Translations under genes and position numbers: made by a program
The notes under the pieces: model-generated
Databases searched by the model: none
What the model was told of the DNA's origin: nothing
Seen by the model: only the letters and a program-made list of their open reading frames with translations
In this document: piece by piece, positions 1 through 62,047 of the stretch
Position numbering within the stretch: position 1 is the first letter of the stretch
Layout of the letters: every line of letters starts with the position of its first letter
Assembly (NCBI GenBank): GCA_039889305.1
Contig: JAVVFV010000006.1
Span: 1 to 62,047, forward strand
DNA from: Candidatus Zestomicrobium tamdykulense
GTDB lineage: Archaea > Thermoproteota > Thermoprotei_A > Sulfolobales > NBVN01
Reading direction: 5' to 3'
Length of the DNA stretch: 62,047 bases

Positions 1-114
1 TCTCAAAAACATGGATGGAAACCCGAATTAGTTTCAGCAGTAACAGCAGTACTAACTCTACTCAACCTACTATGCCTAACAATACTTGGCACAATAATCA
101 TTCGCATTCCCTAA
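1..114 (+). CDS. C-terminal end of a membrane protein (partial, runs off window start)
   Basis: Frame 1 is open from base 1: SQKHGWKPELVSAVTAVLTLLNLLCLTILGTIIIRIP, then TAA at 112-114; one hydrophobic helix. Confidence 0.55.
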   Translation, partial: SQKHGWKPELVSAVTAVLTLLNLLCLTILGTIIIRIP

Positions 115-197
115 CAACAACTCCTCACTAGTGCTGGAGCTAATAGAGACCTAACACACAAAATTCTTATTAACGACTAACATTCATATAATTATTG

Positions 198-285
198 GCG
201 GGGGTGCCCGAGCCAGGTCAAAGGGGTCAGGCTGAGGCCCTGATGGCGTAGGCCTGCGTGGGTTCAAATCCCACCCCCCGCACCA
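198..285 (+). tRNA. tRNA-Leu(GAG)
   Basis: GCGGGGG...CCCCCGC-A-CCA acceptor stem, anticodon arm TCAGG-CTGAGGC-CCTGA, long variable arm, GGTTCAAATCC T arm; CCA encoded; TATA-like TTATTAA upstream. Confidence 0.97.
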
Positions 286-393
286 GAAATTACTACTATT
301 TCTAAGACTCTAATCCTGGTAGGTAAGTTCTAGTCATACCAAGCTATAAAACGTATTTATTTATTGATGAATTCCTAAATAATTGGTGATGAT

Positions 394-1050
394 ATGTCTC
401 ACACGACAACTCAGCCTAAAGTCAATATTATTAACGCACTTCAAAAGATGCAGCACACAGCAATATTATTTGTAGTTGCTTATGTAATCTCACAAATTAG
501 GATTCAGATTAGGGCTCCTCCTTTCCCCTACCCTGACTGGTTTGAGCAGATTCTCCCACTAGTTGGTGTTGGGGTTGTATTAACGGTGTTTGTGGCTATT
601 ATACTGCTTATAGGGCTTTACGCTATGTTTATTCCTGGATTAAGTGATTTAGCTCAAGTTAACACTGAATTTTCAGGATCTCTGCTACTTATCAAGATAG
701 GGTATTTGTTTGGTTTAGTACTCTTTATAATAGGCTCAATAATGATGGGCATAATACTAGCTCAGCTCACCTCTATAGACGTAGTGGTTCTGATTATTGC
801 GGGGTACGTATGTCTTGCTAGCTTAATACTCATATTTGTGGGTGATATCGGGGTGTGTATTTTGTGTTATAAGCTTAACAGCCTATACGGGGGCGTGTTA
901 TACGTAATTGCAATCTTATTAATCATATTAGGCACTCCATTCACAATACTAAAGATTCCTGCATGGTTACTAGTCTTCGCAGCTCTTCAAGACACAATCA
1001 AAAAACTACAAACCTCAACAACTCAAGGATTTACTCAAGGTCTGAGTTAG
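394..1050 (+). CDS. multi-pass membrane protein (DUF973-like)
   Basis: About 5-6 hydrophobic helices; GGTGA RBS; resembles the crenarchaeal DUF973 pattern. Confidence 0.55.
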   Translation: MSHTTTQPKVNIINALQKMQHTAILFVVAYVISQIRIQIRAPPFPYPDWFEQILPLVGVGVVLTVFVAIILLIGLYAMFIPGLSDLAQVNTEFSGSLLLIKIGYLFGLVLFIIGSIMMGIILAQLTSIDVVVLIIAGYVCLASLILIFVGDIGVCILCYKLNSLYGGVLYVIAILLIILGTPFTILKIPAWLLVFAALQDTIKKLQTSTTQGFTQGLS

Positions 1051-1218
1051 TAAGTATCATTAAGATTCACTTAATTGATTTAGTATTTCGGTAACGGGAT
1101 GTGGAGGAAATATAGAAGCTATGTTTTGTTAGTTGTTTGTGTTTCTCGATAAGAGATCAGGTTTTGGTATTAGCTATAGTTTTAAGCTTAAGCTTAGTAA
1201 TATTTGTTGGTGGTTTAA

Positions 1219-2034
1219 GTGCTTGTTAAGCCTCCTGTTACGGTTGATGTAGGTATTATTGGTGGGAGCGGCTTATACGACCCCGGAATGTTTAAGGAGA
1301 CTAAGGAGTTTAAGATTTATACTCCTTACGGGCCTCCCTCCGATAACGTTTTGGTTGGTTCTTATGATGGTAGGTTGGTTGCGTTCATTCCTAGGCATGG
1401 TAGGGGCCATAAAATACCTCCTCACAAAATTAATTATCGAGCTAATATATGGGCTCTTAAGTCGTTAGGCGTTAAGTGGGTTGTAGCTGTTTCTGCTGTG
1501 GGGTCTTTACGTGAGGACTACATGCCTGGAGATCTCGTGGTTCCTGATCAATTCATAGACATGACTAAGAAGAGAACTTACAGCTTCTTTGACGGCTCCT
1601 TAGTAGGGCATGTTAGTATGGCTGACCCCTTCTGCCCTACCTTAAGGAAGTTAATAATTGAGGTAGGTAGTTCTCTAAACATAAGGATACATCCTAGAGG
1701 TACTTACGTCTGTATTGAGGGGCCCAGATTCTCAACGAGGGCTGAGTCGAGAGTGTGGAAAGAAGTTTTTAAGGCTGACATTATCGGCATGACGTTAGTG
1801 CCTGAGGTGAATCTAGCTAGGGAGGCTGAGATGCATTACGCGTCCATAGCACTAATTACTGATTACGATGTGTGGGCTGAGAAACCAGTAACTGCTGAGG
1901 AAGTGGCTAGAGTTATGGCGGAGAATGTTGAGAAAGCTAAGAAGATACTCGCGAGTCTCATACCTAAGATACCTAAGCCTGGAGAAGCGGTGGGGTGCTG
2001 GTGCGAGAAGAGCTTGAGAGACGCTCTAATCTAG
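1219..2034 (+). CDS. mtnP: 5'-methylthioadenosine phosphorylase
   Basis: [39 protein letters not shown] and TDYD motifs. Confidence 0.95.
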
Positions 2035-2900
2035 TAGAGACTCTAGCGAAGAAGTTAGGTAGGGATAGGATTCAGGAATTAAGGAGTAGGTCCCTCACGA
2101 TAGCTGACTTCATCAGGAGTTCTGGTAAGGTCATAACAACTACCTCAGATTTTTATGAGTCACCTGCTAGGTATGCCTCAATAGTTTTTTCCTCACTAAC
2201 TGATAGGGATGTTAGGTACGTGGATCCTCAGGACCTAATGTACTATATAGCTCCCTACGACGAAAGCAGGGAATCCAGCATCATTATCTACTCATCTAAC
2301 GAAGGACTACATAATCTCAGATTACTCATTGATCAGCTTTTATGGACTAATCATAGAGTATTAGTCATCACTCAGAGCAGACTTAGTGAGGATCTTGAGT
2401 ATAGGTTAAGCAGCAGCACAGTAATTAATATCGATACAGATGAGTGGTTACTGCATACACACATAATCACGTCGCTGACTGCGGGGGAGTTAGCTTCTAG
2501 TGACTCCATACGTAGAGCCAGAATAATTAAGGAGTTGAGTCTCCTGGATATAGCTGTTTTGGAAGACTTACTTCAAACATACGATAAGGTATTAAAGGAG
2601 TTAAGGAAGTTCATAGCAGACCCCTTCATAACTACAGCCAGCCCCTCTATGTGGGGGGTTGCTGAGGAACTAGCTTACAGGTACTCACCTAATACTTACT
2701 TAGTTCGTCCTGAAGCTATATCTAAGCACGTATCCAGGGTTAAGAGAGTCTTAATAATATCTACTGAGGTCGAGGAATACTCCTTAAAACCTGTGAGAGG
2801 ATTATCACTTACTCAAGGTGTTGAGGTATTCCCTCTAAGTCTTAGAACAGATCCCCTCACTTCACCTATCTACGGGTTACTACTAATTAAGTTCTTATGA
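1995..2900 (+). CDS. hypothetical protein, degenerate double SIS (sugar isomerase)-like fold
   Basis: Alpha/beta pattern like GlmS/PGI-PMI SIS domains (IIIYSS, VLVITQ) without clear catalytic motifs; operonic with mtnP. Confidence 0.45.
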
Positions 2901-2910
2901 GGTTTTCGAG

Positions 2911-3627
2911 TTGCGGAAATTACTTGTTATTGGTGCTTCAGGGAAGTTAGTTAGGTATGTTGTGTTCTCACTAATCAGGGATTATGAACTCTTTCTTCAG
3001 TGTAATAAGAGATGCATAGAGCTTGCAGAGTTCTTGAGGAGTGCAGGATTTGATGTTAGTAGTGCTAATATACATTTGATAAGGCATGACTTCATTGAGG
3101 AAGGTGTTGAGAGCTTATCTAGGAAGTTGAGTGTCTTGACGAGTGTTTTAGATGCTTCCATACTTATTGAGCCGGTATTTAATCAAGTTCCTCTAAAAGA
3201 GTTGAGGGAGGAATTAATCAAGAATGTAGTCTACACTAATTTAGTAGTGCCGCTAACACTGATTAAGGTATTGTCTTCCTTCATGATTAGCGAACCCTCT
3301 GTGATAATCATTCTAACAGATTTAACACCCATAAGGGGTTCGAAGATTTATGAAGGATTGAATCCCTCACTACCTGTAGTAGCTTCCTCAGCAGCTCTCC
3401 ACACGATAATTAAGGAAGCTCCTCACTACCTACCCAGTAATATTAGGGTTTTCGGTGTTGCTCTTGACTGGGTTAGTGTGCCTTCTAAGAAGCTACCTCC
3501 ATCAGCAATCTCGAGAGCTATGAGTGTGGGTGAGGTAGCGAACTTCATAAAAGAATTACTAAGTAATCCCTTGAGATTCCCTTCCGGAACATTAATAGAG
3601 TTAAGTCGTTGGAGAAGAAACCCGTGA
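2911..3627 (+). CDS. SDR-family Rossmann protein, divergent
   Basis: LVIGASGKL nucleotide-binding start and an NL..PL..K helix; the YxxxK motif is replaced by VVASSAAL. Confidence 0.6.
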   Translation: MRKLLVIGASGKLVRYVVFSLIRDYELFLQCNKRCIELAEFLRSAGFDVSSANIHLIRHDFIEEGVESLSRKLSVLTSVLDASILIEPVFNQVPLKELREELIKNVVYTNLVVPLTLIKVLSSFMISEPSVIIILTDLTPIRGSKIYEGLNPSLPVVASSAALHTIIKEAPHYLPSNIRVFGVALDWVSVPSKKLPPSAISRAMSVGEVANFIKELLSNPLRFPSGTLIELSRWRRNP

Positions 3628-3682
3628 TTCAGGCGCGGGTTCTCATATCATTTACTCAACCCTTGTAAGCTTCATCATCAAG
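3626..3682 (-). ncRNA. box C/D guide sRNA
   Basis: Minus strand reads ATGATGA (C, 3678-3672), AGCTTACAAGGG, TTGA (D'), ATGATA (C'), TGAGAACCCGCGC, CTGA (D, 3632-3629); canonical size and spacing. Confidence 0.85.
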
Positions 3683-3802
3683 TAATACTTACTTATCTGA
3701 CTTAAATGTTTTGTAATCTTTTATTTTATGTGAGGAGTGATTCGTCAGGTTAGATAGTAATCACTTACGCTGTGGTGTAGGAAGCAAGGTAGAGGAAGGG
3801 TT

Positions 3803-4564
3803 GTGGAGATGGAGTTGCTGCCTGGGGTTGAGATCGCTGGTGTGTCTCCTGCTCTATACATAAGAAAGTACAGAACGTTAGTTATAGCAGATACCCACAT
3901 AGGCTACGAAGACGAGCTTGCTTCGAGAGGTATCTTCATACCTCGTTTTCAGTTAAGGAAGGCTCTAGACTTGCTTGAGAAGCTCCTCAGTGATTATCTA
4001 GTGAGTAAGTTAGTTGTGGCCGGAGATCTTAAGCACAGCTTCGATAAGATAGGAGTAAGTGAGAAGAGAGAATTAACGAGGTTTTTCTCATACATCATTC
4101 CTAAGGTTGAGGAAGTCATCGTGATTAGGGGGAATCACGACAACTACCTCCCACTACTAAAGAAGAAGTTCGGGTTCTTGTTTGAGGAGTACGTGGTTTT
4201 GGGGGAATACCTAATAATTCACGGTCATAAACAGATCCCTGAGGACGTGGGTACTGAGTGGAAGTACCTTATCTTAGGACATGAACACCCAAGCATTGTT
4301 TTAAGGGACAGTGTTGGTAGGTTAGGTAAGTTCTCCTGCTTCATAGTTGGTGAGATAAGTAACTTAAGTAAGACCTTCATAGTATTGCCAGCTACCGGAG
4401 CTTACCAAACAGGATCAAAAATAACCTTAAGTAAGGAAACCTACATATCTCCTGTGTTAAGAGAAAACGCATCGATACCTGACTTGAAACCAGTAATAGT
4501 TGATGAGGAGGTAGGGGTTTTCGAGCTACCCCCATTAAAGGATCTTGCTGAATACCTCTACTAA
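3803..4564 (+). CDS. calcineurin-like metallophosphoesterase
   Basis: ADTHIG, AGDLKH, RGNHD, HGH and GHEHP motifs. Confidence 0.9.
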   Translation: MEMELLPGVEIAGVSPALYIRKYRTLVIADTHIGYEDELASRGIFIPRFQLRKALDLLEKLLSDYLVSKLVVAGDLKHSFDKIGVSEKRELTRFFSYIIPKVEEVIVIRGNHDNYLPLLKKKFGFLFEEYVVLGEYLIIHGHKQIPEDVGTEWKYLILGHEHPSIVLRDSVGRLGKFSCFIVGEISNLSKTFIVLPATGAYQTGSKITLSKETYISPVLRENASIPDLKPVIVDEEVGVFELPPLKDLAEYLY

Positions 4565-4644
4565 TTTTCCAGCAAACGTCATGAAACAGGAGAACGCGGC
4601 TAGAATCACTATTTATAAAGCTTAAATATGTCTTTAATTATTGG

Positions 4645-5223
4645 GTGCTTAAAGTGGAGATTAGAACTATTATCAGAATCGAGAATATTGTGGCTACTGC
4701 AACACTCGATCAGAACCTTGATTTAGGTGCGGTAGCTAGGACGGTATCGAACGTAGAGTACGATCCTGAAGAGTTTCCTGGACTTATCTACAGGCTCGGC
4801 AAGCCTAGGTTAACCGCCTTAATATTTAACTCAGGCAAAATGGTGATTACTGGAGCTAAAAGCAAGAATCAGCTGATTGACGGGTTCAAGAAAATAATTA
4901 GGGCTTTCGTTAGGCACGGCATAATAATAGTTGGGAAACCCAGGATACAGATACAAAACATAGTTGCTTCAGCTAGTCTAGGTGTTGAGGTAGACCTAGA
5001 GAAAGCAGCTTTGATGCTGCCTAACGTGATGTATGAGCCGGAGCAGTTCCCGGGCTTAATCCACAGAATGGATGACCCGAAAGTAGTTCTCCTTATATTC
5101 AGTAGTGGTAAGATGGTGATTACTGGAGCTAAGGACGAGGACGAAGTTAATACCGCAGTAAACAAAATATTTGAGAGGCTTAAAGAACTTAAATGTGTTA
5201 GGGAGATCCCATCCACTCTATAG
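4645..5223 (+). CDS. tbp: TATA-box binding protein
   Basis: Two TBP repeats: [32 protein letters not shown], [14 protein letters not shown]. Confidence 0.98.
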
Positions 5224-5333
5224 CTTAATTCTCTTAACTGAAATCCACACTAAATCAAACTAATAAGCAACTACTATACTGGGACTTAAGTAAGTATCAG
5301 GTAGATTACATTCAGGCTTTACTTTACAAGAAT

Positions 5334-5396
5334 TAATCAGAGTGAACTGCGGTCTTCATCCCCGACAGAGTCTTAGGCTGCCCACCTCATCATCTA
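5334..5396 (-). ncRNA. box C/D guide sRNA
   Basis: Minus strand reads ATGATGA (C, 5393-5387), GGTGGGCAGC, CTAA (D'), a small GAC-TCT-GTC hairpin, ATGAAGA (C'), CCGCAGTTCACT, CTGA (D, 5340-5337). Confidence 0.8.
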
Positions 5397-5419
5397 TGAA
5401 ATATAGTTTCTGAGCCTAT

Positions 5420-5603
5420 TAAGTGGTCACCGGCTTCCCCCTCAAGACACACTCACTGTTCGTGGGTTCATTGGGGGCTCCATCGGCGGGCACCACAGGG
5501 ACCGCCTTGTGGGTGTTTCTACGGGGCGCTATGAATAGTGCCCCGCCTCTGATGGTTATACAGTCATTGAGGCGGGAGTATAGGGTTAGGGTGACTACAC
5601 CAC
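5420..5603 (-). ncRNA. unidentified structured ncRNA with K-turn (possibly IS200/IS605 omegaRNA-like or H/ACA-like)
   Basis: GC-rich island in an AT-rich intergenic region; TATA about 25 nt upstream; 5' GTCACC pairs with 3' GGTGAC; three hairpins plus a CCCCC-AAT-GA...GA-GGGGG kink-turn. Confidence 0.6.
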
Positions 5604-5618
5604 TAATACCTAAAAAGC

Positions 5619-5640
5619 CAAAAAGCTTAAAAGCTTTTAC
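5619..5640. promoter_or_regulatory. near-palindromic bidirectional BRE/TATA element
   Basis: AAAAGCTTAAAAGCTTTTA reads as purine-rich BRE plus TATA on both strands; lies between the ncRNA (minus) and dppD (plus). Confidence 0.5.
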
Positions 5641-5670
5641 TTAGCATACAGTCTCACACTAAAATTTAAA

Positions 5671-6672
5671 TTGGTTGCTGTGAGTTTTTCTAGGTGTGTA
5701 ATGGTGAGTTCCTCGAGAACTGTGCTGGAAGTTAATAATCTGAAGGTTTATTACCGTACTCTAGCAGGTATAGTGAGAGCTGTTGATGACGTATCTTTAA
5801 GCGTTAATGAGAGTGAGGTTCTAGGTTTAGCTGGTGAGTCTGGGTGTGGTAAGTCTACCTTAGGTTACGCTTTGCTCAGGTTAGTTCCCCCGCCAGGCAG
5901 GATTGAGGATGGCAGGGTAGTTATTGATGGTATAGAGATAACCAAACTTAGTGAGAGTGATTTGAGGAAGGTTAGGTGGAATAAGGTCAGCATGATATTC
6001 CAGAGTGCTATGAATATCCTAAACCCAGTATATACTGTTGAGAAACAATTAACAGAAGTTCTCACAGTACATAGGGGCATGAGTACGGAAGCAGCTACTA
6101 AGGTAGTTGCTGATGCACTTAGGCAGGTAGGTTTAAACCCTGAAATAATGAAGAGGTACCCACACGAGTTGAGTGGTGGCATGAAGCAGAGAGTCGTTAT
6201 AGCGATGGCTCTACTACTCAAGCCTAAGTTAGTCATAGCTGATGAACCCACCACAGCTTTAGATGTTGTTATTCAGGCACAGATAATGAACCTACTAAAG
6301 AAAATCAAGCTAGAAGAAAAAACCTCAATGATTTTCATAAGTCACGATCTCAGCCTAATAGCTGAGATCTCGGACAGGATAGCGATTATGTACGCAGGCA
6401 AAATAGTTGAGGCAGGACCTTCAGAAGAAATATTCAGCAATCCTCAACACCCCTATACGCAGGGACTACTGAAGAGCATACCGCGTTTAAGATCTAAAGA
6501 AAAAATAACGTGGATTCCGGGAGTTCCCCCAGATCTTAGGAGGCCTCCACTAGGTTGTAGGTTTAACCCTAGATGCCCGTACGTGATGGATGTGTGTAGG
6601 CGTGAAGAACCCCCAATGATAAGATTAGGCGAGAATCACTACGTTTCTTGCTGGCTACATGCGAAGAGTTAA
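5671..6672 (+). CDS. dppD: dipeptide/oligopeptide ABC transporter ATPase (DppD/OppD)
   Basis: GESGCGKS, YPHELSGGMKQR, ADEPTTALD, and C-terminal GCRFNPRCP; start probably at ATG 5701. Confidence 0.93.
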   Translation: MVAVSFSRCVMVSSSRTVLEVNNLKVYYRTLAGIVRAVDDVSLSVNESEVLGLAGESGCGKSTLGYALLRLVPPPGRIEDGRVVIDGIEITKLSESDLRKVRWNKVSMIFQSAMNILNPVYTVEKQLTEVLTVHRGMSTEAATKVVADALRQVGLNPEIMKRYPHELSGGMKQRVVIAMALLLKPKLVIADEPTTALDVVIQAQIMNLLKKIKLEEKTSMIFISHDLSLIAEISDRIAIMYAGKIVEAGPSEEIFSNPQHPYTQGLLKSIPRLRSKEKITWIPGVPPDLRRPPLGCRFNPRCPYVMDVCRREEPPMIRLGENHYVSCWLHAKS

Positions 6673-6681
6673 AAACCCTAA

Positions 6682-7242
6682 TTACCCAGTACGTTTCTCA
6701 CCCTTAAGACTTTTTCTGAAGACTCGCTCAATATGTGTGAGTGTCGTGTGAAATATTATGACCATCCCGCAAATCCATGAAACCAACGTAGGTAGTAGTA
6801 GGTAGGATCTTTGAGTAATCAGTAACGCGCTCAAGCAAACCGATAAGCCTGTATCCCCGTAGGGAATTACGTGAACGTAGAAGTAGGTAAAATTACCTAT
6901 GAAGTAGGTGAACGTAGACATCACCACCGCATACCTAGGCTCTCTATCATTGACGCCGTAAGTCACGTTAAGTACTACTTCATTATCGCTCCTAATACTT
7001 AAGGAAATATTACTTAAACTTGCCGGGAGTGTGTAGTTACCCCAATATATTAGTAAACCCTCAAAAGCTCTCAAGGAATACCCACGACACTGCCTAAAAT
7101 CTCTTACTTCAGGTATCATTAACATAGTACTCAAGAATAGAGAAACTACCAGAAATAACACACCTACTAAAACCAGTATTCTCGTATTCATTCTCAGGCT
7201 ACCATCACAGATAGCGAGACGTAAAAGTTTATAAATGTTCAT
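6682..7242 (-). CDS. hypothetical membrane protein (two TM helices around a beta-rich domain)
   Basis: N- and C-terminal hydrophobic segments; start probably at MNTRIL. Confidence 0.55.
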   Translation of the reverse strand: MNIYKLLRLAICDGSLRMNTRILVLVGVLFLVVSLFLSTMLMIPEVRDFRQCRGYSLRAFEGLLIYWGNYTLPASLSNISLSIRSDNEVVLNVTYGVNDREPRYAVVMSTFTYFIGNFTYFYVHVIPYGDTGLSVCLSALLITQRSYLLLPTLVSWICGMVIIFHTTLTHIERVFRKSLKGEKRTG

Positions 7243-7269
7243 TCAGTAGATTTATAATGAGGTGACTAT

Positions 7270-10221
7270 ATGAGGAAATACACATCTCTAACCCTACTCT
7301 CGCTCATCTTAATAGGTGTGGTAGTAGCGTTCTCAGCTGTAGTTGGCGCGCAACAACGAGTAGGCCCTGGGTCGGAATCTATAACCTTTAAGAGGTATCC
7401 AGTTGCCATGCCCGACGCAATAGCTGCAGCGTTTCAAGCAGGTGAACTACATGCTTATATATTTGGCCTCAGACCAGCTCAGCTAGACGCTTTCAAGCCC
7501 GTAGAAGGTATTATCAAGTACGTTACTGCGCCTGCAGGCTTACTAAGCATTATTCTTAACCCAGCACCAATAAAAATAGTTAATTTATCAGGAGACCAGA
7601 CCAGTAAGACTCCTAAAGAGATAGCTAATATGCTTGGAGTTCCTGAAAACATCATAGTTCAGTACTACTATGATTCAGAGAAAAACGTAACATTTGTTGA
7701 TCTAGCTGCTGACGGGGAGAAAATTAATCCTTTGGGAATTAAGAGAATTAGGTTCGCACTGAATTACATAGCTAATAGGGATTACATAGTAAACACACTT
7801 TATAGAGGCTACGCCTCACCCATGTATACCTTCCTGTCCGCGTATGATCCGGACTACGCGTTAATTGTTGACATAATACTAAGTTACAACTTTAAGTATG
7901 ACGTCTACTACGCGAGGAAGATAGTGAGTGAAGAAATGACTAAAGCAGGAGCATACTTAGTTGGTGGTAAGTGGTACTATGCTGGTAATCCAGTAGTACT
8001 TAAGTTCATCATAAGAATAGAAGATGAGAGGCTTGACATAGGTAAGGAGTTCTCTAAGGACTTACAGTTCTTAGGCTTCACGATCGACGAAACCATAACT
8101 ACTTTTGACGTAGCTATAGGTAAGGTATATGATACCGATCCTGCTGAATTCGAATGGCATCTCTACACCGAGGGTTGGGGTAAGGGAGCACCAGACAAAT
8201 ACGATGCTGGAACGATTAACCAGATGTGTGCGCCGTGGGTTGGTTACATGCCTGGATGGCAGACAGAAGGTTGGTGGTGGTATAGGAACGACTTCATAGA
8301 TGAGTACGGGAAGAATATATACCTAGGTAAGTTCACTAGTAAGGAAGAGAGAAACGCGTGGTATAGGGACGTGACTAAGGCATGTATAGAAGACGCGATA
8401 AGAATATGGTTAGCTACATCAATGAGCATACACCCAGTTGTAAAGGATATGGGAGGCATAACCACGGACTTAGGCGCAGGAATGAGATCACCATACAATA
8501 CTAAGGGAGTATACGTCCCACGCAAGCCTGACTTGACTTTCGGTCACTTATGGGTCTACACAGCTAGAACTATATGGAACATATACGGCGGCTTCACAGA
8601 CGTCTACAGCGTTGATATTCAGAGAGCTACCTACGACCCGATGTTGTGGCCTCACCCACACAACGGTCTTCCAATACCTATCAGGTCAGAGTACGAAGTC
8701 ATTACTGCAGGTCCTGACGGGAAGTTACCAATACCTTCAGATGCTATCTGGTGGGACGCATCACGAGGTAAGTGGGTTTATGCTAATGCTCTAGGAAGGG
8801 TTAACGCAACCAGCCTCGTCAAGTATGATATGTCTAAGTATGTGGGTACTAAGTGGCATCACGGCATAACAATAACGTGGGCTGACATACTAGCTAGCTG
8901 GGCTTTATGGCTAGACATAGTCTACAACGAGACTAAGGCAAACTACGAGACCCCAATATCAGGTCCTAATAAGCCGTTATTCGATACTATTAAAGCACTA
9001 AGGATAGTAGGCAATACCCTAGAGGTCTACGTAGACTACTGGCATTTCGAACCAGCTTACATAGCCTCGTACGCTACGTTAACTCCTATAAATCCTGTTG
9101 AGTTGCTGGTTGTTGAGAATTATCTAGTCTTCGACTCCAAGCACTATACCTTCTCAACCCCACTAAGTAGAACGACTGGATTACCTGTTTTGAATCCTGT
9201 TCCGTTCCCTGACCATGCTGCGTCAATAAAGAGTGTGGCTGATTCGTGGAAGGAGACCAAATACTTACCGAGTAAATACTTCATACTACCTGACGGAACT
9301 AACTTAATGTCTTCAGATGAATGGAGTAGTAGACTGAGTGCTTTATCAGCCTGGATAGAGCAACACAAACACGCGTGGATTTCGCAAGGACCCTTCTACC
9401 TAGACACCTTTGACAGGCTTGGACAGCAAGCCACTATTAGAGCCTTCAGAGACCCGACCTACCCATTCACGCCAGACTTCTGGAACTTGGGCGGTATAAT
9501 ACCTCCAAGAATAAGTGATGTGATAGCTCCCGCATCGATAGAGATAGGTAGTAATCAGACAATCTCACTTAATGTGCTAGGTGTAGGGCCTTTCAGTGTT
9601 AAATACATATTAAGAGAGAAAGGCACTAACAAGATAATGGCTACGGGTAGTGCTACTGAGGTAGAGCCAGGAGTCTTTGAGATATTCATAGGTAGTGATG
9701 TGACTTCTGAATTCAGGCCTTACTACTACTACGAGTTAATACTAATAGGGATTAGTGAGGCTGTAGCAGTAATAGATACTACTATAGTGACTTTCGAGTC
9801 TGTACCGTCTCTAGCAGAGTTAGAGAAAAGCTTGAGAGGCGCTATATCTGATGTAGCGGAGCAGACTCAACGGCAGATGGAGGAACTGAGGGCATCACTC
9901 TCAGCAGCTCTAGGAGTTGTGGGCGAAACACTAGTTTCAGCATTGAATAATATGAGTAACAGCATGACATACTTAATCAACATAACTGGCTCTACCTTAC
10001 TCACCAACATGAATACACAGTACAACACACTATCATCTAAGATGGATGGTGCCTTAGGCAGGATCTCCACTCTTGAGTCTCGGGTAGATGACTTGAGTGA
10101 GAGTGTAGGAGATTTGAGTAGTGCGGTAGGTTCGCTAACAACTTACGTAACTGTTGTTCTAGTAATATCGATAATCAACTTAATAGCAGGTGTCGTACTG
10201 CCTTTCATAAGGAAGAAATAA
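7270..10221 (+). CDS. dppA: peptide ABC transporter substrate-binding protein (family 5) with C-terminal stalk and TM anchor
   Basis: Signal peptide, RIRFALNYIANRDYIV, ISQGPFYL, heptad-rich C-terminus and terminal TM helix plus RKK; operon context. Confidence 0.88.
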   Translation: MRKYTSLTLLSLILIGVVVAFSAVVGAQQRVGPGSESITFKRYPVAMPDAIAAAFQAGELHAYIFGLRPAQLDAFKPVEGIIKYVTAPAGLLSIILNPAPIKIVNLSGDQTSKTPKEIANMLGVPENIIVQYYYDSEKNVTFVDLAADGEKINPLGIKRIRFALNYIANRDYIVNTLYRGYASPMYTFLSAYDPDYALIVDIILSYNFKYDVYYARKIVSEEMTKAGAYLVGGKWYYAGNPVVLKFIIRIEDERLDIGKEFSKDLQFLGFTIDETITTFDVAIGKVYDTDPAEFEWHLYTEGWGKGAPDKYDAGTINQMCAPWVGYMPGWQTEGWWWYRNDFIDEYGKNIYLGKFTSKEERNAWYRDVTKACIEDAIRIWLATSMSIHPVVKDMGGITTDLGAGMRSPYNTKGVYVPRKPDLTFGHLWVYTARTIWNIYGGFTDVYSVDIQRATYDPMLWPHPHNGLPIPIRSEYEVITAGPDGKLPIPSDAIWWDASRGKWVYANALGRVNATSLVKYDMSKYVGTKWHHGITITWADILASWALWLDIVYNETKANYETPISGPNKPLFDTIKALRIVGNTLEVYVDYWHFEPAYIASYATLTPINPVELLVVENYLVFDSKHYTFSTPLSRTTGLPVLNPVPFPDHAASIKSVADSWKETKYLPSKYFILPDGTNLMSSDEWSSRLSALSAWIEQHKHAWISQGPFYLDTFDRLGQQATIRAFRDPTYPFTPDFWNLGGIIPPRISDVIAPASIEIGSNQTISLNVLGVGPFSVKYILREKGTNKIMATGSATEVEPGVFEIFIGSDVTSEFRPYYYYELILIGISEAVAVIDTTIVTFESVPSLAELEKSLRGAISDVAEQTQRQMEELRASLSAALGVVGETLVSALNNMSNSMTYLINITGSTLLTNMNTQYNTLSSKMDGALGRISTLESRVDDLSESVGDLSSAVGSLTTYVTVVLVISIINLIAGVVLPFIRKK

Positions 10222-10402
10222 GAAGAGCCTTATTAGTTTTTTAGATTAAAATTTATTTTTTAAGCAATAACTCAAGCTACGTTATCTCTGCTCTATCTTT
10301 TCTTCAGATTAAACACTGTTAAGAACCGTAAATTTTATTTAGAGTCTTAGTCTGGCATGTTTTTCGAAAATTTTTAAATTTTGAGTTAGTAATTTTGTAA
10401 GG

Positions 10403-11491
10403 GTGTATATCTTGGGTGTTGCCACAATACTGGCACGCAGAGCCGTATTCCTAGCGTTATCTCTGTTTCTAGCCGTATTACTGACTGGACTCATACTTGG
10501 AGTTACTGGCTACATAGATACTATAATCAACACAATTATAGGAGAAGAGGTTAGAGCCTACAGGCAGATGCTGATGCACCTACCCCAGAAACTTCCAGCT
10601 GAAGAGTTAGAGAAGCTAGTTGCTCAGTATAGGCAAGAACTAGTATCGTATTGGGGGATGGATAAGCCATGGTACGCCAGGATAATTCCAATGGTCTTTA
10701 ACACCTTAACCCTTAATTTAGGGAGAGCTCAAAGCCCTGAAGTAGCTAACGTTGCTGGGCTGGGTCTTAACCCACCAGTTAGTGATGTGATAACGTCAAG
10801 CCTTCCTAGAACCATATTCATGATAACATTCGCTGAGGTCATAGTAATATTAATAGCTTTAGCTGTAGGTCCTTTCATAGTTTATAGGATTGGCTCCCTC
10901 ATAGATAGATTAGTAGTAGCCTACGCTGCTTTAATGAATGCTTTCCCTCTATGGTGGGTTGCTCTAGTAATGTTGCTCGTATTTAGCTATGATCTTAAAA
11001 TAGCTCCGACACGGTTTAGAGAAGTTATAGTTTACATCAACGCGTTATTATCAGGTGATATCACGGCAATAGTTGGTGTACTGTACTATGTTTGGCTTCC
11101 TATACTCACTATAGTCATAGTTCTTACAGGTCCTTGGATTTACGGCATCAGAGCAATGTTAATAAAAATAGTTAAAGAAGACTTCGTTACTGCGGCAATA
11201 GCCAGAGGACTTCCTGAGAGACAGATACTGAAGAGATACATTATAAGACCAACTGCATCCCCTATAGTGACTAACGTCCTCCTAGGACTAGCAGGTACTT
11301 TAGGCGGATACATAATAACTGAATCAGTGTTTGATTGGCCGGGTATGGGGACTCTATACTTTGCTGCTGTAAGTTCTGGGGACGCGCCAACACTACTAGC
11401 TCTCACATACATGTTCACGCTAGTTTACGTGATAGCTCGTTTTGTTTTGGAGGTACTTTATGTGGTTTTAGATCCGAGGGTGAGATTATGA
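10403..11491 (+). CDS. dppB: peptide ABC transporter permease (DppB/OppB)
   Basis: EDFVTAAIARGL EAA loop; ITESVFDWPGMG. Confidence 0.92.
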   Translation: MYILGVATILARRAVFLALSLFLAVLLTGLILGVTGYIDTIINTIIGEEVRAYRQMLMHLPQKLPAEELEKLVAQYRQELVSYWGMDKPWYARIIPMVFNTLTLNLGRAQSPEVANVAGLGLNPPVSDVITSSLPRTIFMITFAEVIVILIALAVGPFIVYRIGSLIDRLVVAYAALMNAFPLWWVALVMLLVFSYDLKIAPTRFREVIVYINALLSGDITAIVGVLYYVWLPILTIVIVLTGPWIYGIRAMLIKIVKEDFVTAAIARGLPERQILKRYIIRPTASPIVTNVLLGLAGTLGGYIITESVFDWPGMGTLYFAAVSSGDAPTLLALTYMFTLVYVIARFVLEVLYVVLDPRVRL

Positions 11492-12966
11492 GCTTACTAA
11501 GCAAGATACTCGATTCTTGGTCCTGGATTAGAAAGGAAATTCTGTCACAATTAAGTGGTAAGTTAGCTCTAGCACTCTTAATAATCTTAATAACAATCTC
11601 TGTTTACGCCGCACTAGTTATGCCACCAGACTATACTAACTACTGGGACAGAGGATCTAAATGGGTAGATAATCCAGTAAACGCTCCACCTGCGTGGGCC
11701 TCTCATTTAGGCTACACCTGCATACCGCAAACATATTATGATCTAAGAAGTTTTAGTCCCGCCGTAAGTGAAGCAGCGGGTAGAGTAGTACTAACCTACA
11801 ACATTACCTACAACCTAGAAGTTAAAGAATATCCACAAAATATTAGGATTAAAGCTAACATCACGGTACCTCAAGGGGTGATGAACGCTAGAATACGTGT
11901 AGATGTTATTAAGCCTGACGGGGTCAGACTCTCATCTATCATGGACAAGTATGTTGACTTAACAAATACTTCCCAGATAGAGCTAAACCTAGATTGGCCG
12001 GAAGGCATAGTTACAGCTGTTATGAGCGCTTATAGAGAATTAATGCGTTTCTTAAAAACAGACGAGATATACATAAACCCTATGAAGTACGTCTTCGGGA
12101 ACCTAAGTTATTCTGAGAATTTAAAAGAAGTAGTGGTTACTCCATTACCTGGGAGATACGTCATCATAACTATTTTTGACTTCAGAGTTTTCAATGTACA
12201 GACAGAAACTCTCCTGAGATCTATACAGAGATCAAGAGAATTTTCATTACTGGTTAAGGGAACTTGCTACGGATTAATGGGTACTGATAGTAAGGGTAGA
12301 GATTTAGCGGAGGGTCTCTTCTTCGGGTTCCCGATAGCTCTTTCGATCGGGCTTTTAGTAGCTCTAGCTTCTACCGCAATAGGAGTTACTGCCGGTCTCA
12401 TTAGCGGGTATTATGGAGGCTTTATAGATGAATTTATTCAAAGGACTGTTGACGTGATGGGTTCGATACCCTTACTACCTATATTAATACTCGTAGCTCA
12501 GTCAATAGCTAAGACATACGCAGGCGAAGATAAACCTATAGTGATGCTTGCAGCAATATTTGCTGTGTTAATAGTTTTTAGTTGGGGAGGTCTCGCTATA
12601 ATAATAAGATCAATGACTTTAAGTATTAAGAGTGAGCTCTACGTGGAGGCTGCTAAAGCTGTTGGTGCTAGTAATCTAAGAATAATTAGTAAGCACATAC
12701 TACCTCAAGTTGTCCCATACATAGCAGCGTCATTAGTTTACTCTACTCCTAGCGCGATACTTATTGAGGCAGGACTTTCAGTGCTGGGGATAAAACACGG
12801 CTTCCCTACATGGGGTAATATATTAGCTGATGCTAGACAGAACGGCACTATGGTTCAGTGGTGGTGGATACTACCACCAGGCTTCTTAATAGCTATAGTC
12901 TCACTAACGTTCGTGTTATTAGGTCTTGCTCTAGAGAAGGTTGTTGAGCCTAAGTTAAGGAGGTGA
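11488..12966 (+). CDS. dppC: peptide ABC transporter permease (DppC/OppC) with large extracytoplasmic insert
   Basis: GTDSKGRD, YVEAAKAVGAS, EAGLSVLG and WWWILPPG; ATGA overlap with dppB puts the start at 11488 rather than 11335. Confidence 0.92.
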   Translation: MSLLSKILDSWSWIRKEILSQLSGKLALALLIILITISVYAALVMPPDYTNYWDRGSKWVDNPVNAPPAWASHLGYTCIPQTYYDLRSFSPAVSEAAGRVVLTYNITYNLEVKEYPQNIRIKANITVPQGVMNARIRVDVIKPDGVRLSSIMDKYVDLTNTSQIELNLDWPEGIVTAVMSAYRELMRFLKTDEIYINPMKYVFGNLSYSENLKEVVVTPLPGRYVIITIFDFRVFNVQTETLLRSIQRSREFSLLVKGTCYGLMGTDSKGRDLAEGLFFGFPIALSIGLLVALASTAIGVTAGLISGYYGGFIDEFIQRTVDVMGSIPLLPILILVAQSIAKTYAGEDKPIVMLAAIFAVLIVFSWGGLAIIIRSMTLSIKSELYVEAAKAVGASNLRIISKHILPQVVPYIAASLVYSTPSAILIEAGLSVLGIKHGFPTWGNILADARQNGTMVQWWWILPPGFLIAIVSLTFVLLGLALEKVVEPKLRR

Positions 12967-14030
12967 ATACTTTGAGTGAGGTAAAGCTTAAAGTCATAAA
13001 TCTTAAGAAGTACTTCCCTATCAGGAGAAGCATATTTGATGTGTTAAGAGGTGTGCCGCCTAGATACGTTAGAGCAGTTGATGATATAAGCTTCGAAGTT
13101 ATTGAGGGCGAGATTTTCTGCTTAGTTGGTGAGTCTGGGTGTGGCAAGACAACGACAGGCAGGTTAATAGCTAGACTCATAGAAGCAACTGATGGTAATT
13201 CCTTATATAAGGTATCAAGAAATATCAAAGACTTAATACCTAAAGAAATACTCGTTAACGGGGATTACCTGAATCTCTTCAGAAAGTTACCTAGTGAGGT
13301 AGATAAGGCATTAAGACTTGACATACAGATAATATTTCAAGACCCTTACGGCTCCCTAAACCCAAGAATGACTATAGGCAGTATTTTGGAGGAACCTCTC
13401 ATAGTACACTCAATAGGAGGTACTAAGGAGGAGAGACAAGAAATAATATTCAGAGCCTTGAGTGAAGTAAAGCTCAACCCACCCGAGGAATTCGTGGATA
13501 GGTACCCTCACATGATTTCCGGAGGTCAGAGACAGAGAGTAGCTATTGCTAGAGCTATGATACTTAATCCCTCGTTAGTAGTAGCTGACGAGCCTGTAAG
13601 CATGCTCGATGTTTCTATAAGAGCTGAAATACTTCAGTTAATGCTTGATTTGAAGAAGATAAGGAACCTCTCGTACGTGTTCATAACACACGACTTAGCA
13701 GTTGCTAACTATATATGTGGTAGGATAGCCGTCATGTATCTAGGCAAGATTGTTGAGACAGGACCCGTAGACATAGTTATCAACAATCCCAAGCACCCAT
13801 ACACAATCGCTCTAATATCAGCTGTTCCAGAACCAGATCCATCAAACCGCTTAAGAATTAGAGAGGTACCTATAAAGGGTGAGATACCTAGCGCGGCAGC
13901 AATACCTAAGGGATGCAGGCTACACCCACGCTGTCCTTACGCCATGGACATCTGCAAAACTAAGGAACCACCGATGGTGGAGGTAGAACCGCAACACCAA
14001 GTTGCTTGCTGGCTTCATGCTAAGAAATAA
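12963..14030 (+). CDS. dppF: peptide ABC transporter ATPase (DppF/OppF)
   Basis: GESGCGKTT, QIIFQDPYGSLNP, SGGQRQR, ADEPVSMLD, GCRLHPRCP. Confidence 0.93.
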   Translation: MNTLSEVKLKVINLKKYFPIRRSIFDVLRGVPPRYVRAVDDISFEVIEGEIFCLVGESGCGKTTTGRLIARLIEATDGNSLYKVSRNIKDLIPKEILVNGDYLNLFRKLPSEVDKALRLDIQIIFQDPYGSLNPRMTIGSILEEPLIVHSIGGTKEERQEIIFRALSEVKLNPPEEFVDRYPHMISGGQRQRVAIARAMILNPSLVVADEPVSMLDVSIRAEILQLMLDLKKIRNLSYVFITHDLAVANYICGRIAVMYLGKIVETGPVDIVINNPKHPYTIALISAVPEPDPSNRLRIREVPIKGEIPSAAAIPKGCRLHPRCPYAMDICKTKEPPMVEVEPQHQVACWLHAKK

Positions 14031-14095
14031 GAAGTACTTTTCTCAGACATCTCAACAATAAAAAGTTTTTTTCTCCTCAATAATGGGTCTGTCCC

Positions 14096-15160
14096 TTGAC
14101 GTATTCGGGATTTAGGAGTGGTATTATTGGTTGGGGAGCATACATACCGATTTACAGGATTAAGGCTAGGGACATAGCACGTCAGTGGGGGTTTGATGAG
14201 AGGATTACTGATTCCTTATGGATAGAAGAAAAAGCTGTTGCCGGAGCAGATGAAGATACTGTTACTATGGGTTGGTATGCTGCAAGATCAGCGTTAATGA
14301 GAGCAGGCGTGAATCCACGTGATGTAGGAGCTGTTTTCGTCGGTACTGAATCAAAACCTTACGCAGTTAAGCCTTCATCAACCATAATAGCTGAAGCTTT
14401 AGGAATTTCTACGAAGAAACTCTCAACAGACCTGGAATTCGCTTGCAGAGCAGGGAGTGAAGGTATGAGGTTAGCTGTCTCACTAGTTGAGAGCGGGACA
14501 GTGAAGTACGGGTTAGCTATAGGTTCAGACACCGCTCAAGCTAATCCAGGAGATGTTTTAGAACTAACTGCTTCGTCAGGTGCTGCAGCATACTTGGTAG
14601 GACCTGCGAATGAGTCGGCAGCGATTTTTGAGGGTTTAGTTACTTACGTGACCGACACTCCAGACTTCTGGAGAAGAGACGGTTCCAGGTATCCCGCGCA
14701 TGGTGAGGGTTTTACTGGAGAACCCGCGTACTTCCACCATATAGTAACTGCGGTGAACATGCTCATGAAGGAACTAGGACTTAAATCAAGCGACTTCGAT
14801 TACGCGATATTTCACCAACCTAACGGTAAGTTTCCGCTCCAGGTGGGGAGGATGCTTGGGTTCCCGAAAGAGAAGGTGTTACCAGGGATAGTGACTCCGT
14901 GGATCGGTAACACGTACAACGCGTCTGCACTCTTAGGTCTAGCTAAGGTGCTTGAGAGTTCTAAGCCAGGTCAAAGAATTTTAGTCGCTCCGTTCGGTTC
15001 AGGTGCTGGTGCTGACGCTATTAGCGTCTTAGTAACGGATAGTGTGTTGGAGAGGGTTGGTAAGGCACCGACTGTGGAGGAACTCATGTCTCGCAAGAAA
15101 CACATATCTTACGCGGAGTATGCTAAGTTCAGGAACCTCATATATAGGAATTTAGGGTGA
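14096..15160 (+). CDS. archaeal hydroxymethylglutaryl-CoA synthase
   Basis: GTESKPYAVKP, DLEFAC (catalytic Cys), DTPDFWRR, FHQPNGKFP, IGNTY. Confidence 0.95.
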   Translation: MTYSGFRSGIIGWGAYIPIYRIKARDIARQWGFDERITDSLWIEEKAVAGADEDTVTMGWYAARSALMRAGVNPRDVGAVFVGTESKPYAVKPSSTIIAEALGISTKKLSTDLEFACRAGSEGMRLAVSLVESGTVKYGLAIGSDTAQANPGDVLELTASSGAAAYLVGPANESAAIFEGLVTYVTDTPDFWRRDGSRYPAHGEGFTGEPAYFHHIVTAVNMLMKELGLKSSDFDYAIFHQPNGKFPLQVGRMLGFPKEKVLPGIVTPWIGNTYNASALLGLAKVLESSKPGQRILVAPFGSGAGADAISVLVTDSVLERVGKAPTVEELMSRKKHISYAEYAKFRNLIYRNLG

Positions 15161-15166
15161 TGATGT

Positions 15167-16297
15167 GTGAGAACCTACGTAGTAGGTAGTGGAGTTACTA
15201 AGGTAGATAGACACTACGAGAAAAACTACTTAAGCTTAGTTAGTGAGGCTGTTAGCAAAGCTCTCACTGATTCAGGTCTCGATATTTCAGATATTGAATA
15301 CCTGATTGTTTCATCAGCATTCACGGACTCTATACTTAATCAGGTTGATCCCTCAACATATATAGCTCAGAATCTCGGGTTCAGAAACACGAGGACATTA
15401 ACCGTGAGTAGTGGTGAGGTTTCCGGAGCAGTTGCTCTAGACTACGCTTACTCCTTAATTAAGTCTGGAAAAGCTCATAAGGTACTCGTGGTAGGTTTTG
15501 AGAAGATGAGTGAGTATCCGTCATGGGTAATAAACAGGGTTTACGCTAAGATATTAGAGTACGAGATCGAAGGTATTAAGAATATATCACCTCCTGAATA
15601 CGCTGCTTTAATCATGCAGGAGTACATGAGGAGGTATGGGGTCTCCAGAGAAGACATAGTTAAGTGGTCTATCAAGATGCATGAAAACGCTGTGAAGAAT
15701 CCTCACGCACAACTTCAATTCAATATATCGTTAGACTCGTTAGGTAGGACTTTAAGAATCTCTGAACCAATAACTATGCTTGATTCTCATCCAGTAAGTG
15801 ACGGTGCTGCCGCACTATTAGTAACTGATGAGTCAACCACTAAGAAAATGAATGGAGTACCTGCTGAGGTAGTTGATATTGAGTCTTCTGTTAACTTACC
15901 TATTTACTTACGTGACGATATAACGTACTTTAGTGCTACAGCTACTGCATACAAGAAAATCTCTAGCAAGAATGAGACCAAGTTAGATAAAACTGTCGCG
16001 ATAAACGTGTACGACACGTACGACATTTACGGACTCTTAATAATCGAGGCTCTCGAGATTTGTGGGAGGGGTGAGGCTCTCAAGTGCTTGGATGAAATGC
16101 CTTACTTAAATATTGGGGGAGGGCTTAAAGCAAGAGGTCATCCTGTAGGAGCTACCCCTCTCTACCAGGTTCACGAGTTACGTGAGTTGATGAGTGGTTC
16201 CAGCTGGGTGAAGTATGATGGTGAAATATCTCTAGCTCACTCTATGTCAGGACCTGATAACAATGCGTGGCTGATTTTATTAAGGAGGTGGGTCTAA
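15167..16297 (+). CDS. thiolase-family protein (acetoacetyl-CoA thiolase position of the mevalonate operon)
   Basis: GFEKMSE, NPHAQ, SDGAAA, GGLKARGHPVGAT; lies between HMGCS and DUF35; nucleophilic Cys absent. Confidence 0.88.
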   Translation: MRTYVVGSGVTKVDRHYEKNYLSLVSEAVSKALTDSGLDISDIEYLIVSSAFTDSILNQVDPSTYIAQNLGFRNTRTLTVSSGEVSGAVALDYAYSLIKSGKAHKVLVVGFEKMSEYPSWVINRVYAKILEYEIEGIKNISPPEYAALIMQEYMRRYGVSREDIVKWSIKMHENAVKNPHAQLQFNISLDSLGRTLRISEPITMLDSHPVSDGAAALLVTDESTTKKMNGVPAEVVDIESSVNLPIYLRDDITYFSATATAYKKISSKNETKLDKTVAINVYDTYDIYGLLIIEALEICGRGEALKCLDEMPYLNIGGGLKARGHPVGATPLYQVHELRELMSGSSWVKYDGEISLAHSMSGPDNNAWLILLRRWV

Positions 16298-16299
16298 AA

Positions 16300-16704
16300 A
16301 TGAAGCACTCTATCTCCATATTCTGGCGCTTAAAAGACAATCACTACAAGATATACGTAACTAAATGTAGAGATTGCGGTAAGGCTGCAGCTTTTAAACG
16401 ACTCAGATGTCTGTACTGCGGCTCACAAAACATAGAATACCTAGAATCCAGAGGCCTTGGTGAGTTAATCAACTACACAGTATCGTATTACAGGACTGAG
16501 GGTAGCGAACAATACTTACCTAGGGTAGTAGGTCTCGTAAGACTTGATGAGGGTCCCGTAATAGTTGGGGAAATAACTGACGTAGACCATAACGAACTCT
16601 CTACAGGTACACGTGTTGAGGCTGTCTTAAGAAAATACTCTAGTGACGATCCTAACGGATTAATATATTATGGTCTGAAGTTTATACCTATAATAAAGAG
16701 GTAA
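16300..16704 (+). CDS. DUF35 Zn-ribbon/OB-fold scaffold protein
   Basis: CxxC...CxxC, then OB fold (VRLDEG, GTRVEAVLRK, LIYYGLKF); GGAGGTG RBS before ATG 16300. Confidence 0.92.
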   Translation: MKHSISIFWRLKDNHYKIYVTKCRDCGKAAAFKRLRCLYCGSQNIEYLESRGLGELINYTVSYYRTEGSEQYLPRVVGLVRLDEGPVIVGEITDVDHNELSTGTRVEAVLRKYSSDDPNGLIYYGLKFIPIIKR

Positions 16705-16768
16705 TCCAAGAACAAAAACACATAACAAATTTAAAAACACTGTATTACATATTTTATAGGGATTAAAC

Positions 16769-18025
16769 ACGGTTGACTACTTAAAGCTACTTGCTAAAAG
16801 ATCAGAACTATTCAAAGCTTCAGACGTCAGAGAACTACTGAAACTTACTGAAGGCAAGAAAGTAATAAGTTTAGCTGGAGGAATGCCCGACCCGCAGACC
16901 TTCCCTAAGGAGGAGTTAGCTGAGATAGCTCAAGAAGTAATTAGTGAGCGTGGTGATGCGTCACTCCAATACGCACCTACAGCAGGAGTAAGTGAATTCC
17001 GAAAAGAGTTAATGAGTTTTCTTCAGAGAAGAGATGTAAAAGTTGAGAGTGATGATTCAATAATAATAACTACGGGTTCTCAGCAAGCTCTAGACCTGAT
17101 AAGTAGAGTCTTCATAGAGAGAGAGGACATTATTGTGGTTGAGTTACCTACGTACTTAGCAGCACTCAATGCATTCACGATCTCCCACCCACAAATAATT
17201 GGAGTACCTGTTGACGAAAATGGTATGAAGGTAGACATTCTGGAGAAAGAACTCAAGAAGGTGTATGGTGAGGGTAGGAACGTGAAATTCATTTACACCA
17301 TACCTGTTGCTCATAATCCTGCTGGCGTCACACTCAGTATTGAGAGGAAGAAGTATCTTTTAGAACTTGCCTCGAAATACGATATAGTTATTATTGAGGA
17401 TGATCCATACTCTTACTTTGTTTACGAGGATGATGTAGACGTTACTCCTCTTAAGACTCTAGATAATGAGGGCAGGGTGATTTACTTAGGTACTTTAAGC
17501 AAGATTCTCTCGCCAGGCCTCAGAATCGGTTGGGTTCTAGGAAATCACTACGTTATAGACATGCTTGAGAGAGCTAAGCAAACAGCAGATCTACACACAT
17601 CTACCCTAACACAATACATAGCGCTTGAGTCAATAAGGCGTGGAGTAGTAGACAAGACTATAGAAAAAGCAAAACAGATCTACAGAATCAAGAGAGACGT
17701 TATGCTTGATGCGTTAACTGACCACATGCCCGAGAAGACTTGGTGGCCCAGACCTGTTGGCGGGCTCTTCATCATGGTGTTTCTCCCATCACTCGAGATA
17801 GATACTAGAAAGTTACTTCCTGAAGCGTTAGCGAGGGGTGTAGCTTACGTACCAGGAGCTTCTTTCTTTGCTAACGGTGGTGGCTGGAACTCAATGAGGC
17901 TTAACTTTAGTTTTCCATCACCAGATAAGATAGCTGAAGGAATTAGAATCTTAGGAAATCTAGCTAAGGAAAAGATTAAGGAACCTGCAGGACCTATAAC
18001 ACCGGAAAGCTTCTATATGAGCTAA
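16769..18025 (+). CDS. class I PLP-dependent aminotransferase (aromatic/2-aminoadipate type)
   Basis: TTGSQQALDL, NPAG, EDDPY, TLSKILSPGLRIGW; family-typical N-terminus (ASDVRELLK...ISLAGG) extends in frame upstream of ATG 16883 to ACG 16769. Confidence 0.9.
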   Translation, partial: TVDYLKLLAKRSELFKASDVRELLKLTEGKKVISLAGGMPDPQTFPKEELAEIAQEVISERGDASLQYAPTAGVSEFRKELMSFLQRRDVKVESDDSIIITTGSQQALDLISRVFIEREDIIVVELPTYLAALNAFTISHPQIIGVPVDENGMKVDILEKELKKVYGEGRNVKFIYTIPVAHNPAGVTLSIERKKYLLELASKYDIVIIEDDPYSYFVYEDDVDVTPLKTLDNEGRVIYLGTLSKILSPGLRIGWVLGNHYVIDMLERAKQTADLHTSTLTQYIALESIRRGVVDKTIEKAKQIYRIKRDVMLDALTDHMPEKTWWPRPVGGLFIMVFLPSLEIDTRKLLPEALARGVAYVPGASFFANGGGWNSMRLNFSFPSPDKIAEGIRILGNLAKEKIKEPAGPITPESFYMS

Positions 18026-18093
18026 CAGCTTAAATTAAGTTAATGAAGAAGAAACACATTAAGAAGTTTTTCTACTAATTTCTTGATAAGTAC

Positions 18094-18984
18094 TTAAATT
18101 TCTTTTCTGAAGTTCACTAAGACTCTCTCAAATAAGCTTAAAGCTTCGATTACCTGGCTTAACTCATTTACGATCTTGATTTGAGATTCTATGATGTGCG
18201 GGCTTATTTTGTTCAAAAATTTTATCGAGTACTTAGGTTTGAAGGTTTTAGGTCTAACTAACTTAATTTTTGGTGGGATTCCGTAATAGTGTAGGCTTAA
18301 CGTGAAAGTTCCTGGGGTTATGTAGATCCATGCACTGTCTCGCAGTAAATTCCTTAAGTCTATCTCTATATCTTCTGTCAAGACCAGCAAATCTACCTTG
18401 TCTTTCAAATTCTCTAAGTCTTTCTTTAACGGCAGCCCTAAATCTCTCAAACTCTTAAGGTACTCAGTATTCAAGCACAGTATTTCTGTGTTTCTGTAGT
18501 TCTTGACTATAAGACCTAACACGTATGCGGTGAATCCACACCCTATTATAAGTCCTCTACTAGAATTCTCTGCTAGCTTAGTAAGTTCGTGAATATACCC
18601 AAACTCTACGTGCAGAGGGGATACTTTTTCTGGTTTTATTCCTTTAAGGCTCACTAGTGCTTCTTTAGGTATGACGGTGTACTCAGATGCTAGACCATCT
18701 ACGTCAAGACCTAAGATACCGTAGGTTGTGTATGGTTCTACCCCGTACACCTCACCAGGCATTACGTTAGTCTCTACACCAGGTTCTACGATTTTCACTA
18801 TGCCGAAACTCCCTAAAGTCCTACCTGATTTCATATTCTTTAAGACGTTCCTATTTTTGTAGGGAGAATAAATTAACGTGCTTAAGACCTTAGCTAGTAC
18901 GTGTTTAGGAGGTATTGGGGGTATGGTGGTCTCTTCTAGAATTGCCTTACCCTCATACCACTTAACGCTCTTCAGAGATTCCAC
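18094..18984 (-). CDS. degenerate MDR/zinc alcohol dehydrogenase-like protein
   Basis: GroES-like N-terminus, GRTLGSFG in place of GHE, DGLASEY, GCG Rossmann remnant; no Zn ligands. Confidence 0.6.
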   Translation of the reverse strand: MESLKSVKWYEGKAILEETTIPPIPPKHVLAKVLSTLIYSPYKNRNVLKNMKSGRTLGSFGIVKIVEPGVETNVMPGEVYGVEPYTTYGILGLDVDGLASEYTVIPKEALVSLKGIKPEKVSPLHVEFGYIHELTKLAENSSRGLIIGCGFTAYVLGLIVKNYRNTEILCLNTEYLKSLRDLGLPLKKDLENLKDKVDLLVLTEDIEIDLRNLLRDSAWIYITPGTFTLSLHYYGIPPKIKLVRPKTFKPKYSIKFLNKISPHIIESQIKIVNELSQVIEALSLFERVLVNFRKEI

Positions 18985-19044
18985 CTAATGAGTTTAACAT
19001 TTAGGTTTTTAAAGAATTGATTTGGAGAAGAATTTAGGTGGGTA

Positions 19045-19743
19045 GTGCTCTTTAAAAGAAAAATATCGCTAACTAAGATTCTCGGCAGTATTCATAGGCT
19101 TAATGAGAAAGAGCTTGTAGAGCTAATGAAGCAAGGAATTAGCGAGTTACGTGATGCCGGGAAAGCAACTAAGCTTTTCTTCGTGATTAGCTTAGTACTA
19201 GAGGATAACGTATCAGGACACCAGAAATTAGCACAAATATTGAGAGAAGTTTGTAAGACTGAGTGCCATAACGTTAACTGGGTTAAGTATCTCAGCTATT
19301 TTAAACCAAGCTTCATGCCGATAACTCTAATAAGAAACCTGACCAACTCTTCATCAAACACGATTCCCGAGAATCTACTTATTGAGTTAGTTAAGAATTT
19401 TGAGTGTGAAGAACTCAAAACACTAAGAAATGAGGGCTACTTAGAAACACAGCCCTCACTAATTAAGCACTACATAAATACGGTACTCAATATACGAAAA
19501 TGCGAATCACTATATCCCGAAACACTAGCTCTACTTAACGATGCAATACTCTACGATTTAGTCAAGCATGAAGAAGTAATAGAAATACTTAAGAACCATA
19601 ACCTACGGCTAGTCATTAAGAGGAAAGAAGGTATTTATAGTGGCATAGAAATATACTATAACGACACAAAAATAGATATCCCTAACTTCAACATACTAGG
19701 TTTTCTTAAGTTTTACCAGCGTCTAATATCACAAACAAAATAG
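19045..19743 (+). CDS. hypothetical helical protein
   Basis: 232-aa ORF with GGTG RBS; no motif recognised. Confidence 0.55.
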   Translation: MLFKRKISLTKILGSIHRLNEKELVELMKQGISELRDAGKATKLFFVISLVLEDNVSGHQKLAQILREVCKTECHNVNWVKYLSYFKPSFMPITLIRNLTNSSSNTIPENLLIELVKNFECEELKTLRNEGYLETQPSLIKHYINTVLNIRKCESLYPETLALLNDAILYDLVKHEEVIEILKNHNLRLVIKRKEGIYSGIEIYYNDTKIDIPNFNILGFLKFYQRLISQTK

Positions 19744-19819
19744 TAGCTGAAATCCTATATTCCGGAATCTCTAAACCAGTAACTGAATAGTTATATGTTG
19801 TTAGTGTGGTGATGAGGTG

Positions 19820-20362
19820 TTAATCTATCTTTATCTCGTATTCTCCGGAAGCTCCCTTCAATTTCTTGAATTCTATTTCTAGTATTCCGTTCTTGTAGCT
19901 TGCTTTAGCACTCTGTACGTCTATCTCGTCAGGTAGTGTGAGTCTCTTGAGGTATTTCCTCCCGTTACTAGCCTGTATTATTAATTCTTTACCTGATGCT
20001 TTAAGTTTTATTTTATCTTTCTCGACGCCAGGCATTTCAACAATTACCCTAACTTTATCTCCTTCATCTATGATGTCTGCTAAAGGTTCTGCTTCCTCAG
20101 TGATTCTCGGTTTCACGCCTTCTCTCCTAACATTACCGAACTCGTCTATCTTCACTTTGCCGTCAGGACCTATGTATATTCTGTACCCGTAAACGTAGGG
20201 TCCGAGACCTTTCTTACGTAATTCTTCTAGTTCTTCAGGACTTACTCTGAATAACTTTTCACTCTCTTCAATGAATTCACGCATTTCCTCCTCCATTTCC
20301 CTAATCCACTCATCAAATAGATCAAATAATGATCGCCTCTTCCTTCTGTAACTCACGAGCAA
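19820..20362 (-). CDS. hsp20: archaeal small heat shock protein Hsp20
   Basis: GPYVYGY.I.IGPDGK, EPLADI, EMPGVEK, AKASYKNGILEI and a C-terminal IxI motif. Confidence 0.95.
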   Translation of the reverse strand: MLVSYRRKRRSLFDLFDEWIREMEEEMREFIEESEKLFRVSPEELEELRKKGLGPYVYGYRIYIGPDGKVKIDEFGNVRREGVKPRITEEAEPLADIIDEGDKVRVIVEMPGVEKDKIKLKASGKELIIQASNGRKYLKRLTLPDEIDVQSAKASYKNGILEIEFKKLKGASGEYEIKID

Positions 20363-20463
20363 CTCACCATATATTAATAAACCTAAGATCCTAATTAAAT
20401 TATTATTCTAGTTTTCTCCATAGTTATGTGCATGTGTTTCTACTACTTATTAGTAGTGTCTGG

Positions 20464-20742
20464 TTAGAGTAATTCAGCTATTAGGAAATTCCTTAGTCCT
20501 AGCTTGATTAAGTCAGCTGTGTCAGGATCTATAAATATTATTTCGTAAATTAAATCTACATTATCTTCCCCCACGTTAGTATCTTTTATTCTTAAGAATC
20601 CTGAAACCTTATTATTTAAGATTTCAAGTTCTTTCTCGTTATAAGTATTAGCTATTAAGAACTTCTTAAGAATTCTTAAATTAGTGCCTAACGGCGAGTT
20701 AACGAACGCGAACCACATTACTTCTAGCACCACATAATCCAC
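20464..20742 (-). CDS. small hypothetical protein
   Basis: 92-aa ORF with natural composition, co-oriented with neighbours. Confidence 0.5.
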   Translation of the reverse strand: MDYVVLEVMWFAFVNSPLGTNLRILKKFLIANTYNEKELEILNNKVSGFLRIKDTNVGEDNVDLIYEIIFIDPDTADLIKLGLRNFLIAELL

Positions 20743-20796
20743 ACTATCCAGAGTTATATATTCTTGTAGATTCAGGATTTTAGTCTATTAATTTAT

Positions 20797-20856
20797 CCTT
20801 CAGGAGTTTCTCCTCACGATTTCCAGCATCTCGTGGTTCTGAGGAGTCTTCATAAC
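20797..20856 (-). ncRNA. possible box C/D-like sRNA
   Basis: ATGAAGA (20853-20847) ... GTGAGGA ... CTGA (20803-20800) over 54 nt with an internal CTCCTCA/TGAGGAG inverted repeat; D guide only 7 nt. Confidence 0.3.
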
Positions 20857-20892
20857 TCAGGTGTTTGAGTACCTATACAACAATGAACGCTA

Positions 20893-21372
20893 TTACGAAC
20901 CTTTATGAGATCCTGAAGTAGTTAATTCCTTAGCGCTTTCCAGAATCTCTTTAACTGTTTTGTTTATGTATTCTTCGTGTTTTCTTCTGAGATGATTTTC
21001 TATAGTAACTTCATTATTGAATGACTGATCACAAAGTAGGCATACATATCTTTCGTTAACCTTAATTACTGCTGGCTCGATTTCTAGTACTAGAGGAAAA
21101 ACTTGTTTTATGATGAGTGAGGCTAGGTAGGAATTTCTAGTTTTCTCTGTGACTCTCTGTATATACCCCCTAACCCTGAACTTAGAAATCTTGTACTTAT
21201 AGCTTATAGAGCTGGGTGAGACACCGTCAACAAAATACTCTTTAGTAACCATTAAGGTGGAGGAATTCCCTGCTAATCTCTTAACCACTAAAAACCTAAC
21301 TAAAGCAACTACAGGATCCTCCAACCACTCACCTACAAAATACAACGATAAACAAATTAAAGGATTTAGCAA
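20893..21372 (-). CDS. HTH plus C2H2 zinc-finger protein
   Basis: SPSSISYKYKISKFRVRG helix-turn-helix; CLLC...HLRRKH finger. Confidence 0.75.
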   Translation of the reverse strand: MLNPLICLSLYFVGEWLEDPVVALVRFLVVKRLAGNSSTLMVTKEYFVDGVSPSSISYKYKISKFRVRGYIQRVTEKTRNSYLASLIIKQVFPLVLEIEPAVIKVNERYVCLLCDQSFNNEVTIENHLRRKHEEYINKTVKEILESAKELTTSGSHKGS

Positions 21373-21469
21373 TACATAACTAAATAACTCACGGGTAAAC
21401 TACCTAAATTATTCCATAATCGATAATTAGAGAGTGTATTTAAATTGAAGGTATTATCTTTAAATAAGG

Positions 21470-21670
21470 ATGTATATGTCAGGCGGTAAAGTAATATCAG
21501 TAAAGATACCTAACGACGTAGTAGACCTAATTGATGACATAATATCTGGGAGATCATACCGAAATAGAAGTGATTTCATTCGTGATGCTATTATGTGGAA
21601 ATTAAACAAGCATGGATATAAATTACAGCTGAAACCTCCATCCTTCGAGACAGAAATGAGTGACTTGTAA
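21470..21670 (+). CDS. ribbon-helix-helix (CopG/NikR-type) DNA-binding protein
   Basis: VISVKIP...IDDII...YRNRSDFIRDAI. Confidence 0.88.
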   Translation: MYMSGGKVISVKIPNDVVDLIDDIISGRSYRNRSDFIRDAIMWKLNKHGYKLQLKPPSFETEMSDL

Positions 21671-21861
21671 GTTCGTTTCTGATCTTATCCTCGCTAATAA
21701 TGCTTAAAGCTTAAAGATCCTGAATCCTTACTAAGCTGCCACTCCAACTAAGGTATTCTAGCACTTCTTCATCTATAGAGACTTAAGATACGAAGCATGT
21801 GAAATGACCTATTTTTAACTTTATATTATCTTTAGGTCTGAGTAATTATGGCGGTGAGGAC

Positions 21862-22161
21862 ATGTCTCTTTTTTGGGAGCCTAAGTGGCGTCGAGTGTCT
21901 CTCAATACTGATGGGGTAGTGATAGAGACTTGTTTAGATACTTCAACAAATCTCTTACTATGTCCTGTTTGTGTTAGGATTAATGAAGTGTGTCCTGAGG
22001 TGAGTGGTTCCTTCAGACAAGTAGTTGATAAGCCATTATTCTTTTCTCTCACGGATTTAGTTAATCATTTAAGATCTCATACAGTATCTGGTGGAACCAA
22101 ACGTATAGTAGTTAAGAAAGAAGAGGAAGAGGAGAGTGTTGAGGAAAAGGAAGAAGACTAA
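21862..22161 (+). CDS. small C2H2-like zinc-binding protein with acidic tail
   Basis: CPVC...DLVNHLRSH and EEEEE tail; GGTGAGG RBS. Confidence 0.7.
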   Translation: MSLFWEPKWRRVSLNTDGVVIETCLDTSTNLLLCPVCVRINEVCPEVSGSFRQVVDKPLFFSLTDLVNHLRSHTVSGGTKRIVVKKEEEEESVEEKEED

Positions 22162-23128
22162 AACACTTATACTTGGTGATTCGTTTAGTAGTAATATTTA
22201 CGTAACTCAAGACTTAAGTGATTCACTACTATTATCGTGGACAGGCTCTTCAAGCACTCTTGATGGGTGGGATTTTACTAACACCTGCATCGATAAATTG
22301 CCTTTATTCCTAGAGACAGAATGTTTGGAACGTTTAGGGTTTGATACGTCTGAAATCGACTATAAATATGTCTTGATTGGGGAAGAAGAATCTCTAAAAA
22401 ACAAAATCTCGTCAGAGGGTGAAGACTCCCCACATACTTGGTACGACCTATTTCCCAAAACATGTGGTAAGGTTTATAAGCCTGTATTCAGCTGGTGTCA
22501 AATAATTAAGATCCTGAGGAGTAAGATTGCGTTTCCCCGCCTCTACGCGAATATTTTGCGTATAGACCCTAACGAAAAAACCGTATTACTTGATGGTGGA
22601 GCTACTATAGAGTATGAGAACATAGTTAGCTCAATACCTCAAGACTTACTACTGACTAAGCTGAAAGGAGTAGATCCTATGAATGTTTCAGCGAGTTACG
22701 CACGCTTACCATACAACATCTCGCTAATAATTGGTAAGGTAAACCAGAAAATAAGTGATGATGAAGTTATTGTTTATGCTCTAGGCAGAAAAAGATACAT
22801 AGCCTCACACGTAGTATTACTAAAAAACAACATCAACTACCTAAAAAACGAGTATGCGTTGATTTACGTACTAACTCCTCTAAAACGCGATACAAATAAA
22901 ACCGAGATACTAATCAAGAATTTCTCTGAGTTAGATAATATAGGTATTAGAGTAAGAGACGTTGTATTTGCTAGGTCGTATATAGAGAAATACGGGAGGC
23001 TACTTAAGCCTAAGGAGAATCTCTACACGAAGTTACTTGAGGAAGCAGGTATTAGATTAATAGGGCGTTACGGGTCTTGGAAAGAACTCAGTATTTGCGA
23101 CATAATCACAGCAACCCATGACTACTAA
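22136..23128 (+). CDS. degenerate FAD/NAD(P)-binding oxidoreductase-like protein
   Basis: IEYENIVSSIP and IGRYGSW motifs, as in UDP-galactopyranose mutase/protoporphyrinogen oxidase folds; GxGxxG is lost. Confidence 0.55.
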   Translation: MLRKRKKTKTLILGDSFSSNIYVTQDLSDSLLLSWTGSSSTLDGWDFTNTCIDKLPLFLETECLERLGFDTSEIDYKYVLIGEEESLKNKISSEGEDSPHTWYDLFPKTCGKVYKPVFSWCQIIKILRSKIAFPRLYANILRIDPNEKTVLLDGGATIEYENIVSSIPQDLLLTKLKGVDPMNVSASYARLPYNISLIIGKVNQKISDDEVIVYALGRKRYIASHVVLLKNNINYLKNEYALIYVLTPLKRDTNKTEILIKNFSELDNIGIRVRDVVFARSYIEKYGRLLKPKENLYTKLLEEAGIRLIGRYGSWKELSICDIITATHDY

Positions 23129-23182
23129 TTATAATGTGGAGGCATGAGGTTAGCCGTATTAATCTAGTAGTTGCTCACACGC

Positions 23183-23500
23183 TTAAATTACTTGCGCGTT
23201 CCCGAACTCGTTCTCATCATAGAAGACAGCTGCTATCAAAGATAAGTCTTTAGTAGTTCCCTCACCTTCACAAGCACTAAGAATCAAATCCTCAATCTCT
23301 TCAGGCGTGAGTTTTCTTGAAACCACAAACTCTACATCATTTATTATCAGCGCCACACGCGATTCTCTTGAGATGTAAGGTATTACATAAACTTCCAAAC
23401 CATACTCATGAAACAGTTTCTGCGCAGTGAGCCAGACTTGCTTAATCAGCTCTTCACCTAAGGAAGACCCGTTAGTAACTACCACCACATCTACAGGCAA
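23183..23500 (-). CDS. hypothetical protein, thioredoxin-like fold without CxxC
   Basis: Beta-alpha-beta...beta-beta-alpha pattern, LIIND motif. Confidence 0.5.
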   Translation of the reverse strand: MPVDVVVVTNGSSLGEELIKQVWLTAQKLFHEYGLEVYVIPYISRESRVALIINDVEFVVSRKLTPEEIEDLILSACEGEGTTKDLSLIAAVFYDENEFGNAQVI

Positions 23501-23599
23501 GCAACTCCCATAAAATAACTTACTATATTCTTGAGATTTTTAAAGACTTCACCCTTTATAACCGAAAACTCTTGCCATACGTGTTTAGGGTGAATATAA

Positions 23600-24239
23600 T
23601 TATTTGTTTTGAATCCTCACAACATAAAGAGTTAGTTTCTCTCAGACAATCACGTCTTTACTTTAGCTAGACTTAAAGTAGTTTTAGTCTCGTTTAAGAG
23701 GAAATAACTATAAAGACAAAGAAGGAGTTAATCTGGATTGAGAAATATCTATATCTTGAGATTACTCCTCCTAGGTTACGAGAATTACCTATACTTAATT
23801 CTAGCAGCAGTGTTTGGGTACTGGACACACGTGAGAGGAGATCAATAAGGCTTGTAGGTTCAGTCCTGTTATTACTAGTAATTAAGAAAATACCAGAACT
23901 CATGATAAGTCCTTGAATACCTGCCGTAATGAACTTCGTCATAAATTTGGTGATGATATCATTACTCGTGTAGAATCTAAACAGGAACCTCCCGTTAACA
24001 TCTCCTGGCTTCCCTAAAATCATAGACTTAGCTAAATTAACTGGAATATCTGATATAGTAGCAGATATTGTGTTGCTGGAAATATTCCTATTCCTACTAT
24101 ACTTACCTACGTACTTGAGATCATAGATAGAGCTAAGTTTATTAAGATGCTGAAGGAGCGGATATCTGAGAAGAAACTTAAAGAACTCATAGAGGAAATG
24201 GAGGAGGTAGGTTTTCTAACTATTGAGGAAGAAATTTAG
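23600..24239 (+). pseudogene. possible decayed gene remnant
   Basis: About 640 bp without a long ORF; ends in a protein-like wHTH fragment (LEIIDRAKFIKMLKERISEKKLKELIEEMEEVGFLTIEEEI-stop) with stops upstream. Confidence 0.35.
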
Positions 24240-24333
24240 TTACAAAAACTAGATTAAGGGATTTTCCGTTCTTCTTTAAGTGAAGTCGAGTTTAGGAAAA
24301 GCGAGAACTTAGTAAGAAGATTCTAGTACGGAA

Positions 24334-24783
24334 TCAGTTTATCGCAGTACTCGATAACTTCTTGCTCCTCGCTTCTTTTAAGTATTGTATTGCTGCTGAA
24401 ATACTTCCTCTAGCCTCTATTAAGGGTCCCCATTTCACTTTGAATTTCTTTGGTGATAACGGTCTTACTCTCTTTTTTATTTTTCTAGGCACGTATGTTG
24501 CTTCCATATCTTTAAGTCCGAATGTACCGTCTATCATCTCAACTACTAAATCTTTGTCTATCAGTTTTAGTAGAGTCTTCCTTAATCTGTCTTCTCCTAC
24601 GAGACCACTTAACTCCTTTCTTAATTCTTTCCAAGTTAGTGGTCTACCCTTATCCTCAATGATTGAGAGCACTATTCCCTCAAGCTCCTCATCACTAGGT
24701 GCTTTCATTACCATAACTTCCTCGTCTTCGTAAATAACTTTCGGCTTCTTCTTAACATCCTTAAACGTATTAACTTCACCCAT
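24334..24783 (-). CDS. winged-helix DNA-binding protein
   Basis: GRPLTWKELRKELSGLVGEDRLRKTLLKLID...DGTFG; GGGGTGAG RBS before ATG 24783. Confidence 0.8.
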   Translation of the reverse strand: MGEVNTFKDVKKKPKVIYEDEEVMVMKAPSDEELEGIVLSIIEDKGRPLTWKELRKELSGLVGEDRLRKTLLKLIDKDLVVEMIDGTFGLKDMEATYVPRKIKKRVRPLSPKKFKVKWGPLIEARGSISAAIQYLKEARSKKLSSTAIN

Positions 24784-24953
24784 CTTCTCACCCCAATAAT
24801 AATAATTACTCATTGCATATAAACCTAAACCCTAAAACAATATTAACGCTGTTAAAGAAAACAGTAATACCTATGATCTTCGGGAAGACCTACGTGTGTA
24901 TAGGTAACTCCTTAAAAACAAGATATTAAGTAAGATATAGTGTGGTGGTTTAA

Positions 24954-25241
24954 GTGAAGTCATTAACTCTAGTAGCTGAGATACCTCCTCAAATGAGTGA
25001 GGTATATATGAGAAAACTACTTAAAATTAAGAACTATATTACAGAAGAAATAGGCATTAATGTTTCCTTAGTGATTATAGCGACTAATGAACAACCCAAA
25101 CTAATAATTTATGATGAAGTAATTAACTTAAATGAGAGCTTCAGTAACATATTGAAAGCAATAACCAAGGAACTAGCTAATGACTTAGGAGACCCGAACC
25201 TCCTTGAGAAAGCTGTCGGGGGAGCTAAACCTAGTCACTGA
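24954..25241 (+). CDS. hypothetical protein, thioredoxin-like fold without CxxC
   Basis: Similar layout to 23183-23500 (E.G..V.., PKLIIYD). Confidence 0.5.
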   Translation: MKSLTLVAEIPPQMSEVYMRKLLKIKNYITEEIGINVSLVIIATNEQPKLIIYDEVINLNESFSNILKAITKELANDLGDPNLLEKAVGGAKPSH

Positions 25242-25414
25242 TTTTTCCTACCATAATAACAAAGTATTTTTAATCATAAATAAACACGCGTGAACCCTTT
25301 ATGAATCGAGAATACTCCAATAAGTGTTGTTTCAACATACTAGTTAATTTACGTATTGATGGCCTTAGTTTATTAAGGTTCTTATTAATATGATTATTGA
25401 AAGAGGTGCGTTAA

Positions 25415-26122
25415 TTGCTTAGCGACATACGTTTAATGGCTATTGAATTACTGAGAGCATACAAGAAAATACTTAAATATAGGGAACTAGAAGAACTTAC
25501 TGGGCTTTCAGCACCAGGTCTTTGGAGATATATTAATAAGCGTATACGGCCTACAAAAGAGAGATCACTAGAGTTATTCGAGTTATTAACGAATCAACGC
25601 ATAGTCGAAGAAATACTTAGGAGCAAGCTCCTAGAAGTAGGTGACAACATAGTTAATTTATCCCCCATAATATATGAGGTACCTATCCTGAAGATACTTT
25701 CATACGTCGCTTACAAGGAGTTTCATCGCTACAATGTGAACGCTGTAGTTACTGTTGAGGTTGATGGAATACCTTTAGGAGTAATGATAGCAGACATACT
25801 TGAGTCTAAGTTAGTCATCGTTAGGAAAAGACCTGAGGTAGGAATTAAGAACTATAACCAAGTAAGTTACATAGCGAGAGACCCTCCAGCAGTAATCACA
25901 CTATTCATGCCATCAGACTCCCTCAAAGCATATGATAGAGTCTTAATAGTTGATGATCTACTCAATAGTGGGAGAACATCTTTAGCTCTCGTAAAGTTAA
26001 TACGCATGAGTGGAGCCGCACCAGTAGGCCTCTTTTCTGTGGTAGCTATAGGTGAGAAATGGCGTGATTTGCTGGAGAACGAGATAGATAAGATACACGT
26101 CGTATTAAGACTTAGTAGATAA
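25415..26122 (+). CDS. HTH-phosphoribosyltransferase fusion (PurR-like regulator)
   Basis: N-terminal YRELEELTGLSAPGLWRY HTH; VLIVDDLLNSGRT PRPP loop. Confidence 0.88.
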   Translation: MLSDIRLMAIELLRAYKKILKYRELEELTGLSAPGLWRYINKRIRPTKERSLELFELLTNQRIVEEILRSKLLEVGDNIVNLSPIIYEVPILKILSYVAYKEFHRYNVNAVVTVEVDGIPLGVMIADILESKLVIVRKRPEVGIKNYNQVSYIARDPPAVITLFMPSDSLKAYDRVLIVDDLLNSGRTSLALVKLIRMSGAAPVGLFSVVAIGEKWRDLLENEIDKIHVVLRLSR

Positions 26123-26141
26123 GCTAAGTTTAGGGAGTAGA

Positions 26142-27092
26142 TTGAGAGAGATAATTCAAAACACGCAGGTCTTGACTAAGGTAAACATAATAGTAGACAT
26201 ATTCTCAACATCAATACTTCTAGAAGCATTAGCTCCAACTAAACTAAGTACTGTTAGCGGGTACAAAGGCGTGAAAGACTTAAACATAATTCACTTCGCA
26301 TACACACCTAATGTTCTGAAGTCCCCACTAGAAGAAACTGCTAAAGACGTAATTAACAATAAGAATCTCAGGTTAGGCTCATACCTGCTGCAGTACGTTG
26401 TTAATGCGAGCACACACCCTCTACTCAAGACTAATACTGCTTTCGGCTACTTAATGCTTGCATCACCCCTCCTCTACATAATAGTTAAGGCTCTAGTATG
26501 TGGTGATTCAATAACTACCATGGACGAGATAATTACTAAATATCACAACGTAGTTATTGAGGGACTCAAGAAAGAAACTCTTAAGGACTTCTATTCAGCT
26601 TTAAGGAAAGCCTCAGTAAAACACCTAGGTGAGTATTTCGGGAGAATCCCTTCAGTTAATGTTGAAGACACTTCAGTTCTAGAGAACTTCAGTTTATGGG
26701 AAGCTTTAAGAGATTCTATGTACTCAGATATAGTTAGTCATGAGATAATAACAGGCTTTAAAAGAGTTCTGGAAGTTCATGAGAACCTACTTAAAAAGAG
26801 ACCTACCTCAAAGAGATTACTAGACATCATCACGTTAGTACACACAAAAACACTATCAATTAATCTAGATACTTTAGTACTCAAGAGTAAAAACTTCAAT
26901 AGTGCCCTACTACTTAAGTACTTATCTACGCTAAGAACTAGTATCAGCAGGGAGATCTGGGAACGTATAGACAACTACGTCAGAGAGAATGAATTAAATC
27001 CTGGAAGTACTTCAGATATAGTTGCTGCTGGCTTAGCTTTGTACCAGGTGAGTACCTATGTTAATCAGGATATTGAACGGAGCACAACTTAA
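26142..27092 (+). CDS. CitG/triphosphoribosyl-dephospho-CoA synthase family protein
   Basis: NTAFG, DTLV and NPGSTSDIVAA motifs. Confidence 0.75.
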   Translation: MREIIQNTQVLTKVNIIVDIFSTSILLEALAPTKLSTVSGYKGVKDLNIIHFAYTPNVLKSPLEETAKDVINNKNLRLGSYLLQYVVNASTHPLLKTNTAFGYLMLASPLLYIIVKALVCGDSITTMDEIITKYHNVVIEGLKKETLKDFYSALRKASVKHLGEYFGRIPSVNVEDTSVLENFSLWEALRDSMYSDIVSHEIITGFKRVLEVHENLLKKRPTSKRLLDIITLVHTKTLSINLDTLVLKSKNFNSALLLKYLSTLRTSISREIWERIDNYVRENELNPGSTSDIVAAGLALYQVSTYVNQDIERSTT

Positions 27093-27606
27093 ACTCTTAA
27101 AAGAGCTTCATCCCTACGTAAGTAAGGACGTAAGCACCTACGTTTTCATAGGAGCTCCCAGGATACCGCTCTACCACATTAGTACGATCCTCAAAAACTT
27201 CTTTATAGTGACTAGTAAGCACGACGACATATACGTAACTAAGACTGCTAGAAATTTAGGTGTTTTACTTGATGCTAACCTAATTAATTTAGGTGATTAC
27301 TTAATAGCTGGTGTGGGAGGTATAGACCCTTGGCATGCTATCTCAAGACTGCGTGAGTTATTGAGTAACCAGGAAAGAAAAATTCTGCTCTTCTCTTACT
27401 TTCCTGCTTATAACATATGTGATTTCATGCCTGAGTTGAGGACTAGGTTAGGACTACTAGAACTTAAAGATTTCCTAGACTATATTAAGCCGTCCGTGTT
27501 CGTCTGCTTAAGTAATGTTGAGTGCTACACACGCTATGGCGAGACCAGAATCTATTCACTGAGCAAAGATACCTTATTCCTAGACCTAGTGCTTGATTTG
27601 ATCTAA
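27058..27606 (+). CDS. degenerate Icc-like phosphoesterase-fold protein
   Basis: TSKHDD in place of GNHD, AGVGG, SYFPAY, GLLELKDF; metal ligands lost. Confidence 0.5.
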   Translation: MLIRILNGAQLKLLKELHPYVSKDVSTYVFIGAPRIPLYHISTILKNFFIVTSKHDDIYVTKTARNLGVLLDANLINLGDYLIAGVGGIDPWHAISRLRELLSNQERKILLFSYFPAYNICDFMPELRTRLGLLELKDFLDYIKPSVFVCLSNVECYTRYGETRIYSLSKDTLFLDLVLDLI

Positions 27607-27629
27607 GTATTGAGATCTTTAGCTTGAAC

Positions 27630-28106
27630 TCATACTTCCTTAGCCATTAACCAGGCGTCTTCTCCATCAAGGTAATAAAACCTTATCCTCTGAACTTTCT
27701 TAAAACCAAGCTTCTCATATAGCTTTATGGCTGGCTCATTACTTACTCTAACCTCAAGATAAACCTCACTAACCTTATAGAATTCCTTTAATTTTCTTAA
27801 CGCCTCAACCATTAAAGAGTATCCTATACCTATCCTCCTATAATCTGGGTGAACAGCTATGCTTATTATGTGACCTAACTTCTTAAGTAATGATTTATTT
27901 ATGTGACCTAAACCTCTCTCAACTCTACACATAATATATCCTACTACCCTGGAATCCACATCAGCTACTAGAAAAGCCTCACCCCACATCTCTAAGTGAT
28001 GTCTCCAAAAATCTTCAGGATAGTGCTCCTTAAGCGATATCAAGTTTATGTTTATGACTGTTGGGAGATCTTCCGGTTTTGCTTTCCTTATGTGTATTGT
28101 TACCAC
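27630..28106 (-). CDS. rimI: N-terminal acetyltransferase (Ard1/RimI)
   Basis: GHIISIAVHPDYRRIGIG, LEVRVSN, YYLDGEDA. Confidence 0.93.
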   Translation of the reverse strand: MVTIHIRKAKPEDLPTVININLISLKEHYPEDFWRHHLEMWGEAFLVADVDSRVVGYIMCRVERGLGHINKSLLKKLGHIISIAVHPDYRRIGIGYSLMVEALRKLKEFYKVSEVYLEVRVSNEPAIKLYEKLGFKKVQRIRFYYLDGEDAWLMAKEV

Positions 28107-28162
28107 CTTGAAGACCCTGAAATAATTATAATATCGATTTTAATTTTATGTTTGGATGAATA

Positions 28163-29416
28163 ATGTTGAGAGAGCTGGAATCCCACCCAGCAGACGAGAT
28201 TAGAGGTAGTGTTTCAAACCACCTAAGTAATATTAAGATAGGTTTCGGGCTTACGGGCTCAGTAGCTATCTATAGGGTTATCGACGTTATGCGTGAATTA
28301 ATCAGGAGAGGAGCAGAGATACACGCTATTATGTCTAAAGCAGCTACTGAATTACTAAATCCTACGTTGGTTGAGTGGGCTATCGGGAGTAAAGTCTTGA
28401 CTGAATTTAAGGGGGAGGTAGGTCATGTTTCTTTGAGTAAGGAAGTGTCTTCTTTCGCTATAGCTCCAGCAACAGCAGACATCATAAGTAAGTTAGCGCA
28501 TGGTGTGTGCGATAATCCTGTCTCACTAAGTGCAGTGAATATGTTGGGTCTTAAGAAACCAGTCATAGTAGTGCCTGCCATGCATTCAGGTCTGTGGTAC
28601 TCACCACCAGTAAACGAAGCGATGAAAAAACTTGAGGAGTTTGGTGTAGTAGTAGTTCCGCCAGATATTTCTGATGGGAGAGCTAAACTACCGGAAAACG
28701 ATGATATTATCGCAGCAGTAGAAGCATCAACTCTGAGGGGTAGGGATCTAAGAAATATTAGGATTTTGGTAACTGCAGGACCTACAAGAGAATACTTAGA
28801 TCGTGTGAGGTTCTTAACCAACGCTAGCTCCGGTAAGATGGGTGTAGCCATAGCTAGGGAAGCATACTTCCGTGGAGCAGACGTAACTTTAGTTCACGGA
28901 CCTCTCACAGTAAGGAAACCACACTACATAAGAAGCATTAGTGTTACAACTACTGAAGAAATGTTTAACGCTGTGCTAAGTGAGGTTAGGAGTAAGAGGT
29001 ATGACGCAGTCATACTAGCTGCAGCGCCTGCTGACTTCAGGTTTAGGAAGTATGTTGAGGGAAAAATTAAATCTGATGTAGGCCCCCTAACTGTTGAGTT
29101 AGAAACAACGCCAAAGATATCTCTAGGTTTGAGAAAAGAATTTTCAGGTTTTTTAGTAGGTTTCGCGGCTGAGATAGCTGAGGGCGAGGTAAACAAGTTA
29201 GCTGAGTTAGCTTTAGAGAAACTAGAAAAGAGAGGTTTCGATATCATAGTTGCTAACGACGTTAGCAGAAGTAATATAGGCTTCGCTGCTGATTACAACG
29301 AAGTACTCTTAATCAGTAGGAGAGGACGTAAAGAATTAGTTAGTAGGACTCTTAAGGAAGTAATAGCTAGGAAAATACTAGATCTGGTTAAAGAGGAGCT
29401 TGGAAGTGCGCGTTAA
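28163..29416 (+). CDS. coaBC: bifunctional phosphopantothenoylcysteine decarboxylase/ligase
   Basis: TGSVAIY, APATAD, PAMH, TAGPTRE..D.VRFLTNASSGKMG, VGFAAE, VANDV. Confidence 0.96.
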   Translation: MLRELESHPADEIRGSVSNHLSNIKIGFGLTGSVAIYRVIDVMRELIRRGAEIHAIMSKAATELLNPTLVEWAIGSKVLTEFKGEVGHVSLSKEVSSFAIAPATADIISKLAHGVCDNPVSLSAVNMLGLKKPVIVVPAMHSGLWYSPPVNEAMKKLEEFGVVVVPPDISDGRAKLPENDDIIAAVEASTLRGRDLRNIRILVTAGPTREYLDRVRFLTNASSGKMGVAIAREAYFRGADVTLVHGPLTVRKPHYIRSISVTTTEEMFNAVLSEVRSKRYDAVILAAAPADFRFRKYVEGKIKSDVGPLTVELETTPKISLGLRKEFSGFLVGFAAEIAEGEVNKLAELALEKLEKRGFDIIVANDVSRSNIGFAADYNEVLLISRRGRKELVSRTLKEVIARKILDLVKEELGSAR

Positions 29417-30287
29417 GGTACCGCTACATATAACTGGTTTTTGGGTTCCCCACATAACTAATAGTCCGTTAACAACAGGTTCTTTAGGAGCTGGGATAAC
29501 CCTAGAACCATTTGTTAAAGCAGAGATTAAAGATAGTCTTAAGGATGAGGTATTAGTTAACTCTACCGTTCTTCACCACGATCTCGTGGATATGATAAAG
29601 AGGATAGTCGGGGTAGGCAGGGTTAGCGCTGAGATAACTTCTCCCTCATATTTTGGGGAGGGTTTAGGATTTAGTGCTGCTTTCTCTATAGTAATAGCGG
29701 CGTCAGCGTTACATAATCTAGGAAAGCCTCTGACGTTAAATAAGGTGGGTATTGTAGCTCATGAAGCAGAAGCATCCTTGATGACTGGATTAGGTGATGT
29801 GGTTGCGGAATTACGTGGTGGAGGATTAGTAGTTAGGTTGAAACCAGGTGCTCCGGGAGTGAGTGAGCTAGATGTAGTCCCGGTGAGGGACTCCGTAAGT
29901 ATAATCCCGTGCATCATTAGGGAGAGATTCACGACGCCTCAAATGCTTAGAGATTACTGGCACATTATAAAGAAAGCCGGTGAGAAAGCTTACAAGAAAT
30001 TTATCGCTGAACCAACTTTCGACAGATTTCTTGAATTAAGTAATGAGTTCAGTAAGGAAGTATTCATGAATAAAGAAACAGATGAGAAGCTTAAAGAACT
30101 ACTTCATAAACATTTGAGTTCCGGAAACGTAATAACGTACTTCATCAAAAAAGGTACTTTAGTAATAGTCTTAGATAAACCTGATGACGAACTAATGGAT
30201 ACGCTAAAAAGAAGTTTTAGTAAAGTCTTAGGAATATTCAAGCCAACCTCTGAAGGTACCTCAATAAAAATAGAGCGTATACCCTAA
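29400..30287 (+). CDS. pantoate kinase (GHMP family)
   Basis: PLHITGF, GSLGAG, G.GLGFSAA, AHEAE..TGLGDV, R.KPGAPG. Confidence 0.9.
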   Translation: MEVRVKVPLHITGFWVPHITNSPLTTGSLGAGITLEPFVKAEIKDSLKDEVLVNSTVLHHDLVDMIKRIVGVGRVSAEITSPSYFGEGLGFSAAFSIVIAASALHNLGKPLTLNKVGIVAHEAEASLMTGLGDVVAELRGGGLVVRLKPGAPGVSELDVVPVRDSVSIIPCIIRERFTTPQMLRDYWHIIKKAGEKAYKKFIAEPTFDRFLELSNEFSKEVFMNKETDEKLKELLHKHLSSGNVITYFIKKGTLVIVLDKPDDELMDTLKRSFSKVLGIFKPTSEGTSIKIERIP

Positions 30288-30345
30288 CCTGAAATTCCCA
30301 TACAGTATTTAGGGCACTAACCAAATATTATGTAGGGTGAGATAG

Positions 30346-31125
30346 TTGGAGATCAACATACCGCCCACACACCCAAGATATAAATCACTCCTAATTAGAG
30401 AGAAACTAATTAAAGGTTTTGAAGAAGGATATGTTGCTAAGGCTGGGTTAATAGCTCATGGGAGGGGAGAGTGTTTTGATTACTTAATAGGTGAGGTAAC
30501 TATAGAGCCAGCAATAAAAGCTATAGAAGCTGCTGTCGCGGCCTTACTACTATCTAGCAACCCAGTGATTTCAGTTAACGGTAATGTTGCTGCTTTAGTT
30601 CCCGAAGAAATAGTTAGGTTGGCCGAGGCTGTTAACGCTAAACTAGAAATTAATTTGTTCTATAGAAGTGAAGATCGTATAACGAAAATAGCTGAAATTC
30701 TTAAAGCGCATGGCGCGCGTGAAGTGCTTGGCGTAGATGATGCTACTGCCGAAATACCTGAACTTATAAGCGAGAGGAGGAAAGTAAGTCCTAAAGGAAT
30801 ACTAGTAGCAGACACAGTATTAGTACCTCTCGAAGACGGAGACAGAACTGAAGCTTTAAGAAAACTTGGCAAGACTGTCATAGCAATAGATCTTAACCCT
30901 CTTTCCAGAACCGCCAGAGCTGCTTCCATAACAATAGTGGATAATGTTGTTAGAGCAGTACCTAAGATGATTGAATATACTCAAAAATTAAGTAATGTTT
31001 CGAGGAAAGATCTTTCTGAAATATTAAGAAGGTATAATAATAATGCGATCTTAACTGAGGTACTAAAACACTTAAGGAATAGATTAGAAGAACTTTCGAA
31101 ATCTAACCTCTTAATCCAATGCTGA
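30346..31125 (+). CDS. phosphopantothenate synthetase
   Basis: HPRYKSL, GLIAHGRGECFDYLIGE, SVNGN, PLEDGDR, DLNPLSRT. Confidence 0.95.
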   Translation: MEINIPPTHPRYKSLLIREKLIKGFEEGYVAKAGLIAHGRGECFDYLIGEVTIEPAIKAIEAAVAALLLSSNPVISVNGNVAALVPEEIVRLAEAVNAKLEINLFYRSEDRITKIAEILKAHGAREVLGVDDATAEIPELISERRKVSPKGILVADTVLVPLEDGDRTEALRKLGKTVIAIDLNPLSRTARAASITIVDNVVRAVPKMIEYTQKLSNVSRKDLSEILRRYNNNAILTEVLKHLRNRLEELSKSNLLIQC

Positions 31126-31177
31126 ACTGAAGCTCGAGAAACCCTCTAACCTTAACTATACTTCCACGAAGTCTTAT

Positions 31178-32032
31178 TTAGTCTTTCTTTGAAGTTTCTA
31201 AACGCTCCTTAAATTTCTTTAGTTCTTCATCACTCATTCCCCAGAATTCGTTAGGGCCGGGGAAAACACTTTTCCTCACGTCTTCTGCATACTTACTTAA
31301 AGCTCTTAGTATTTCGTTGTATAAGTCAGTATATTTTCTGACGAAAGGTGGTGGTGTGGGGTTTATCCCTAGAAGGTCGTGAATAACTAGTATTTGTCCG
31401 TCACACTCCACGCCAGAACCTATACAGATTGTTGGTACTCTAGTCGTGCGAGTTACTTCAGCAGCTACTTGCCAGGTAGTGTACTCGATAACTATCGAGA
31501 AAACCCCAGCGTCTTGGAGAGCTTTAGCTGACTCAATAATATTTAGAGCATCTTCAACATTCTTACCTCTAAGCTTGTAACCACCCAATATTAGGTATCT
31601 TTGAGGATTAAGTCCTATATGACCCATTACGGGTATGCCTACCTTGGTTAAAGCTTCTATAATTTCTGAGACTTCCGAACCCCCCTCTACCTTAACAGCA
31701 TCCGCCCCTAACTTAATTAATTCTCCAGCATTCCGAATAGCTTCATTCTTGCTTACCTCGTAAGATAGGAAAGGCATATCAGCCACTACTAGAGCTCTAG
31801 GTCTTGCGTTCGCCACTGCCCTAAGATGATGTTTTATCTCATCAAGAGTAACCGGTAATGTAGAGGAATAACCCATTATGACCATCCCGAGCGAATCTCC
31901 TACGAGCAAGCCGTCAATACCTACTTTATCAGCTAGGAGTGCATCATAGTAAGTATACGCAGTAATCATCACTATCTTTTCACCAAGCTTCTTCTTTTTT
32001 ATGAAATCGTGAGGATAAATCTTGGAACTCAT
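31178..32032 (-). CDS. panB: ketopantoate hydroxymethyltransferase
   Basis: LVGDSLGM, ADMPFLSY, VKVEGG, GHIGLNPQ, CDGQILV. Confidence 0.97.
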   Translation of the reverse strand: MSSKIYPHDFIKKKKLGEKIVMITAYTYYDALLADKVGIDGLLVGDSLGMVIMGYSSTLPVTLDEIKHHLRAVANARPRALVVADMPFLSYEVSKNEAIRNAGELIKLGADAVKVEGGSEVSEIIEALTKVGIPVMGHIGLNPQRYLILGGYKLRGKNVEDALNIIESAKALQDAGVFSIVIEYTTWQVAAEVTRTTRVPTICIGSGVECDGQILVIHDLLGINPTPPPFVRKYTDLYNEILRALSKYAEDVRKSVFPGPNEFWGMSDEELKKFKERLETSKKD

Positions 32033-32084
32033 CTACATCCCATAACTAGAAACTTTGAAGAGCTAAAATATTAAGATTAACCCA

Positions 32085-33062
32085 CTAAACGATCTTCTCA
32101 ACCGAAACATGTCCCGAGGCAGCACTTTTAAGGGATTCCTTATACTTAATCATCAGCCACAAAACCTCATTAACAGGTGTAGACACACCAACTTCTCTTC
32201 CTCTCAAGACTATCTCACCATTTATGTAATCGATTTCTGTTTTCTTTCCTTGCATCAAGTCTTGAAGCATTGAGGAGTAGTTCTCTCCCGTAGCTTCAGC
32301 TACTCTTACTACTTCCTCTAACGGATCTGCTGGCATCCTTACCCCATACTTCTCAGCTACTTTCTGGGTTTCCGTCACTACCATCGTAGCTATCTTGAAT
32401 AGGTTTTCATTAGTTACTACGAATTTGTTCTTTACTTCATACAAAGTAGTTAGAGGATTTATTGCTGCGTTGACAGCTAGTTTAAGCCATCTATAAGGCT
32501 CTATGTCATCAACTACTTGAAAACCGAGAACTTTAAATAAGGATGCTATAGAATATAGTACTTCTTTAGTAACGCCTTTACTTCCTAGGTAGCTAGTAGA
32601 TCCGCCAATCCACCTGAATTCTTGAGGTCCTACCCTATATACTCCGTGATTCAGTACTGCGGTAGCTGTTCTCTTAGGACCTAAAATATTGAGTGCTTCC
32701 TCGTAAGACCTCAAACCGTTCTGACATGTTATTAAAACACCATCACTTCTTAAGTATTCTTTTACTGCCTTGATAGCTTCTAGAGAGTCGTACGCTTTAG
32801 TAGCTACTAATATCATATCAAATAAGTCAAGCCTTCTTAACTCCTCGTACGAGATAAAATAAGATCCTTCAAGCCTTACTAACGAGCCATCAGCCGTAAA
32901 TATTTTAACTCCTCCTTCCTTGAGGAGGTTCAAGTACTGAGTATTCCTAATCAAAACATAAACGCTTAATTTAGTGCTTGAGCTAATCAAAGCATAAGTT
33001 AATAAGACCCCAACATTCCCCCCACCAACAACAAGAACATTCCTGAAGTACTTACCCACCAT
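32085..33062 (-). CDS. panE: ketopantoate reductase
   Basis: VGGGNVG, TKAYD, QNG, WLKLAVNAAINP, SSMLQD, TEIDYING. Confidence 0.95.
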   Translation of the reverse strand: MVGKYFRNVLVVGGGNVGVLLTYALISSSTKLSVYVLIRNTQYLNLLKEGGVKIFTADGSLVRLEGSYFISYEELRRLDLFDMILVATKAYDSLEAIKAVKEYLRSDGVLITCQNGLRSYEEALNILGPKRTATAVLNHGVYRVGPQEFRWIGGSTSYLGSKGVTKEVLYSIASLFKVLGFQVVDDIEPYRWLKLAVNAAINPLTTLYEVKNKFVVTNENLFKIATMVVTETQKVAEKYGVRMPADPLEEVVRVAEATGENYSSMLQDLMQGKKTEIDYINGEIVLRGREVGVSTPVNEVLWLMIKYKESLKSAASGHVSVEKIV

Positions 33063-33149
33063 CAATGAGGCCCTCTCAGTACCCATGAATGTATTTTAGC
33101 TAGAATATTAAGATTACTAAAGAGCAAAGTATTTCGAGGTCTGATAAGG

Positions 33150-33899
33150 ATGTTCAGCATGGATAAAAAAGTATTGTCTGTGCGAGGAGTAGTGAAAAAC
33201 TTCGGCAAGATTAGAGCTCTCGATAAGGTAGATATAGAGATCAATGAAGGACTTATCTTCGGGTTAATAGGTCCTAACGGTGCTGGTAAAACTACGTTAC
33301 TCAGAATCTTAGGTACTCTGCTTAAGCAGGATGAAGGCACTGTTAAAATATTTGGTTATGATCTGCCCGAGAACAGAGTCTTGGTTAGGAGGTATATTTC
33401 TTACCTACCTGAGGACGCTGGACTTTACTCACGTCTGAGTGGCTGGGAGAATCTCTACTACTACGCAATGCTCTACTACGGCAGAACTACTAGAGCGTTA
33501 GAGGTTGCGGAAGCGGGTGCTAAGATTTCCGGCTTAAGCGAGCGAGATCTTAGTAGGAAGGCTTCAGAGTATAGTAAAGGGATGGTTAGGAGAGTAGCTA
33601 TAGCGAGGACCTTAATGATAGGTTCTAGGCTAGTCATCTTAGATGAACCTACCTCAGGTCTTGATGTTTTCTCGGCATACACAATACGTAAAATCCTTAA
33701 AGAATATTCTAGGAGTAACTCAGTCACAATAATACTCTCATCACACAACATGATTGAGGTTGAAGACTTATGTGATGAAGTAGCTCTCATAAATAAAGGA
33801 CGCATAATAGTTCAGGGCCTGCCGAAAGACTTAATACACACATACGGTAGCAAGAATCTCGAGGAAGTCTTCATAAGCTTGGCTGGTGAGGACTCGTGA
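33150..33899 (+). CDS. ABC-2 type exporter ATPase (NatA-like)
   Basis: GPNGAGKTT, YSKGM, LDEPTSGLD, SSH. Confidence 0.9.
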   Translation: MFSMDKKVLSVRGVVKNFGKIRALDKVDIEINEGLIFGLIGPNGAGKTTLLRILGTLLKQDEGTVKIFGYDLPENRVLVRRYISYLPEDAGLYSRLSGWENLYYYAMLYYGRTTRALEVAEAGAKISGLSERDLSRKASEYSKGMVRRVAIARTLMIGSRLVILDEPTSGLDVFSAYTIRKILKEYSRSNSVTIILSSHNMIEVEDLCDEVALINKGRIIVQGLPKDLIHTYGSKNLEEVFISLAGEDS

Positions 33900-35125
33900 G
33901 CTCTGTTTACGTGGTTATTTGGAAGGAACTTAAGGACATGTTACGTGATATACGTACCTTAGCAGCGATTGCTTTCTTACCACTCCTAATACTCCCCTTA
34001 ATGAGCTTGACCTCGATTTATGCTCAGGGTCTTCAACCAGGTCATGTAGCACTTATTAACTATGATAAATCCTCAGACAGTATAGGAGGAGTCAATATAA
34101 CTTCTGAAGATATCTCGAGAGAAATTAGTGAGACTCTAGAGAGACATGGCTTTCAAGTGTTTTACGGTGCTGCTACCAACGTGGATGCCACAATCATTAT
34201 TAGGGAGGGGTTCGTGAAGAACTTAACCTCACTAACTGAAAGAGCGAGACTAGAACTCGTTAAGACCCTAGGATCTAGCAAGGCAGATCAAGTAGAAAGC
34301 ATCATATCAAACGTAATTAATGATCTGAACTTCAGGATAGCTTCTCTTAAGGTGAGAGAGCTAAGCAGCGTTGCAGGATTAAATGTTTCTGTAGATTCTG
34401 TTTTAAGACCTGTTGAAACTCAGGTAAGAGTTATTGGGGTTGGCGGCGCACCAGTCAGTTATGAGGAAGCACTTAGGGTTTATATAGCTAGATTTCTTTC
34501 TTTCAGCCTCATATTTGTTACTACTCCCTCAACAGCTTACATAACGGATTCTGTAATAGGTGAGAAAGAGAGGAAAACTCTAGAAGCTTTGCTGAGTACG
34601 CCAGTACCCAGGTACGCCCTAATAGTAGGTAAGATAGTCTCCACGTCTCTAATAGGTTTGCTAGCAGGATTCACTAATGCTTTAGGACTCCTCCTATTTG
34701 CTTACGTACCCTCACTAATTTATGGGATTAATCTATTCTCCTTGATTCCGGGAAACGTTATGTTAGCTCACTTCATAGCAATATACTTCTCAGTCTTAAG
34801 TTCTCTCGCTTTAGTAACTCCTGCGGTGATTAGATCCGGAAGCTACAGAACTGCTCAAACTTCTTCAATGATAATAATCAGTATCGCCACAATAGTGTTC
34901 TTCATATCTTTGTACGTTGATATAGAGCAATTAAGTGAGGTTTATAAGTGGGTGCTTTACTTAATACCATACACGCACGCATCATTATTCATAAAATTTG
35001 TTGCTCTCGGCACGCTGAATAACGCGTTAATACATCTAATAGCGCTCCTACTAGTCATAGTGAGCCTGATGTATGTTTCAATAAAGCTCTTCAACGAGGA
35101 ACGCATAATTTACGGTAGAACCTAA
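33896..35125 (+). CDS. ABC-2 type permease (NatB-like)
   Basis: WKELKDMLRD, GEKERKTLEALLSTP, GK motif, multiple TM helices. Confidence 0.9.
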   Translation: MSSVYVVIWKELKDMLRDIRTLAAIAFLPLLILPLMSLTSIYAQGLQPGHVALINYDKSSDSIGGVNITSEDISREISETLERHGFQVFYGAATNVDATIIIREGFVKNLTSLTERARLELVKTLGSSKADQVESIISNVINDLNFRIASLKVRELSSVAGLNVSVDSVLRPVETQVRVIGVGGAPVSYEEALRVYIARFLSFSLIFVTTPSTAYITDSVIGEKERKTLEALLSTPVPRYALIVGKIVSTSLIGLLAGFTNALGLLLFAYVPSLIYGINLFSLIPGNVMLAHFIAIYFSVLSSLALVTPAVIRSGSYRTAQTSSMIIISIATIVFFISLYVDIEQLSEVYKWVLYLIPYTHASLFIKFVALGTLNNALIHLIALLLVIVSLMYVSIKLFNEERIIYGRT

Positions 35126-35278
35126 GACGCTTTTACTTCTCTCTAAATTTATGAGAGTTATCCTAGATGGTATGGTATATCAAAAATAAAGGAGATTTCT
35201 CCTTGCTACTTAGTCTTGCTCTTTCGCGCGGGAGAGTAAGTAGCGTATCTTTTTTATGCTCTAAGCTAATTAGTTTTA

Positions 35279-37450
35279 GTGGTGATTATGAGGTTGGGTT
35301 TGAGTTTTCATGGGTTAAAAAGAAAACATATCACTATGTTGATATCCTTAGTAGTCTTGCTGGCTTCAGCAGTAGTTGGTTCTTATCTTAGGCTTTATCC
35401 AGTCTTTAATTCTTTTGAATCAGGTTATGGCCCAATGTTGAATGAGTTAGATCCTTACTCAGAGTATTGGACTGCTGAGAAGCTTCTTGAGAAAGGTCTT
35501 ACGTACTTCTTTAGCTTGAACAGACATAATGAAGAGACACACATTTTCTGGTATCCTTGGGGGAGAGACTTTACTAGGTCGTCACTACCCCTCACGCCGA
35601 TGTTTTCCGTGATTACTTACTATATAGCACGCTTCTTCAGTCCTGGGTTAAGTTTGTATGAGTGGATGGTGTATATCCCTGTAGTGTTCTTTATATTATC
35701 CTTGATAGGTATTTACCTAACTACTAAGGAGTTGTGGGGTGACATCCCAGCCGCGACTTCTTCTTTAGTAGCCGCGATAATCTTTAATAGTAGACAACTA
35801 GCTGGTTTTACGGTGAAGTATTCTGCTGGGTTAGGGTTTATTTTTCTTGCCACGTACTTCCACGTGAGAACCTGGAAGAGAAGAAGTTATATGGACGCAT
35901 TGTTGTGCGGTGTCTTCATAGCTTTAACTGCTGCTGGATGGGCAGGCTTTAATTTACTTCTATCAGCTATTTTCCTGCAGCTAGTTCTGCAGCCTCTAAT
36001 AACTAAAGTCACTAAAGAAGACATAATACTTTGGGGTTTTGAGACGTTACCTCTTGCCTTAACTATAGCTCTACTGCCTTTTTATGGACCCTTATATCTA
36101 GTCCTGAGTGTCGGCATACTAATACCGTTAGGTTTTGCAGTAATAGGTATTGCTTTACTGCTAGAACACATAGCAACGCAGAAAGTAGTTAAGTTGAAGT
36201 ACCCGCTCTTAACTAAGTGGCGCTTCATCTACTTACTCTTGATAGTCTTGATAGGTGTGGGAGGACTCGTAGGACTTACTACAGGCTTCCTACACCTGAA
36301 AGGCAAAGGTCTGGCCGCGATGGGTTTAGGAGAGTTAACACACGTCTTAGTAGGTACTGTACAGGAGTACACACCAGCTAACTCGGCAAACTTCATATGG
36401 AGTAGTGGAGGTCCATTCATTATCTCGTTCCTAATGCTTTTGTATTTCGCTTACAGAGCGTTCATCAAGAAGAGTGTACTAGATCTCTTCATAGGCATAA
36501 TGGTGCTATTAGCAACATATGCTACGACTAACGTATCTTACTTCTTCCCCCTCCTAAACTGCGTCATATCAATTTCTCAAGGAAGCTTCATCGCCTTACT
36601 AATTCCATACCTCTCTAGGAAGAAAGACTTAATGCTAGCTCTGCTGAGTACCTCATTAATGATTACTTACTTGTTCGTCACTCTTTTTCAGGGGGTAACT
36701 GTTTGGGTACCGGCCTACAGAACTCAGACACCCATGATACTAGACTCAGGTCTTGGTTTCGGGAGGAACGTGCCTGCCTGGCTAGATACTCTTGAGTGGA
36801 TTAAAAACAACACGCCCAAGGACTCCGTAATTATTTCTTGGTGGGATTACGGGTACTGGCTCAGCGTCCTGGGGGAGAGAGCCACAGTAGCTGATGGAGC
36901 TACACTTAACGTGACGCAGATAGAACTGCTAGCTAAAGCCTTAACAGGTACTGAGGAAGAAGCTTTCGAAATATTCACTAAGTACTTCCGAGTACCACCA
37001 GATAAGACTTACGTCGTATTATATGATGTAGTCTTATTCTCAGAACAACTTAGCTCAACCTACGTAGGCCCGCTAGCTTTCCAGGGAGGAACTTTTATAG
37101 GTGCAGACATGGCTAAAGGTATCTCAGCTATCTACAGGATAGCTGGTAGGAACCCCCCAATCACAACTACCACTATAGGACAATATAGTTACGTCATGCC
37201 AAACTGGACCAATCCAGCACTAACTAACGCAACACTCTATAAGTTATTCCTTCATTCAGTCCATGAAGTATTCGGAGTTACTGATTATCCCGTGAGATTT
37301 CTTTACGGAGCGCTTCAATACCCACAGTATGCTCCGCGACTAGAGAAGCCAGCACTCTCAATATTTAAGCCAGCACACATAGCTGTGAGTCAGCTCTACG
37401 AAGGAAGTAACGTGTACGTAGTAGTGGCTGTTTACAAGATGGGTGGCTAA
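35279..37450 (+). CDS. aglB: oligosaccharyltransferase (STT3 family)
   Basis: ELDPY, WYPWGR, TVQE, SWWDYGYW, ADG and DMAK motifs; many TM helices. Confidence 0.93.
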   Translation: MVIMRLGLSFHGLKRKHITMLISLVVLLASAVVGSYLRLYPVFNSFESGYGPMLNELDPYSEYWTAEKLLEKGLTYFFSLNRHNEETHIFWYPWGRDFTRSSLPLTPMFSVITYYIARFFSPGLSLYEWMVYIPVVFFILSLIGIYLTTKELWGDIPAATSSLVAAIIFNSRQLAGFTVKYSAGLGFIFLATYFHVRTWKRRSYMDALLCGVFIALTAAGWAGFNLLLSAIFLQLVLQPLITKVTKEDIILWGFETLPLALTIALLPFYGPLYLVLSVGILIPLGFAVIGIALLLEHIATQKVVKLKYPLLTKWRFIYLLLIVLIGVGGLVGLTTGFLHLKGKGLAAMGLGELTHVLVGTVQEYTPANSANFIWSSGGPFIISFLMLLYFAYRAFIKKSVLDLFIGIMVLLATYATTNVSYFFPLLNCVISISQGSFIALLIPYLSRKKDLMLALLSTSLMITYLFVTLFQGVTVWVPAYRTQTPMILDSGLGFGRNVPAWLDTLEWIKNNTPKDSVIISWWDYGYWLSVLGERATVADGATLNVTQIELLAKALTGTEEEAFEIFTKYFRVPPDKTYVVLYDVVLFSEQLSSTYVGPLAFQGGTFIGADMAKGISAIYRIAGRNPPITTTTIGQYSYVMPNWTNPALTNATLYKLFLHSVHEVFGVTDYPVRFLYGALQYPQYAPRLEKPALSIFKPAHIAVSQLYEGSNVYVVVAVYKMGG

Positions 37451-38687
37451 AAACTTGAATGAAGTATGTGGGGATTACGTAATAATAAACCCCTATGTTT
37501 GGTTACCTAAAGCATGCGTGCGTTTCAACACTAAAATCAAGGAAATATATGTGGTCTCAAGAGATTTAGAAAAGTCTGATAAAGTAAGGATCATCACGCA
37601 CGGTATGGCGACCACACATATTCACCTAGGTCTCTACCCGATAAGAAACACTGTCGTTTCAGGTTTGAACCTAGATGAATGGGTCAGGAATTTCGTGTGG
37701 GGTTGGGAGAGATTCCTGAGAGAAAATCCGGAAGTTAGTTACTACGCATCCCTACTAGCTATAAGGGAACTTCTATCTTCAGGTGTCACGACTTTCGCTG
37801 ACATGCATGTTAATGAAGACATGGTTTATAAGGCAGTCCTAGAAAGTGGTGTCAAAGCAGATTTAAGCACACCCATAATGGATGGGGGGATCTACGAGAA
37901 TTATGAAGAAGCTCTAGAGGAGAACCTAAGACTACTTAAAATAGTTAGTGAACCTAGGGTTAGAGTGAGGTTAGGACCCTGTACTCCTAGGTTGCTCTCC
38001 CCAGCAGCTTTTAAGGAAGTGGTTGAGCTAGCTAAGGAACGTGGGTTAGGGATTCACACACACTTAGCAGAGGTTTTCGAGGATCTTGCGTGGCTAAAAA
38101 ACAAGTATTCGATGACTCTCAGAGACTTCATCAAATTTGTTGGTTTGACGGAAGTAAACGCGATAGTAGCTCACGCGGTGTGGGCTGAGGAAGCAGTTAA
38201 CATATTATCATCTAGTAATTTCATAATCTCGCATGCTCCAAGATCTAATGTCCTCTTAGGTGATGGGAGAGCACCTATAAAGAACTACTTAAAGAAGCAA
38301 TCAAACGTAACTATAGGGATTGATGTCGCTCCAACATACGACATACGGGAAGACTTAAGAGCGTATACTCTCCTACACTATGAGGGGGAAGGAATCCCTG
38401 ATCTTCAGGAGGCTTTCCGCTTAGTAACTACTACCGCATACAGAAGTATGGGTTTCGGTAAAGGTGAGTTAATTGAGGGGGAGGAAGCCGACATAGTTGT
38501 GTGGTCTGTCAAAAACTTGGTTCCGGGAAACCCCGTAGCTCAGATAAGTTGGGGTGACTCACATGTTGAGGAAGTCTACGTGTCAGGGGTCTTAGTCTTT
38601 AGTGGTGGTGAGCTAAAGCTGGCGCGGACACCTTCTGAAGAAATTCGTGAAGTCCTGAATAACTATCTTACTGAGTTTTTTGAGTAA
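37443..38687 (+). CDS. amidohydrolase (MTA/SAH- or guanine-deaminase-like)
   Basis: THIHL, SGVTTFADM, HTHLAE, AHAVW, GID, ADIVV. Confidence 0.85.
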   Translation: MAKNLNEVCGDYVIINPYVWLPKACVRFNTKIKEIYVVSRDLEKSDKVRIITHGMATTHIHLGLYPIRNTVVSGLNLDEWVRNFVWGWERFLRENPEVSYYASLLAIRELLSSGVTTFADMHVNEDMVYKAVLESGVKADLSTPIMDGGIYENYEEALEENLRLLKIVSEPRVRVRLGPCTPRLLSPAAFKEVVELAKERGLGIHTHLAEVFEDLAWLKNKYSMTLRDFIKFVGLTEVNAIVAHAVWAEEAVNILSSSNFIISHAPRSNVLLGDGRAPIKNYLKKQSNVTIGIDVAPTYDIREDLRAYTLLHYEGEGIPDLQEAFRLVTTTAYRSMGFGKGELIEGEEADIVVWSVKNLVPGNPVAQISWGDSHVEEVYVSGVLVFSGGELKLARTPSEEIREVLNNYLTEFFE

Positions 38688-39356
38688 AGTAAATATTGCT
38701 TTAATAGAGACTATGAGCTTCCTACTTATGAGGCTTAATTCTAGCATGAGGCACGCGACTGATTTTTTGAGACCTCCCTCCATGTGTGCCTTAATTACTT
38801 TAGACCAGTCAATCTTTATCACGTAATATGAGAATAGTATGGAGAGTGCTATGAAGGCAGGTATTGTGTGATAACCTAACTCCTCACCAGCTAGGATTAG
38901 TAGACTACCGTAGAATACTACGAGACTCTTCAGGAACAATTTACCTAGAAAAACTGAGATGAAGTAGGTAAGTAGGGAGAACCCTGAGAGTCCTAGAGGT
39001 AAATAAAGTACGTCATCAGGTAAAGGTAATGCCGCAAAGACGAATATAGCTAGTGGGAGAGACTTGCTGGCTATCTTATTGAATAATTCTAGGTTCTTCT
39101 TACTACTCTGACCTAAAAACTTGGAGAATCCTTTCCCTATGAAGTATATAAGGATCTTGCCTAGACTAGCTCCTAGAGCCGAGAAAAACACTACCAGGAT
39201 TCTGTCGTGTAGGCTCGTAAACTTGAAAGCAAAACCTATTATCACGAGTAGGTAAGGGAGTGAGATAAACGGGATAGAATTACTTACGAAACTAATTAAG
39301 AACGGTCCTAAGAGGAAAGTCTTGAGGTATTCTAGTATGTTGCTTACATCCATCAC
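38613..39356 (-). CDS. DedA/VTT-domain membrane protein
   Basis: SALGASLGK, FAALPLPDD, FLGK. Confidence 0.82.
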   Translation of the reverse strand: MMDVSNILEYLKTFLLGPFLISFVSNSIPFISLPYLLVIIGFAFKFTSLHDRILVVFFSALGASLGKILIYFIGKGFSKFLGQSSKKNLELFNKIASKSLPLAIFVFAALPLPDDVLYLPLGLSGFSLLTYFISVFLGKLFLKSLVVFYGSLLILAGEELGYHTIPAFIALSILFSYYVIKIDWSKVIKAHMEGGLKKSVACLMLELSLISRKLIVSIKAIFTLLKKLSKIVIQDFTNFFRRCPRQL

Positions 39357-39421
39357 TTCATTACCTTCAATGGTCTATATCGTTACTAATTAATAAGTAC
39401 CTATTTAAGTTAAGTCTTAGT

Positions 39422-39916
39422 GTGTTAGGGGTGGAGCCACACAAGATCTTCAGCATAGTAAGTAGATGTCCTGTCTGCAATAACGAGAACCTGGATATAA
39501 GCACCTACACGTACGAAGTACCTCACTTCGGTGAGGTGATAATAGAGGTGTGGAAATGCAGTAACTGTGGCTACAGGAAATCCGACGTTAGTACACTAAA
39601 ACATGAAGGTGAAGTTAGGATTATCTTTCCAGTAAAGAATCAGGAAGATCTAAACGCTCTCGTTATTAAGTCATCTACAGCAACTGTAGAAATACCTGAG
39701 TTAGGTATTGAGATATTACCAGGTCCCGCAGCACAAGGCTACATAACCACGGTTGAGGGTCTCCTAGAAAGAATACTGGAGAACACACCATCAGAATGTT
39801 TTGAGGAAAGCAACAGCTGCTATGAATTTGTTAAAAAAGTAAAGAAAGCGATGAATGGCGAGATAAACTTCACTATAATACTTACAGACCCTTACGGAAG
39901 AAGTACAATAAAATGA
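39422..39916 (+). CDS. ZPR1-related zinc finger protein
   Basis: CPVC, VPHFGE, CSNCGYR, IPELG.EI.PG, TTVEG, DPYG.S. Confidence 0.93.
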   Translation: MLGVEPHKIFSIVSRCPVCNNENLDISTYTYEVPHFGEVIIEVWKCSNCGYRKSDVSTLKHEGEVRIIFPVKNQEDLNALVIKSSTATVEIPELGIEILPGPAAQGYITTVEGLLERILENTPSECFEESNSCYEFVKKVKKAMNGEINFTIILTDPYGRSTIK

Positions 39917-39980
39917 CCCTCTAACTAACACAATAAATCAATTAAATTTTCTGCTAACACAAGCGAACAATCCTAGGTAG

Positions 39981-40055
39981 CGGGCCCGCCGGGATTTGAA
40001 CCCGGGATCTCCGGCTCCGGAGGCCGGCGCCTTATCCTGGCTAGGCCACGGGCCC
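39981..40055 (-). tRNA. tRNA-Arg(CCG)
   Basis: GGGCCCG...CGGGCCC-G acceptor stem; anticodon arm CCGGC-CTCCGGA-GCCGG; CCA not encoded. Confidence 0.96.
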
Positions 40056-40215
40056 TTAATTATTATTCTTTGGACTTTAATGAGTTTTTAATAATTGTAT
40101 GTTTACTCATCCTCTTCTTACTAGAATACACTTCCTTAGGATGATGAAAGGATTCATTATTTGAGTGAGTAAACCTAAATTAAAGGTCTTGTTCTTTGTG
40201 ATGAGTCAGACTAAG

Positions 40216-40230
40216 CTAAAACTTTATAAG
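40216..40230 (+). promoter_or_regulatory. BRE/TATA promoter of the tRNA 3' half
   Basis: TAAAAC-TTTATAAG, with the TATA centred about 26 nt upstream of G40253, where the GC-rich leader begins. Confidence 0.7.
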
Positions 40231-40252
40231 GTGTGGTCATTTTATGATATAT

Positions 40253-40314
40253 GGGTCTGCTGAGGGTCGTGTGAGACCCCGAGGTCGGTGGTTCAAATCC
40301 ACCCCCCGCTACCA
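40253..40314 (+). tRNA. 3' half of split tRNA-iMet (leader 40253-40276, exon positions 39-76 at 40277-40314)
   Basis: CCCCG-AGGTC-GGTGG-TTCAAAT-CCACC-CCCCGCT-A-CCA is exactly 38 nt with initiator-type U72; no 5' half upstream or downstream; leader ends in GTGA-GA, able to pair with U33-C34-A35-U36. Confidence 0.8.
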
Positions 40315-40371
40315 CATTTATGGTTTGCAGATTTGATGATAAGGATTTTCTTTGCTGGCTTGTATTTTATT

Positions 40372-41232
40372 ATGGTGGATAGTTTGGGTCTTGGGGGCTT
40401 GTTTGTAGGTCCTGCAGGTATTCCTTTGAGTGCGAAAGGTTCAGGGGTGCTTAGGGGTATTAGGGTAGTTAAGGAGCTTGGTTTAGATGCTATGGAGATA
40501 GAGTTCGTGAGGGGTGTGTGGCTTAAGCTTGAGGAAGCTCCGTCTCTTAAGGAGGTAGCTTCTGAAACAGGCGTTATTCTTAGTGTTCATGCACCTTACT
40601 ACATAAATCTCCTATCTAAGGAGGAGAAAACTGTTAGGGAATCCGTCAAGAGAATAATTAACTCAGCTAGGGTAGGGTATCTTGCTGGTGCTTGGTCCCT
40701 AGTTTTTCACCCAGGTTATTACGGGAAGCTAAGTTCTGAGACTGCTGTGAGTGTTGTGAGGACTGCTCTCAAAAACATTGTTTCTAAACTAATTAACGAA
40801 GGTGTGAGAATCTGGGTAAGGCCTGAAACCATGGGTGGGTTAGCAGAGTTCGGGTCTCTTGATGAGGTATTAGCTGTTGTCGAGGGTGTTGAGATGGCTC
40901 ACGTAGCTCTTGACTTCGCACATTTATACGCGAGGAGTAGAGGAACCCTAAATAAGTTGAGAGATTTTGAGAGTATTCTAGACTCAATAGAAGCTAGGTT
41001 AGGTAGGGAAGCCTTGAAGGAAATGCATATACATGTCTCAGGCATCGAGTATGGTGATAGGGGGGAGAAGAAACACCTAGACTTCAAAGACTCAAGATTT
41101 AACTGGGTTGATGTAATTAATGCTTTGAAGAACTACGGGGTTGAGGGAATCATAATATGTGAGTCCCCCAGCTTAGAAAATGATGCACTCCTAATAAAAC
41201 AGAAGATTATGGAGTTAAGTCCACATACTTAG
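40372..41232 (+). CDS. endonuclease IV-like TIM-barrel protein
   Basis: GPAG.P, E.EFVRG, SVHAPYYINL, VFHPGYY, PETMG, DFAH, H.HVSGIEY, ICESP; the ORF-track start at 40288 overlaps the tRNA half, so ATG 40372 is preferred. Confidence 0.9.
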   Translation: MVDSLGLGGLFVGPAGIPLSAKGSGVLRGIRVVKELGLDAMEIEFVRGVWLKLEEAPSLKEVASETGVILSVHAPYYINLLSKEEKTVRESVKRIINSARVGYLAGAWSLVFHPGYYGKLSSETAVSVVRTALKNIVSKLINEGVRIWVRPETMGGLAEFGSLDEVLAVVEGVEMAHVALDFAHLYARSRGTLNKLRDFESILDSIEARLGREALKEMHIHVSGIEYGDRGEKKHLDFKDSRFNWVDVINALKNYGVEGIIICESPSLENDALLIKQKIMELSPHT

Positions 41233-41396
41233 CTACACTTAATTCTAGAATCTTTTGGCAGACAAATCTTAAACTTCTCTAGAGCTAGGCAGACCTGATC
41301 AATAGGTATGAAAGCAGTAGCTCCTGACTTAAGCTTTATGAATACAGACTTTCCAACAATCTTAATTTCAGCTTCTTCACATGAAGGAATTACCAC
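41229..41396 (-). CDS. small hypothetical protein (55 aa, 4 Cys), not in ORF track
   Basis: GTG start after GGTGA: VIPSCEEAEIKIVGKSVFIKLKSGATAFIPIDQVCLALEKFKICLPKDSRIKCS-TAA; its stop overlaps the endonuclease IV stop. Confidence 0.6.
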   Translation of the reverse strand: MVIPSCEEAEIKIVGKSVFIKLKSGATAFIPIDQVCLALEKFKICLPKDSRIKCS

Positions 41397-41514
41397 ATCA
41401 CCAAATATTTTCTTAGGTTATGCAAGAATATAAGACTGGATAGAGGTATCTTATGCTTGTGTTGATGAAATATAAATTATTAAGGCTTTTTGTGAACTAA
41501 TATGGGACTAGCGA

Positions 41515-42921
41515 ATGAGTTTAAAGAACGTTTTATACACCCTCTCTGGTTTGCTAGCCATAGTGGGTTTCTTAATGCTCATAATACCACTTACTGACTT
41601 GTTAATAGGTGATGAATTAAGTTATTCTTTTTTACTACTCGGTATAGCTTTAGTGATTTCTGGGTATGTTTCTTTCAAGAAAGCTCAGAGCTTAACAGTA
41701 ATCGAGTCTTTTCTAGTAGCTTCACTGGCTTGGTTGGTCATACCTACTTTAAGCGCTTTAGTCTTAATGATAGAGACTAAGACAGCTTTTGTTGATGCTT
41801 TCTTTGAAAGTATGAGTGGATTTACTGGAACAGGATTCACTGTCTTAACCTCCTCTACACTGAAAAAATCTATCTTGATTTGGAGAGCACTCATGCAGTG
41901 GACTGGTGAATTAGGGATAGTTGTGTTTGCTATGATTGTGATACCTTACTTCTACGAAACCGCTAGAGCTGTCTACGGTCTAGAAAGACCGATAAGAATA
42001 GGTATGAACCTGTATGAGACAGCGAAGAGATTAATTCTAGTGTATTCAATACTCACACTACTAGGTTTCGTGTCGTACGTAGTGACAGGACTAACTCCTT
42101 TCGACGCAATAACACACATAATGACGACCATAGCTACTGGTGGTATGTCTACATATAATGAGGGTTACGACATCATATACGCGTACTCCCCAAACTCAGT
42201 AATGCCCTTTATAGTCTTCATGATTTTAGGCGCTCTTAACTTCGTAGTACTTTATAACCTAGTTACAGGCAACTTCAGAGAAGTCTTCAAATCAGAAGAG
42301 CTAAGGTGCTTTATCTTCGTACTAATTGTTTTTTCAGTAGCTACTGGAGCCGCTTACTACATTCTCGAGAACAGAGACTTCTTAAGTGGTTTCTTTAACC
42401 AGGTATCTGGAATGAGTACCACGGGATTTAGTATAGGCTCACTAAAGAATCTAAAAAACTTCACTAAATCTCTACTAATACTTGGTATGTTTTTCGGCGG
42501 CATGACTTTCTCTACTGCAGGCGGAATAAAAACCCTCAGACTCCTACTATTTCTCAAAAAATTGAATATCTATACTGAGAAGGTAACACTACCACCCTCT
42601 GTTGTTAAGAGAGTTGTGATACAGAATCAGATTGTGAGTGATGATGAACTATCAATTTCTTTCATACTGATAATACTATACGCTATGTCAGCATTCATCA
42701 TATCGTCACTCATAACTCTACTCAATAGCGAATACTCATTTATTGATTCCTTATTTGAGACTGTCTCAGCATTAAGTTGTGTTGGTTTGAGTGTTGAGGT
42801 AATTACTCCTACGGCTCCGCTAGCAGTTAAGATCTTGCTAATACTAGCTATGTATGTGGGGAGACTTGAGTTCACACCAATACTTGTGTTAAGAACTCTT
42901 ATTGCACGACGGAAGCGTTAA
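41515..42921 (+). CDS. trkH: Trk potassium uptake membrane protein
   Basis: FESMSGFTGTG, TTIATGG, SGMSTTGF, STAGGIK, SALSCVG, GRLE pore motifs. Confidence 0.95.
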   Translation: MSLKNVLYTLSGLLAIVGFLMLIIPLTDLLIGDELSYSFLLLGIALVISGYVSFKKAQSLTVIESFLVASLAWLVIPTLSALVLMIETKTAFVDAFFESMSGFTGTGFTVLTSSTLKKSILIWRALMQWTGELGIVVFAMIVIPYFYETARAVYGLERPIRIGMNLYETAKRLILVYSILTLLGFVSYVVTGLTPFDAITHIMTTIATGGMSTYNEGYDIIYAYSPNSVMPFIVFMILGALNFVVLYNLVTGNFREVFKSEELRCFIFVLIVFSVATGAAYYILENRDFLSGFFNQVSGMSTTGFSIGSLKNLKNFTKSLLILGMFFGGMTFSTAGGIKTLRLLLFLKKLNIYTEKVTLPPSVVKRVVIQNQIVSDDELSISFILIILYAMSAFIISSLITLLNSEYSFIDSLFETVSALSCVGLSVEVITPTAPLAVKILLILAMYVGRLEFTPILVLRTLIARRKR

Positions 42922-42979
42922 GTAACTGAATTAAATAGTATTTAAAAATGCGTGTTCAGCTATTATATTCGGTGTAGTA

Positions 42980-43657
42980 ATGAAGATTCTGATCATTGGT
43001 GGTGGCCCAGTAACTCAGGAGTTGCTTAAGGCTTTCGAATCTGAGAAAGAACTGAAAAGAAATGAAGTAGTTGTTGTTGAGATAGACGCTGAGAAAGCAG
43101 AAGAGATTAGTAAGGCTTTCGACGTAGTAGTGATTAAGGGTGATGCTAGAGACATCTCTCTATACGAGTCTCAGATCGCGTCTTTAACTCCTCTCAGTGA
43201 TTTCGACGCCATACTAGCCTTAACAGATCATGAGGAAGTCAATATTTTCGCTTTAACTATAGCTAGGCATTACGGCTCAGCAGTCAGACTAGCTAGAGTT
43301 AAGAACGCGAGGGTAGGGGAGGTCGTCTCTAAACTAGAGTTAGGAGTGCCTGTTATAGTTCCCACAATCATAAGTAACTTCATAAAAACCTACTTACAGA
43401 CTCTGCTTCAACCCAGACTCATAGGTGAGGTAGGTGAATACAAGATCTACTGCTTAACAACTTCAGGAACTGATAGAGCTGTAAATAAAAGAATAGATGA
43501 GTTGCAGTTACCTGAAGACGTGAAAGTTTTGTTTGTGTTTGACGGAACTAGGTTGTATGTACCAAGCAAAGATGAGGTTATTAAGGAGGGTTACTTGCTC
43601 TACATACTAGCTAAGACATCAGACATAAATGTTATCTCCGAAATCTTTAAAGGCTAA
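42980..43657 (+). CDS. trkA: Trk potassium uptake NAD-binding subunit
   Basis: ILIIGGG, GDARD, ALTD.EEVN, RCK_C domain; follows trkH. Confidence 0.9.
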   Translation: MKILIIGGGPVTQELLKAFESEKELKRNEVVVVEIDAEKAEEISKAFDVVVIKGDARDISLYESQIASLTPLSDFDAILALTDHEEVNIFALTIARHYGSAVRLARVKNARVGEVVSKLELGVPVIVPTIISNFIKTYLQTLLQPRLIGEVGEYKIYCLTTSGTDRAVNKRIDELQLPEDVKVLFVFDGTRLYVPSKDEVIKEGYLLYILAKTSDINVISEIFKG

Positions 43658-43749
43658 TTCAAAGACTCTCCTTTCTTAGATCCTGAGTTCTGAGCTACAT
43701 AGTTTTTGATGAACATGTGTGGTTCTCTCCACTCGATTTTTATTGAGGG

Positions 43750-43810
43750 TTCTCAGGAGGAACTCGTGACCTTCATATCTAGTGGCTCCGTGTTTTCTCA
43801 CACCTCATTA
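43750..43810 (-). ncRNA. possible box C/D sRNA (weak C box)
   Basis: GTGAGAA..CACGGAGCCA-CTAG-AT-ATGAAGG-TCACGAGTTCCTC-CTGA in an intergenic gap; only the D box is canonical. Confidence 0.3.
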
Positions 43811-43944
43811 ATCTACCCTCATAAGCAACTAGCTCTCTCAAAACAGCGAAGACAGATTCCTCAACATTCTATAAATAGGAACTATCGTCTACGGCAACTT
43901 AATAAGTTTTCTCTGCGTATATAAATTAGGTGAGGTGGTTTAGG

Positions 43945-44754
43945 ATGGATGGAGCGCTAGAGAATCTCTTCTCTGGCTTACCATTTACTCTCCAGGATTT
44001 TATATTGATAATTATATTGGTAGTGATTGCTGTAGCTATTAGGTTTATTTTCTCCTGGCTACTTACCAACATAGCTAAGAGAGGGGTTATCTCTCCGGGA
44101 ACGAGAATCCTCGTTATTAGGATAGTAGATATAGTGATTGTGGTAATGATACTTATAGGAATTGTGGGTATAGTGACTGCTTCTTTAGTTCCTTACGTTG
44201 TGGTTTTCGTGATAGCGATACTTTCTTTGCTGCTCTTCTATAACGAGGTGAGGGAGTTCTCAGCATACATAAACATTCAGTTAATGAGGTTGAGGAGAAA
44301 TCCTTGGGTTGAGATATACTTGCCAGGTATAGATAAACCAATAACTTGCAGAATACTTGATATTTCGCCTTTCAGCACCATACTTGAGGACGTTTTCGGT
44401 AACAAGATATACGTACCGAACACAGTATTATCTAACTCTGTCTATAGGGCTAGACAACCACACGTAGTCGTTAGATTAGGATTAAGTGTCATACACGGGT
44501 TAACTAGTACGGGAGACTTTGACTGCAACAAGATAGTTAGTAAAGTAAATGATGTGGCTAGAGACATGTTATTCAGAGTAGATGCTGAGAATACCTTACT
44601 TAAGATGATAGACCCGCATAAGGTCGAGATAGTAGTTAGTTTAGTGCCGGCTAAGCTACCCATAAGAGCGAACGACATAACTAGACTGACAACCAAGCTC
44701 TCCGAAACTCTTAAAGACTATAAGCCGGAGATAGAGATAGTGAGGATTTCATGA
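43945..44754 (+). CDS. MscS-like mechanosensitive channel domain protein
   Basis: Three TM helices, then a beta domain (DISPFST.LED.FGNKIYVPN). Confidence 0.75.
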   Translation: MDGALENLFSGLPFTLQDFILIIILVVIAVAIRFIFSWLLTNIAKRGVISPGTRILVIRIVDIVIVVMILIGIVGIVTASLVPYVVVFVIAILSLLLFYNEVREFSAYINIQLMRLRRNPWVEIYLPGIDKPITCRILDISPFSTILEDVFGNKIYVPNTVLSNSVYRARQPHVVVRLGLSVIHGLTSTGDFDCNKIVSKVNDVARDMLFRVDAENTLLKMIDPHKVEIVVSLVPAKLPIRANDITRLTTKLSETLKDYKPEIEIVRIS

Positions 44755-45368
44755 GTTATCAGTTCAGTAAGCAAAAATCTCGAGATAGCCAGTTCAGTGA
44801 AGAAAGCTTAAGTAATTACTGCAACGTAATTTTTGAGGTATTTACTCACGGTCTAGGTTCTGAAGAAGCTGATGAGGTAATTAATACTTTACGGCTCTTC
44901 AGCCCTAGGAAAGTTTATGTAAGCACTCTTAAGGAAATACCAGAATCTTTCTTTAATTTAGTTAGACACCAGTATGACGGATTCTCAATAACTAAATGGG
45001 TTAACTCATTACGTACGATGAAAGACTCAGTAGTTCTTGGAGTGATGAATGTAGACGCTTACGTAGATCCATTAAATTTCATTTTCGGTATTGCGTTACC
45101 AGAACTAAATGCAGCGACCGTATACGTGAGCAGACTAAGAATCAATGTTTCTCAGAAGGGATTCCTTGCTAGGGTAAGGAAAGAGGTAGTGCATGAATTA
45201 GGTCATGTTTTCGGGTTAAGACACTGCAAAAACAAGTTCTGCGTTATGTGTTTTAGTAATAGCTTAGCTGACGTAGACAAGAAAAACTTTAGAATGTGTA
45301 ACGCACACTACACGGAGCTAAAGAATAGACTGCCTTGCGTAAGTGAGGAACTACTGCTTAAGACCTAG
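44751..45368 (+). CDS. amzA: archaemetzincin zinc metalloprotease
   Basis: NFIFG.A, KEVVHELGHVFGLRHC...CVM.FSNS..DVD.K. Confidence 0.93.
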   Translation: MSYQFSKQKSRDSQFSEESLSNYCNVIFEVFTHGLGSEEADEVINTLRLFSPRKVYVSTLKEIPESFFNLVRHQYDGFSITKWVNSLRTMKDSVVLGVMNVDAYVDPLNFIFGIALPELNAATVYVSRLRINVSQKGFLARVRKEVVHELGHVFGLRHCKNKFCVMCFSNSLADVDKKNFRMCNAHYTELKNRLPCVSEELLLKT

Positions 45369-45436
45369 TCTTGATTAAAGACAGTCTCACTAAAACTTAT
45401 AGTGAGTTTTGAGATACTTCAGTAAGTCATTACAGG

Positions 45437-45693
45437 ATGCTACGGCTAGTCAAGAATAAAATAACCTTGACAGTAACTCTAGGAGATTTAACAGAGTTTG
45501 ACGGACTATCAGTTTTATTATGAGTATTGGACAAACGGTTAGTGGTTTATCACCTGAAGGATCTGTGAGATCTATGGTGGAAGCTTTTGAAGAGTTTAGT
45601 GAAGGACTCAACATATATTTATACATGACTAACGAGGAAGTATTTAAGAGAGTTATTAAGGAACTCACTATGTTAGGTTGGATTCCTAAATAA
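45437..45693 (+). pseudogene. internally deleted and frameshifted macrodomain (ADP-ribose-binding) gene
   Basis: Frame A: MLRLVKNKITLTVTLGDLTEFDG (macro beta1/GD motif), then stop. Frame B: ISFIMSIGQTVSGLSPEGSVRSMVEAFEEF...IYLY..NEEVF (macro C-terminal third). The central NAAN/GGG part is missing. Confidence 0.6.
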
Positions 45694-45984
45694 CTATTCG
45701 TCAATTATTTATTTCTTTATTAGGTGGTTGAAACTAGTGGGAAGTTTAAGAGTGTGGTTGCTGATACTAATTAAGGCGGGCTGCTACGAATAGTCAGAGA
45801 AACCTTGAAAAATCAACTAATGCTAACGTGTAGGGTCCTCAATCCTACAGAACTTAGAAACTTTTTAGTATGCAATTTCTTACTTTGTGCGAGTTCCGTA
45901 AGCTCACTATATTATTGGGTGAGTTCAAACAGTAATAAAGGATTTGATGGTTGGCACGTAACTATACGGAACTCAAATCCTTCA

Positions 45985-46686
45985 TCATAGTTCTCTGTGT
46001 CTGTATGTTGTGTCTTTTAGGTAGCCTTCCATTAACGTGAATGATCTGTCCATTAAGTCTAGGAGTCGGGGGTCGTGCGTGACTATGATTATGGTTGTTC
46101 TGAAGTCTTCTCTAATGTTCTTAAATAACTCTATGACTTTTAAGGCAGTATTCCAGTCTAGGTTGGCTGTTGGTTCGTCTGCTAGTAGTACGGAGGGTGT
46201 CATGACTAGTGCTCTAGCAATAGCTACTCTCTGTTTCTCACCACCACTTAAGAGTTTAGTTTTTACGTTAACCTTATTGTGTAGTCCAATATATTCTAGG
46301 ACCTCCCTAACCCTCCTACTTCTTTCTTCCTTACTTACTCCCGCGATCAGCATGGGTAACTCAATGTTCTCAAAAACTGTGAACTCCTCGATCACTCCAT
46401 AGTCTTGAGGTATGTAGCTAACTACGGTATTCCTAATCATCGCTAACCCGTTCTCGTCCAACATATTAAGGTTATATCCGTCAACGATTACCTCTCCTCT
46501 ATCAGGTCTTATGAGTCCAGCTATTAGCTTAAGTAGTGTTGTTTTGCCGGAACCGCTGGGTCCGTGTATACCTATAATCTCGCCTCTCCTGAATGAAGCG
46601 TTAATTTTCTTAAGTACAACTACCTTATTATTACCTTCATCGTACGTCTTCCACACATCCCTTAGTAGTACAACGACATCCTTCAT
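45985..46686 (-). CDS. LolD/MacB-type ABC ATPase
   Basis: GPSGSGKTT, LSGGEKQRVAIARAL, ADEPTANLD, VTHD. Confidence 0.93.
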   Translation of the reverse strand: MKDVVVLLRDVWKTYDEGNNKVVVLKKINASFRRGEIIGIHGPSGSGKTTLLKLIAGLIRPDRGEVIVDGYNLNMLDENGLAMIRNTVVSYIPQDYGVIEEFTVFENIELPMLIAGVSKEERSRRVREVLEYIGLHNKVNVKTKLLSGGEKQRVAIARALVMTPSVLLADEPTANLDWNTALKVIELFKNIREDFRTTIIIVTHDPRLLDLMDRSFTLMEGYLKDTTYRHREL

Positions 46687-46716
46687 GATTCCTCACTATA
46701 AATTAGTTTAGGGCTG

Positions 46717-47136
46717 TTATATTTGAGGGATAGAAGCAGTATTTCTAATGCTCTTATAAACTAGACTTAACACACCCAGTACTATAAGGAATGCTAGAGT
46801 TAGTGCTAGTGAAAAACTTACTACGTCAACTATTAGGTAGGGTAGTGAGAGAACGCTAGCTACTAACAAAGAATGAAGCAATATAAGTAACCTCACATTG
46901 TTAGGTCTTGAACCGTAAGCAAAGAGTACGTAGAGGAGTATTGAGTAAAGCCTGAAATCAATTATCACCATCGCGGCTGACGCCACCATAGTAATCAGTA
47001 AAGTTATGTAGGGTATTAAAGTGTTGTTTCTGAAAAACAATATTATGAATAAGTTAATTGAGGTTATTATTGAGATCTTGAGTCCTGAGCCTTTAGTGAC
47101 CGCCTTAACAAAAATTACGAGAATGTTGCTTCCCAA
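46717..47136 (-). CDS. small 4-TM membrane protein (FtsX C-terminal-like)
   Basis: Hydrophobic; LFAYGS loop resembles the FtsX L.alG motif; operonic. Confidence 0.55.
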   Translation of the reverse strand: MGSNILVIFVKAVTKGSGLKISIITSINLFIILFFRNNTLIPYITLLITMVASAAMVIIDFRLYSILLYVLFAYGSRPNNVRLLILLHSLLVASVLSLPYLIVDVVSFSLALTLAFLIVLGVLSLVYKSIRNTASIPQI

Positions 47137-48716
47137 GCCTTAACACCACCTACTATCCTAGATATGGCTAAAGCGTTAATACTCCTACTCATGGTCTCAG
47201 ATACTTCCTCAACCCCGAATATCATACTACTTATGTTTACGTATGTTCCTCCACTAGTGATGTTTATGAATATCGTTAGGTCTATTCCAGAACCCCAGGA
47301 ATCTACGTAATTCATTTTAGCGTGAATTAATGCTTCATTCTCCTCGATTTTCCACTCTACTTCTTCTGTCGTAAAGAACTCGTTTGTTTTGATTAACTTA
47401 ATAATGAGTTCCACTAGCTTCTTTAGGTCGGTTACGGGGGTCATTAGGACGTATCTAGGAGTTGGTGGCATGTATGCTTCCGTAACTAGTTTTTCTGGCT
47501 TAATTCTTAGGATGATGTATGTTGTTGAAGCGAACCACGAGATAATCAAGGTCACCATAGAGTTCAGTGTTGATGCTCCCCCCATCGAAACAAACACGTA
47601 TACGAGCGTAATGAGTCCCGGAAACATTATTGAGGTTAAGGTATATCCAATTATTATTATTGTTATTGCCCACGGCTGAAAACCCATGAAAGATATCTTG
47701 CTTCTTAGTTCTGTTAAGTAAGGCATAGTAGAAGAAAAAACCGATATTATTATTATTGAGGCAGTTACTGAAGAGAGAATAGCTGAAATTAACGAGTCTG
47801 GTGTAGGTATCCTAGTTTCTGAGATATAGGTCACTTGACCGTTGCCAGCCACAGCGACCTCCGTAACAGGGTATTGCGTCTCAAGAAGTTCGAAAACCCT
47901 CGTAGGGTCGGGAAGCTTGCTTAAGTTAGTTATTACTATGTCAGTAACTAACGGTTCTTCATAGTTCAAGACCTTCATTACGTTTTCGTGTGTTGAGATT
48001 AAGACGTGCTGTAGTGGTACGATGATGGGTTCTGTCCCGACGTATCCTTGAATAGGTATTAATGGAGTCTTGTAGAATATTGTATAGCTTCTCAGTAAGC
48101 TGCTGTTCACGTGAATTAAGGTAGTCTTTATTCTATCATTATTGATAAGTATGTAGTCTATCATAGACTCTTCTGGTACCTCGCTATAAATAAAAGAGAA
48201 CTCAGGTAATTCCTTACTGATGCCTAAGTCTTTTAGTATTGTGTTTTCAACACCTATCATGACATATATTAGCTTCTTGTTTTTTTCTAGTTGGTAGGGC
48301 TGATCTAGAACTGCTCTATAGAAGTATGTGCAGCTGCCTTCCAAGCCTAAATCTCTTAGTAGGGTTGAACAATCCTCAATATTGACTGACACACTAAACC
48401 TAGCAAGCATAGTGTATGAGGTGTTGGTAATTGATGGATCCTTAATAACGACTAGGTTATTCTCGTACCTAGTGTTTAGTCCAGACGTTATGACGGAGAG
48501 AATTGTAGCCAGTATTACTAAGTATGTGAAAGATCTCCTAAGTATGAGTAGGCTTAGCTTGTAAATACCGACTACTCTAGCAAGTCTAGCTTTAATAGCT
48601 ATCTTAAACTCTCTAGTCATGCCTGATTCTGCTTTGACATACTTGATAGCTGCGTAACTTGTAGCTAATACGACGAGTAGGTAAACAAGTAAGAAGATTA
48701 ACGTGTTAATGATTAT
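47115..48716 (-). CDS. FtsX/MacB-like permease, divergent
   Basis: TM, large extracellular domain, TM block with ISFMGF loop, cytoplasmic tail; reading frame extends 32 codons upstream of ATG 48620 through a TM helix. Confidence 0.6.
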   Translation of the reverse strand: MIINTLIFLLVYLLVVLATSYAAIKYVKAESGMTREFKIAIKARLARVVGIYKLSLLILRRSFTYLVILATILSVITSGLNTRYENNLVVIKDPSITNTSYTMLARFSVSVNIEDCSTLLRDLGLEGSCTYFYRAVLDQPYQLEKNKKLIYVMIGVENTILKDLGISKELPEFSFIYSEVPEESMIDYILINNDRIKTTLIHVNSSLLRSYTIFYKTPLIPIQGYVGTEPIIVPLQHVLISTHENVMKVLNYEEPLVTDIVITNLSKLPDPTRVFELLETQYPVTEVAVAGNGQVTYISETRIPTPDSLISAILSSVTASIIIISVFSSTMPYLTELRSKISFMGFQPWAITIIIIGYTLTSIMFPGLITLVYVFVSMGGASTLNSMVTLIISWFASTTYIILRIKPEKLVTEAYMPPTPRYVLMTPVTDLKKLVELIIKLIKTNEFFTTEEVEWKIEENEALIHAKMNYVDSWGSGIDLTIFINITSGGTYVNISSMIFGVEEVSETMSRSINALAISRIVGGVKAWEATFS

Positions 48717-50419
48717 AACACCCCGATCAAACTCATTAATACTGAAGTAGCCACGCCTAAACCAGCTCCTGCTAAAACCAGGCTTGAGTACGTGATTAAA
48801 GACTCGTAAACATCAACACCAATCCTAAAAGCCACGTACTTAACGACCGAGGCTACTATGAAGAGCATACCTAGATCCGGAGTTAAGGTAACCCCAATTA
48901 ATATACCGAATAACGAGACATTGCCGAGACCTAAAAATCTGAACACAATTATTAATAAGAAGGCTAAGAACAAACCAATAAGAATAGAATGCATATTGAA
49001 AGAAGTTAAGTACCCGTTATAAAGATTATTCATCCACATAACAAGCGGTACCCACCTGAGCAGGTTGAGTTTAGGTGATGTAAGACCAAAAGTATTGAGT
49101 AATACGTGCCCGTAGAAGAGAGTTATTGGTGCGCCTAAGAGTATTAGTAAAGCAAGTAAAAATGTTGAGACTTCAGCTCTGATCTCAAGAGTCTTGCCAG
49201 CCTTAACGTAATTGAGGGTGTTAGCAGCTACGAATTGAGGCATTGGCACTCCAGTATAGGGATCTAGAAACACGTACGGAGTAGCTCCTCTAGCACCAGA
49301 AAGAAATAACGTTAAGGTAGCTAGAGGTAAGGTTGCTTGTGAGACAGTTCCGGCCTCGCCAGCTACTCTTAGAGTAAAGATTGTTAAGAATATATGAAGA
49401 ACAACGATAATAGGAGTGACTAGAAGCATAGTTACTGTGGCTTTATGTAGGTAAACAACTGGAATAATTAAGCTACCTATAAGGAGAGCTGAAAAAAGCA
49501 GGTAACGTGTTAGATACCTACTAGAGTACACGTATTTCAGTGAGGTCTTGAAGTAGCCTCTACCAGTAACTACGTAGTATGAGGAAGCCACTATCAAGAA
49601 GCCGCTAATTAATGAAGCTATGTAGGGAGCGGCTGCAGTAGCTAGTGCGTGGTTATCTAAAGAAGGCAGAGATATTAGGAGACCTAATGAAGCAAGCAGG
49701 GGCGTCACTACTAGGTAGGTTAGTATATTACCAATCCCTATCCCGAGTGAAGTATTGAGAGGTATTAGTAGTGCTAGCGTTAAAACAAACACGTCCAGGG
49801 TTAAAGCTAAAGCAGCTCCAGGCGTTATTTTCTGCATGATAGACGTTATGTCGAGTGTTAAGCCTCCTAAATACATCGAGGAAAACTGCATTAAGAAACC
49901 TATAGATAGAGCTAACGCCAGATACTCCTTCCTAAGAACCTTACCAACCTGAACAACTCTGGCTATAGATGAGCCTATAGGGTAGGGTAGCTTTTCTTTC
50001 TCTATGTAGTGCTTATAAAAAACATACGCTATTAGGGATCCTGAGACAGATACTGCTGTAGCGTATAAATAAAATAGTAAGGTATCAATACTTAGAGAAC
50101 CGACGTAGTAAGTCCATGAGGGAAGTTCTAAGGTTGTTGTATCCCCGTAAGTGTTAAGCATTGTGTAAGTAATGTACATACCTGCTGTTAAGGTTGTTGA
50201 GATAGAGATTCCTGAAGCTATAGCAATCCCTAGGAAGTGTTCGAAAACTGATGGTGTTTTCCTGAAGATTACCCTATACAAAACAAGGAATATCACAGCA
50301 GATACTATGCCAGCTATCTCTGCCGTAGTGTAACCAGTTACTGCGTACCCGTAAGTATCTATGAAGCCCTGAAGAAGCCCAATCACCAAACCTAAAATAA
50401 TTGCTCTCGCTAGGTTCAT
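48713..50419 (-). CDS. OPT-superfamily oligopeptide transporter-like protein
   Basis: YIEKEKLPYP.G motif, about 14-16 TM helices, R.AGEAG. Confidence 0.75.
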   Translation of the reverse strand: MNLARAIILGLVIGLLQGFIDTYGYAVTGYTTAEIAGIVSAVIFLVLYRVIFRKTPSVFEHFLGIAIASGISISTTLTAGMYITYTMLNTYGDTTTLELPSWTYYVGSLSIDTLLFYLYATAVSVSGSLIAYVFYKHYIEKEKLPYPIGSSIARVVQVGKVLRKEYLALALSIGFLMQFSSMYLGGLTLDITSIMQKITPGAALALTLDVFVLTLALLIPLNTSLGIGIGNILTYLVVTPLLASLGLLISLPSLDNHALATAAAPYIASLISGFLIVASSYYVVTGRGYFKTSLKYVYSSRYLTRYLLFSALLIGSLIIPVVYLHKATVTMLLVTPIIVVLHIFLTIFTLRVAGEAGTVSQATLPLATLTLFLSGARGATPYVFLDPYTGVPMPQFVAANTLNYVKAGKTLEIRAEVSTFLLALLILLGAPITLFYGHVLLNTFGLTSPKLNLLRWVPLVMWMNNLYNGYLTSFNMHSILIGLFLAFLLIIVFRFLGLGNVSLFGILIGVTLTPDLGMLFIVASVVKYVAFRIGVDVYESLITYSSLVLAGAGLGVATSVLMSLIGVL

Positions 50420-51027
50420 ATTAACACATCACCTAGCAATTCATTTAACTTATCCTTAATAGTCTCAGCCATTTCCACTAGCTCAGGATTCCCCAGCTTC
50501 CTGACTAAATTAAGGTTTATTCTTAATAAATTAAGATATTCTGCCAGTTCTTTACTTCCTTCATTACCTAACGCAACAATCTTAGTGTAGTAGATTAGTG
50601 CCTCAAGTAATGCGTTATTAGCTCTGCTAAGAGCTAATTTAGATCCAGGACCTTCATGAACCTTCTCTACCGCAACTAGGAAAACAGCTCTATCATTAAC
50701 TAAGCCTAGTAGTTTGGTTCGTCCCCATACGTATAAATCAAAATCACCAATGATTACTGGTGGTGCTTCCAAAACACTAAAATCATAGTCTATTTCTTCT
50801 CGTTTAAAGATAGCTTTAAAAAAGTATCTTGCATCATGCGTAAAATTCAGAGATAATAGAGGTCTAGAGATTAAGTTTGCGTAAGTCTTACTACTCTTGT
50901 AAGGTTTAAGTATTAAGTATGACCCGCTATACTCTACACCCATAGGAGCTGCATGAGGTACTGATCCCTCATCTAGGGTTACAGCTATTGATTCGTGGTA
51001 CCCAAACCTGAGAAACTTACTAATCAC
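50416..51027 (-). CDS. DUF447 family protein
   Basis: ESIAVT, HAAPMGV, YKSSKTYANL, SRANNALLEA; GTG 51027 after a GGGGTG RBS is preferred over 51156. Confidence 0.85.
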   Translation of the reverse strand: MISKFLRFGYHESIAVTLDEGSVPHAAPMGVEYSGSYLILKPYKSSKTYANLISRPLLSLNFTHDARYFFKAIFKREEIDYDFSVLEAPPVIIGDFDLYVWGRTKLLGLVNDRAVFLVAVEKVHEGPGSKLALSRANNALLEALIYYTKIVALGNEGSKELAEYLNLLRINLNLVRKLGNPELVEMAETIKDKLNELLGDVLI

Positions 51028-51091
51028 TTCACACCCCACCCCCAACTCCAAGATACTTACGCAACTAAAACAAACTAATTTATTACGTAGT

Positions 51092-51826
51092 TTGTTTGAG
51101 TTTTGGAGGTGCGAGCTACTGAGCAACCTAATATGGACCTCACTACACGACATCATTAGGCGTGAGTTCGGGTTTAGTTATGAGGAGGATTTTGCTGCGG
51201 CTGAGGTTCTAGATCTAGTGTTGCAAGGGTTTAGTAAAACACGTAGCGAGACATTAGGAAGTTTAAGAAAACTTATTCAGGGCTCAAGAACCCTAGTAGT
51301 TGGTGCTGGCCCCGGCTGCGAGAAAATTTCTAGGTTTGTGAGCCTATATGATGTAGTAGTGGCTGCTGACGGGGCATTAAGATGTTGCCGCTACGCGGGT
51401 GTGGAACCTCAGGTAGTAGTCACGGATCTCGACGGTGTTGACTTAAGTGATTTAGTTTCTTTCAACGGTTTTATTGTGGTTCATGCTCACGGAGACAACG
51501 TAAATAAACTAGTGTCTTGGACTCCTTTACTAAAGAAGAAAAAAGTTCTGGGTACTTCTCAGGTCCTACACACAACATCTAACGTGAGTTTCTCTGGAGG
51601 ATTCACGGACGGAGACAGAGCTGTTTACTTAGTTCTAGAGAATGGTGCGGCTGAAGTAGGGCTCATAGGTTTTGATTTTAGGGGGATTGTGGGGAGGTAT
51701 TCTAAGCCAAACCTGAAAAACGAGATTCCAGCAAGTTCTGTGAAGCAAAGAAAGCTTTATTGGTGTAAAATCTTAATTGACTTAATGAGGCTGAATTACG
51801 GATGCAGGATAGACTACGTAGCGTAA
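51092..51826 (+). CDS. mptE: 6-hydroxymethyl-7,8-dihydropterin pyrophosphokinase (MptE/DUF115)
   Basis: GAGP, AADGA, VVTDLDG, VHAHGDN, GGFTDGDRA, K.RKL. Confidence 0.92.
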   Translation: MFEFWRCELLSNLIWTSLHDIIRREFGFSYEEDFAAAEVLDLVLQGFSKTRSETLGSLRKLIQGSRTLVVGAGPGCEKISRFVSLYDVVVAADGALRCCRYAGVEPQVVVTDLDGVDLSDLVSFNGFIVVHAHGDNVNKLVSWTPLLKKKKVLGTSQVLHTTSNVSFSGGFTDGDRAVYLVLENGAAEVGLIGFDFRGIVGRYSKPNLKNEIPASSVKQRKLYWCKILIDLMRLNYGCRIDYVA

Positions 51827-52752
51827 CGTTAAGAATCCCTTACAGACTTCACTTAGGTTTCTATAGGTATAGAGACTTCCCCTACTTATTCGGGTCTACT
51901 GGAGTAGCTGTAAAAGAACCTTACTTGGTAATGAAGGTTTCCAGGATAGAGGGATACTCTCTCAAGACTCCTACTACGGAGTCTGAAGAGATTATTTCAG
52001 AAGCGTTAAGAATGCTTGGTGTTAGAGACGGTATTAGCGTAGAAATTAATGGCTTCCTAAAACACCACGTAGGTCTTGGATCAAGAACGAAACTAGTAAT
52101 GGGTCTACTTAAATCACTTAAAATTCTTGGTTATCTCGAAGAGGAGACTCTCGTAGATCACTTAGCTAGGGAGCTTGGTGTAGGACATGTTTCAGGTATA
52201 GGCATCTACACATTCCTGCATGGAGGCTTCGTAGTTGATACTGGTGTTTATCAAGATAATGGTATTGTTAAGTATCCTGAGTTACTACTTAGGTTGAGAC
52301 CTCCTAGATGGAAAGTTTTAATCGTAGTGCCTGATAATGTTAAAGGTTTCCGTGAAGAGGAGGAAAAAGACGCCTTAAGTAATGTAGAGCCTCATAAGAA
52401 TCAAGCAGAACTTTACACTCTCCTCACCTACTTAATTACCTCAGTTAAACTAAACGATTTTCAGCTCTTCAGTAAAGCATTATCTAGAATACAGTTATTC
52501 GCAGGCCAGTACTTTAGTAGGTACCAAGGCGGTATTTATTCTAGTGAAGCGTCCGCCCTTATCGTTGAAACACTGAGTAGGAATGGTGTTACGGCATTGG
52601 GGCAGAGTAGTTGGGGACCTACTATCTATGGTTTTATTGAGAACTGGAGAAGAGTTGAAGGAATTATTAAAGCATTAAATGAATTAAGAACTTCTCTTAA
52701 GCTGAATTTCTGGGTCACGAAAGTCTCGGGTAGAGGGTGCTACCTCCTTTAA
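51802..52752 (+). CDS. mptG: beta-ribofuranosylaminobenzene 5'-phosphate synthase (GHMP family)
   Basis: RLHLG, HVGLGS.T, SGIG...F..GGFVVD.G, GQSSWGPT. Confidence 0.9.
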   Translation: MQDRLRSVTLRIPYRLHLGFYRYRDFPYLFGSTGVAVKEPYLVMKVSRIEGYSLKTPTTESEEIISEALRMLGVRDGISVEINGFLKHHVGLGSRTKLVMGLLKSLKILGYLEEETLVDHLARELGVGHVSGIGIYTFLHGGFVVDTGVYQDNGIVKYPELLLRLRPPRWKVLIVVPDNVKGFREEEEKDALSNVEPHKNQAELYTLLTYLITSVKLNDFQLFSKALSRIQLFAGQYFSRYQGGIYSSEASALIVETLSRNGVTALGQSSWGPTIYGFIENWRRVEGIIKALNELRTSLKLNFWVTKVSGRGCYLL

Positions 52753-52772
52753 TGATTTGTCTTCACACAGCA

Positions 52773-53744
52773 CTACACGTTAGTTAGTATGTAGTACGTT
52801 ATTAGTGAGAATACGGTGTTTATTAGTATGAATAGACTATACAGTTTTATCAGGTCCTTCTCTGTGAGAGGGTATCTCAGAACTAGCAACTGAACTAACG
52901 TAACCGGGGCTCTTCCAGACTTGTTAGGAGATATTCTAACGTCTTCTGTCAGTACTACAGGTCTTGGAACACTTTCTTTATTTTTGAATCCACCAATACT
53001 TGTTAGTATGCTGAAGCCATTGATTATTAGGGGTATATAAAGCATGAGTGCTAAGTATTCCCTCCTTAATAGTATAGCTTGAGAAGCTACTAGAGACCCT
53101 AATATGAAGGATCCGCTGTTCCCGTTGAATATTTTTGAAGGATACATGTTGAAGGGAAAGTAACTAATTAGGAAGAATACAACAAACAAAGCAAATATGA
53201 ATCCGTCGTCAGGCGGCTGAGGTTTGCCTATAGCACTAGATATTAGTAAAGCAATTGATGAGGTTAGTGCTGCTGTTACTGCGACGCCGTTATGCGTATC
53301 GATCATGTTATAAGTATTTATGGATACTGTGTAAGCTAGTGGTAAAAGTAACGGATACAATACATGTATTCTCAGAGGACCAACTAGCGGTACGTAAGGT
53401 CTTGGTATGTAAGCTGCACTCAGTAAAACCGGTAGTGATGGGAGCATGAGTAAAGTAACTTTCCATGGAGCTCTAAGACTTCTGAAGTCGTCATATAACC
53501 CTATCGCTCCAGCAATTATTGCTGCTAAGATGTGGTAAGTGACTAAGGTCGTGTTACTCATTAGTGAGAGAATAAACCCAACGAATAAGGTGATCATGAA
53601 TGCGGGTCCAGCGGTTCTGGGTATTCTTGGCTTGTTAGGCTTATGTATATCGGGAGCTACTACCCCTCTACTTTTCTCTATATTTATGGTGATATAGGTC
53701 GACACTAACGTGACTCCTACAGTCGTTAATACCCACTCAATCAC
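52773..53744 (-). CDS. aglH: UDP-GlcNAc:dolichol-phosphate GlcNAc-1-P transferase (MraY/GPT family)
   Basis: DIHKP, GLYDD, NTYNMID..NG, N.YPSKIFNGNSG, P.TL. Confidence 0.88.
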   Translation of the reverse strand: MIEWVLTTVGVTLVSTYITINIEKSRGVVAPDIHKPNKPRIPRTAGPAFMITLFVGFILSLMSNTTLVTYHILAAIIAGAIGLYDDFRSLRAPWKVTLLMLPSLPVLLSAAYIPRPYVPLVGPLRIHVLYPLLLPLAYTVSINTYNMIDTHNGVAVTAALTSSIALLISSAIGKPQPPDDGFIFALFVVFFLISYFPFNMYPSKIFNGNSGSFILGSLVASQAILLRREYLALMLYIPLIINGFSILTSIGGFKNKESVPRPVVLTEDVRISPNKSGRAPVTLVQLLVLRYPLTEKDLIKLYSLFILINTVFSLITYYILTNV

Positions 53745-53822
53745 TTACTTCACTCTAGTAATGTTTATTTCCGTATACCTTAAATAAGTTGCTGAAGTTA
53801 GATAGACTTGAGGTAGTGAGGT

Positions 53823-54713
53823 TTGAGAGTTGCTGTAATTCATGAGGCTCCAGTTCCTCCTCAGTCTGCTAGGGAACTACTTACAGAGTTACTGAAGAGG
53901 GGGGTTTCCGTCCTCTATTTAAGGATCTCAAGACTCAATAGTGAGGTCTTAAGAGATGGTGTTTTGAGAATTAGCTACGGTACTGATCACCTGATTGAGA
54001 TAGACGGTGGTTTAGTAAGAGGGGTTGGTTCTGTAGCGAGTATGGAAACCCTCCTAAAAAGAGTAAACACACTGAAACAGTTTGAGATGAGTGGTGTGCT
54101 CCTAGTTAATAATACTGAGGGGTTTCTGAACGCACGCGATAAGTATAGAGCGACTCAATTACTGGCTAGTTCCGGTGTCAGAGTTCCTGAAACCAAGATT
54201 ACGGAAGACGTTTACGTGTTAAGCGAGACTGTTAGGGCTTGGGGTAAGACAGTGATTAAGCCCTTGATAGGTAGCATGGGTTATGGCTCACTACTAGTTA
54301 CAGATCCTGACATAGCCTACATAATAGGTAAGACTTGGCTCAGTCATAGCCAGCCACTCCTAATACAGAAGTACACCAGATCTGGAGATCGAGACATAAG
54401 AGTCTTGGTAGTAGGTGACGAGATTTTGGGCGCTATATACAGATACAAACCTATGAACACGTGGAAAACCAACGTGGCTCAGGGCGCAAGAGTTGAGAAA
54501 GCACCAATAGATACCGAGCTAGCAGAGATATCAATTAGAGCTACTAAGACTCTGAAACTAGATTACGCAGGAGTTGACGTAGGTGAGACAGAGAATGGTT
54601 ACGTAGTTTATGAGGTTAACGCAATGCCTAACTGGCAAGGCTTCTACGCAGGTACAGGTATTAATCCAGCCCCCAAGATAGTAGACTACTTACTAAGAAA
54701 ACTGAGAAAATAA
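53823..54713 (+). CDS. RimK-family ATP-grasp alpha-L-glutamate ligase (MptN-like)
   Basis: ARDKY, VIKPLIGSMGYG, RDIRV, WKTNVAQGA, YAGVD, EVNAMP. Confidence 0.88.
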   Translation: MRVAVIHEAPVPPQSARELLTELLKRGVSVLYLRISRLNSEVLRDGVLRISYGTDHLIEIDGGLVRGVGSVASMETLLKRVNTLKQFEMSGVLLVNNTEGFLNARDKYRATQLLASSGVRVPETKITEDVYVLSETVRAWGKTVIKPLIGSMGYGSLLVTDPDIAYIIGKTWLSHSQPLLIQKYTRSGDRDIRVLVVGDEILGAIYRYKPMNTWKTNVAQGARVEKAPIDTELAEISIRATKTLKLDYAGVDVGETENGYVVYEVNAMPNWQGFYAGTGINPAPKIVDYLLRKLRK

Positions 54714-54813
54714 TTCTTGCTTAGAAACTAAAACAACTACGTACTCCTTACTTAATGGTAGAGGCTGCAGAACTTTGAACTTAGCTTAAGTTCGGTTAAC
54801 CAGTACGAGTGTT

Positions 54814-55290
54814 TTAAACACCTAACTTTGGGAACACTTTACTCACGTTTTTACTTTCTAGAGTCTTAAAAACATATTTGACTCTCATTTCAGTAACTCC
54901 CTTAATCATTGCTATTTCGTCTATAGTGGAGGAAAGTTCTTCATTATTGGTAGCAACTACCTTGATTAGGAGTGGGTACTCACCACTTACCTCATAAATC
55001 TCCAGAATGTTTGGTTTTTCTCGTAGTTCTTCTATAATGTTCTTCAGGTATTGTGGGGTTGCTTTAATCTCTACGTAGACCTGCTGTATGAAGCCGAGCT
55101 TATTTAAGTCTACGTCGATTGTGTAGCTCTTTAAGATTTTACTGTTTCTTAATTTCTTAACTCTTATGTATATTGTTGATTCACTAACATTTAGGTTACG
55201 TGCTAATTGCTTGAACGGGGTTCTAGAGTCTTCAAGTAATTTAGCAAGTATTTTGATATCTAGCTTATCAATCTCTACATTCTCAGACAT
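54814..55290 (-). CDS. Lrp/AsnC transcriptional regulator
   Basis: IDKLDIKIL..L.EDSR, LNVSESTI..RVKKL, VSGEY. Confidence 0.93.
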   Translation of the reverse strand: MSENVEIDKLDIKILAKLLEDSRTPFKQLARNLNVSESTIYIRVKKLRNSKILKSYTIDVDLNKLGFIQQVYVEIKATPQYLKNIIEELREKPNILEIYEVSGEYPLLIKVVATNNEELSSTIDEIAMIKGVTEMRVKYVFKTLESKNVSKVFPKLGV

Positions 55291-55291
55291 A

Positions 55292-55525
55292 TTAAACGCA
55301 CCTAACACCAAACCTGTTTTCTATTACTAGGTAATAATCGTTATTCACTTCCTCAATATCTATGAGTGAGAGTCCGTACTTAATGATAATTTCCACGTAC
55401 TTCTGTATCTCACCCACGTTCTTAATCATCACCTTAACTCTTTCCCCGCACTCCATGGTACTGCTTAATTCTTTGAATAGCTCATTAGCTTCTTTAATGC
55501 TCTTCACGCTTTTCTGGGTCTGCAA
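55292..55525 (-). CDS. small TusA/SirA-like protein lacking CPxP
   Basis: MECGERVKV...KYGLSL..IEE.NNDYYLVI pattern. Confidence 0.5.
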   Translation of the reverse strand: MQTQKSVKSIKEANELFKELSSTMECGERVKVMIKNVGEIQKYVEIIIKYGLSLIDIEEVNNDYYLVIENRFGVRCV

Positions 55526-55594
55526 CGCGTGATCTCCTCTCGTATTTATTGTGTTTCTTATTTAATTAATTCTGGTAATTTAATGTTTTAGGGT

Positions 55595-56824
55595 GTGAGT
55601 TTCGTGAGTGAAAGAGTTAATGATATATTCAATTTGATGTTTAAGGCATCAGAAATTCTTAAGACAGTTATTCATAGGACTCCAGTATTTCATTCGGTAT
55701 TCTTTTCTTCTCTCACAGGGAAATCCGTGTACTTAAAACTCGAGAATCTTCAGAAGACAGGGTCTTTCAAGGTTAGGGGTGCTTACTTCAAGATATATAC
55801 GTTACCTAAAGAAGTTAGGTCTAGGGGAGTTATTACTGCTTCTTCAGGTAATCACGCGCAGGGTGTTGCGTACTCAGCTAGAGAACTAAATATACCTTCC
55901 TTGATAGTCATGCCTGAGACCGCACCAACATATAAAGTAAACGCTGTTAAGTCTTACGGTAGTGAGGTCTTACTGCACGGTCAGATATATGATGATGCCT
56001 TCAAGAAAGCTCTAGAACTTAGTGAGGAGATGGGGATGACCCTCATACACCCATTTAATGATCCCTACATCATAGCCGGGCAAGGAACTATAGGGTTAGA
56101 AATACTTGAGGACGTCAGCACTGTAGACACCGTTATTGTACCAATCGGTGGTGGTGGTCTAATATCTGGTATTGCTTTAGCTGTTAAGAAGCTTAGTGGC
56201 GGGAGGGTTAAGGTAGTGGGTGTGGAGCCTTCAGCGGCAGCCAAGACCAGGTTATCTTTAAGTATAGGAAGACCTGCGACCGTGTCGCCGCAACCATCAC
56301 TTGCTGACGGGGTTTTAACTAAGAGTTTAGGTGACTTAACATTCGAGATAATTCGTGATTACGTTGATTTAGTTCTGGAGGTTGAGGAAGATCAGATTGC
56401 TAGAGCTATCTACTTACTACTGGAGAGGACTAAGTTACTTGCTGAGGGTGCTGGAGCTCTCCCTGTAGCTGCGCTACTATCCAGGAGTGAGGAGATTCCT
56501 GGTGAGAACGTTGTAGCTGTTATTAGTGGTGGGAATGCAGATCTGACGACTCTTTACAGAATCTTGATGAGGGGCTTAATGCGTGAGGGCAGAATTGCTA
56601 GGATAACTCTCTCCCTGAAAGATGTTCCAGGAAGCTTAGAGAAAGTCTTGAAGATACTTGCTGACTTAAGATGTAATATCTTAGATATACTGCATGATAG
56701 GTTCGATCTAGACATAAAGCCTGGTTACGCTAAAGTTAAGATATTGATGGAGGTCTCAAGTGAGCAGGTAATTAAGACTGCTATCACGAGATTACGTGAT
56801 TTAGGGGTTGAGGTGCTTGAGTAA
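55595..56824 (+). CDS. ilvA: threonine ammonia-lyase with C-terminal ACT domain
   Basis: KLENLQKTGSFKVRGA, SSGNHAQG, PIGGGGLISG, SGGN, DVPGSL. Confidence 0.94.
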   Translation: MSFVSERVNDIFNLMFKASEILKTVIHRTPVFHSVFFSSLTGKSVYLKLENLQKTGSFKVRGAYFKIYTLPKEVRSRGVITASSGNHAQGVAYSARELNIPSLIVMPETAPTYKVNAVKSYGSEVLLHGQIYDDAFKKALELSEEMGMTLIHPFNDPYIIAGQGTIGLEILEDVSTVDTVIVPIGGGGLISGIALAVKKLSGGRVKVVGVEPSAAAKTRLSLSIGRPATVSPQPSLADGVLTKSLGDLTFEIIRDYVDLVLEVEEDQIARAIYLLLERTKLLAEGAGALPVAALLSRSEEIPGENVVAVISGGNADLTTLYRILMRGLMREGRIARITLSLKDVPGSLEKVLKILADLRCNILDILHDRFDLDIKPGYAKVKILMEVSSEQVIKTAITRLRDLGVEVLE

Positions 56825-57158
56825 TCCCACACCCTCCTTCACTACAGCATTACTGATAGAGACTCTCCCTGAAAACTACGAAGTATTAGTTAAGGTCTTA
56901 AGTTTAGTGAAGGAAAATCTTAGAAGGTTGAAGTATTTTTGTAGTATTGAGGAACACTCATACGTTTGTGGTTCTTCAGATACCTTGATTAAGATCCTCC
57001 CGCAACCCTACGGTGTTGAGGCTAGAATGCCTGAAGCACGATACTTCGTAGTTAAGGTATCTATTAATTCGTTAATTCCGGAAAAGCTTGTGTTAGTTAA
57101 TGATTTGATCGCTTCTCTACTTAAAGAAGCAGGCCTCAAGTATAGGAGAATAGAGTGA
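56808..57158 (+). CDS. hypothetical protein
   Basis: 116-aa ORF coupled to ilvA. Confidence 0.55.
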   Translation: MRCLSNPTPSFTTALLIETLPENYEVLVKVLSLVKENLRRLKYFCSIEEHSYVCGSSDTLIKILPQPYGVEARMPEARYFVVKVSINSLIPEKLVLVNDLIASLLKEAGLKYRRIE

Positions 57159-57858
57159 AGAAACTATAAACTGTTTTCGTCATTATTGAGGAGAGAGCTG
57201 GAATCAAAAATATAGCGTCCTTAACCCCGTAACCACCAACAATTATTGATTTTGTTTTAAAGAAAGACACGTATCTCAGGTTAAGTAGGTCTACACCTAC
57301 TAATGTAGCCAGAGTGCTAGCAGAGTATGTGAGCATAAATAAAGTGTTTGAGTCTATAGAATAGTGCATGCCTACAGCAAGCACTAACGTAACTGTCGCA
57401 GCAACACTAGAAACTAGTGAGACAAGTATGCCTTTCTCGAAAACCATAACTGAAAACCTATTGTAAACTATCGTTAGGAAGAAGAACGTAAGGAAGTAAG
57501 TAGTGAGGTGTTGAGGTAGTCGGTAGACCGCATAAGCACCTAGCACCAGCGCCAGGAAAACCGGAAAGATTAAACCAGACAAGCTTACGTAAATTCTTAA
57601 TTTCTGAGTAGTTTTCAACCTAATCTTCTGTAGTACTCTTAAGTTATCGTTACTTAAGTCAATCACCTTCAGTAAATCACTACTAATAGACTTACTAATC
57701 AAGAAGAACCTGATTCTATCACCATAACATAGTAGTAGAGTTAATATCGTAGATAGGTAAGTCACGTACTCGGTACCCAAACCTAGGAGTAAGAATAACT
57801 CACGAAATAGCAGGAACGTCACTATAGGGTAGGTAACTTCCTTAATACACCCCACCAA
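57136..57858 (-). CDS. DUF1614-like membrane protein
   Basis: SLSG.IFP, TLVGVDLLN, VGGYGVKDAIF. Confidence 0.75.
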   Translation of the reverse strand: MVGCIKEVTYPIVTFLLFRELFLLLGLGTEYVTYLSTILTLLLCYGDRIRFFLISKSISSDLLKVIDLSNDNLRVLQKIRLKTTQKLRIYVSLSGLIFPVFLALVLGAYAVYRLPQHLTTYFLTFFFLTIVYNRFSVMVFEKGILVSLVSSVAATVTLVLAVGMHYSIDSNTLFMLTYSASTLATLVGVDLLNLRYVSFFKTKSIIVGGYGVKDAIFLIPALSSIMTKTVYSFFTLFSYT

Positions 57859-57953
57859 ATATTATGTGAGGGACTTAATTCGCTTTAAGACGTTACCCTT
57901 ACCTGAAGCACTTACTCTAAGCTCATTTATTACTCTATATAGCTATATATGGT

Positions 57954-58817
57954 GTGGGGTTTGTTTTGTTTGTGGTTTTGCGTGGGTTGGTGGATTCCGT
58001 GGATCTAGCGATTTATTCTTATGTTAAGCCTGGGGCACCACATAGGTATTCCCTAAGATTTAAAGACTTAAGGTCTTACGTGGCTCTACTGACTTCAGCT
58101 TTAAAGAATTATCTAAGATCTACTGAATTAGGGGTTGGTGTTGCTTCAGGGTCTTTAGGCTTTGTTGATGTTGGTTTAGGAACGCTTATAAGGGACTCTA
58201 TTCATGATAACATATCCTATCTTAGGAGGGTTCAGCTACCTGAATTCCACGTATTCATGATTCCAGCATGTGTTGCTGCTTCCTATACCCTGAAAATGAG
58301 AGATAAGTTTGTGTTACAGACATTCTTAAGTGCTCGTAAGTCACTCTTAAGTTATACGGGTCCTCAAGAAGTTCTGAAAATCTATGAAGCTTTAAGAAAC
58401 TCTGGTGGTGAGGTAAGTAGGTTGCTTTATGAGTTAGGTGTAACGTCCAGCAAGATAATAGCGGAGTCATTATCTCTTGAGGAATTCCTAAATATTCTAT
58501 CCAGTAACTACAGATACTTAAGCTTCACGACAACTAAGTATAACTATGTTCTAGAAGCCTCAAACGCTTTCATTAAAGAATATGAGAAAGAAAATGACTG
58601 GAATGCCTCAGCAATCGCATCATACTCTATCCTGTTAAGCGCCTTAGGAGTCAATATAAAGCTTCCCCACAAGTTTGAGAGTAGAGAAGACTTTAAGAAA
58701 ATCTTAAGTCTTGACCAGGAATTAAGTAGCAAAAACATAGATTACACACCACTTATACCACCACTCACTGAAGCCATACTAATAAGCCTCCTAACAATCT
58801 ACCCACCTAAGCAATAA
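57954..58817 (+). CDS. degenerate CitG-like protein
   Basis: N-terminal KPGAPHRY resembles the CitG KPGNVH motif, GLGTLI helix; other motifs lost. Confidence 0.55.
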   Translation: MGFVLFVVLRGLVDSVDLAIYSYVKPGAPHRYSLRFKDLRSYVALLTSALKNYLRSTELGVGVASGSLGFVDVGLGTLIRDSIHDNISYLRRVQLPEFHVFMIPACVAASYTLKMRDKFVLQTFLSARKSLLSYTGPQEVLKIYEALRNSGGEVSRLLYELGVTSSKIIAESLSLEEFLNILSSNYRYLSFTTTKYNYVLEASNAFIKEYEKENDWNASAIASYSILLSALGVNIKLPHKFESREDFKKILSLDQELSSKNIDYTPLIPPLTEAILISLLTIYPPKQ

Positions 58818-58831
58818 CAACATAATAGTTG

Positions 58832-58921
58832 TGGTAGCCGGGCGGGGATTCGAACCCCGGTCACGGGGGCACTCCCCAGAGGACCAGAGCCCCGCATCCT
58901 TGGCCACTAGACGACCCGGCT
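58832..58921 (-). tRNA. tRNA-Gln(CUG) with 14-nt intron at 37/38 (58870-58883)
   Basis: AGCCGGG...CCCGGCT-A-CCA; CTCTGG|TCCTCTGGGGAGTG|CCCCCG forms a BHB (CUCU/GGAG helix). Confidence 0.95.
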
Positions 58922-58928
58922 ACTCAGG

Positions 58929-59018
58929 TGCCGCCGCGGGGATTCGAACCCCGGACCTCCGGATATCCCCAGGATTGGCCGTATGAGTCCGGCGCTCTAC
59001 CCGCTAAGCTACGGCGGC
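58929..59018 (-). tRNA. elongator tRNA-Met(CAU) with 17-nt intron at 37/38 (58965-58981)
   Basis: GCCGCCG...CGGCGGC-A; CCGGA-CTCATA|CGGCCAATCCTGGGGAT|A-TCCGG; relaxed BHL motif. Confidence 0.93.
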
Positions 59019-59166
59019 ACCAATAACTACTATAATAACCCACCTTAAAAATATTCTTGTGTACGTGCGGATTTACTTAATACTACAGTTCTATCTGCAA
59101 TAAAATAAGAGTACACGACTGTTCTGGTACACACAAACATTAACTTCTTTATTCTTTTGTAGAGGA

Positions 59167-59290
59167 GGCGGATCCCAGTTTGAGGGGGCTGCGAGGCCTC
59201 GCGGACCTCACTGCCCCCTCAACGCGGCCGGCTTAACTTCCGGGATCTGACGAGTCCGGGTGTTTCCCGACCGCTATGACCGGGACCGCC
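59167..59290 (-). rRNA. rrf: 5S rRNA (unlinked)
   Basis: GGTCATAGCGG...AAACACCCGG...CCGGAAGTTAAGCC...GCGAG; complementary ends; TATA (CTTAAAAA) upstream. Confidence 0.96.
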
Positions 59291-59400
59291 ATAATCTTTG
59301 TTCAAGAGGGTTTTTAAGTCTTTATCTCGCTGTTTTTATGAGTTTTGTCAGAGAGATATGACTTAAAAACTCTCTTGAACGATTACTTTTGGGTCCTTAA

Positions 59401-60195
59401 ATGAGGTTGGGTTTCGTCTTATCAAGCTTAGTTACTGTTTTGATTATTGTTTACGTGATATTTTCTTTATATGTTCCACAACAAGATTTAGGAGGTGTTG
59501 AGATCGTGGGTGGAGAGTTGCTTCTTCCTCTCCCTAGGAAGATAACTATCATTACGGTTGAAGAAGCTATTCTTCTTAGGAAGAGTATTAGGGAATGGAA
59601 GGATTCCCCAATAACTGTTGAGCAACTGTCAATGATTCTCTGGGCTTCGCAGGGGGTAGTTGAGGATGTGGATGGGTGGCTTAGGAGAGCTTCTCCAAGT
59701 GCTGGTGCTACTTACCCTCTGGAAGTGTACGTAGTTATTGGTGAGAGAGGGGTTTCTTTAGGTAATGAAAGCTACGTTGAGGCGGGGGTTTACAAGTACG
59801 ATTACGTGAGACACTCACTAAAATTGATTAAGGAAGGAGATTTCAGAGATGACTTATGGAGAGCTACGTTGAGACAGGATTGGGTTAGGGAAGCACCGGT
59901 AAGCTTAGTTATATGTGCTGTTTACGAGAGGACTACGTGGAGGTATGGTGAGAGAGGAGTTAGGTACGTCCATATTGAGGTAGGTCATGTAGGCCAGAAT
60001 ATTTACTTAATGAGTACTGCTTTAGGCTTAGGTACTGTTGCTGTAGGTGCTTTCCACGATGATGAGGTAGCTAGAGTAGTGAATGCTCAACGTGATGAAC
60101 GCCCACTGTATGTGTTTCCTGTTGGAGTTCCTTTAAGACCCTACAAAACAGATTTTAGGGAACTTCAAGAACTTTATTCGAGGCTGAGAAGATGA
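59401..60195 (+). CDS. SagB/ThcOx-family nitroreductase with N-terminal membrane anchor
   Basis: RKSIR, LWASQG, SPSAGATYPLE, RYGERG.RY..IEVGHVGQN, GTVAVGAF.D. Confidence 0.9.
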   Translation: MRLGFVLSSLVTVLIIVYVIFSLYVPQQDLGGVEIVGGELLLPLPRKITIITVEEAILLRKSIREWKDSPITVEQLSMILWASQGVVEDVDGWLRRASPSAGATYPLEVYVVIGERGVSLGNESYVEAGVYKYDYVRHSLKLIKEGDFRDDLWRATLRQDWVREAPVSLVICAVYERTTWRYGERGVRYVHIEVGHVGQNIYLMSTALGLGTVAVGAFHDDEVARVVNAQRDERPLYVFPVGVPLRPYKTDFRELQELYSRLRR

Positions 60196-60554
60196 GTAGA
60201 GCTAGAGAAACCTACTTCTGCCTCAGATTAGTTGAGTATACTTCTATTCCTCTAGCGTTCTGCATCATGCTCTACTTACTAAGTGGTTACGGTATTGTCT
60301 CTCCTATCTTTAGATTAATAGGACTCACATACCACGTTTCAATCAAGTTACATACACTACCCCTCTTAAGGTTCGTGACCGCGCTCCTGACTATACTCCA
60401 CCTCTACGGAGGTGTAGTGCTAATCTTAAATAGGCATGTAAGAAGTGAAAAGATTAATGAAATAATTAAGTTATCTGTCCTAGCGATACTCCTAATATTC
60501 TTATTCTTAATTGTGTTAAGCGAGCTCGTAATACTATTCAGACTATTCAGTTAA
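60192..60554 (+). CDS. small 3-TM membrane protein with intramembrane His residues (cytochrome b/DUF4405-like)
   Basis: LLSGYG, KLH, ILHLYGG; ATGA overlap with the nitroreductase. Confidence 0.6.
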   Translation: MSRARETYFCLRLVEYTSIPLAFCIMLYLLSGYGIVSPIFRLIGLTYHVSIKLHTLPLLRFVTALLTILHLYGGVVLILNRHVRSEKINEIIKLSVLAILLIFLFLIVLSELVILFRLFS

Positions 60555-60636
60555 GAATCCTCACTTACGTAAAGACTTTAATTATAAAGTTCTTCTTATT
60601 AACTTTCTTACCAAAAATTCAGTAAGTGATGTACTT

Positions 60637-60948
60637 ATGGAGGTAAATAAGACACCCTTCGTGACCGGGATAGCTATACTTCTAGCAGGTGTTTTGATAG
60701 TTGTTTTCGGAGCTTTTCTGGCTTTCGACGCATACCTTAATTACAGACCTCTACTACCTGCTGGAGAAGATTTACAGTCTTCTATTACTAATACTGTGTA
60801 TGAGTTGCTAAACCTAGTTATTAAGTTAGGTTTTCTTGGAGCCATGATATGGGCGGGTTCAATACTTTTAGGGAAAGGTATTGATCTTTTTAAGGCTCTT
60901 TACGTTAAGGAGAAAAAAACTAAAGAGTCTGAGGAGATTAAGAAGTGA
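60637..60948 (+). CDS. hypothetical 2-TM membrane protein
   Basis: Two hydrophobic helices, KLGFLGAMIWAGSILL.KG. Confidence 0.65.
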   Translation: MEVNKTPFVTGIAILLAGVLIVVFGAFLAFDAYLNYRPLLPAGEDLQSSITNTVYELLNLVIKLGFLGAMIWAGSILLGKGIDLFKALYVKEKKTKESEEIKK

Positions 60949-61325
60949 ATACTCTCCTTAAGCTAGGTATAGGCTTAATAGCCTTCCTAGTGTTGAGCAG
61001 CTTACTAATCCCGGCCGCGATCTTTATTTACGAGTTAGTAAGTAAGCCTGACTTAATAAATCTTAAGACTTCATACGAGCAACTTAATGAAACTTCTATT
61101 AAGTTAGTATTTAGCATAACTTATAAAGGCACCATACCCTTAAGTGATGTTAAGATTGAGATATTCAACAAAACACTATATTTCGGTGATTTACCTAAGA
61201 ACACCACACTCACTAAGTACGTAGTACTTAATATTATTACGCTTCCCGAACGTCCGGAAGTTTTAATGAGTTTAAAGATTGCTGGGATTTATCGTCTCGA
61301 GTTAAGGATGAGAGGTGTTGAGTAG
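60945..61325 (+). CDS. hypothetical membrane-anchored Ig/CARDB-like protein
   Basis: N-terminal TM, then beta-rich domain (ITYKG.IPLSDV.I, FGDL). Confidence 0.55.
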   Translation: MNTLLKLGIGLIAFLVLSSLLIPAAIFIYELVSKPDLINLKTSYEQLNETSIKLVFSITYKGTIPLSDVKIEIFNKTLYFGDLPKNTTLTKYVVLNIITLPERPEVLMSLKIAGIYRLELRMRGVE

Positions 61326-61723
61326 TGAGTAAGAAAACCAGTATTAAGAAAGTAATAAGTACTATCGTGGTCGGGGTTCTCACAGGGATCTTCTACTACT
61401 TCATTTACGTAGTTTTGCTCCCAACAATATTTTCTAGAATCTTTCCAGATACTAAGGTTCTTGAAGTATCTGTTTTTTGGCTAGTAGCTTTCGTGCTCTT
61501 TACCGGTCTAGGCATAGTAGGTTCCCTACTCAGAGAACATCCAGTCTCACTACCTCTCAGACTCCTAACTAAGATTTTAGGAGCTCTCATAGTATTAATC
61601 CTGCTGAATTTCGGCATGATTAAAGGTGAGGTCGTTAGAGAAGGAACCGTGATTGAGTATAGCTTAGATATCTCATTACCACTCTATACAATAATACTTT
61701 TCAGCATGTTGATGTTTCCTTAA
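61325..61723 (+). CDS. hypothetical membrane protein
   Basis: Four hydrophobic segments; coupled to the previous gene. Confidence 0.6.
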   Translation: MSKKTSIKKVISTIVVGVLTGIFYYFIYVVLLPTIFSRIFPDTKVLEVSVFWLVAFVLFTGLGIVGSLLREHPVSLPLRLLTKILGALIVLILLNFGMIKGEVVREGTVIEYSLDISLPLYTIILFSMLMFP

Positions 61724-62047
61724 CTACTAGAACCCTGAACACGTAAAACAAATAAAACCATCACGTATACTTTTATCAAGTAATGTAGGTGCGTTGATTA
61801 ACGAATTACCAACCATAAAGAAATATATTCAGAAGCAAGTAAGTTCTTTTCACTAGACACAGCGATTTTACGCTAGCTTATTAAAGAGGCTTAAGAGATC
61901 CTGACGCTGCTGAGTTCACAGATCTCGTTAAGTTAGCAATGCCTCAGACATATTGATAGGTGATGAATACAAAGGTTTTATTTTCTCGTTGAGCAACCAC
62001 GAGCGATAGTTCTGTCAGAGTTTATAAGAGTTTCTTAGAGCTAGCTA

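Follow-up and report, generated by a model that had tools for sequence, protein, structure and literature searches.

A gene-less IS607-family derivative with an omegaRNA scaffold, most likely a stranded relic, in Candidatus Zestomicrobium tamdykulense

The window analyzed here is a stretch of 62,047 nt from Candidatus Zestomicrobium tamdykulense (genome G000), and all positions given below refer to it. On its minus strand, directly upstream of a C/D box sRNA, a G+C-rich sequence of about 0.2 kb had been described as an orphan structured RNA with its own promoter, a terminal stem and a K-turn. Two readings of it had been offered, a domesticated omegaRNA of IS200/IS605 origin acting in trans and a new class of L7Ae-binding RNA. 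The locus thus raises the question whether this sequence is a host RNA or a part of a mobile element. Comparison with the nine sister species of the genus (G001-G009) and with related loci in other genomes indicates with high confidence that positions 5650-5423 represent a 228-nt gene-less, non-autonomous derivative of the IS607 family, most likely a stranded relic.

No known RNA family was matched at the locus by Rfam, either at the gathering threshold or at E values up to 10, and RNase P (types A and T), SRP and H/ACA RNAs are included in this result. Both RNase P RNA (202.3 bits, contig C34) and SRP RNA (163.4 bits, contig C2) were found elsewhere in the genome, and the only match of the type-T RNase P model, with 31.1 bits, falls on the RNase P locus; the sequence is neither of the two, as had been anticipated. 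A plus-strand ORF antisense to the RNA (5423-5644, 73 aa) matched no Pfam family and was taken as a chance frame in G+C-rich sequence. The G+C content of the stretch is 0.54-0.57 against 0.35-0.47 in the flanks. In a search of sequencing runs the stretch was found in no RNA run and in three DNA runs at small shares of the sampled words (0.04-0.09), an observation with no bearing on expression.

Boundaries and parentage of the insertion

Alignment with the sister species defined the stretch as a mini IS607-type insert of net 228 nt (Table 1), and the same site is without insert in all nine of them. G001 possesses the exact empty site, contiguous across the insert, in which the flank matches join at ...GAGATAC|TTAATAGG. 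A single AC dinucleotide is present in this empty site, while the same AC stands on both sides of the insert and no target-site duplication is seen, as expected of a serine-recombinase transposon. The right ends are equally uniform, all 23 aligned copies finishing in ACCAC, and the left end begins with G|AC in 17 of 20 elements when read by eye. The comparison of filled and empty sites indicates integration at an AC dinucleotide in the lineage of the present species only. The insertion site is flanked on one side by the probable TATA box of an ABC-transporter operon and on the other by that of the conserved C/D sRNA. The former, TTTAAATTTT, is kept as aatttaaat in eight of the nine sister species (G001-G004 and G007-G009 by name) and precedes a gene identified as an ABC-transporter ATPase by Pfam assignment.

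Table 1. Coordinates of the element, its parts and the neighboring features in the window
Feature	Position	Strand	Basis
Whole mini IS607-type element	5423..5652	-	AC core dinucleotide at both junctions (5652-5651, 5424-5423)
Left end (LE)	5581..5650	-	Alignment with LEs of full-length L057 and L058 and of G015 mini-elements
BRE/TATA-like promoter of LE, GTAAAAG CTTTTAAG	5626..5640	-	Conserved block; predicted promoter function
Helix A (CTCCCGCCTC ... GAGGCGGGG, inner AUGA/UCAU stem)	5541..5578	-	Compensatory changes
Hairpin B (GGGGCACTA / TAGCGCCCC)	5523..5544	-	Seen in the sequence; variable in the family
Helix C (GGCGGTC ... GCCCGCC)	5485..5506	-	Compensatory changes
GUGGU in helix C loop, candidate pseudoknot partner of right-end tip ACCAC (5427-5423)	5492..5496	-	97.3% of cells paired
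K-turn-like module	5437..5477	-	C-stem 5477-5473 / 5441-5437, bulge AAU 5472-5470, GA 5469-5468, GA 5443-5442
Inner hairpin of K-turn-like module	5467-5444	-	Per-sequence folding
Left-over 5' arm of terminal hairpin (GCCGGTG) joined to tip ACCAC	5423..5434	-	Alignment with relatives
Flank in omegaRNA guide position (TTAATAGGCTCAGAAACTAT), also probable TATA box of C/D sRNA	5403..5422	-	Follows right-end tip
C/D box sRNA, host gene outside the element	5335..5397	-	Conserved in 10/10 genus genomes
TTTAAATTTT, probable TATA box of divergent ABC-transporter ATPase gene (5671-6672 +)	5661..5670	.	Predicted TATA role

The insert is homologous to the 3' ends of TnpB genes in its DNA as well as in a still-open reading frame. 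This frame is open over 62 codons and matches TnpB residues 383-431 with 27/53 identities (E = 1e-10); the remnant corresponds to the last ~58 codons of tnpB and doubles as the omegaRNA scaffold. Among 20 related loci, 14 contain TnpB frames of 442-477 aa. The TnpB of locus L058 carries the TNB domain PF07282, and the homologue in genome G039 overlaps the 3' end of an ORF with the same domain (1.4e-14). A gene of ~207 aa precedes tnpB in 11 of the 14 full-length relatives, and the single copy of it that was scanned, from L053, contains an HTH and a Resolvase domain (Resolvase 4.6e-25). The parent family is therefore IS607, with a serine recombinase, and not IS200/IS605 as had been supposed. 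Membership is also apparent from the alignments, in which the left end pairs with those of L057 and L058 and the right-end region with 14 full-length elements. As the window copy lacks tnpA and retains only the tnpB tail, it is a derivative of the IS607 family and not an autonomous member. The description as a tnpB-less omegaRNA thus stood, and the term orphan is right in so far as no tnpB gene is attached; the sequence itself is a transposon tail.

The box CTTTTAAG at 5633-5626 on the minus strand, read in the original prediction as a TATA element, turned out to be a promoter-like box conserved in the left ends of the transposons. The block TAAA..TTTTTAAGC / TTTATGAGC around it is kept in all eight aligned left ends, and in full-length elements the same box would serve as the tnpA promoter. 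In the window copy the left end is fused directly ahead of helix A of the omegaRNA, and transcription is predicted to start near 5603. The final ~24 nt of this left end (GGTGTAGTCACCCTAACCCTATAC) occur in this copy alone in the left-end alignment. Similarly, the mini-elements of genome G015 have the left end joined directly to helix A. A match to the left-end part in genome G010 (L009) was rejected, having only a similar promoter-like box before an unrelated G+C-rich stretch and not a transposon end.

Secondary structure of the omegaRNA family

The homologous scaffold stops at ACCAC and is followed by unrelated flanks in all relatives, the pattern of an omegaRNA scaffold. Covariation was assessed across 30 relatives. 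Alignment A3 was fitted to the model structure, and its counts are thus biased in favor of it. Paired cells amount to 90.0% in this alignment compared with 80.6% in shuffles (none of 500 reaching the observed value) and 38-49% when the partners were slid, and compensatory changes are found in 24 of 40 pairs. In an independent MAFFT alignment (A1) the corresponding values are 91.9% and 85.2%, and compensatory changes occur in 17 of 45 pairs. The conserved secondary structure of the omegaRNA family is supported by this covariation. Folded alone, the G+C-rich stretch did only modestly better than its shuffles (z = -1.83); its minimum free energy of -63.3 kcal/mol was equaled or surpassed by 7 of the 200.

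All the motifs of the original prediction, CCCGCCTC / GAGGCGGG, GGGGCACTA / TAGCGCCCC, CCACA / TGTGG and the others, were found at the expected coordinates, and their conservation differs from one to the next. The first hairpin (CCCGCCTC / GAGGCGGG) is backed by compensatory changes in relatives. Helix A shows such changes in 10 of 15 pairs with 91.7% of cells paired, and helix C in 6 of 7 pairs with 92.5% (both in A3). The latter contains the GGCGG/CCGCC pairing proposed earlier as a pseudoknot; the pairing is backed by these changes, but it forms an ordinary helix. The candidate pseudoknot is instead between the loop of helix C and the right-end tip (GUGGU/ACCAC), in which two of the five pairs are invariant and the other three depart only through unpaired cells, so that there is no covariation for or against it. 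The second hairpin (hairpin B) is present in the sequence and shares 4 nt with helix A, but it is variable in the family and absent from the RNAalifold consensus. The CCACA/TGTGG hairpin is likewise present and not conserved, as CCACA lies inside a 12-nt insertion that, apart from L070, is confined to the two G000 copies that can be aligned.

The proposed terminal stem between GTCACC (5595-5590) and GGTGAC (5431-5426) can be drawn in the window and is not conserved, because its 5' arm belongs to the window-only junction segment and its 3' arm is the remnant of a deleted hairpin. This terminal hairpin (helix 5 of the model) measures ~55-65 nt in relatives, where its loop is poorly conserved and variable in length. 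The hairpin could be dispensable. A bacterial IS607 reRNA remained active after removal of its disordered loops (PMC11061315). The scaffold of the window copy is accordingly incomplete, with the terminal hairpin gone and the inner stem of the K-turn-like module weak.

The K-turn had been predicted at 5477-5468 / 5443-5437, and its motif is in place there. The window sequence CCCCC-AAU-GA ... GA-GGGGG fits the pattern of a C-stem, a 3-nt bulge and tandem G.A / A.G pairs, which is found in 27 of the 30 family members, the non-bulged strand being GA in 23 and AA in 4. The C-stem is 94.7% paired and contains two covarying pairs. In most relatives the inner stem starts with its 3' strand shifted by one nucleotide. 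Realignment with a covariance model left this register difference between subgroups, the helix staying at 74.7% paired cells when one register is imposed on all, and per-sequence folding was used instead. By this measure the inner stem of the window copy has -3.0 kcal/mol, compared with -5 to -11 in 15 of 16 tnpB-linked relatives (L066, -3.1).

Partners, guide position and the adjacent C/D sRNA

A search of the genome with PF07282 gave only sub-threshold matches of 24.6 and 20.4 bits. Two TnpB proteins used as queries retrieved only tails, on contigs C29 and C47, and no intact tnpB in the genome; a TnpA query gave no match there. This negative result applies to an assembly of 48 contigs with 93.95% completeness, in whose gaps a tnpB or tnpA could lie, as insertion sequences frequently remain unassembled. 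When the cognate TnpB fragment was compared with the nine sister species, its best matches there showed 26-37% identity and thus belong to other TnpB lineages. The window copy is single-copy in the genome by DNA similarity. Two further gene-less and more decayed copies are situated on contig C47 and, in heavily decayed form, on contig C39; for the C47 copy the flanks in G001 align up to GTAGG|T with unrelated sequence between them. Gene-less copies dominate among the matches to the model. Across the six genomes examined, 22 model matches had at least 1119 nt of upstream sequence and could be assessed; none has an intact tnpB upstream, the most being 182 of 444 TnpB residues.

The element ends exactly at ...GGTGACCAC, and the guide position opens at TTAATAGG as foreseen. 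The flank in this position is identical in the empty site of G001. No close target of the guide was found elsewhere in the genome, the search returning the self match and two matches with three mismatches compared with one for a reversed control pattern. In the empty site a T and not a G precedes AC, which is against the TAM predicted from the flanks of the elements. The suggestion of a domesticated guide RNA acting in trans was not borne out, since the element is not fixed across species but absent from all nine sister genomes, no tnpB or tnpA was found, no second target was seen in the genome, and the terminal hairpin is deleted.

The C/D-type sRNA ~25 nt downstream is present as predicted, although its Rfam matches are weak (sR2, 15.9 bits against a gathering score of 42). 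Its co-transcription with the element is possible. The insertion might have been exapted as a promoter or leader, supplying or modulating transcription of the sRNA through a longer precursor from the left-end promoter. The element has the same orientation as the sRNA and stands directly 5' of its probable TATA (TTAATAGG), where it replaced the sequence upstream of that TATA. We nevertheless consider this explanation distinctly unlikely. The sRNA retains a TATA-like box, CTTAAATTAG, ~22-25 nt upstream at the same distance as in the sister species and hence does not need the element, and it is conserved in 10 of 10 genomes, nine of them without the insert.

Origin of the element and relation to known systems

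According to the preferred explanation, the element combines a left end with a BRE/TATA-like promoter, a tnpB tail serving as omegaRNA scaffold and the right-end tip ACCAC. In a genome holding its partners, the left-end promoter would yield an RNA of ~200 nt whose 3' end reads into the flank and so provides the guide UUAAUAGGCUCAGAAA... With this RNA loaded, the TnpB supplied by a full-length copy would cleave the vacated site at the predicted TAM ...GAC followed by the guide match, after which the mini-element would be copied back by recombination; its movement would depend on the serine-recombinase TnpA. In the present genome neither partner was found and the two other copies are in decay; most likely, therefore, the window copy represents a stranded relic that has probably lost this function. 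Its remaining effect, if any, would be on transcription of the adjacent C/D sRNA. On the other hand, it retains an open TnpB-tail frame together with the K-turn C-stem and the well-paired, G+C-rich helices A and C, suggesting that the copy is young or under some constraint and not visibly decayed.

Alternatively, a full-length IS607 insert may have decayed in place, losing tnpA, most of tnpB and the terminal hairpin without ever moving as a mini-element. Such a history would agree with the two separate deletions relative to full-length elements, with the 24-nt junction segment present in no other copy and with the single-copy status by DNA similarity. We hold it to be rather unlikely, as the window copy, the C47 copy and four G015 copies, the last with differing variants of the left end, all have their left-end junction at the start of helix A to within a few nucleotides, and the 12-nt insertion is common to the two alignable G000 copies. 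The common junction point and the common insertion fit a family spreading as mini-elements. The stretch could also be a working omegaRNA whose protein partner, either a TnpB or a TnpB-like repressor with a dead nuclease, is encoded in the unassembled part, on a plasmid or in a virus and is guided by it to the empty site or to another target. A promoter-like box of its own ahead of an almost complete scaffold, the intact helices A and C, K-turn C-stem and candidate pseudoknot, and the incompleteness of the assembly would all suit this reading, and gene-less PATE elements often encode omegaRNAs needing TnpB in trans (10.1101/2023.03.14.532601). We judge it very unlikely, given that neither the Pfam model nor the two protein queries found a TnpB, that the TnpBs of the sister species are of other lineages, that the guide has no second target in the genome, and that the loss of the terminal hairpin is joined by a weakened inner K-turn stem. 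A host-encoded structured RNA of a new class, for instance an L7Ae-binding one merely resembling transposon sequence, would account for the K-turn-like motif, the G+C-rich helices and the lack of an Rfam match. The insertion polymorphism contradicts it, and so do the transposon ends bounding the stretch, which have their counterpart in an empty site, the homology to TnpB coding sequence and the decay of the other copies in the same genome; it appears extremely improbable.

Gene-less omegaRNA elements and L7Ae-binding RNAs from tnpB tails have already been described, and the window element is a further case. RNAs of the latter kind, with K-turns, are known in Pyrococcus abyssi and Sulfolobus (PMC3124441), and the idea of a new L7Ae-binding class was therefore dropped. 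The P. abyssi sRk48/sRk52 and sRkB/sRkC RNAs are 130-220 nt long, rich in G+C and encoded between genes at repeated loci, with their own BRE/TATA ~22-24 nt ahead of the mapped start. In sequence they correspond to the sense strand of orphan IS607 and IS200/IS605 OrfB (TnpB) genes at the 3' end, and possess a conserved secondary structure with covariation and K-turn/K-loop motifs which bind L7Ae in gel shifts (PMC3124441). The window element resembles them in G+C richness, BRE/TATA box, tnpB 3'-end sequence, covarying structure and K-turn (PMC3124441). The two differ in phylum and in sequence family, and transcription and L7Ae binding were demonstrated for the P. abyssi RNAs while the window element is known from its sequence. 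That study predates the omegaRNA concept, and transposon ends and empty sites are not defined in the parts of it considered here. In Sulfolobus acidocaldarius, processing sites and small-RNA coverage were reported at the 3' end of tnpB (PMC12817955), which fits an omegaRNA overlapping the tnpB tail. This RNA is attached to an intact IS200/IS605 tnpB, and the portions of the report considered here draw no link to L7Ae (PMC12817955).

Among bacterial elements, the PATE-like derivatives of IS200/IS605 similarly possess both ends, no protein gene and an omegaRNA needing TnpB in trans, and are mobilized by a transposase encoded elsewhere, as the window element would be in the present reading (10.1101/2023.03.14.532601). 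They depend on a Y1 transposase and have palindromic ends, whereas the window element derives from an IS607-type element with a serine recombinase and has an AC core, no palindromic ends and a left-end promoter directly before the scaffold. IS607 elements carry at each end a core dinucleotide, which is contained in the TAM as well; they produce no target-site duplication, and a mini-IS without genes is excised by TnpA (10.1101/2023.11.20.567912). The window element shares with CboIStron (10.1101/2023.11.20.567912) and ISFba1 (PMC11061315) the same core at the junctions without target-site duplication, a TAM beside the left end with the core inside it (predicted in the window element), a guide from the flank past the right end, scaffold pseudoknots (a candidate in the window element) and the form of a gene-less mini-IS, which in the bacterial case is a substrate for excision. 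The core is AC after G in the present case (predicted TAM ...GAC) and GG within TGGG or the TAM AGGAG in the bacterial ones, and the scaffold lies inside the tnpB coding tail instead of downstream of the gene. Unlike these two, the window element has a K-turn-like module, no intron and neither tnpA nor tnpB.

The analysis removes a false lead, as the stretch is not a new host RNA class. The pair of filled and empty sites defines where an archaeal IS607 lineage begins and ends with single-nucleotide precision, with an AC core, G before it in 17/20 and the tip ACCAC, and leads to a TAM prediction (...GAC) for a thermophilic TnpB family of ~442 aa. The covariation-backed structure with its K-turn-like module ties the older L7Ae-binding 'transposase-related' archaeal sRNAs to omegaRNAs. 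As a tentative and rather doubtful extension, the main form of this IS607 lineage in these hyperthermophilic archaea might be not a transposon but a gene-less parasite made of promoter and omegaRNA. Deletions would then have been selected for placing the left-end promoter at the first scaffold helix, such parasites would compete for the TnpB of rare full-length copies, the K-turn-like module would recruit L7Ae as a structural subunit of the TnpB RNP, and the window copy would represent a minimal competent scaffold. No test of L7Ae as a TnpB cofactor was found in the literature on TnpB with L7Ae or kink-turn, within the portions of it covered here. As a natural variant without the terminal hairpin, the window copy could guide scaffold trimming for thermostable genome-editing tools.

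Junctions and parentage of the insert

The C/D-type sRNA predicted ~25 nt 3' of the insert was found, and it is kept in 10/10 genomes of the genus with 82-98% identity, always adjoining a divergent ABC-transporter gene. In all nine sister species the spacer between this gene and the sRNA is only ~90-160 nt long, with a box aatttaaat in 8/9, and the genome of the window (G000) is alone among the 10 in carrying extra sequence there. In the sister species G001 the sequences flanking the insert are directly joined (...GGTGAGATAC/TTAATAGGCTCAGAAACTATA...), while the filled site reads ...AGTGTGAGAC/TGTATGC...(228 nt)...GGTGACCAC/TTAATAGGCTCAGAAACTATA... in the window. Comparison of the two sites placed an AC at each junction of the insert and a single AC in the empty site, without duplication. 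Transposition by the IS607 serine recombinase is described with a core dinucleotide at both ends and without target-site duplication (10.1101/2023.11.20.567912), and the junctions of the insert behave like those of the elements described there. According to the same source, the donor joint of IS607 re-creates TAM and target, and the TAM includes the core. ACCAC is terminal in 23/23 aligned right ends and is followed by unrelated flanks. The left end, read by eye, begins with AC and has a preceding G in 17 of 20 elements (9/11 full-length and 8/9 mini-elements). By analogy, the TAM is predicted to end in GAC; its position holds CCAC in the occupied site and TAC in the sole empty site, that of G001.

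Of 41 related genomes searched at the DNA level, six matched, G000 counted, with 10 matches in G015 (several at contig ends), two in G039 and the self match only within G000. The homologous stretch of G039 overlaps the 3' end of an ORF with a TnpB TNB domain (PF07282, 1.4e-14). In the window copy the TnpB frame is open over 62 codons (ISGVV...IRGG...KPVTT and two stops) and matches residues 383-431 of a 444-aa TnpB (27/53 identities, E = 1e-10). The tnpB-less omegaRNA origin suggested in the original prediction was thus right. When the G039 fragment was searched against public genome contigs, 20 loci were found in MAGs whose labels include Desulfurococcales and Thermoprotei. Of these loci, 14 have a TnpB frame 442-477 aa long, and in 11 of the 14 a ~207-aa gene lies upstream of tnpB. 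In L053, a full-length element and the single copy scanned, this gene contains HTH_17 (5.1e-14) and Resolvase (4.6e-25) domains, so the parent is an IS607-family element; the proposed tnpB 3'-end homology holds but the proposed IS200/IS605 family does not. In seven full-length elements (L055, L057, L058, L059, L060, L061, L066) the conserved TnpB N-terminus (..IKTIEKTIK..) lies 5' of the first in-frame ATG/GTG/TTG and abuts the tnpA stop, which suggests that the TnpB start is non-standard or coupled to tnpA translation.

The 5' ~70 nt of the insert can be aligned with the left ends of G015 mini-elements and of two full-length elements, L057 and L058. Within the aligned block lies a box, TAAA..TTTTTAAGC / TTTATGAGC, that precedes tnpA in full-length elements; the predicted TATA is this left-end box of the transposon. 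This left end is joined where the first scaffold helix starts (CTCCCGCCTC), and the junction lies at the same point, within a few nt, in a second G000 copy (C47) and in four G015 copies with differing left-end variants. Relatives possess a ~55-65-nt hairpin 3' of GAAGCC (GCCCGTGC...GCACGGGC), then AACCAC; the window copy reads GAAGCCGGTGACCAC there, with the hairpin deleted and the right-end tip retained. The guide position had been correctly predicted, as the scaffold ends at the right-end tip and the flank begins after it.

Structure of the RNA

The stretch has a G+C content of 0.54-0.57 against 0.35-0.47 in both flanks. Folded singly, it gave -63.3 kcal/mol with a modest z of -1.83 (7/200 shuffles equal or better). 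All the proposed motifs, including the sequences of three hairpins, were found on the minus strand at the positions given for them, and the observation behind them is real. From 23 sequences aligned with MAFFT, RNAalifold predicted 23 pairs, 11 with compensatory changes. A fuller structure was then specified, with two helices (A and C), the C-stem and inner stem of the K-turn, the terminal hairpin E and a putative pseudoknot. Its pairs were scored in two family alignments: A1, a MAFFT alignment of 23 rows, and A3, whose 30 rows were fitted to the model structure so that its counts lean toward it. Paired cells made up 91.9% in A1 and 90.0% in A3, against shuffled means of 85.2% and 80.6%; 0/500 shuffles reached the observed value in either alignment, and sliding the partners by 1-3 columns left 38-50% and 38-49% paired. 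Compensatory changes occur in 17/45 pairs of A1 and 24/40 of A3. Covariation was observed in 10/15 pairs of helix A, 6/7 of helix C, 2/5 of the K-turn C-stem (94.7% of cells paired) and 3/8 of hairpin E.

Coordinates of the features
Feature	Position	Strand	Remarks
TATA-like box CTTTTAAG	window 5633-5626	-	
GTCACC / GGTGAC	window 5595-5590 / 5431-5426	-	
CCCCC-AAT-GA / GA-GGGGG	window 5477-5468 / 5443-5437	-	
Candidate pseudoknot GUGGU / ACCAC	window 5496-5492 / 5427-5423		97.3% paired
C/D box sRNA	window 5335-5397	-	C box GATGATGA, C'-like GATGAAG, D box CTGA
C47 copy	G000:C47:23495-23719 (L075 1501-1725)	+	127.3 bits; own promoter-like box; degenerate terminal hairpin kept
C39 copy	G000:C39:24661-24873 (L076 1501-1713)	+	57.4 bits; heavy decay; A+T-enriched, G+C 0.37
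5S rRNA and two tRNA genes	window 58835-59287	-	adjoining
Partial omegaRNA-model match	L064 5553-5666	-	88 bits; cut by end of fetched stretch
Promoter-like box region	L009 1500-1700 (G010:C19)		

The pairing of GGCGG with CCGCC, proposed as a pseudoknot, is real, but it is helix C itself. GUGGU/ACCAC is a possible alternative pseudoknot, in which two of the five pairs are invariant and the other three deviate by unpaired cells only. The CCACA/TGTGG hairpin does not represent the family, as it relies on a 12-nt insertion confined to L070 and the two copies of G000 that can be aligned, and the terminal stem was built from a window-specific left-end junction segment and the remnant arm of hairpin E.

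In 27/30 family members a C-stem of 5 bp is followed by a 3-nt bulge, GA, an inner hairpin and (G/A)A, the non-bulged strand reading GA in 23 and AA in four. The inner stem covaries (CCACC/GGUGG vs CCCGC/GCGGG), its register varies among subgroups, and in most members it is one nucleotide offset from the G.A pairs. K-turn-like is therefore the safe term for the motif. The window copy has a weak inner stem of -3.0 kcal/mol; 15/16 tnpB-linked relatives range from -5 to -11, the exception being L066 at -3.1.

Identity and mobility of the element

No Rfam family matched the insert locus at gathering scores. At E up to 10, the nearby matches were weak C/D-like ones on the downstream sRNA only (sR2, 15.9 bits; gathering 42). 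RNase P and SRP identities were rejected, as the genome has these RNAs elsewhere (G000:C34, 202.3 bits; G000:C2, 163.4 bits); the RNase P type T model matches the RNase P locus only (31.1 bits). A new L7Ae-binding class is also unsupported, since analogous tnpB-tail RNAs binding L7Ae are published (PMC3124441). That paper describes Pyrococcus abyssi sRk52, sRkB and sRkC as intergenic, promoter-bearing RNAs of conserved structure whose sequences correspond to the sense strand of orphan OrfB genes (IS607 or IS200/IS605) at their 3' ends and which are shifted by L7Ae, and cites similar transposase-linked, L7Ae-bound RNAs in Sulfolobus solfataricus. L7Ae binding is demonstrated for the sRk RNAs, whereas the window RNA is a candidate.

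Domestication of the RNA is likewise unsupported, because no tnpB or tnpA was found in G000 (93.95% complete) and no further guide target in the genome. The Pfam TnpB model gave two sub-threshold matches only (24.6 bits, with internal stops, and 20.4 bits); a 225-aa TnpB fragment matched the window tail only, the full 444-aa TnpB tails at C29 and C47 only, and the TnpA query nothing. As the assembly is in 48 contigs at this completeness, such genes may still lie in a gap. The guide-position sequence had only its own exact match, with two 3-mismatch matches vs one for the reversed control pattern.

The insert is best read as a non-autonomous mini-IS607. From its left-end promoter an omegaRNA with guide UUAAUAGGCUCAGAAA... 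would be made; a cognate TnpB, if present in the cell, would be led by this RNA to cut the vacated site, and the element would thereby be copied back. This role of TnpB is reported as demonstrated in IS605 and IS607 elements (10.1101/2023.03.14.532601; 10.1101/2023.11.20.567912). A gene-less omegaRNA element is of a known kind, since the former describes gene-less PATE elements as often encoding omegaRNAs that require TnpB in trans. The window element looks stranded in G000. No RNA-sequencing run containing the stretch turned up, a result neutral as to expression. The analysis also yields the exact ends of the element, a TAM prediction, a model of the structure and a scaffold with a natural deletion.

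A covariance model made from the family alignment was run on G000 and its relatives. G000 has three copies, the window one scoring 128.4 bits; tnpB is absent at both others. The window and C47 copies share the 12-nt insertion before helix C, where C47 and C39 are near-identical. At E up to 0.001, 13/41 genomes gave matches. Among 29 matches checked in six genomes including G000, 22 had 1119 nt or more of sequence upstream, and in none of these 22 are more than 182 of 444 TnpB residues present there, making gene-less or broken copies the rule in these genomes. The partial match in L064 and a full-length element are ~2.4 kb apart on one MAG contig, which shows that extra copies can exist alongside full-length ones. 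A second mini-element design (L078, G002:C15:17731-17925; L084, G002:C2; L079 and L083, G026) carries a long left end that resembles the one of full-length elements, tnpA TATA included. In its 5' hairpin (GCYAUCAGG-loop-CCGAUGACGGC) helix A seems to be circularly permuted; after it come helix C, the K-turn module and then the terminal hairpin, in the usual order.

The insert lies directly 5' of the probable TATA of the sRNA (TTAATAGG), with CTTAAATTAG at similar distance in sister species, a position by which it may influence sRNA transcription. Elsewhere in the window, the two tRNA genes adjoining 5S rRNA are 87 and 90 nt, long for tRNAs, and introns or extended variable arms may account for this. 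In L009, a locus of a related genome, a promoter-like box near-identical to the left-end box of the window (GGTAAAAGCTTATAAGCTTTTTG) precedes an unrelated G+C-rich ~170 nt with GATGATG and CTGA motifs, which may be another small RNA gene, and further TTATAAGTTTT-type boxes are found downstream.

Follow-up and report, generated by a model that had tools for sequence, protein, structure and literature searches.

The window, which is the whole 62,047-nt stretch of DNA analysed here and corresponds to contig C29 of the assembly, carries on its forward strand the 3′ exon of an initiator tRNA, tRNA-iMet(CAU), preceded by a G+C-rich leader and putative promoter elements, and followed by a spacer and an AP_endonuc_2 gene (Table 1). 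Positions 40253–40314 read GGGTCTGCTGAGGGTCGTGTGAG / ACCCCG AGGTC GGTGG TTCAAAT CCACC CCCCGCT A CCA, with the leader to the left of the stroke and the exon to its right. No 5′ half was found next to the 3′ half. A first-pass annotation had described the fragment as an iMet 3′ half with no adjoining 5′ half and with a BRE/TATA element at the proper distance, all of which is borne out. It had placed the start of the fragment at C39 (40277), where the exon most likely begins at A38 (40276), and it had correctly recognised a G+C-rich leader, given as 18 nt, that is 23 nt long as defined here.

Table 1. Features of the 3′-half locus (contig C29, the window) and of the 5′-half locus (contig C2); numbers with a base letter are tRNA positions unless a contig position is meant
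Feature	Contig	Position	Strand	Remark
BRE-like purine-rich TAAAAC	C29	40217–40222	+	putative promoter of 3′ half
TATA box TTTATAA of 3′ half	C29	40223–40229	+	first T 30 nt 5′ of G40253
Leader of 3′ half	C29	40253–40275	+	G+C-rich, 23 nt
Leader segment GGGTCTGCTGAGGG	C29	40253–40266	+	complementary to 5′-half trailer
Leader UGUG	C29	40270–40273	+	3′ strand of central 4-bp helix, partner of C32–A35
Leader AG plus A40276	C29	40274–40275 plus 40276	+	3′ bulge with predicted cleavage site
3′ exon of tRNA-iMet(CAU), positions 38–76	C29	40276–40314	+	39 nt; A38, anticodon-stem strand CCCCG, variable loop AGGTC, T arm GGTGG-TTCAAAT-CCACC, acceptor strand CCCCGCT, discriminator A73
U72	C29	40310	+	end of acceptor strand
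Encoded CCA	C29	40312–40314	+	end of 3′ exon
Spacer 3′ of the 3′ half	C29	40315–40371	+	T runs, e.g. TTTTCTTT near 40346–40353
AP_endonuc_2 gene	C29	40372–41229		downstream of 3′ half; Pfam PF01261 match
TATA box TTAAAAA of 5′ half	C2	5024–5018	−	putative
G-rich start GGGGGAC	C2	4994–4988	−	begins 12-nt 5′ leader
A1 of 5′ half	C2	4982	−
Anticodon CAT	C2	4947–4945	−
A37	C2	4944	−	trailer begins at 4943
GTCCCCC, then ACCA	C2	4926–4920, 4919–4916	−	after trailer

The 39-nt 3′ exon is the same as the 3′ part of an uninterrupted iMet gene in a genome of a different genus of the same family (G010), and this identity, together with that of the 39 nt in all nine same-genus genomes in which a 3′ half was found, shows that it is not a chance match. 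It is nevertheless passed over by routine annotation: ARAGORN called four other tRNAs on the window and missed the 3′ half, and Rfam at gathering score listed four tRNAs and a 5S rRNA, with the 3′ half absent. A permissive Rfam scan recovered it at 19.6 bits (cut-off 29), with good alignment limited to the 3′ part. Snorna-like C/D-box matches near the locus in permissive Rfam scanning (15–18 bits against cut-offs of 50–90) were rejected as chance. The Pfam scan near the 3′ half covered two ORFs, encoding a ZPR1-like and an AP_endonuc_2 protein; the T-run spacer ahead of the latter may, at a guess, act as a transcription stop.

The assembly consists of 1,299,652 bases in 48 contigs, with about 41% G+C, and is 93.95% complete. 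It was scanned for the reverse complement of the leader together with the 5′ acceptor strand, and a single site combined the two, on the minus strand of contig C2, where AGCGGGG...CGGGGCTCATA (4982–4944) supplies iMet positions 1–37 and runs into the trailer TCGCCCTCAGCAGACCC. The portion CCCTCAGCAGACCC (C2 4940–4927) is a perfect 14-nt complement of window positions 40253–40266, and this G+C-rich trailer is unique in the genome; other sites complementary to the leader have three or four mismatches over the 18-mer, and none lies beside tRNA-like sequence. The partner had been anticipated from the window sequence: AGCGGGG...CGGGGCTCATAA and then the leader's complement. Exactly one such site exists, its trailer matching 16 of the 18 predicted positions, 14 of them consecutive and perfect. 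Since 4.9 kb separate the 5′ half from the end of C2, and the 3′ half lies 40 kb into C29, the two would be at least 45 kb apart even with the contigs abutting, too far for one short transcript to cover both. One long cis transcript over both halves was also considered for this genome and is ruled out by the same contig layout. The 5′ and 3′ parts thus occupy separate loci, and no contiguous gene was found in the 93.95%-complete assembly.

Initiator tRNAs are marked by an A1–U72 pair and by three G–C pairs at 29–31:39–41. When C2 4982–4944 and window 40276–40314 are joined in silico, the product is a 78-nt molecule that ARAGORN folds as tRNA-Met(cat), with A1–U72, the three G–C pairs, and the anticodon CAU in a CUCAUAA loop. 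The A1:U72 pair is also mentioned for eukaryotic iMet in the tRNAscan-SE 2.0 paper (PMC8450103). That no intact iMet would exist had been part of the original proposal, and none was found by ARAGORN, Rfam RF00005 or fuzzy matching in the 93.95%-complete, 48-contig assembly, although at this completeness its absence from the genome is not proven. ARAGORN reported 46 tRNAs genome-wide, one of them an implausible 938-nt call; RF00005 gave 44 matches above cut-off, with no iMet among them; and a whole-genome search for the 3′ half allowing up to six mismatches returned the window copy only. Two other tRNAs carry CAU (C9 23679–23779 and C29 58927–59018), both with G1–C72 and without the three G–C pairs at 29–31:39–41, and are presumably elongator Met and Ile2. 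A related genome of higher quality (G003; 4 contigs, 98% complete) has a split form with adjacent halves only, and no other match to either half.

Conservation was followed in 41 genomes including this one, 10 of which belong to the same genus. All ten congeners have the 5′ half with its trailer, and nine have a stand-alone 3′ half, preceded by its leader and TTTATAA box; in the remaining genome (G002) the 5′ half was found alone. Each exon has the same sequence in every genome where it was found, in the midst of promoter-proximal and downstream flanks that diverge. The leader–trailer helix can form in each of the nine genomes that have both halves (13–17 bp, wobble counted), its core is never broken, and three of its positions change on both sides: a G–C pair in G000 and G001 is A–U in the other seven; a U–A pair in the G000 clade is C–G in G003, G005 and G006; and an A–U pair alternates with G–C, through a G·U intermediate in G005. 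Identical exons, a covarying helix and drifting flanks together argue strongly for function.

A wider pattern scan was made of GTDB species representatives, for an exact 3′ half preceded by two purines and A, with uninterrupted genes excluded, and yielded 26 loci. In 14 the 5′ half lies 56–76 nt upstream, as expected of short cis introns; in four it lies 159–223 nt upstream with a TATA box in between; and in eight no 5′ half occurs within the fetched stretch, some of these stretches or contigs being short. The leader of this genus appears in records labelled Zestosphaera sp., Desulfurococcaceae archaeon and uncultured Sulfolobales archaeon, while records of an Acidilobaceae archaeon and a Desulfurococcales archaeon hold an adjacent form with two promoters that is independent of this one, its 12-bp helix being different.

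Each of the two units has a TATA box whose first T lies 30 nt before the first G of a G-rich start. In a survey of the 45 tRNA genes of this genome with a crude pattern, which left 17 unmatched, a TATA-like match was found for 28, and in 23 of these 28 the first T is 28–34 nt before the mature 5′ end; promoters and terminator at the two half-gene loci were judged by eye and by spacing. The box TTTATAA(G) stands at this spacing before the 3′ half in all nine congeners that have one, and the TATA boxes of both units are conserved among congeners. From this spacing, transcription would start at about G40253 and about G4994, and we infer that each half has its own promoter at the right distance. 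A look-up of RNA sequencing runs for window positions 39300–41300 listed none, which speaks neither for nor against expression.

In the fold of the two halves, a 4-bp central helix (C32–G, U33·U, C34–G, A35–U) is flanked by 3-nt bulges, the 5′ one being U36 A37|U and the 3′ one A G|A38, which adjoins the anticodon stem. Beyond the 5′ bulge come two pairs, a 1-nt bulge, and then the 14-bp helix of leader and trailer. Opposite U33 stands U in this genome's clade, G in G003, and A in both G005 and G006, such that the central helix has four proper pairs in the latter three genomes and a U·U mismatch in this clade. Cofolding of the halves gives −85.3 kcal/mol. The bulge-helix-bulge fold is 2–4 kcal/mol above the minimum free energy in G003, G005 and G006, whereas in the clade of this genome a continuous helix in a shifted register is favoured over it by about 11–12 kcal/mol, a deficit that makes the motif here a relaxed and not a canonical one. 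G007, G008 and G009 have lost the G(+3)–C(−8) pair beside the 5′ bulge. Splicing at this relaxed motif, between positions 37 and 38, would give a product equal to an intact iMet: it is identical at 78 of 78 positions to the uninterrupted gene of G010 (locus L032).

With these elements in place, the window very probably holds the 3′ half-gene of a split iMet that is trans-spliced and joined at 37/38, which sustains the earlier proposal of a split iMet in this lineage through the partner, the leader–trailer complementarity, the covariation, and the finding of no other iMet. The transcription, annealing, cleavage and ligation of the halves are steps that we infer by analogy with characterised split tRNAs. 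The 3′ half would be transcribed from its own TATA box, and the 5′ half from TTAAAAA on the minus strand of C2, the latter transcript comprising a 12-nt leader, positions 1–37 and the trailer. The two RNAs would anneal through the 14-bp G+C-rich leader–trailer helix, the 7-bp acceptor stem and the 5-bp anticodon stem, and so present the relaxed bulge-helix-bulge, both bulges of which would be cut by a heteromeric two-paralogue splicing endonuclease. RtcB would then join A37 to A38, and RNase P would take off the 5′ leader, leaving a CCA end that is already encoded. The genome encodes both a splicing endonuclease and an RNA ligase: there are two tRNA_int_endo (PF01974) paralogues (C44 113203–113457, 92 bits; C37 1763–1996, 47 bits), consistent with the broad-specificity two-subunit crenarchaeal enzyme, and RtcB is found at C9 21301–22605 (583 bits). 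RNase P RNA is also encoded (202 bits).

The register of the junction is a point on which the first-pass annotation is not upheld. It had placed the join at 38/39, with GUGA of the leader paired to U33–U36. This would require cuts after U(+1) and before C39, and would leave U38 in the mature tRNA. A split tRNA joined in this way is very improbable, although in this genome's clade the shifted register gives the better pairing and the minimum-free-energy fold, and although its product would have an anticodon loop of 7 nt. The product joined at 38/39 does not occur in L032 and so differs from the intact sister-genus gene, which the 37/38 product matches throughout. The junction is assigned to 37/38, the canonical intron site. 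In G003, G005 and G006 a 4-bp central helix is possible solely in the 37/38 register; in the shifted register A35 would face A in G005 and G006, where the 37/38 register gives four Watson–Crick pairs. The shifted register would also put C32 opposite the 3′ bulge, and the two 3-nt bulges would not form. Further, the end of the leader (...GTGTGAG|A) resembles the ...CTGTGAG|A end of short 37/38 cis introns in many related genomes, which share the U33·U mismatch and in which splicing must be at 37/38; these orthologues begin their introns with U, G or A, and under a 38/39 join position 38 would differ between species, unlikely for an initiator tRNA.

Stand-alone 3′ parts of tRNA genes are commonly left behind by integrating elements, and the fragment might accordingly be a remnant, either an att-site scar or a decayed copy, with a working intact iMet in the 6% of the genome that is missing from the assembly (93.95% complete, 48 contigs). 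PMC3293823 indeed puts forward a model in which mobile elements disrupt tRNAs. A scar would, however, have no partner 5′ half with a trailer complementary to its leader, would not keep its exons identical in nine genomes amid diverging flanks and with a covarying helix, and would not be expected to have a TATA box at fixed spacing. The genome has no second copy of the 3′ half even at six mismatches, the flanking genes are syntenic chromosomal genes in G004 and G008 (with the ZPR1-like and AP_endonuc_2 proteins covered by the Pfam scan), and G003, in 4 contigs and 98% complete, has the adjacent split form only. A remnant is for these reasons a slightly more remote prospect than the 38/39 join. 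Least probable of all is that the half-RNAs have separate roles or form a non-covalent two-piece tRNA that is never ligated. No ligated product has been observed here, which leaves room for the idea, but without cleavage C32–A35 would stay in the central helix and the anticodon would be unreadable. The organism moreover needs an initiator tRNA, for which the searches turned up no other candidate; it has genes for EndA and RtcB, and the halves of known split tRNAs are joined in vivo (PMC4090602). A split iMet joined at 37/38 is hence the reading retained below.

Relatives in the family hold the iMet gene in several states. It is uninterrupted in G010 and has an 18-nt cis intron at 37/38 in G017, from another genus. 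In G003, G005 and G006 the halves are adjacent on one strand with their own promoters, C39 lying 159–282 nt after A1 and the TTTATAA box of the 3′ half falling within the spacer, and in G000, G001, G004, G007, G008 and G009 the halves are on different contigs. In each of the seven genomes compared a DUF1152 gene stands upstream of iMet or of its 5′ half, and in each of the six split genomes compared (G000, G003, G004, G005, G006, G008) AP_endonuc_2 stands downstream of the 3′ half. The 5′ half is followed in G000 and G004 by a proteasome-alpha block, the same as at the intact G010 locus. This synteny places the breakpoint in the short spacer that runs from CCATTC, behind the 5′ unit, to the 3′-half promoter. 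In a single-gene tree of DUF1152 the seven genomes lacking adjacent halves group as a single clade (100/100), with G003 and G005+G006 outside it; the seven include G002, for which no 3′ half was located. Parsimony favours a single separation that followed an adjacent stage. An intron at 37/38 like the cis intron of the sister genus would have gained a promoter for its 3′ part, giving the adjacent two-promoter state that is still seen in three congeners, and a rearrangement with its breakpoint between the units would then have parted the halves in the ancestor of the seven-genome clade that includes this organism.

The arrangement is new for this lineage and not in kind, as split iMet and other split tRNAs are known. 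An iMet split at 37/38 occurs in Nanoarchaeum equitans (Randau et al. 2005, tabulated in Chan, Cozen and Lowe 2011, PMC3218864). The two cases share the tRNA, the junction, two distant halves (predicted here to be transcribed separately), a G+C-rich complementary trailer and leader, a relaxed bulge-helix-bulge and a heteromeric EndA, putative in the present genome. They differ in that the present genome belongs to another phylum and is of a free-living crenarchaeal type, not that of a reduced symbiont, and in that its close relatives keep cis-intron and adjacent-halves states, which makes the split visibly recent here. The 5′-half unit of this genome also carries a 5′ leader of 12 nt, together with an additional element complementary to that leader, whereas N. 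equitans tRNAs are leaderless; to our knowledge N. equitans has no RNase P, of which the RNA is present in this genome.

Three further systems are described in the same compilation (Chan et al. 2011, PMC3218864). Split tRNA-Asp of Aeropyrum and Thermosphaera has adjacent halves joined at 37/38, with a BRE/TATA in the apparent long intron, 20–25 nt before a G+C-rich leader, the layout of G003, G005 and G006; it is a different tRNA, and in the genome of the window the halves are non-adjacent, on different contigs. Split tRNA-Lys(CUU) of Staphylothermus marinus and S. hellenicus likewise has two promoters and halves kilobases apart in a Desulfurococcales-type lineage, conserved between congeners, but concerns a different tRNA with its junction at 30/31. 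Thermofilum pendens has a permuted iMet, joined at 59/60, plus a canonical intron: the same tRNA and again a maturation that depends on bulge-helix-bulge motifs, though from one transcript with the 3′ part before the 5′, where the present case has two transcripts and no permutation. The tRNAscan-SE 2.0 paper reports four archaea that lack CAU-type tRNAs, three of which are from outside this lineage (PMC8450103). The main text of a paper on a Zestosphaera-related Desulfurococcaceae MAG does not contain the word ‘tRNA’ (PMC11467010). In the open-access papers searched, no split iMet is reported for Zestosphaera or Desulfurococcaceae, no endonuclease ORF in an archaeal tRNA intron, and no outer leader–trailer helix of iMet, in keeping with the initial suspicion that the split iMet may be undescribed in this lineage.

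The outer helix just mentioned is a separate feature of the iMet loci. At 20 of 26 related loci a helix of at least five G–C pairs can form between the 5′ leader and the stretch immediately behind the tRNA; in at least 14 of the 20 it is followed directly by (R)CCA, like a second acceptor stem. It covaries (GGGGGGT/ACCCCCC, GGAGGG/CCCTCC, GGCGGGG/CCCCGCC, GGGGCCGTT/AACGGCCCC), and no such G+C-rich leader–trailer helix was found at the other tRNA genes of G000. Normally it brackets the whole gene. In this genus both strands belong to the 5′-half unit: the 3′ strand, GTCCCCC-ACCA, comes after the trailer of the 5′ half and not after the 3′ half, and the 7-nt GTCCCCC (C2 4926–4920) is complementary to the 5′ leader of the same transcript. 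Self-closure of the 5′-half RNA is computed at −37.1 kcal/mol, with a z-score of −1.4 that is not significant. This self-helix cannot nest with the trans tRNA fold, which counts against the split model.

Elsewhere in the family the iMet gene is interrupted in other ways. In G019 and G011, from other genera, it is split at about 30/31, with the halves on convergent strands, and sister genera have four insertions of 718–785 nt at 58/59 and one of 1.2 kb at 37/38. Four of the five iMet insertions tested contain LAGLIDADG_3 ORFs, and in the four at 58/59 the closing helices covary and a TATA-like box immediately precedes the 3′ piece. No Rfam family matched the interrupted loci L035, L087, L085, L045 and L077 at gathering score, so a group I intron is not recognisable there; the disrupted tRNAs were missed by the same scan. 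Descent of the leader and trailer from the endonuclease-bearing 37/38 insertion of G022 was considered as well, but the closing helices are unrelated by eye, and direct descent from an insertion of this type is therefore unsupported. It is conceivable, though rather doubtful, that the iMet gene of this family is a hotspot of mobile bulge-helix-bulge insertions with LAGLIDADG genes and internal promoters, and that the splits are decayed insertions, the genus of the window preserving the final stages, first adjacent two-promoter halves and then dispersed ones. If so, split tRNAs would be derived products of intron mobility and not relics of an ancestral two-piece state, and endonuclease-bearing introns in archaeal tRNA genes would appear to be undescribed.

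For the organism itself, trans-splicing would be essential, since all proteins start with iMet and its only detectable gene is in two pieces; automated annotation would call the genome initiator-less, because standard tRNA finders miss both. For the family, the series from an uninterrupted gene, through an 18-nt cis intron and adjacent two-promoter halves, to halves on different contigs provides an unusually complete record of the origin of a split tRNA. In the old debate over split tRNAs as ancestral relics or as recent derivatives, those found here are clearly derived.

In the window's own genome, 45 tRNA genes were surveyed for the spacing of a TATA-like box, which was matched in 28 of them; in 23 of these 28 its first T lies 28–34 nt upstream of the mature 5′ end, a distance implying that the 5′ leaders of most tRNA genes in this genome would be very short or absent. 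The 5′ half of the split initiator tRNA-Met (iMet) gene departs from this pattern in having a 5′ leader of about 12 nt.

Throughout the group, the iMet gene lies within an "outer" helix, G+C-rich and covarying, in which the 5′ leader pairs with sequence just past the tRNA; followed by (R)CCA, it resembles a second acceptor stem. The helix was found in 20 of the 26 iMet loci examined (related loci L009–L068), and no comparable G+C-rich helix accompanies the other tRNA genes of the window's genome. In the window's genus the 3′ strand of the helix sits within the 5′-half unit, a position that makes nesting with the tRNA fold impossible. No description of such a helix was found in the open-access literature searched.

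Around the 3′ half, the window contains a divergent tRNA-Arg(CCG) gene and, further off, two tRNAs with introns that are tightly clustered with a 5S rRNA. In the three congeneric genomes compared that carry adjacent halves (G003, G005 and G006), the 5′ half, not tRNA-Arg(CCG), lies directly upstream of the 3′ half, which makes the tRNA-Arg(CCG) neighbourhood younger than the separation of the halves.

Coordinates of the outer helix on contig C2 and of RNA genes in the window
Feature	Sequence	Positions	Strand	Remark
Outer helix	contig C2	4994-4988 and 4926-4916		
tRNA-Arg(CCG)	window	39980-40055	-	divergent, about 200 nt upstream of iMet 3′ half
tRNA/5S rRNA cluster	window	58832-59287	-	
Intron-containing tRNA	window	58832-58921	-	Gln(CTG) or Lys(CTT) by ARAGORN mode
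CAU tRNA	window	58927-59018	-	17-nt intron at 37/38
5S rRNA	window	59170-59287	-	

Among sister genera of the same family, iMet genes carry large insertions, of 718–785 nt at 58/59 and, in one case, of 1.2 kb at 37/38 (loci L087, L085, L084, L086 and L035, from genomes G040, G020, G014, G012 and G022, respectively). [quoted passage not shown] The four 58/59 insertions have covarying closing helices of 13–16 bp and a TATA-like box ~30–35 nt upstream of the 3′ piece; short 24–27-nt versions in G028 and G022 share start and end sequences with several of these. Homing-endonuclease ORFs are known from archaeal rRNA introns (PMC4496867). The open-access literature searched yielded no report of such ORFs in archaeal tRNA introns, and in a 2014 review (PMC4090602) "homing endonuclease" occurs 0 times.

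Two further loci, L045 (G019) and L036 (G011), have an iMet split differently, at about 30/31. Piece 1–30 lies on one strand with its own TTAAAAA box; the remainder, in which there are one or two more short interruptions, follows a TATA-like box of its own on the other strand, 0.3–1.3 kb off and convergent. A compensatory change distinguishes the 10–11-bp trailer–leader helices of G019 and G011. In G018 the 5′ piece, the only part compared, looks the same. By eye, iMet in L042 (G028), L038 (G020) and L041 (G012) is interrupted at about 30/31, 37/38, 39/40 and 58/59, with an apparent 2-nt exon "AC" (positions 38–39) between two interruptions.

The adjacent arrangement, in which each half has its own promoter, also occurs, independently, elsewhere. 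In L046 and L050 (record titles Acidilobaceae archaeon and Desulfurococcales archaeon), the 5′-half trailer reads ...CCGGGCCGCCGGCC, a CTTATAAG box lies within a spacer of roughly 175 nt, and the leader is GGCCGGCGGCCC..., the whole locus still being bracketed by the outer helix.
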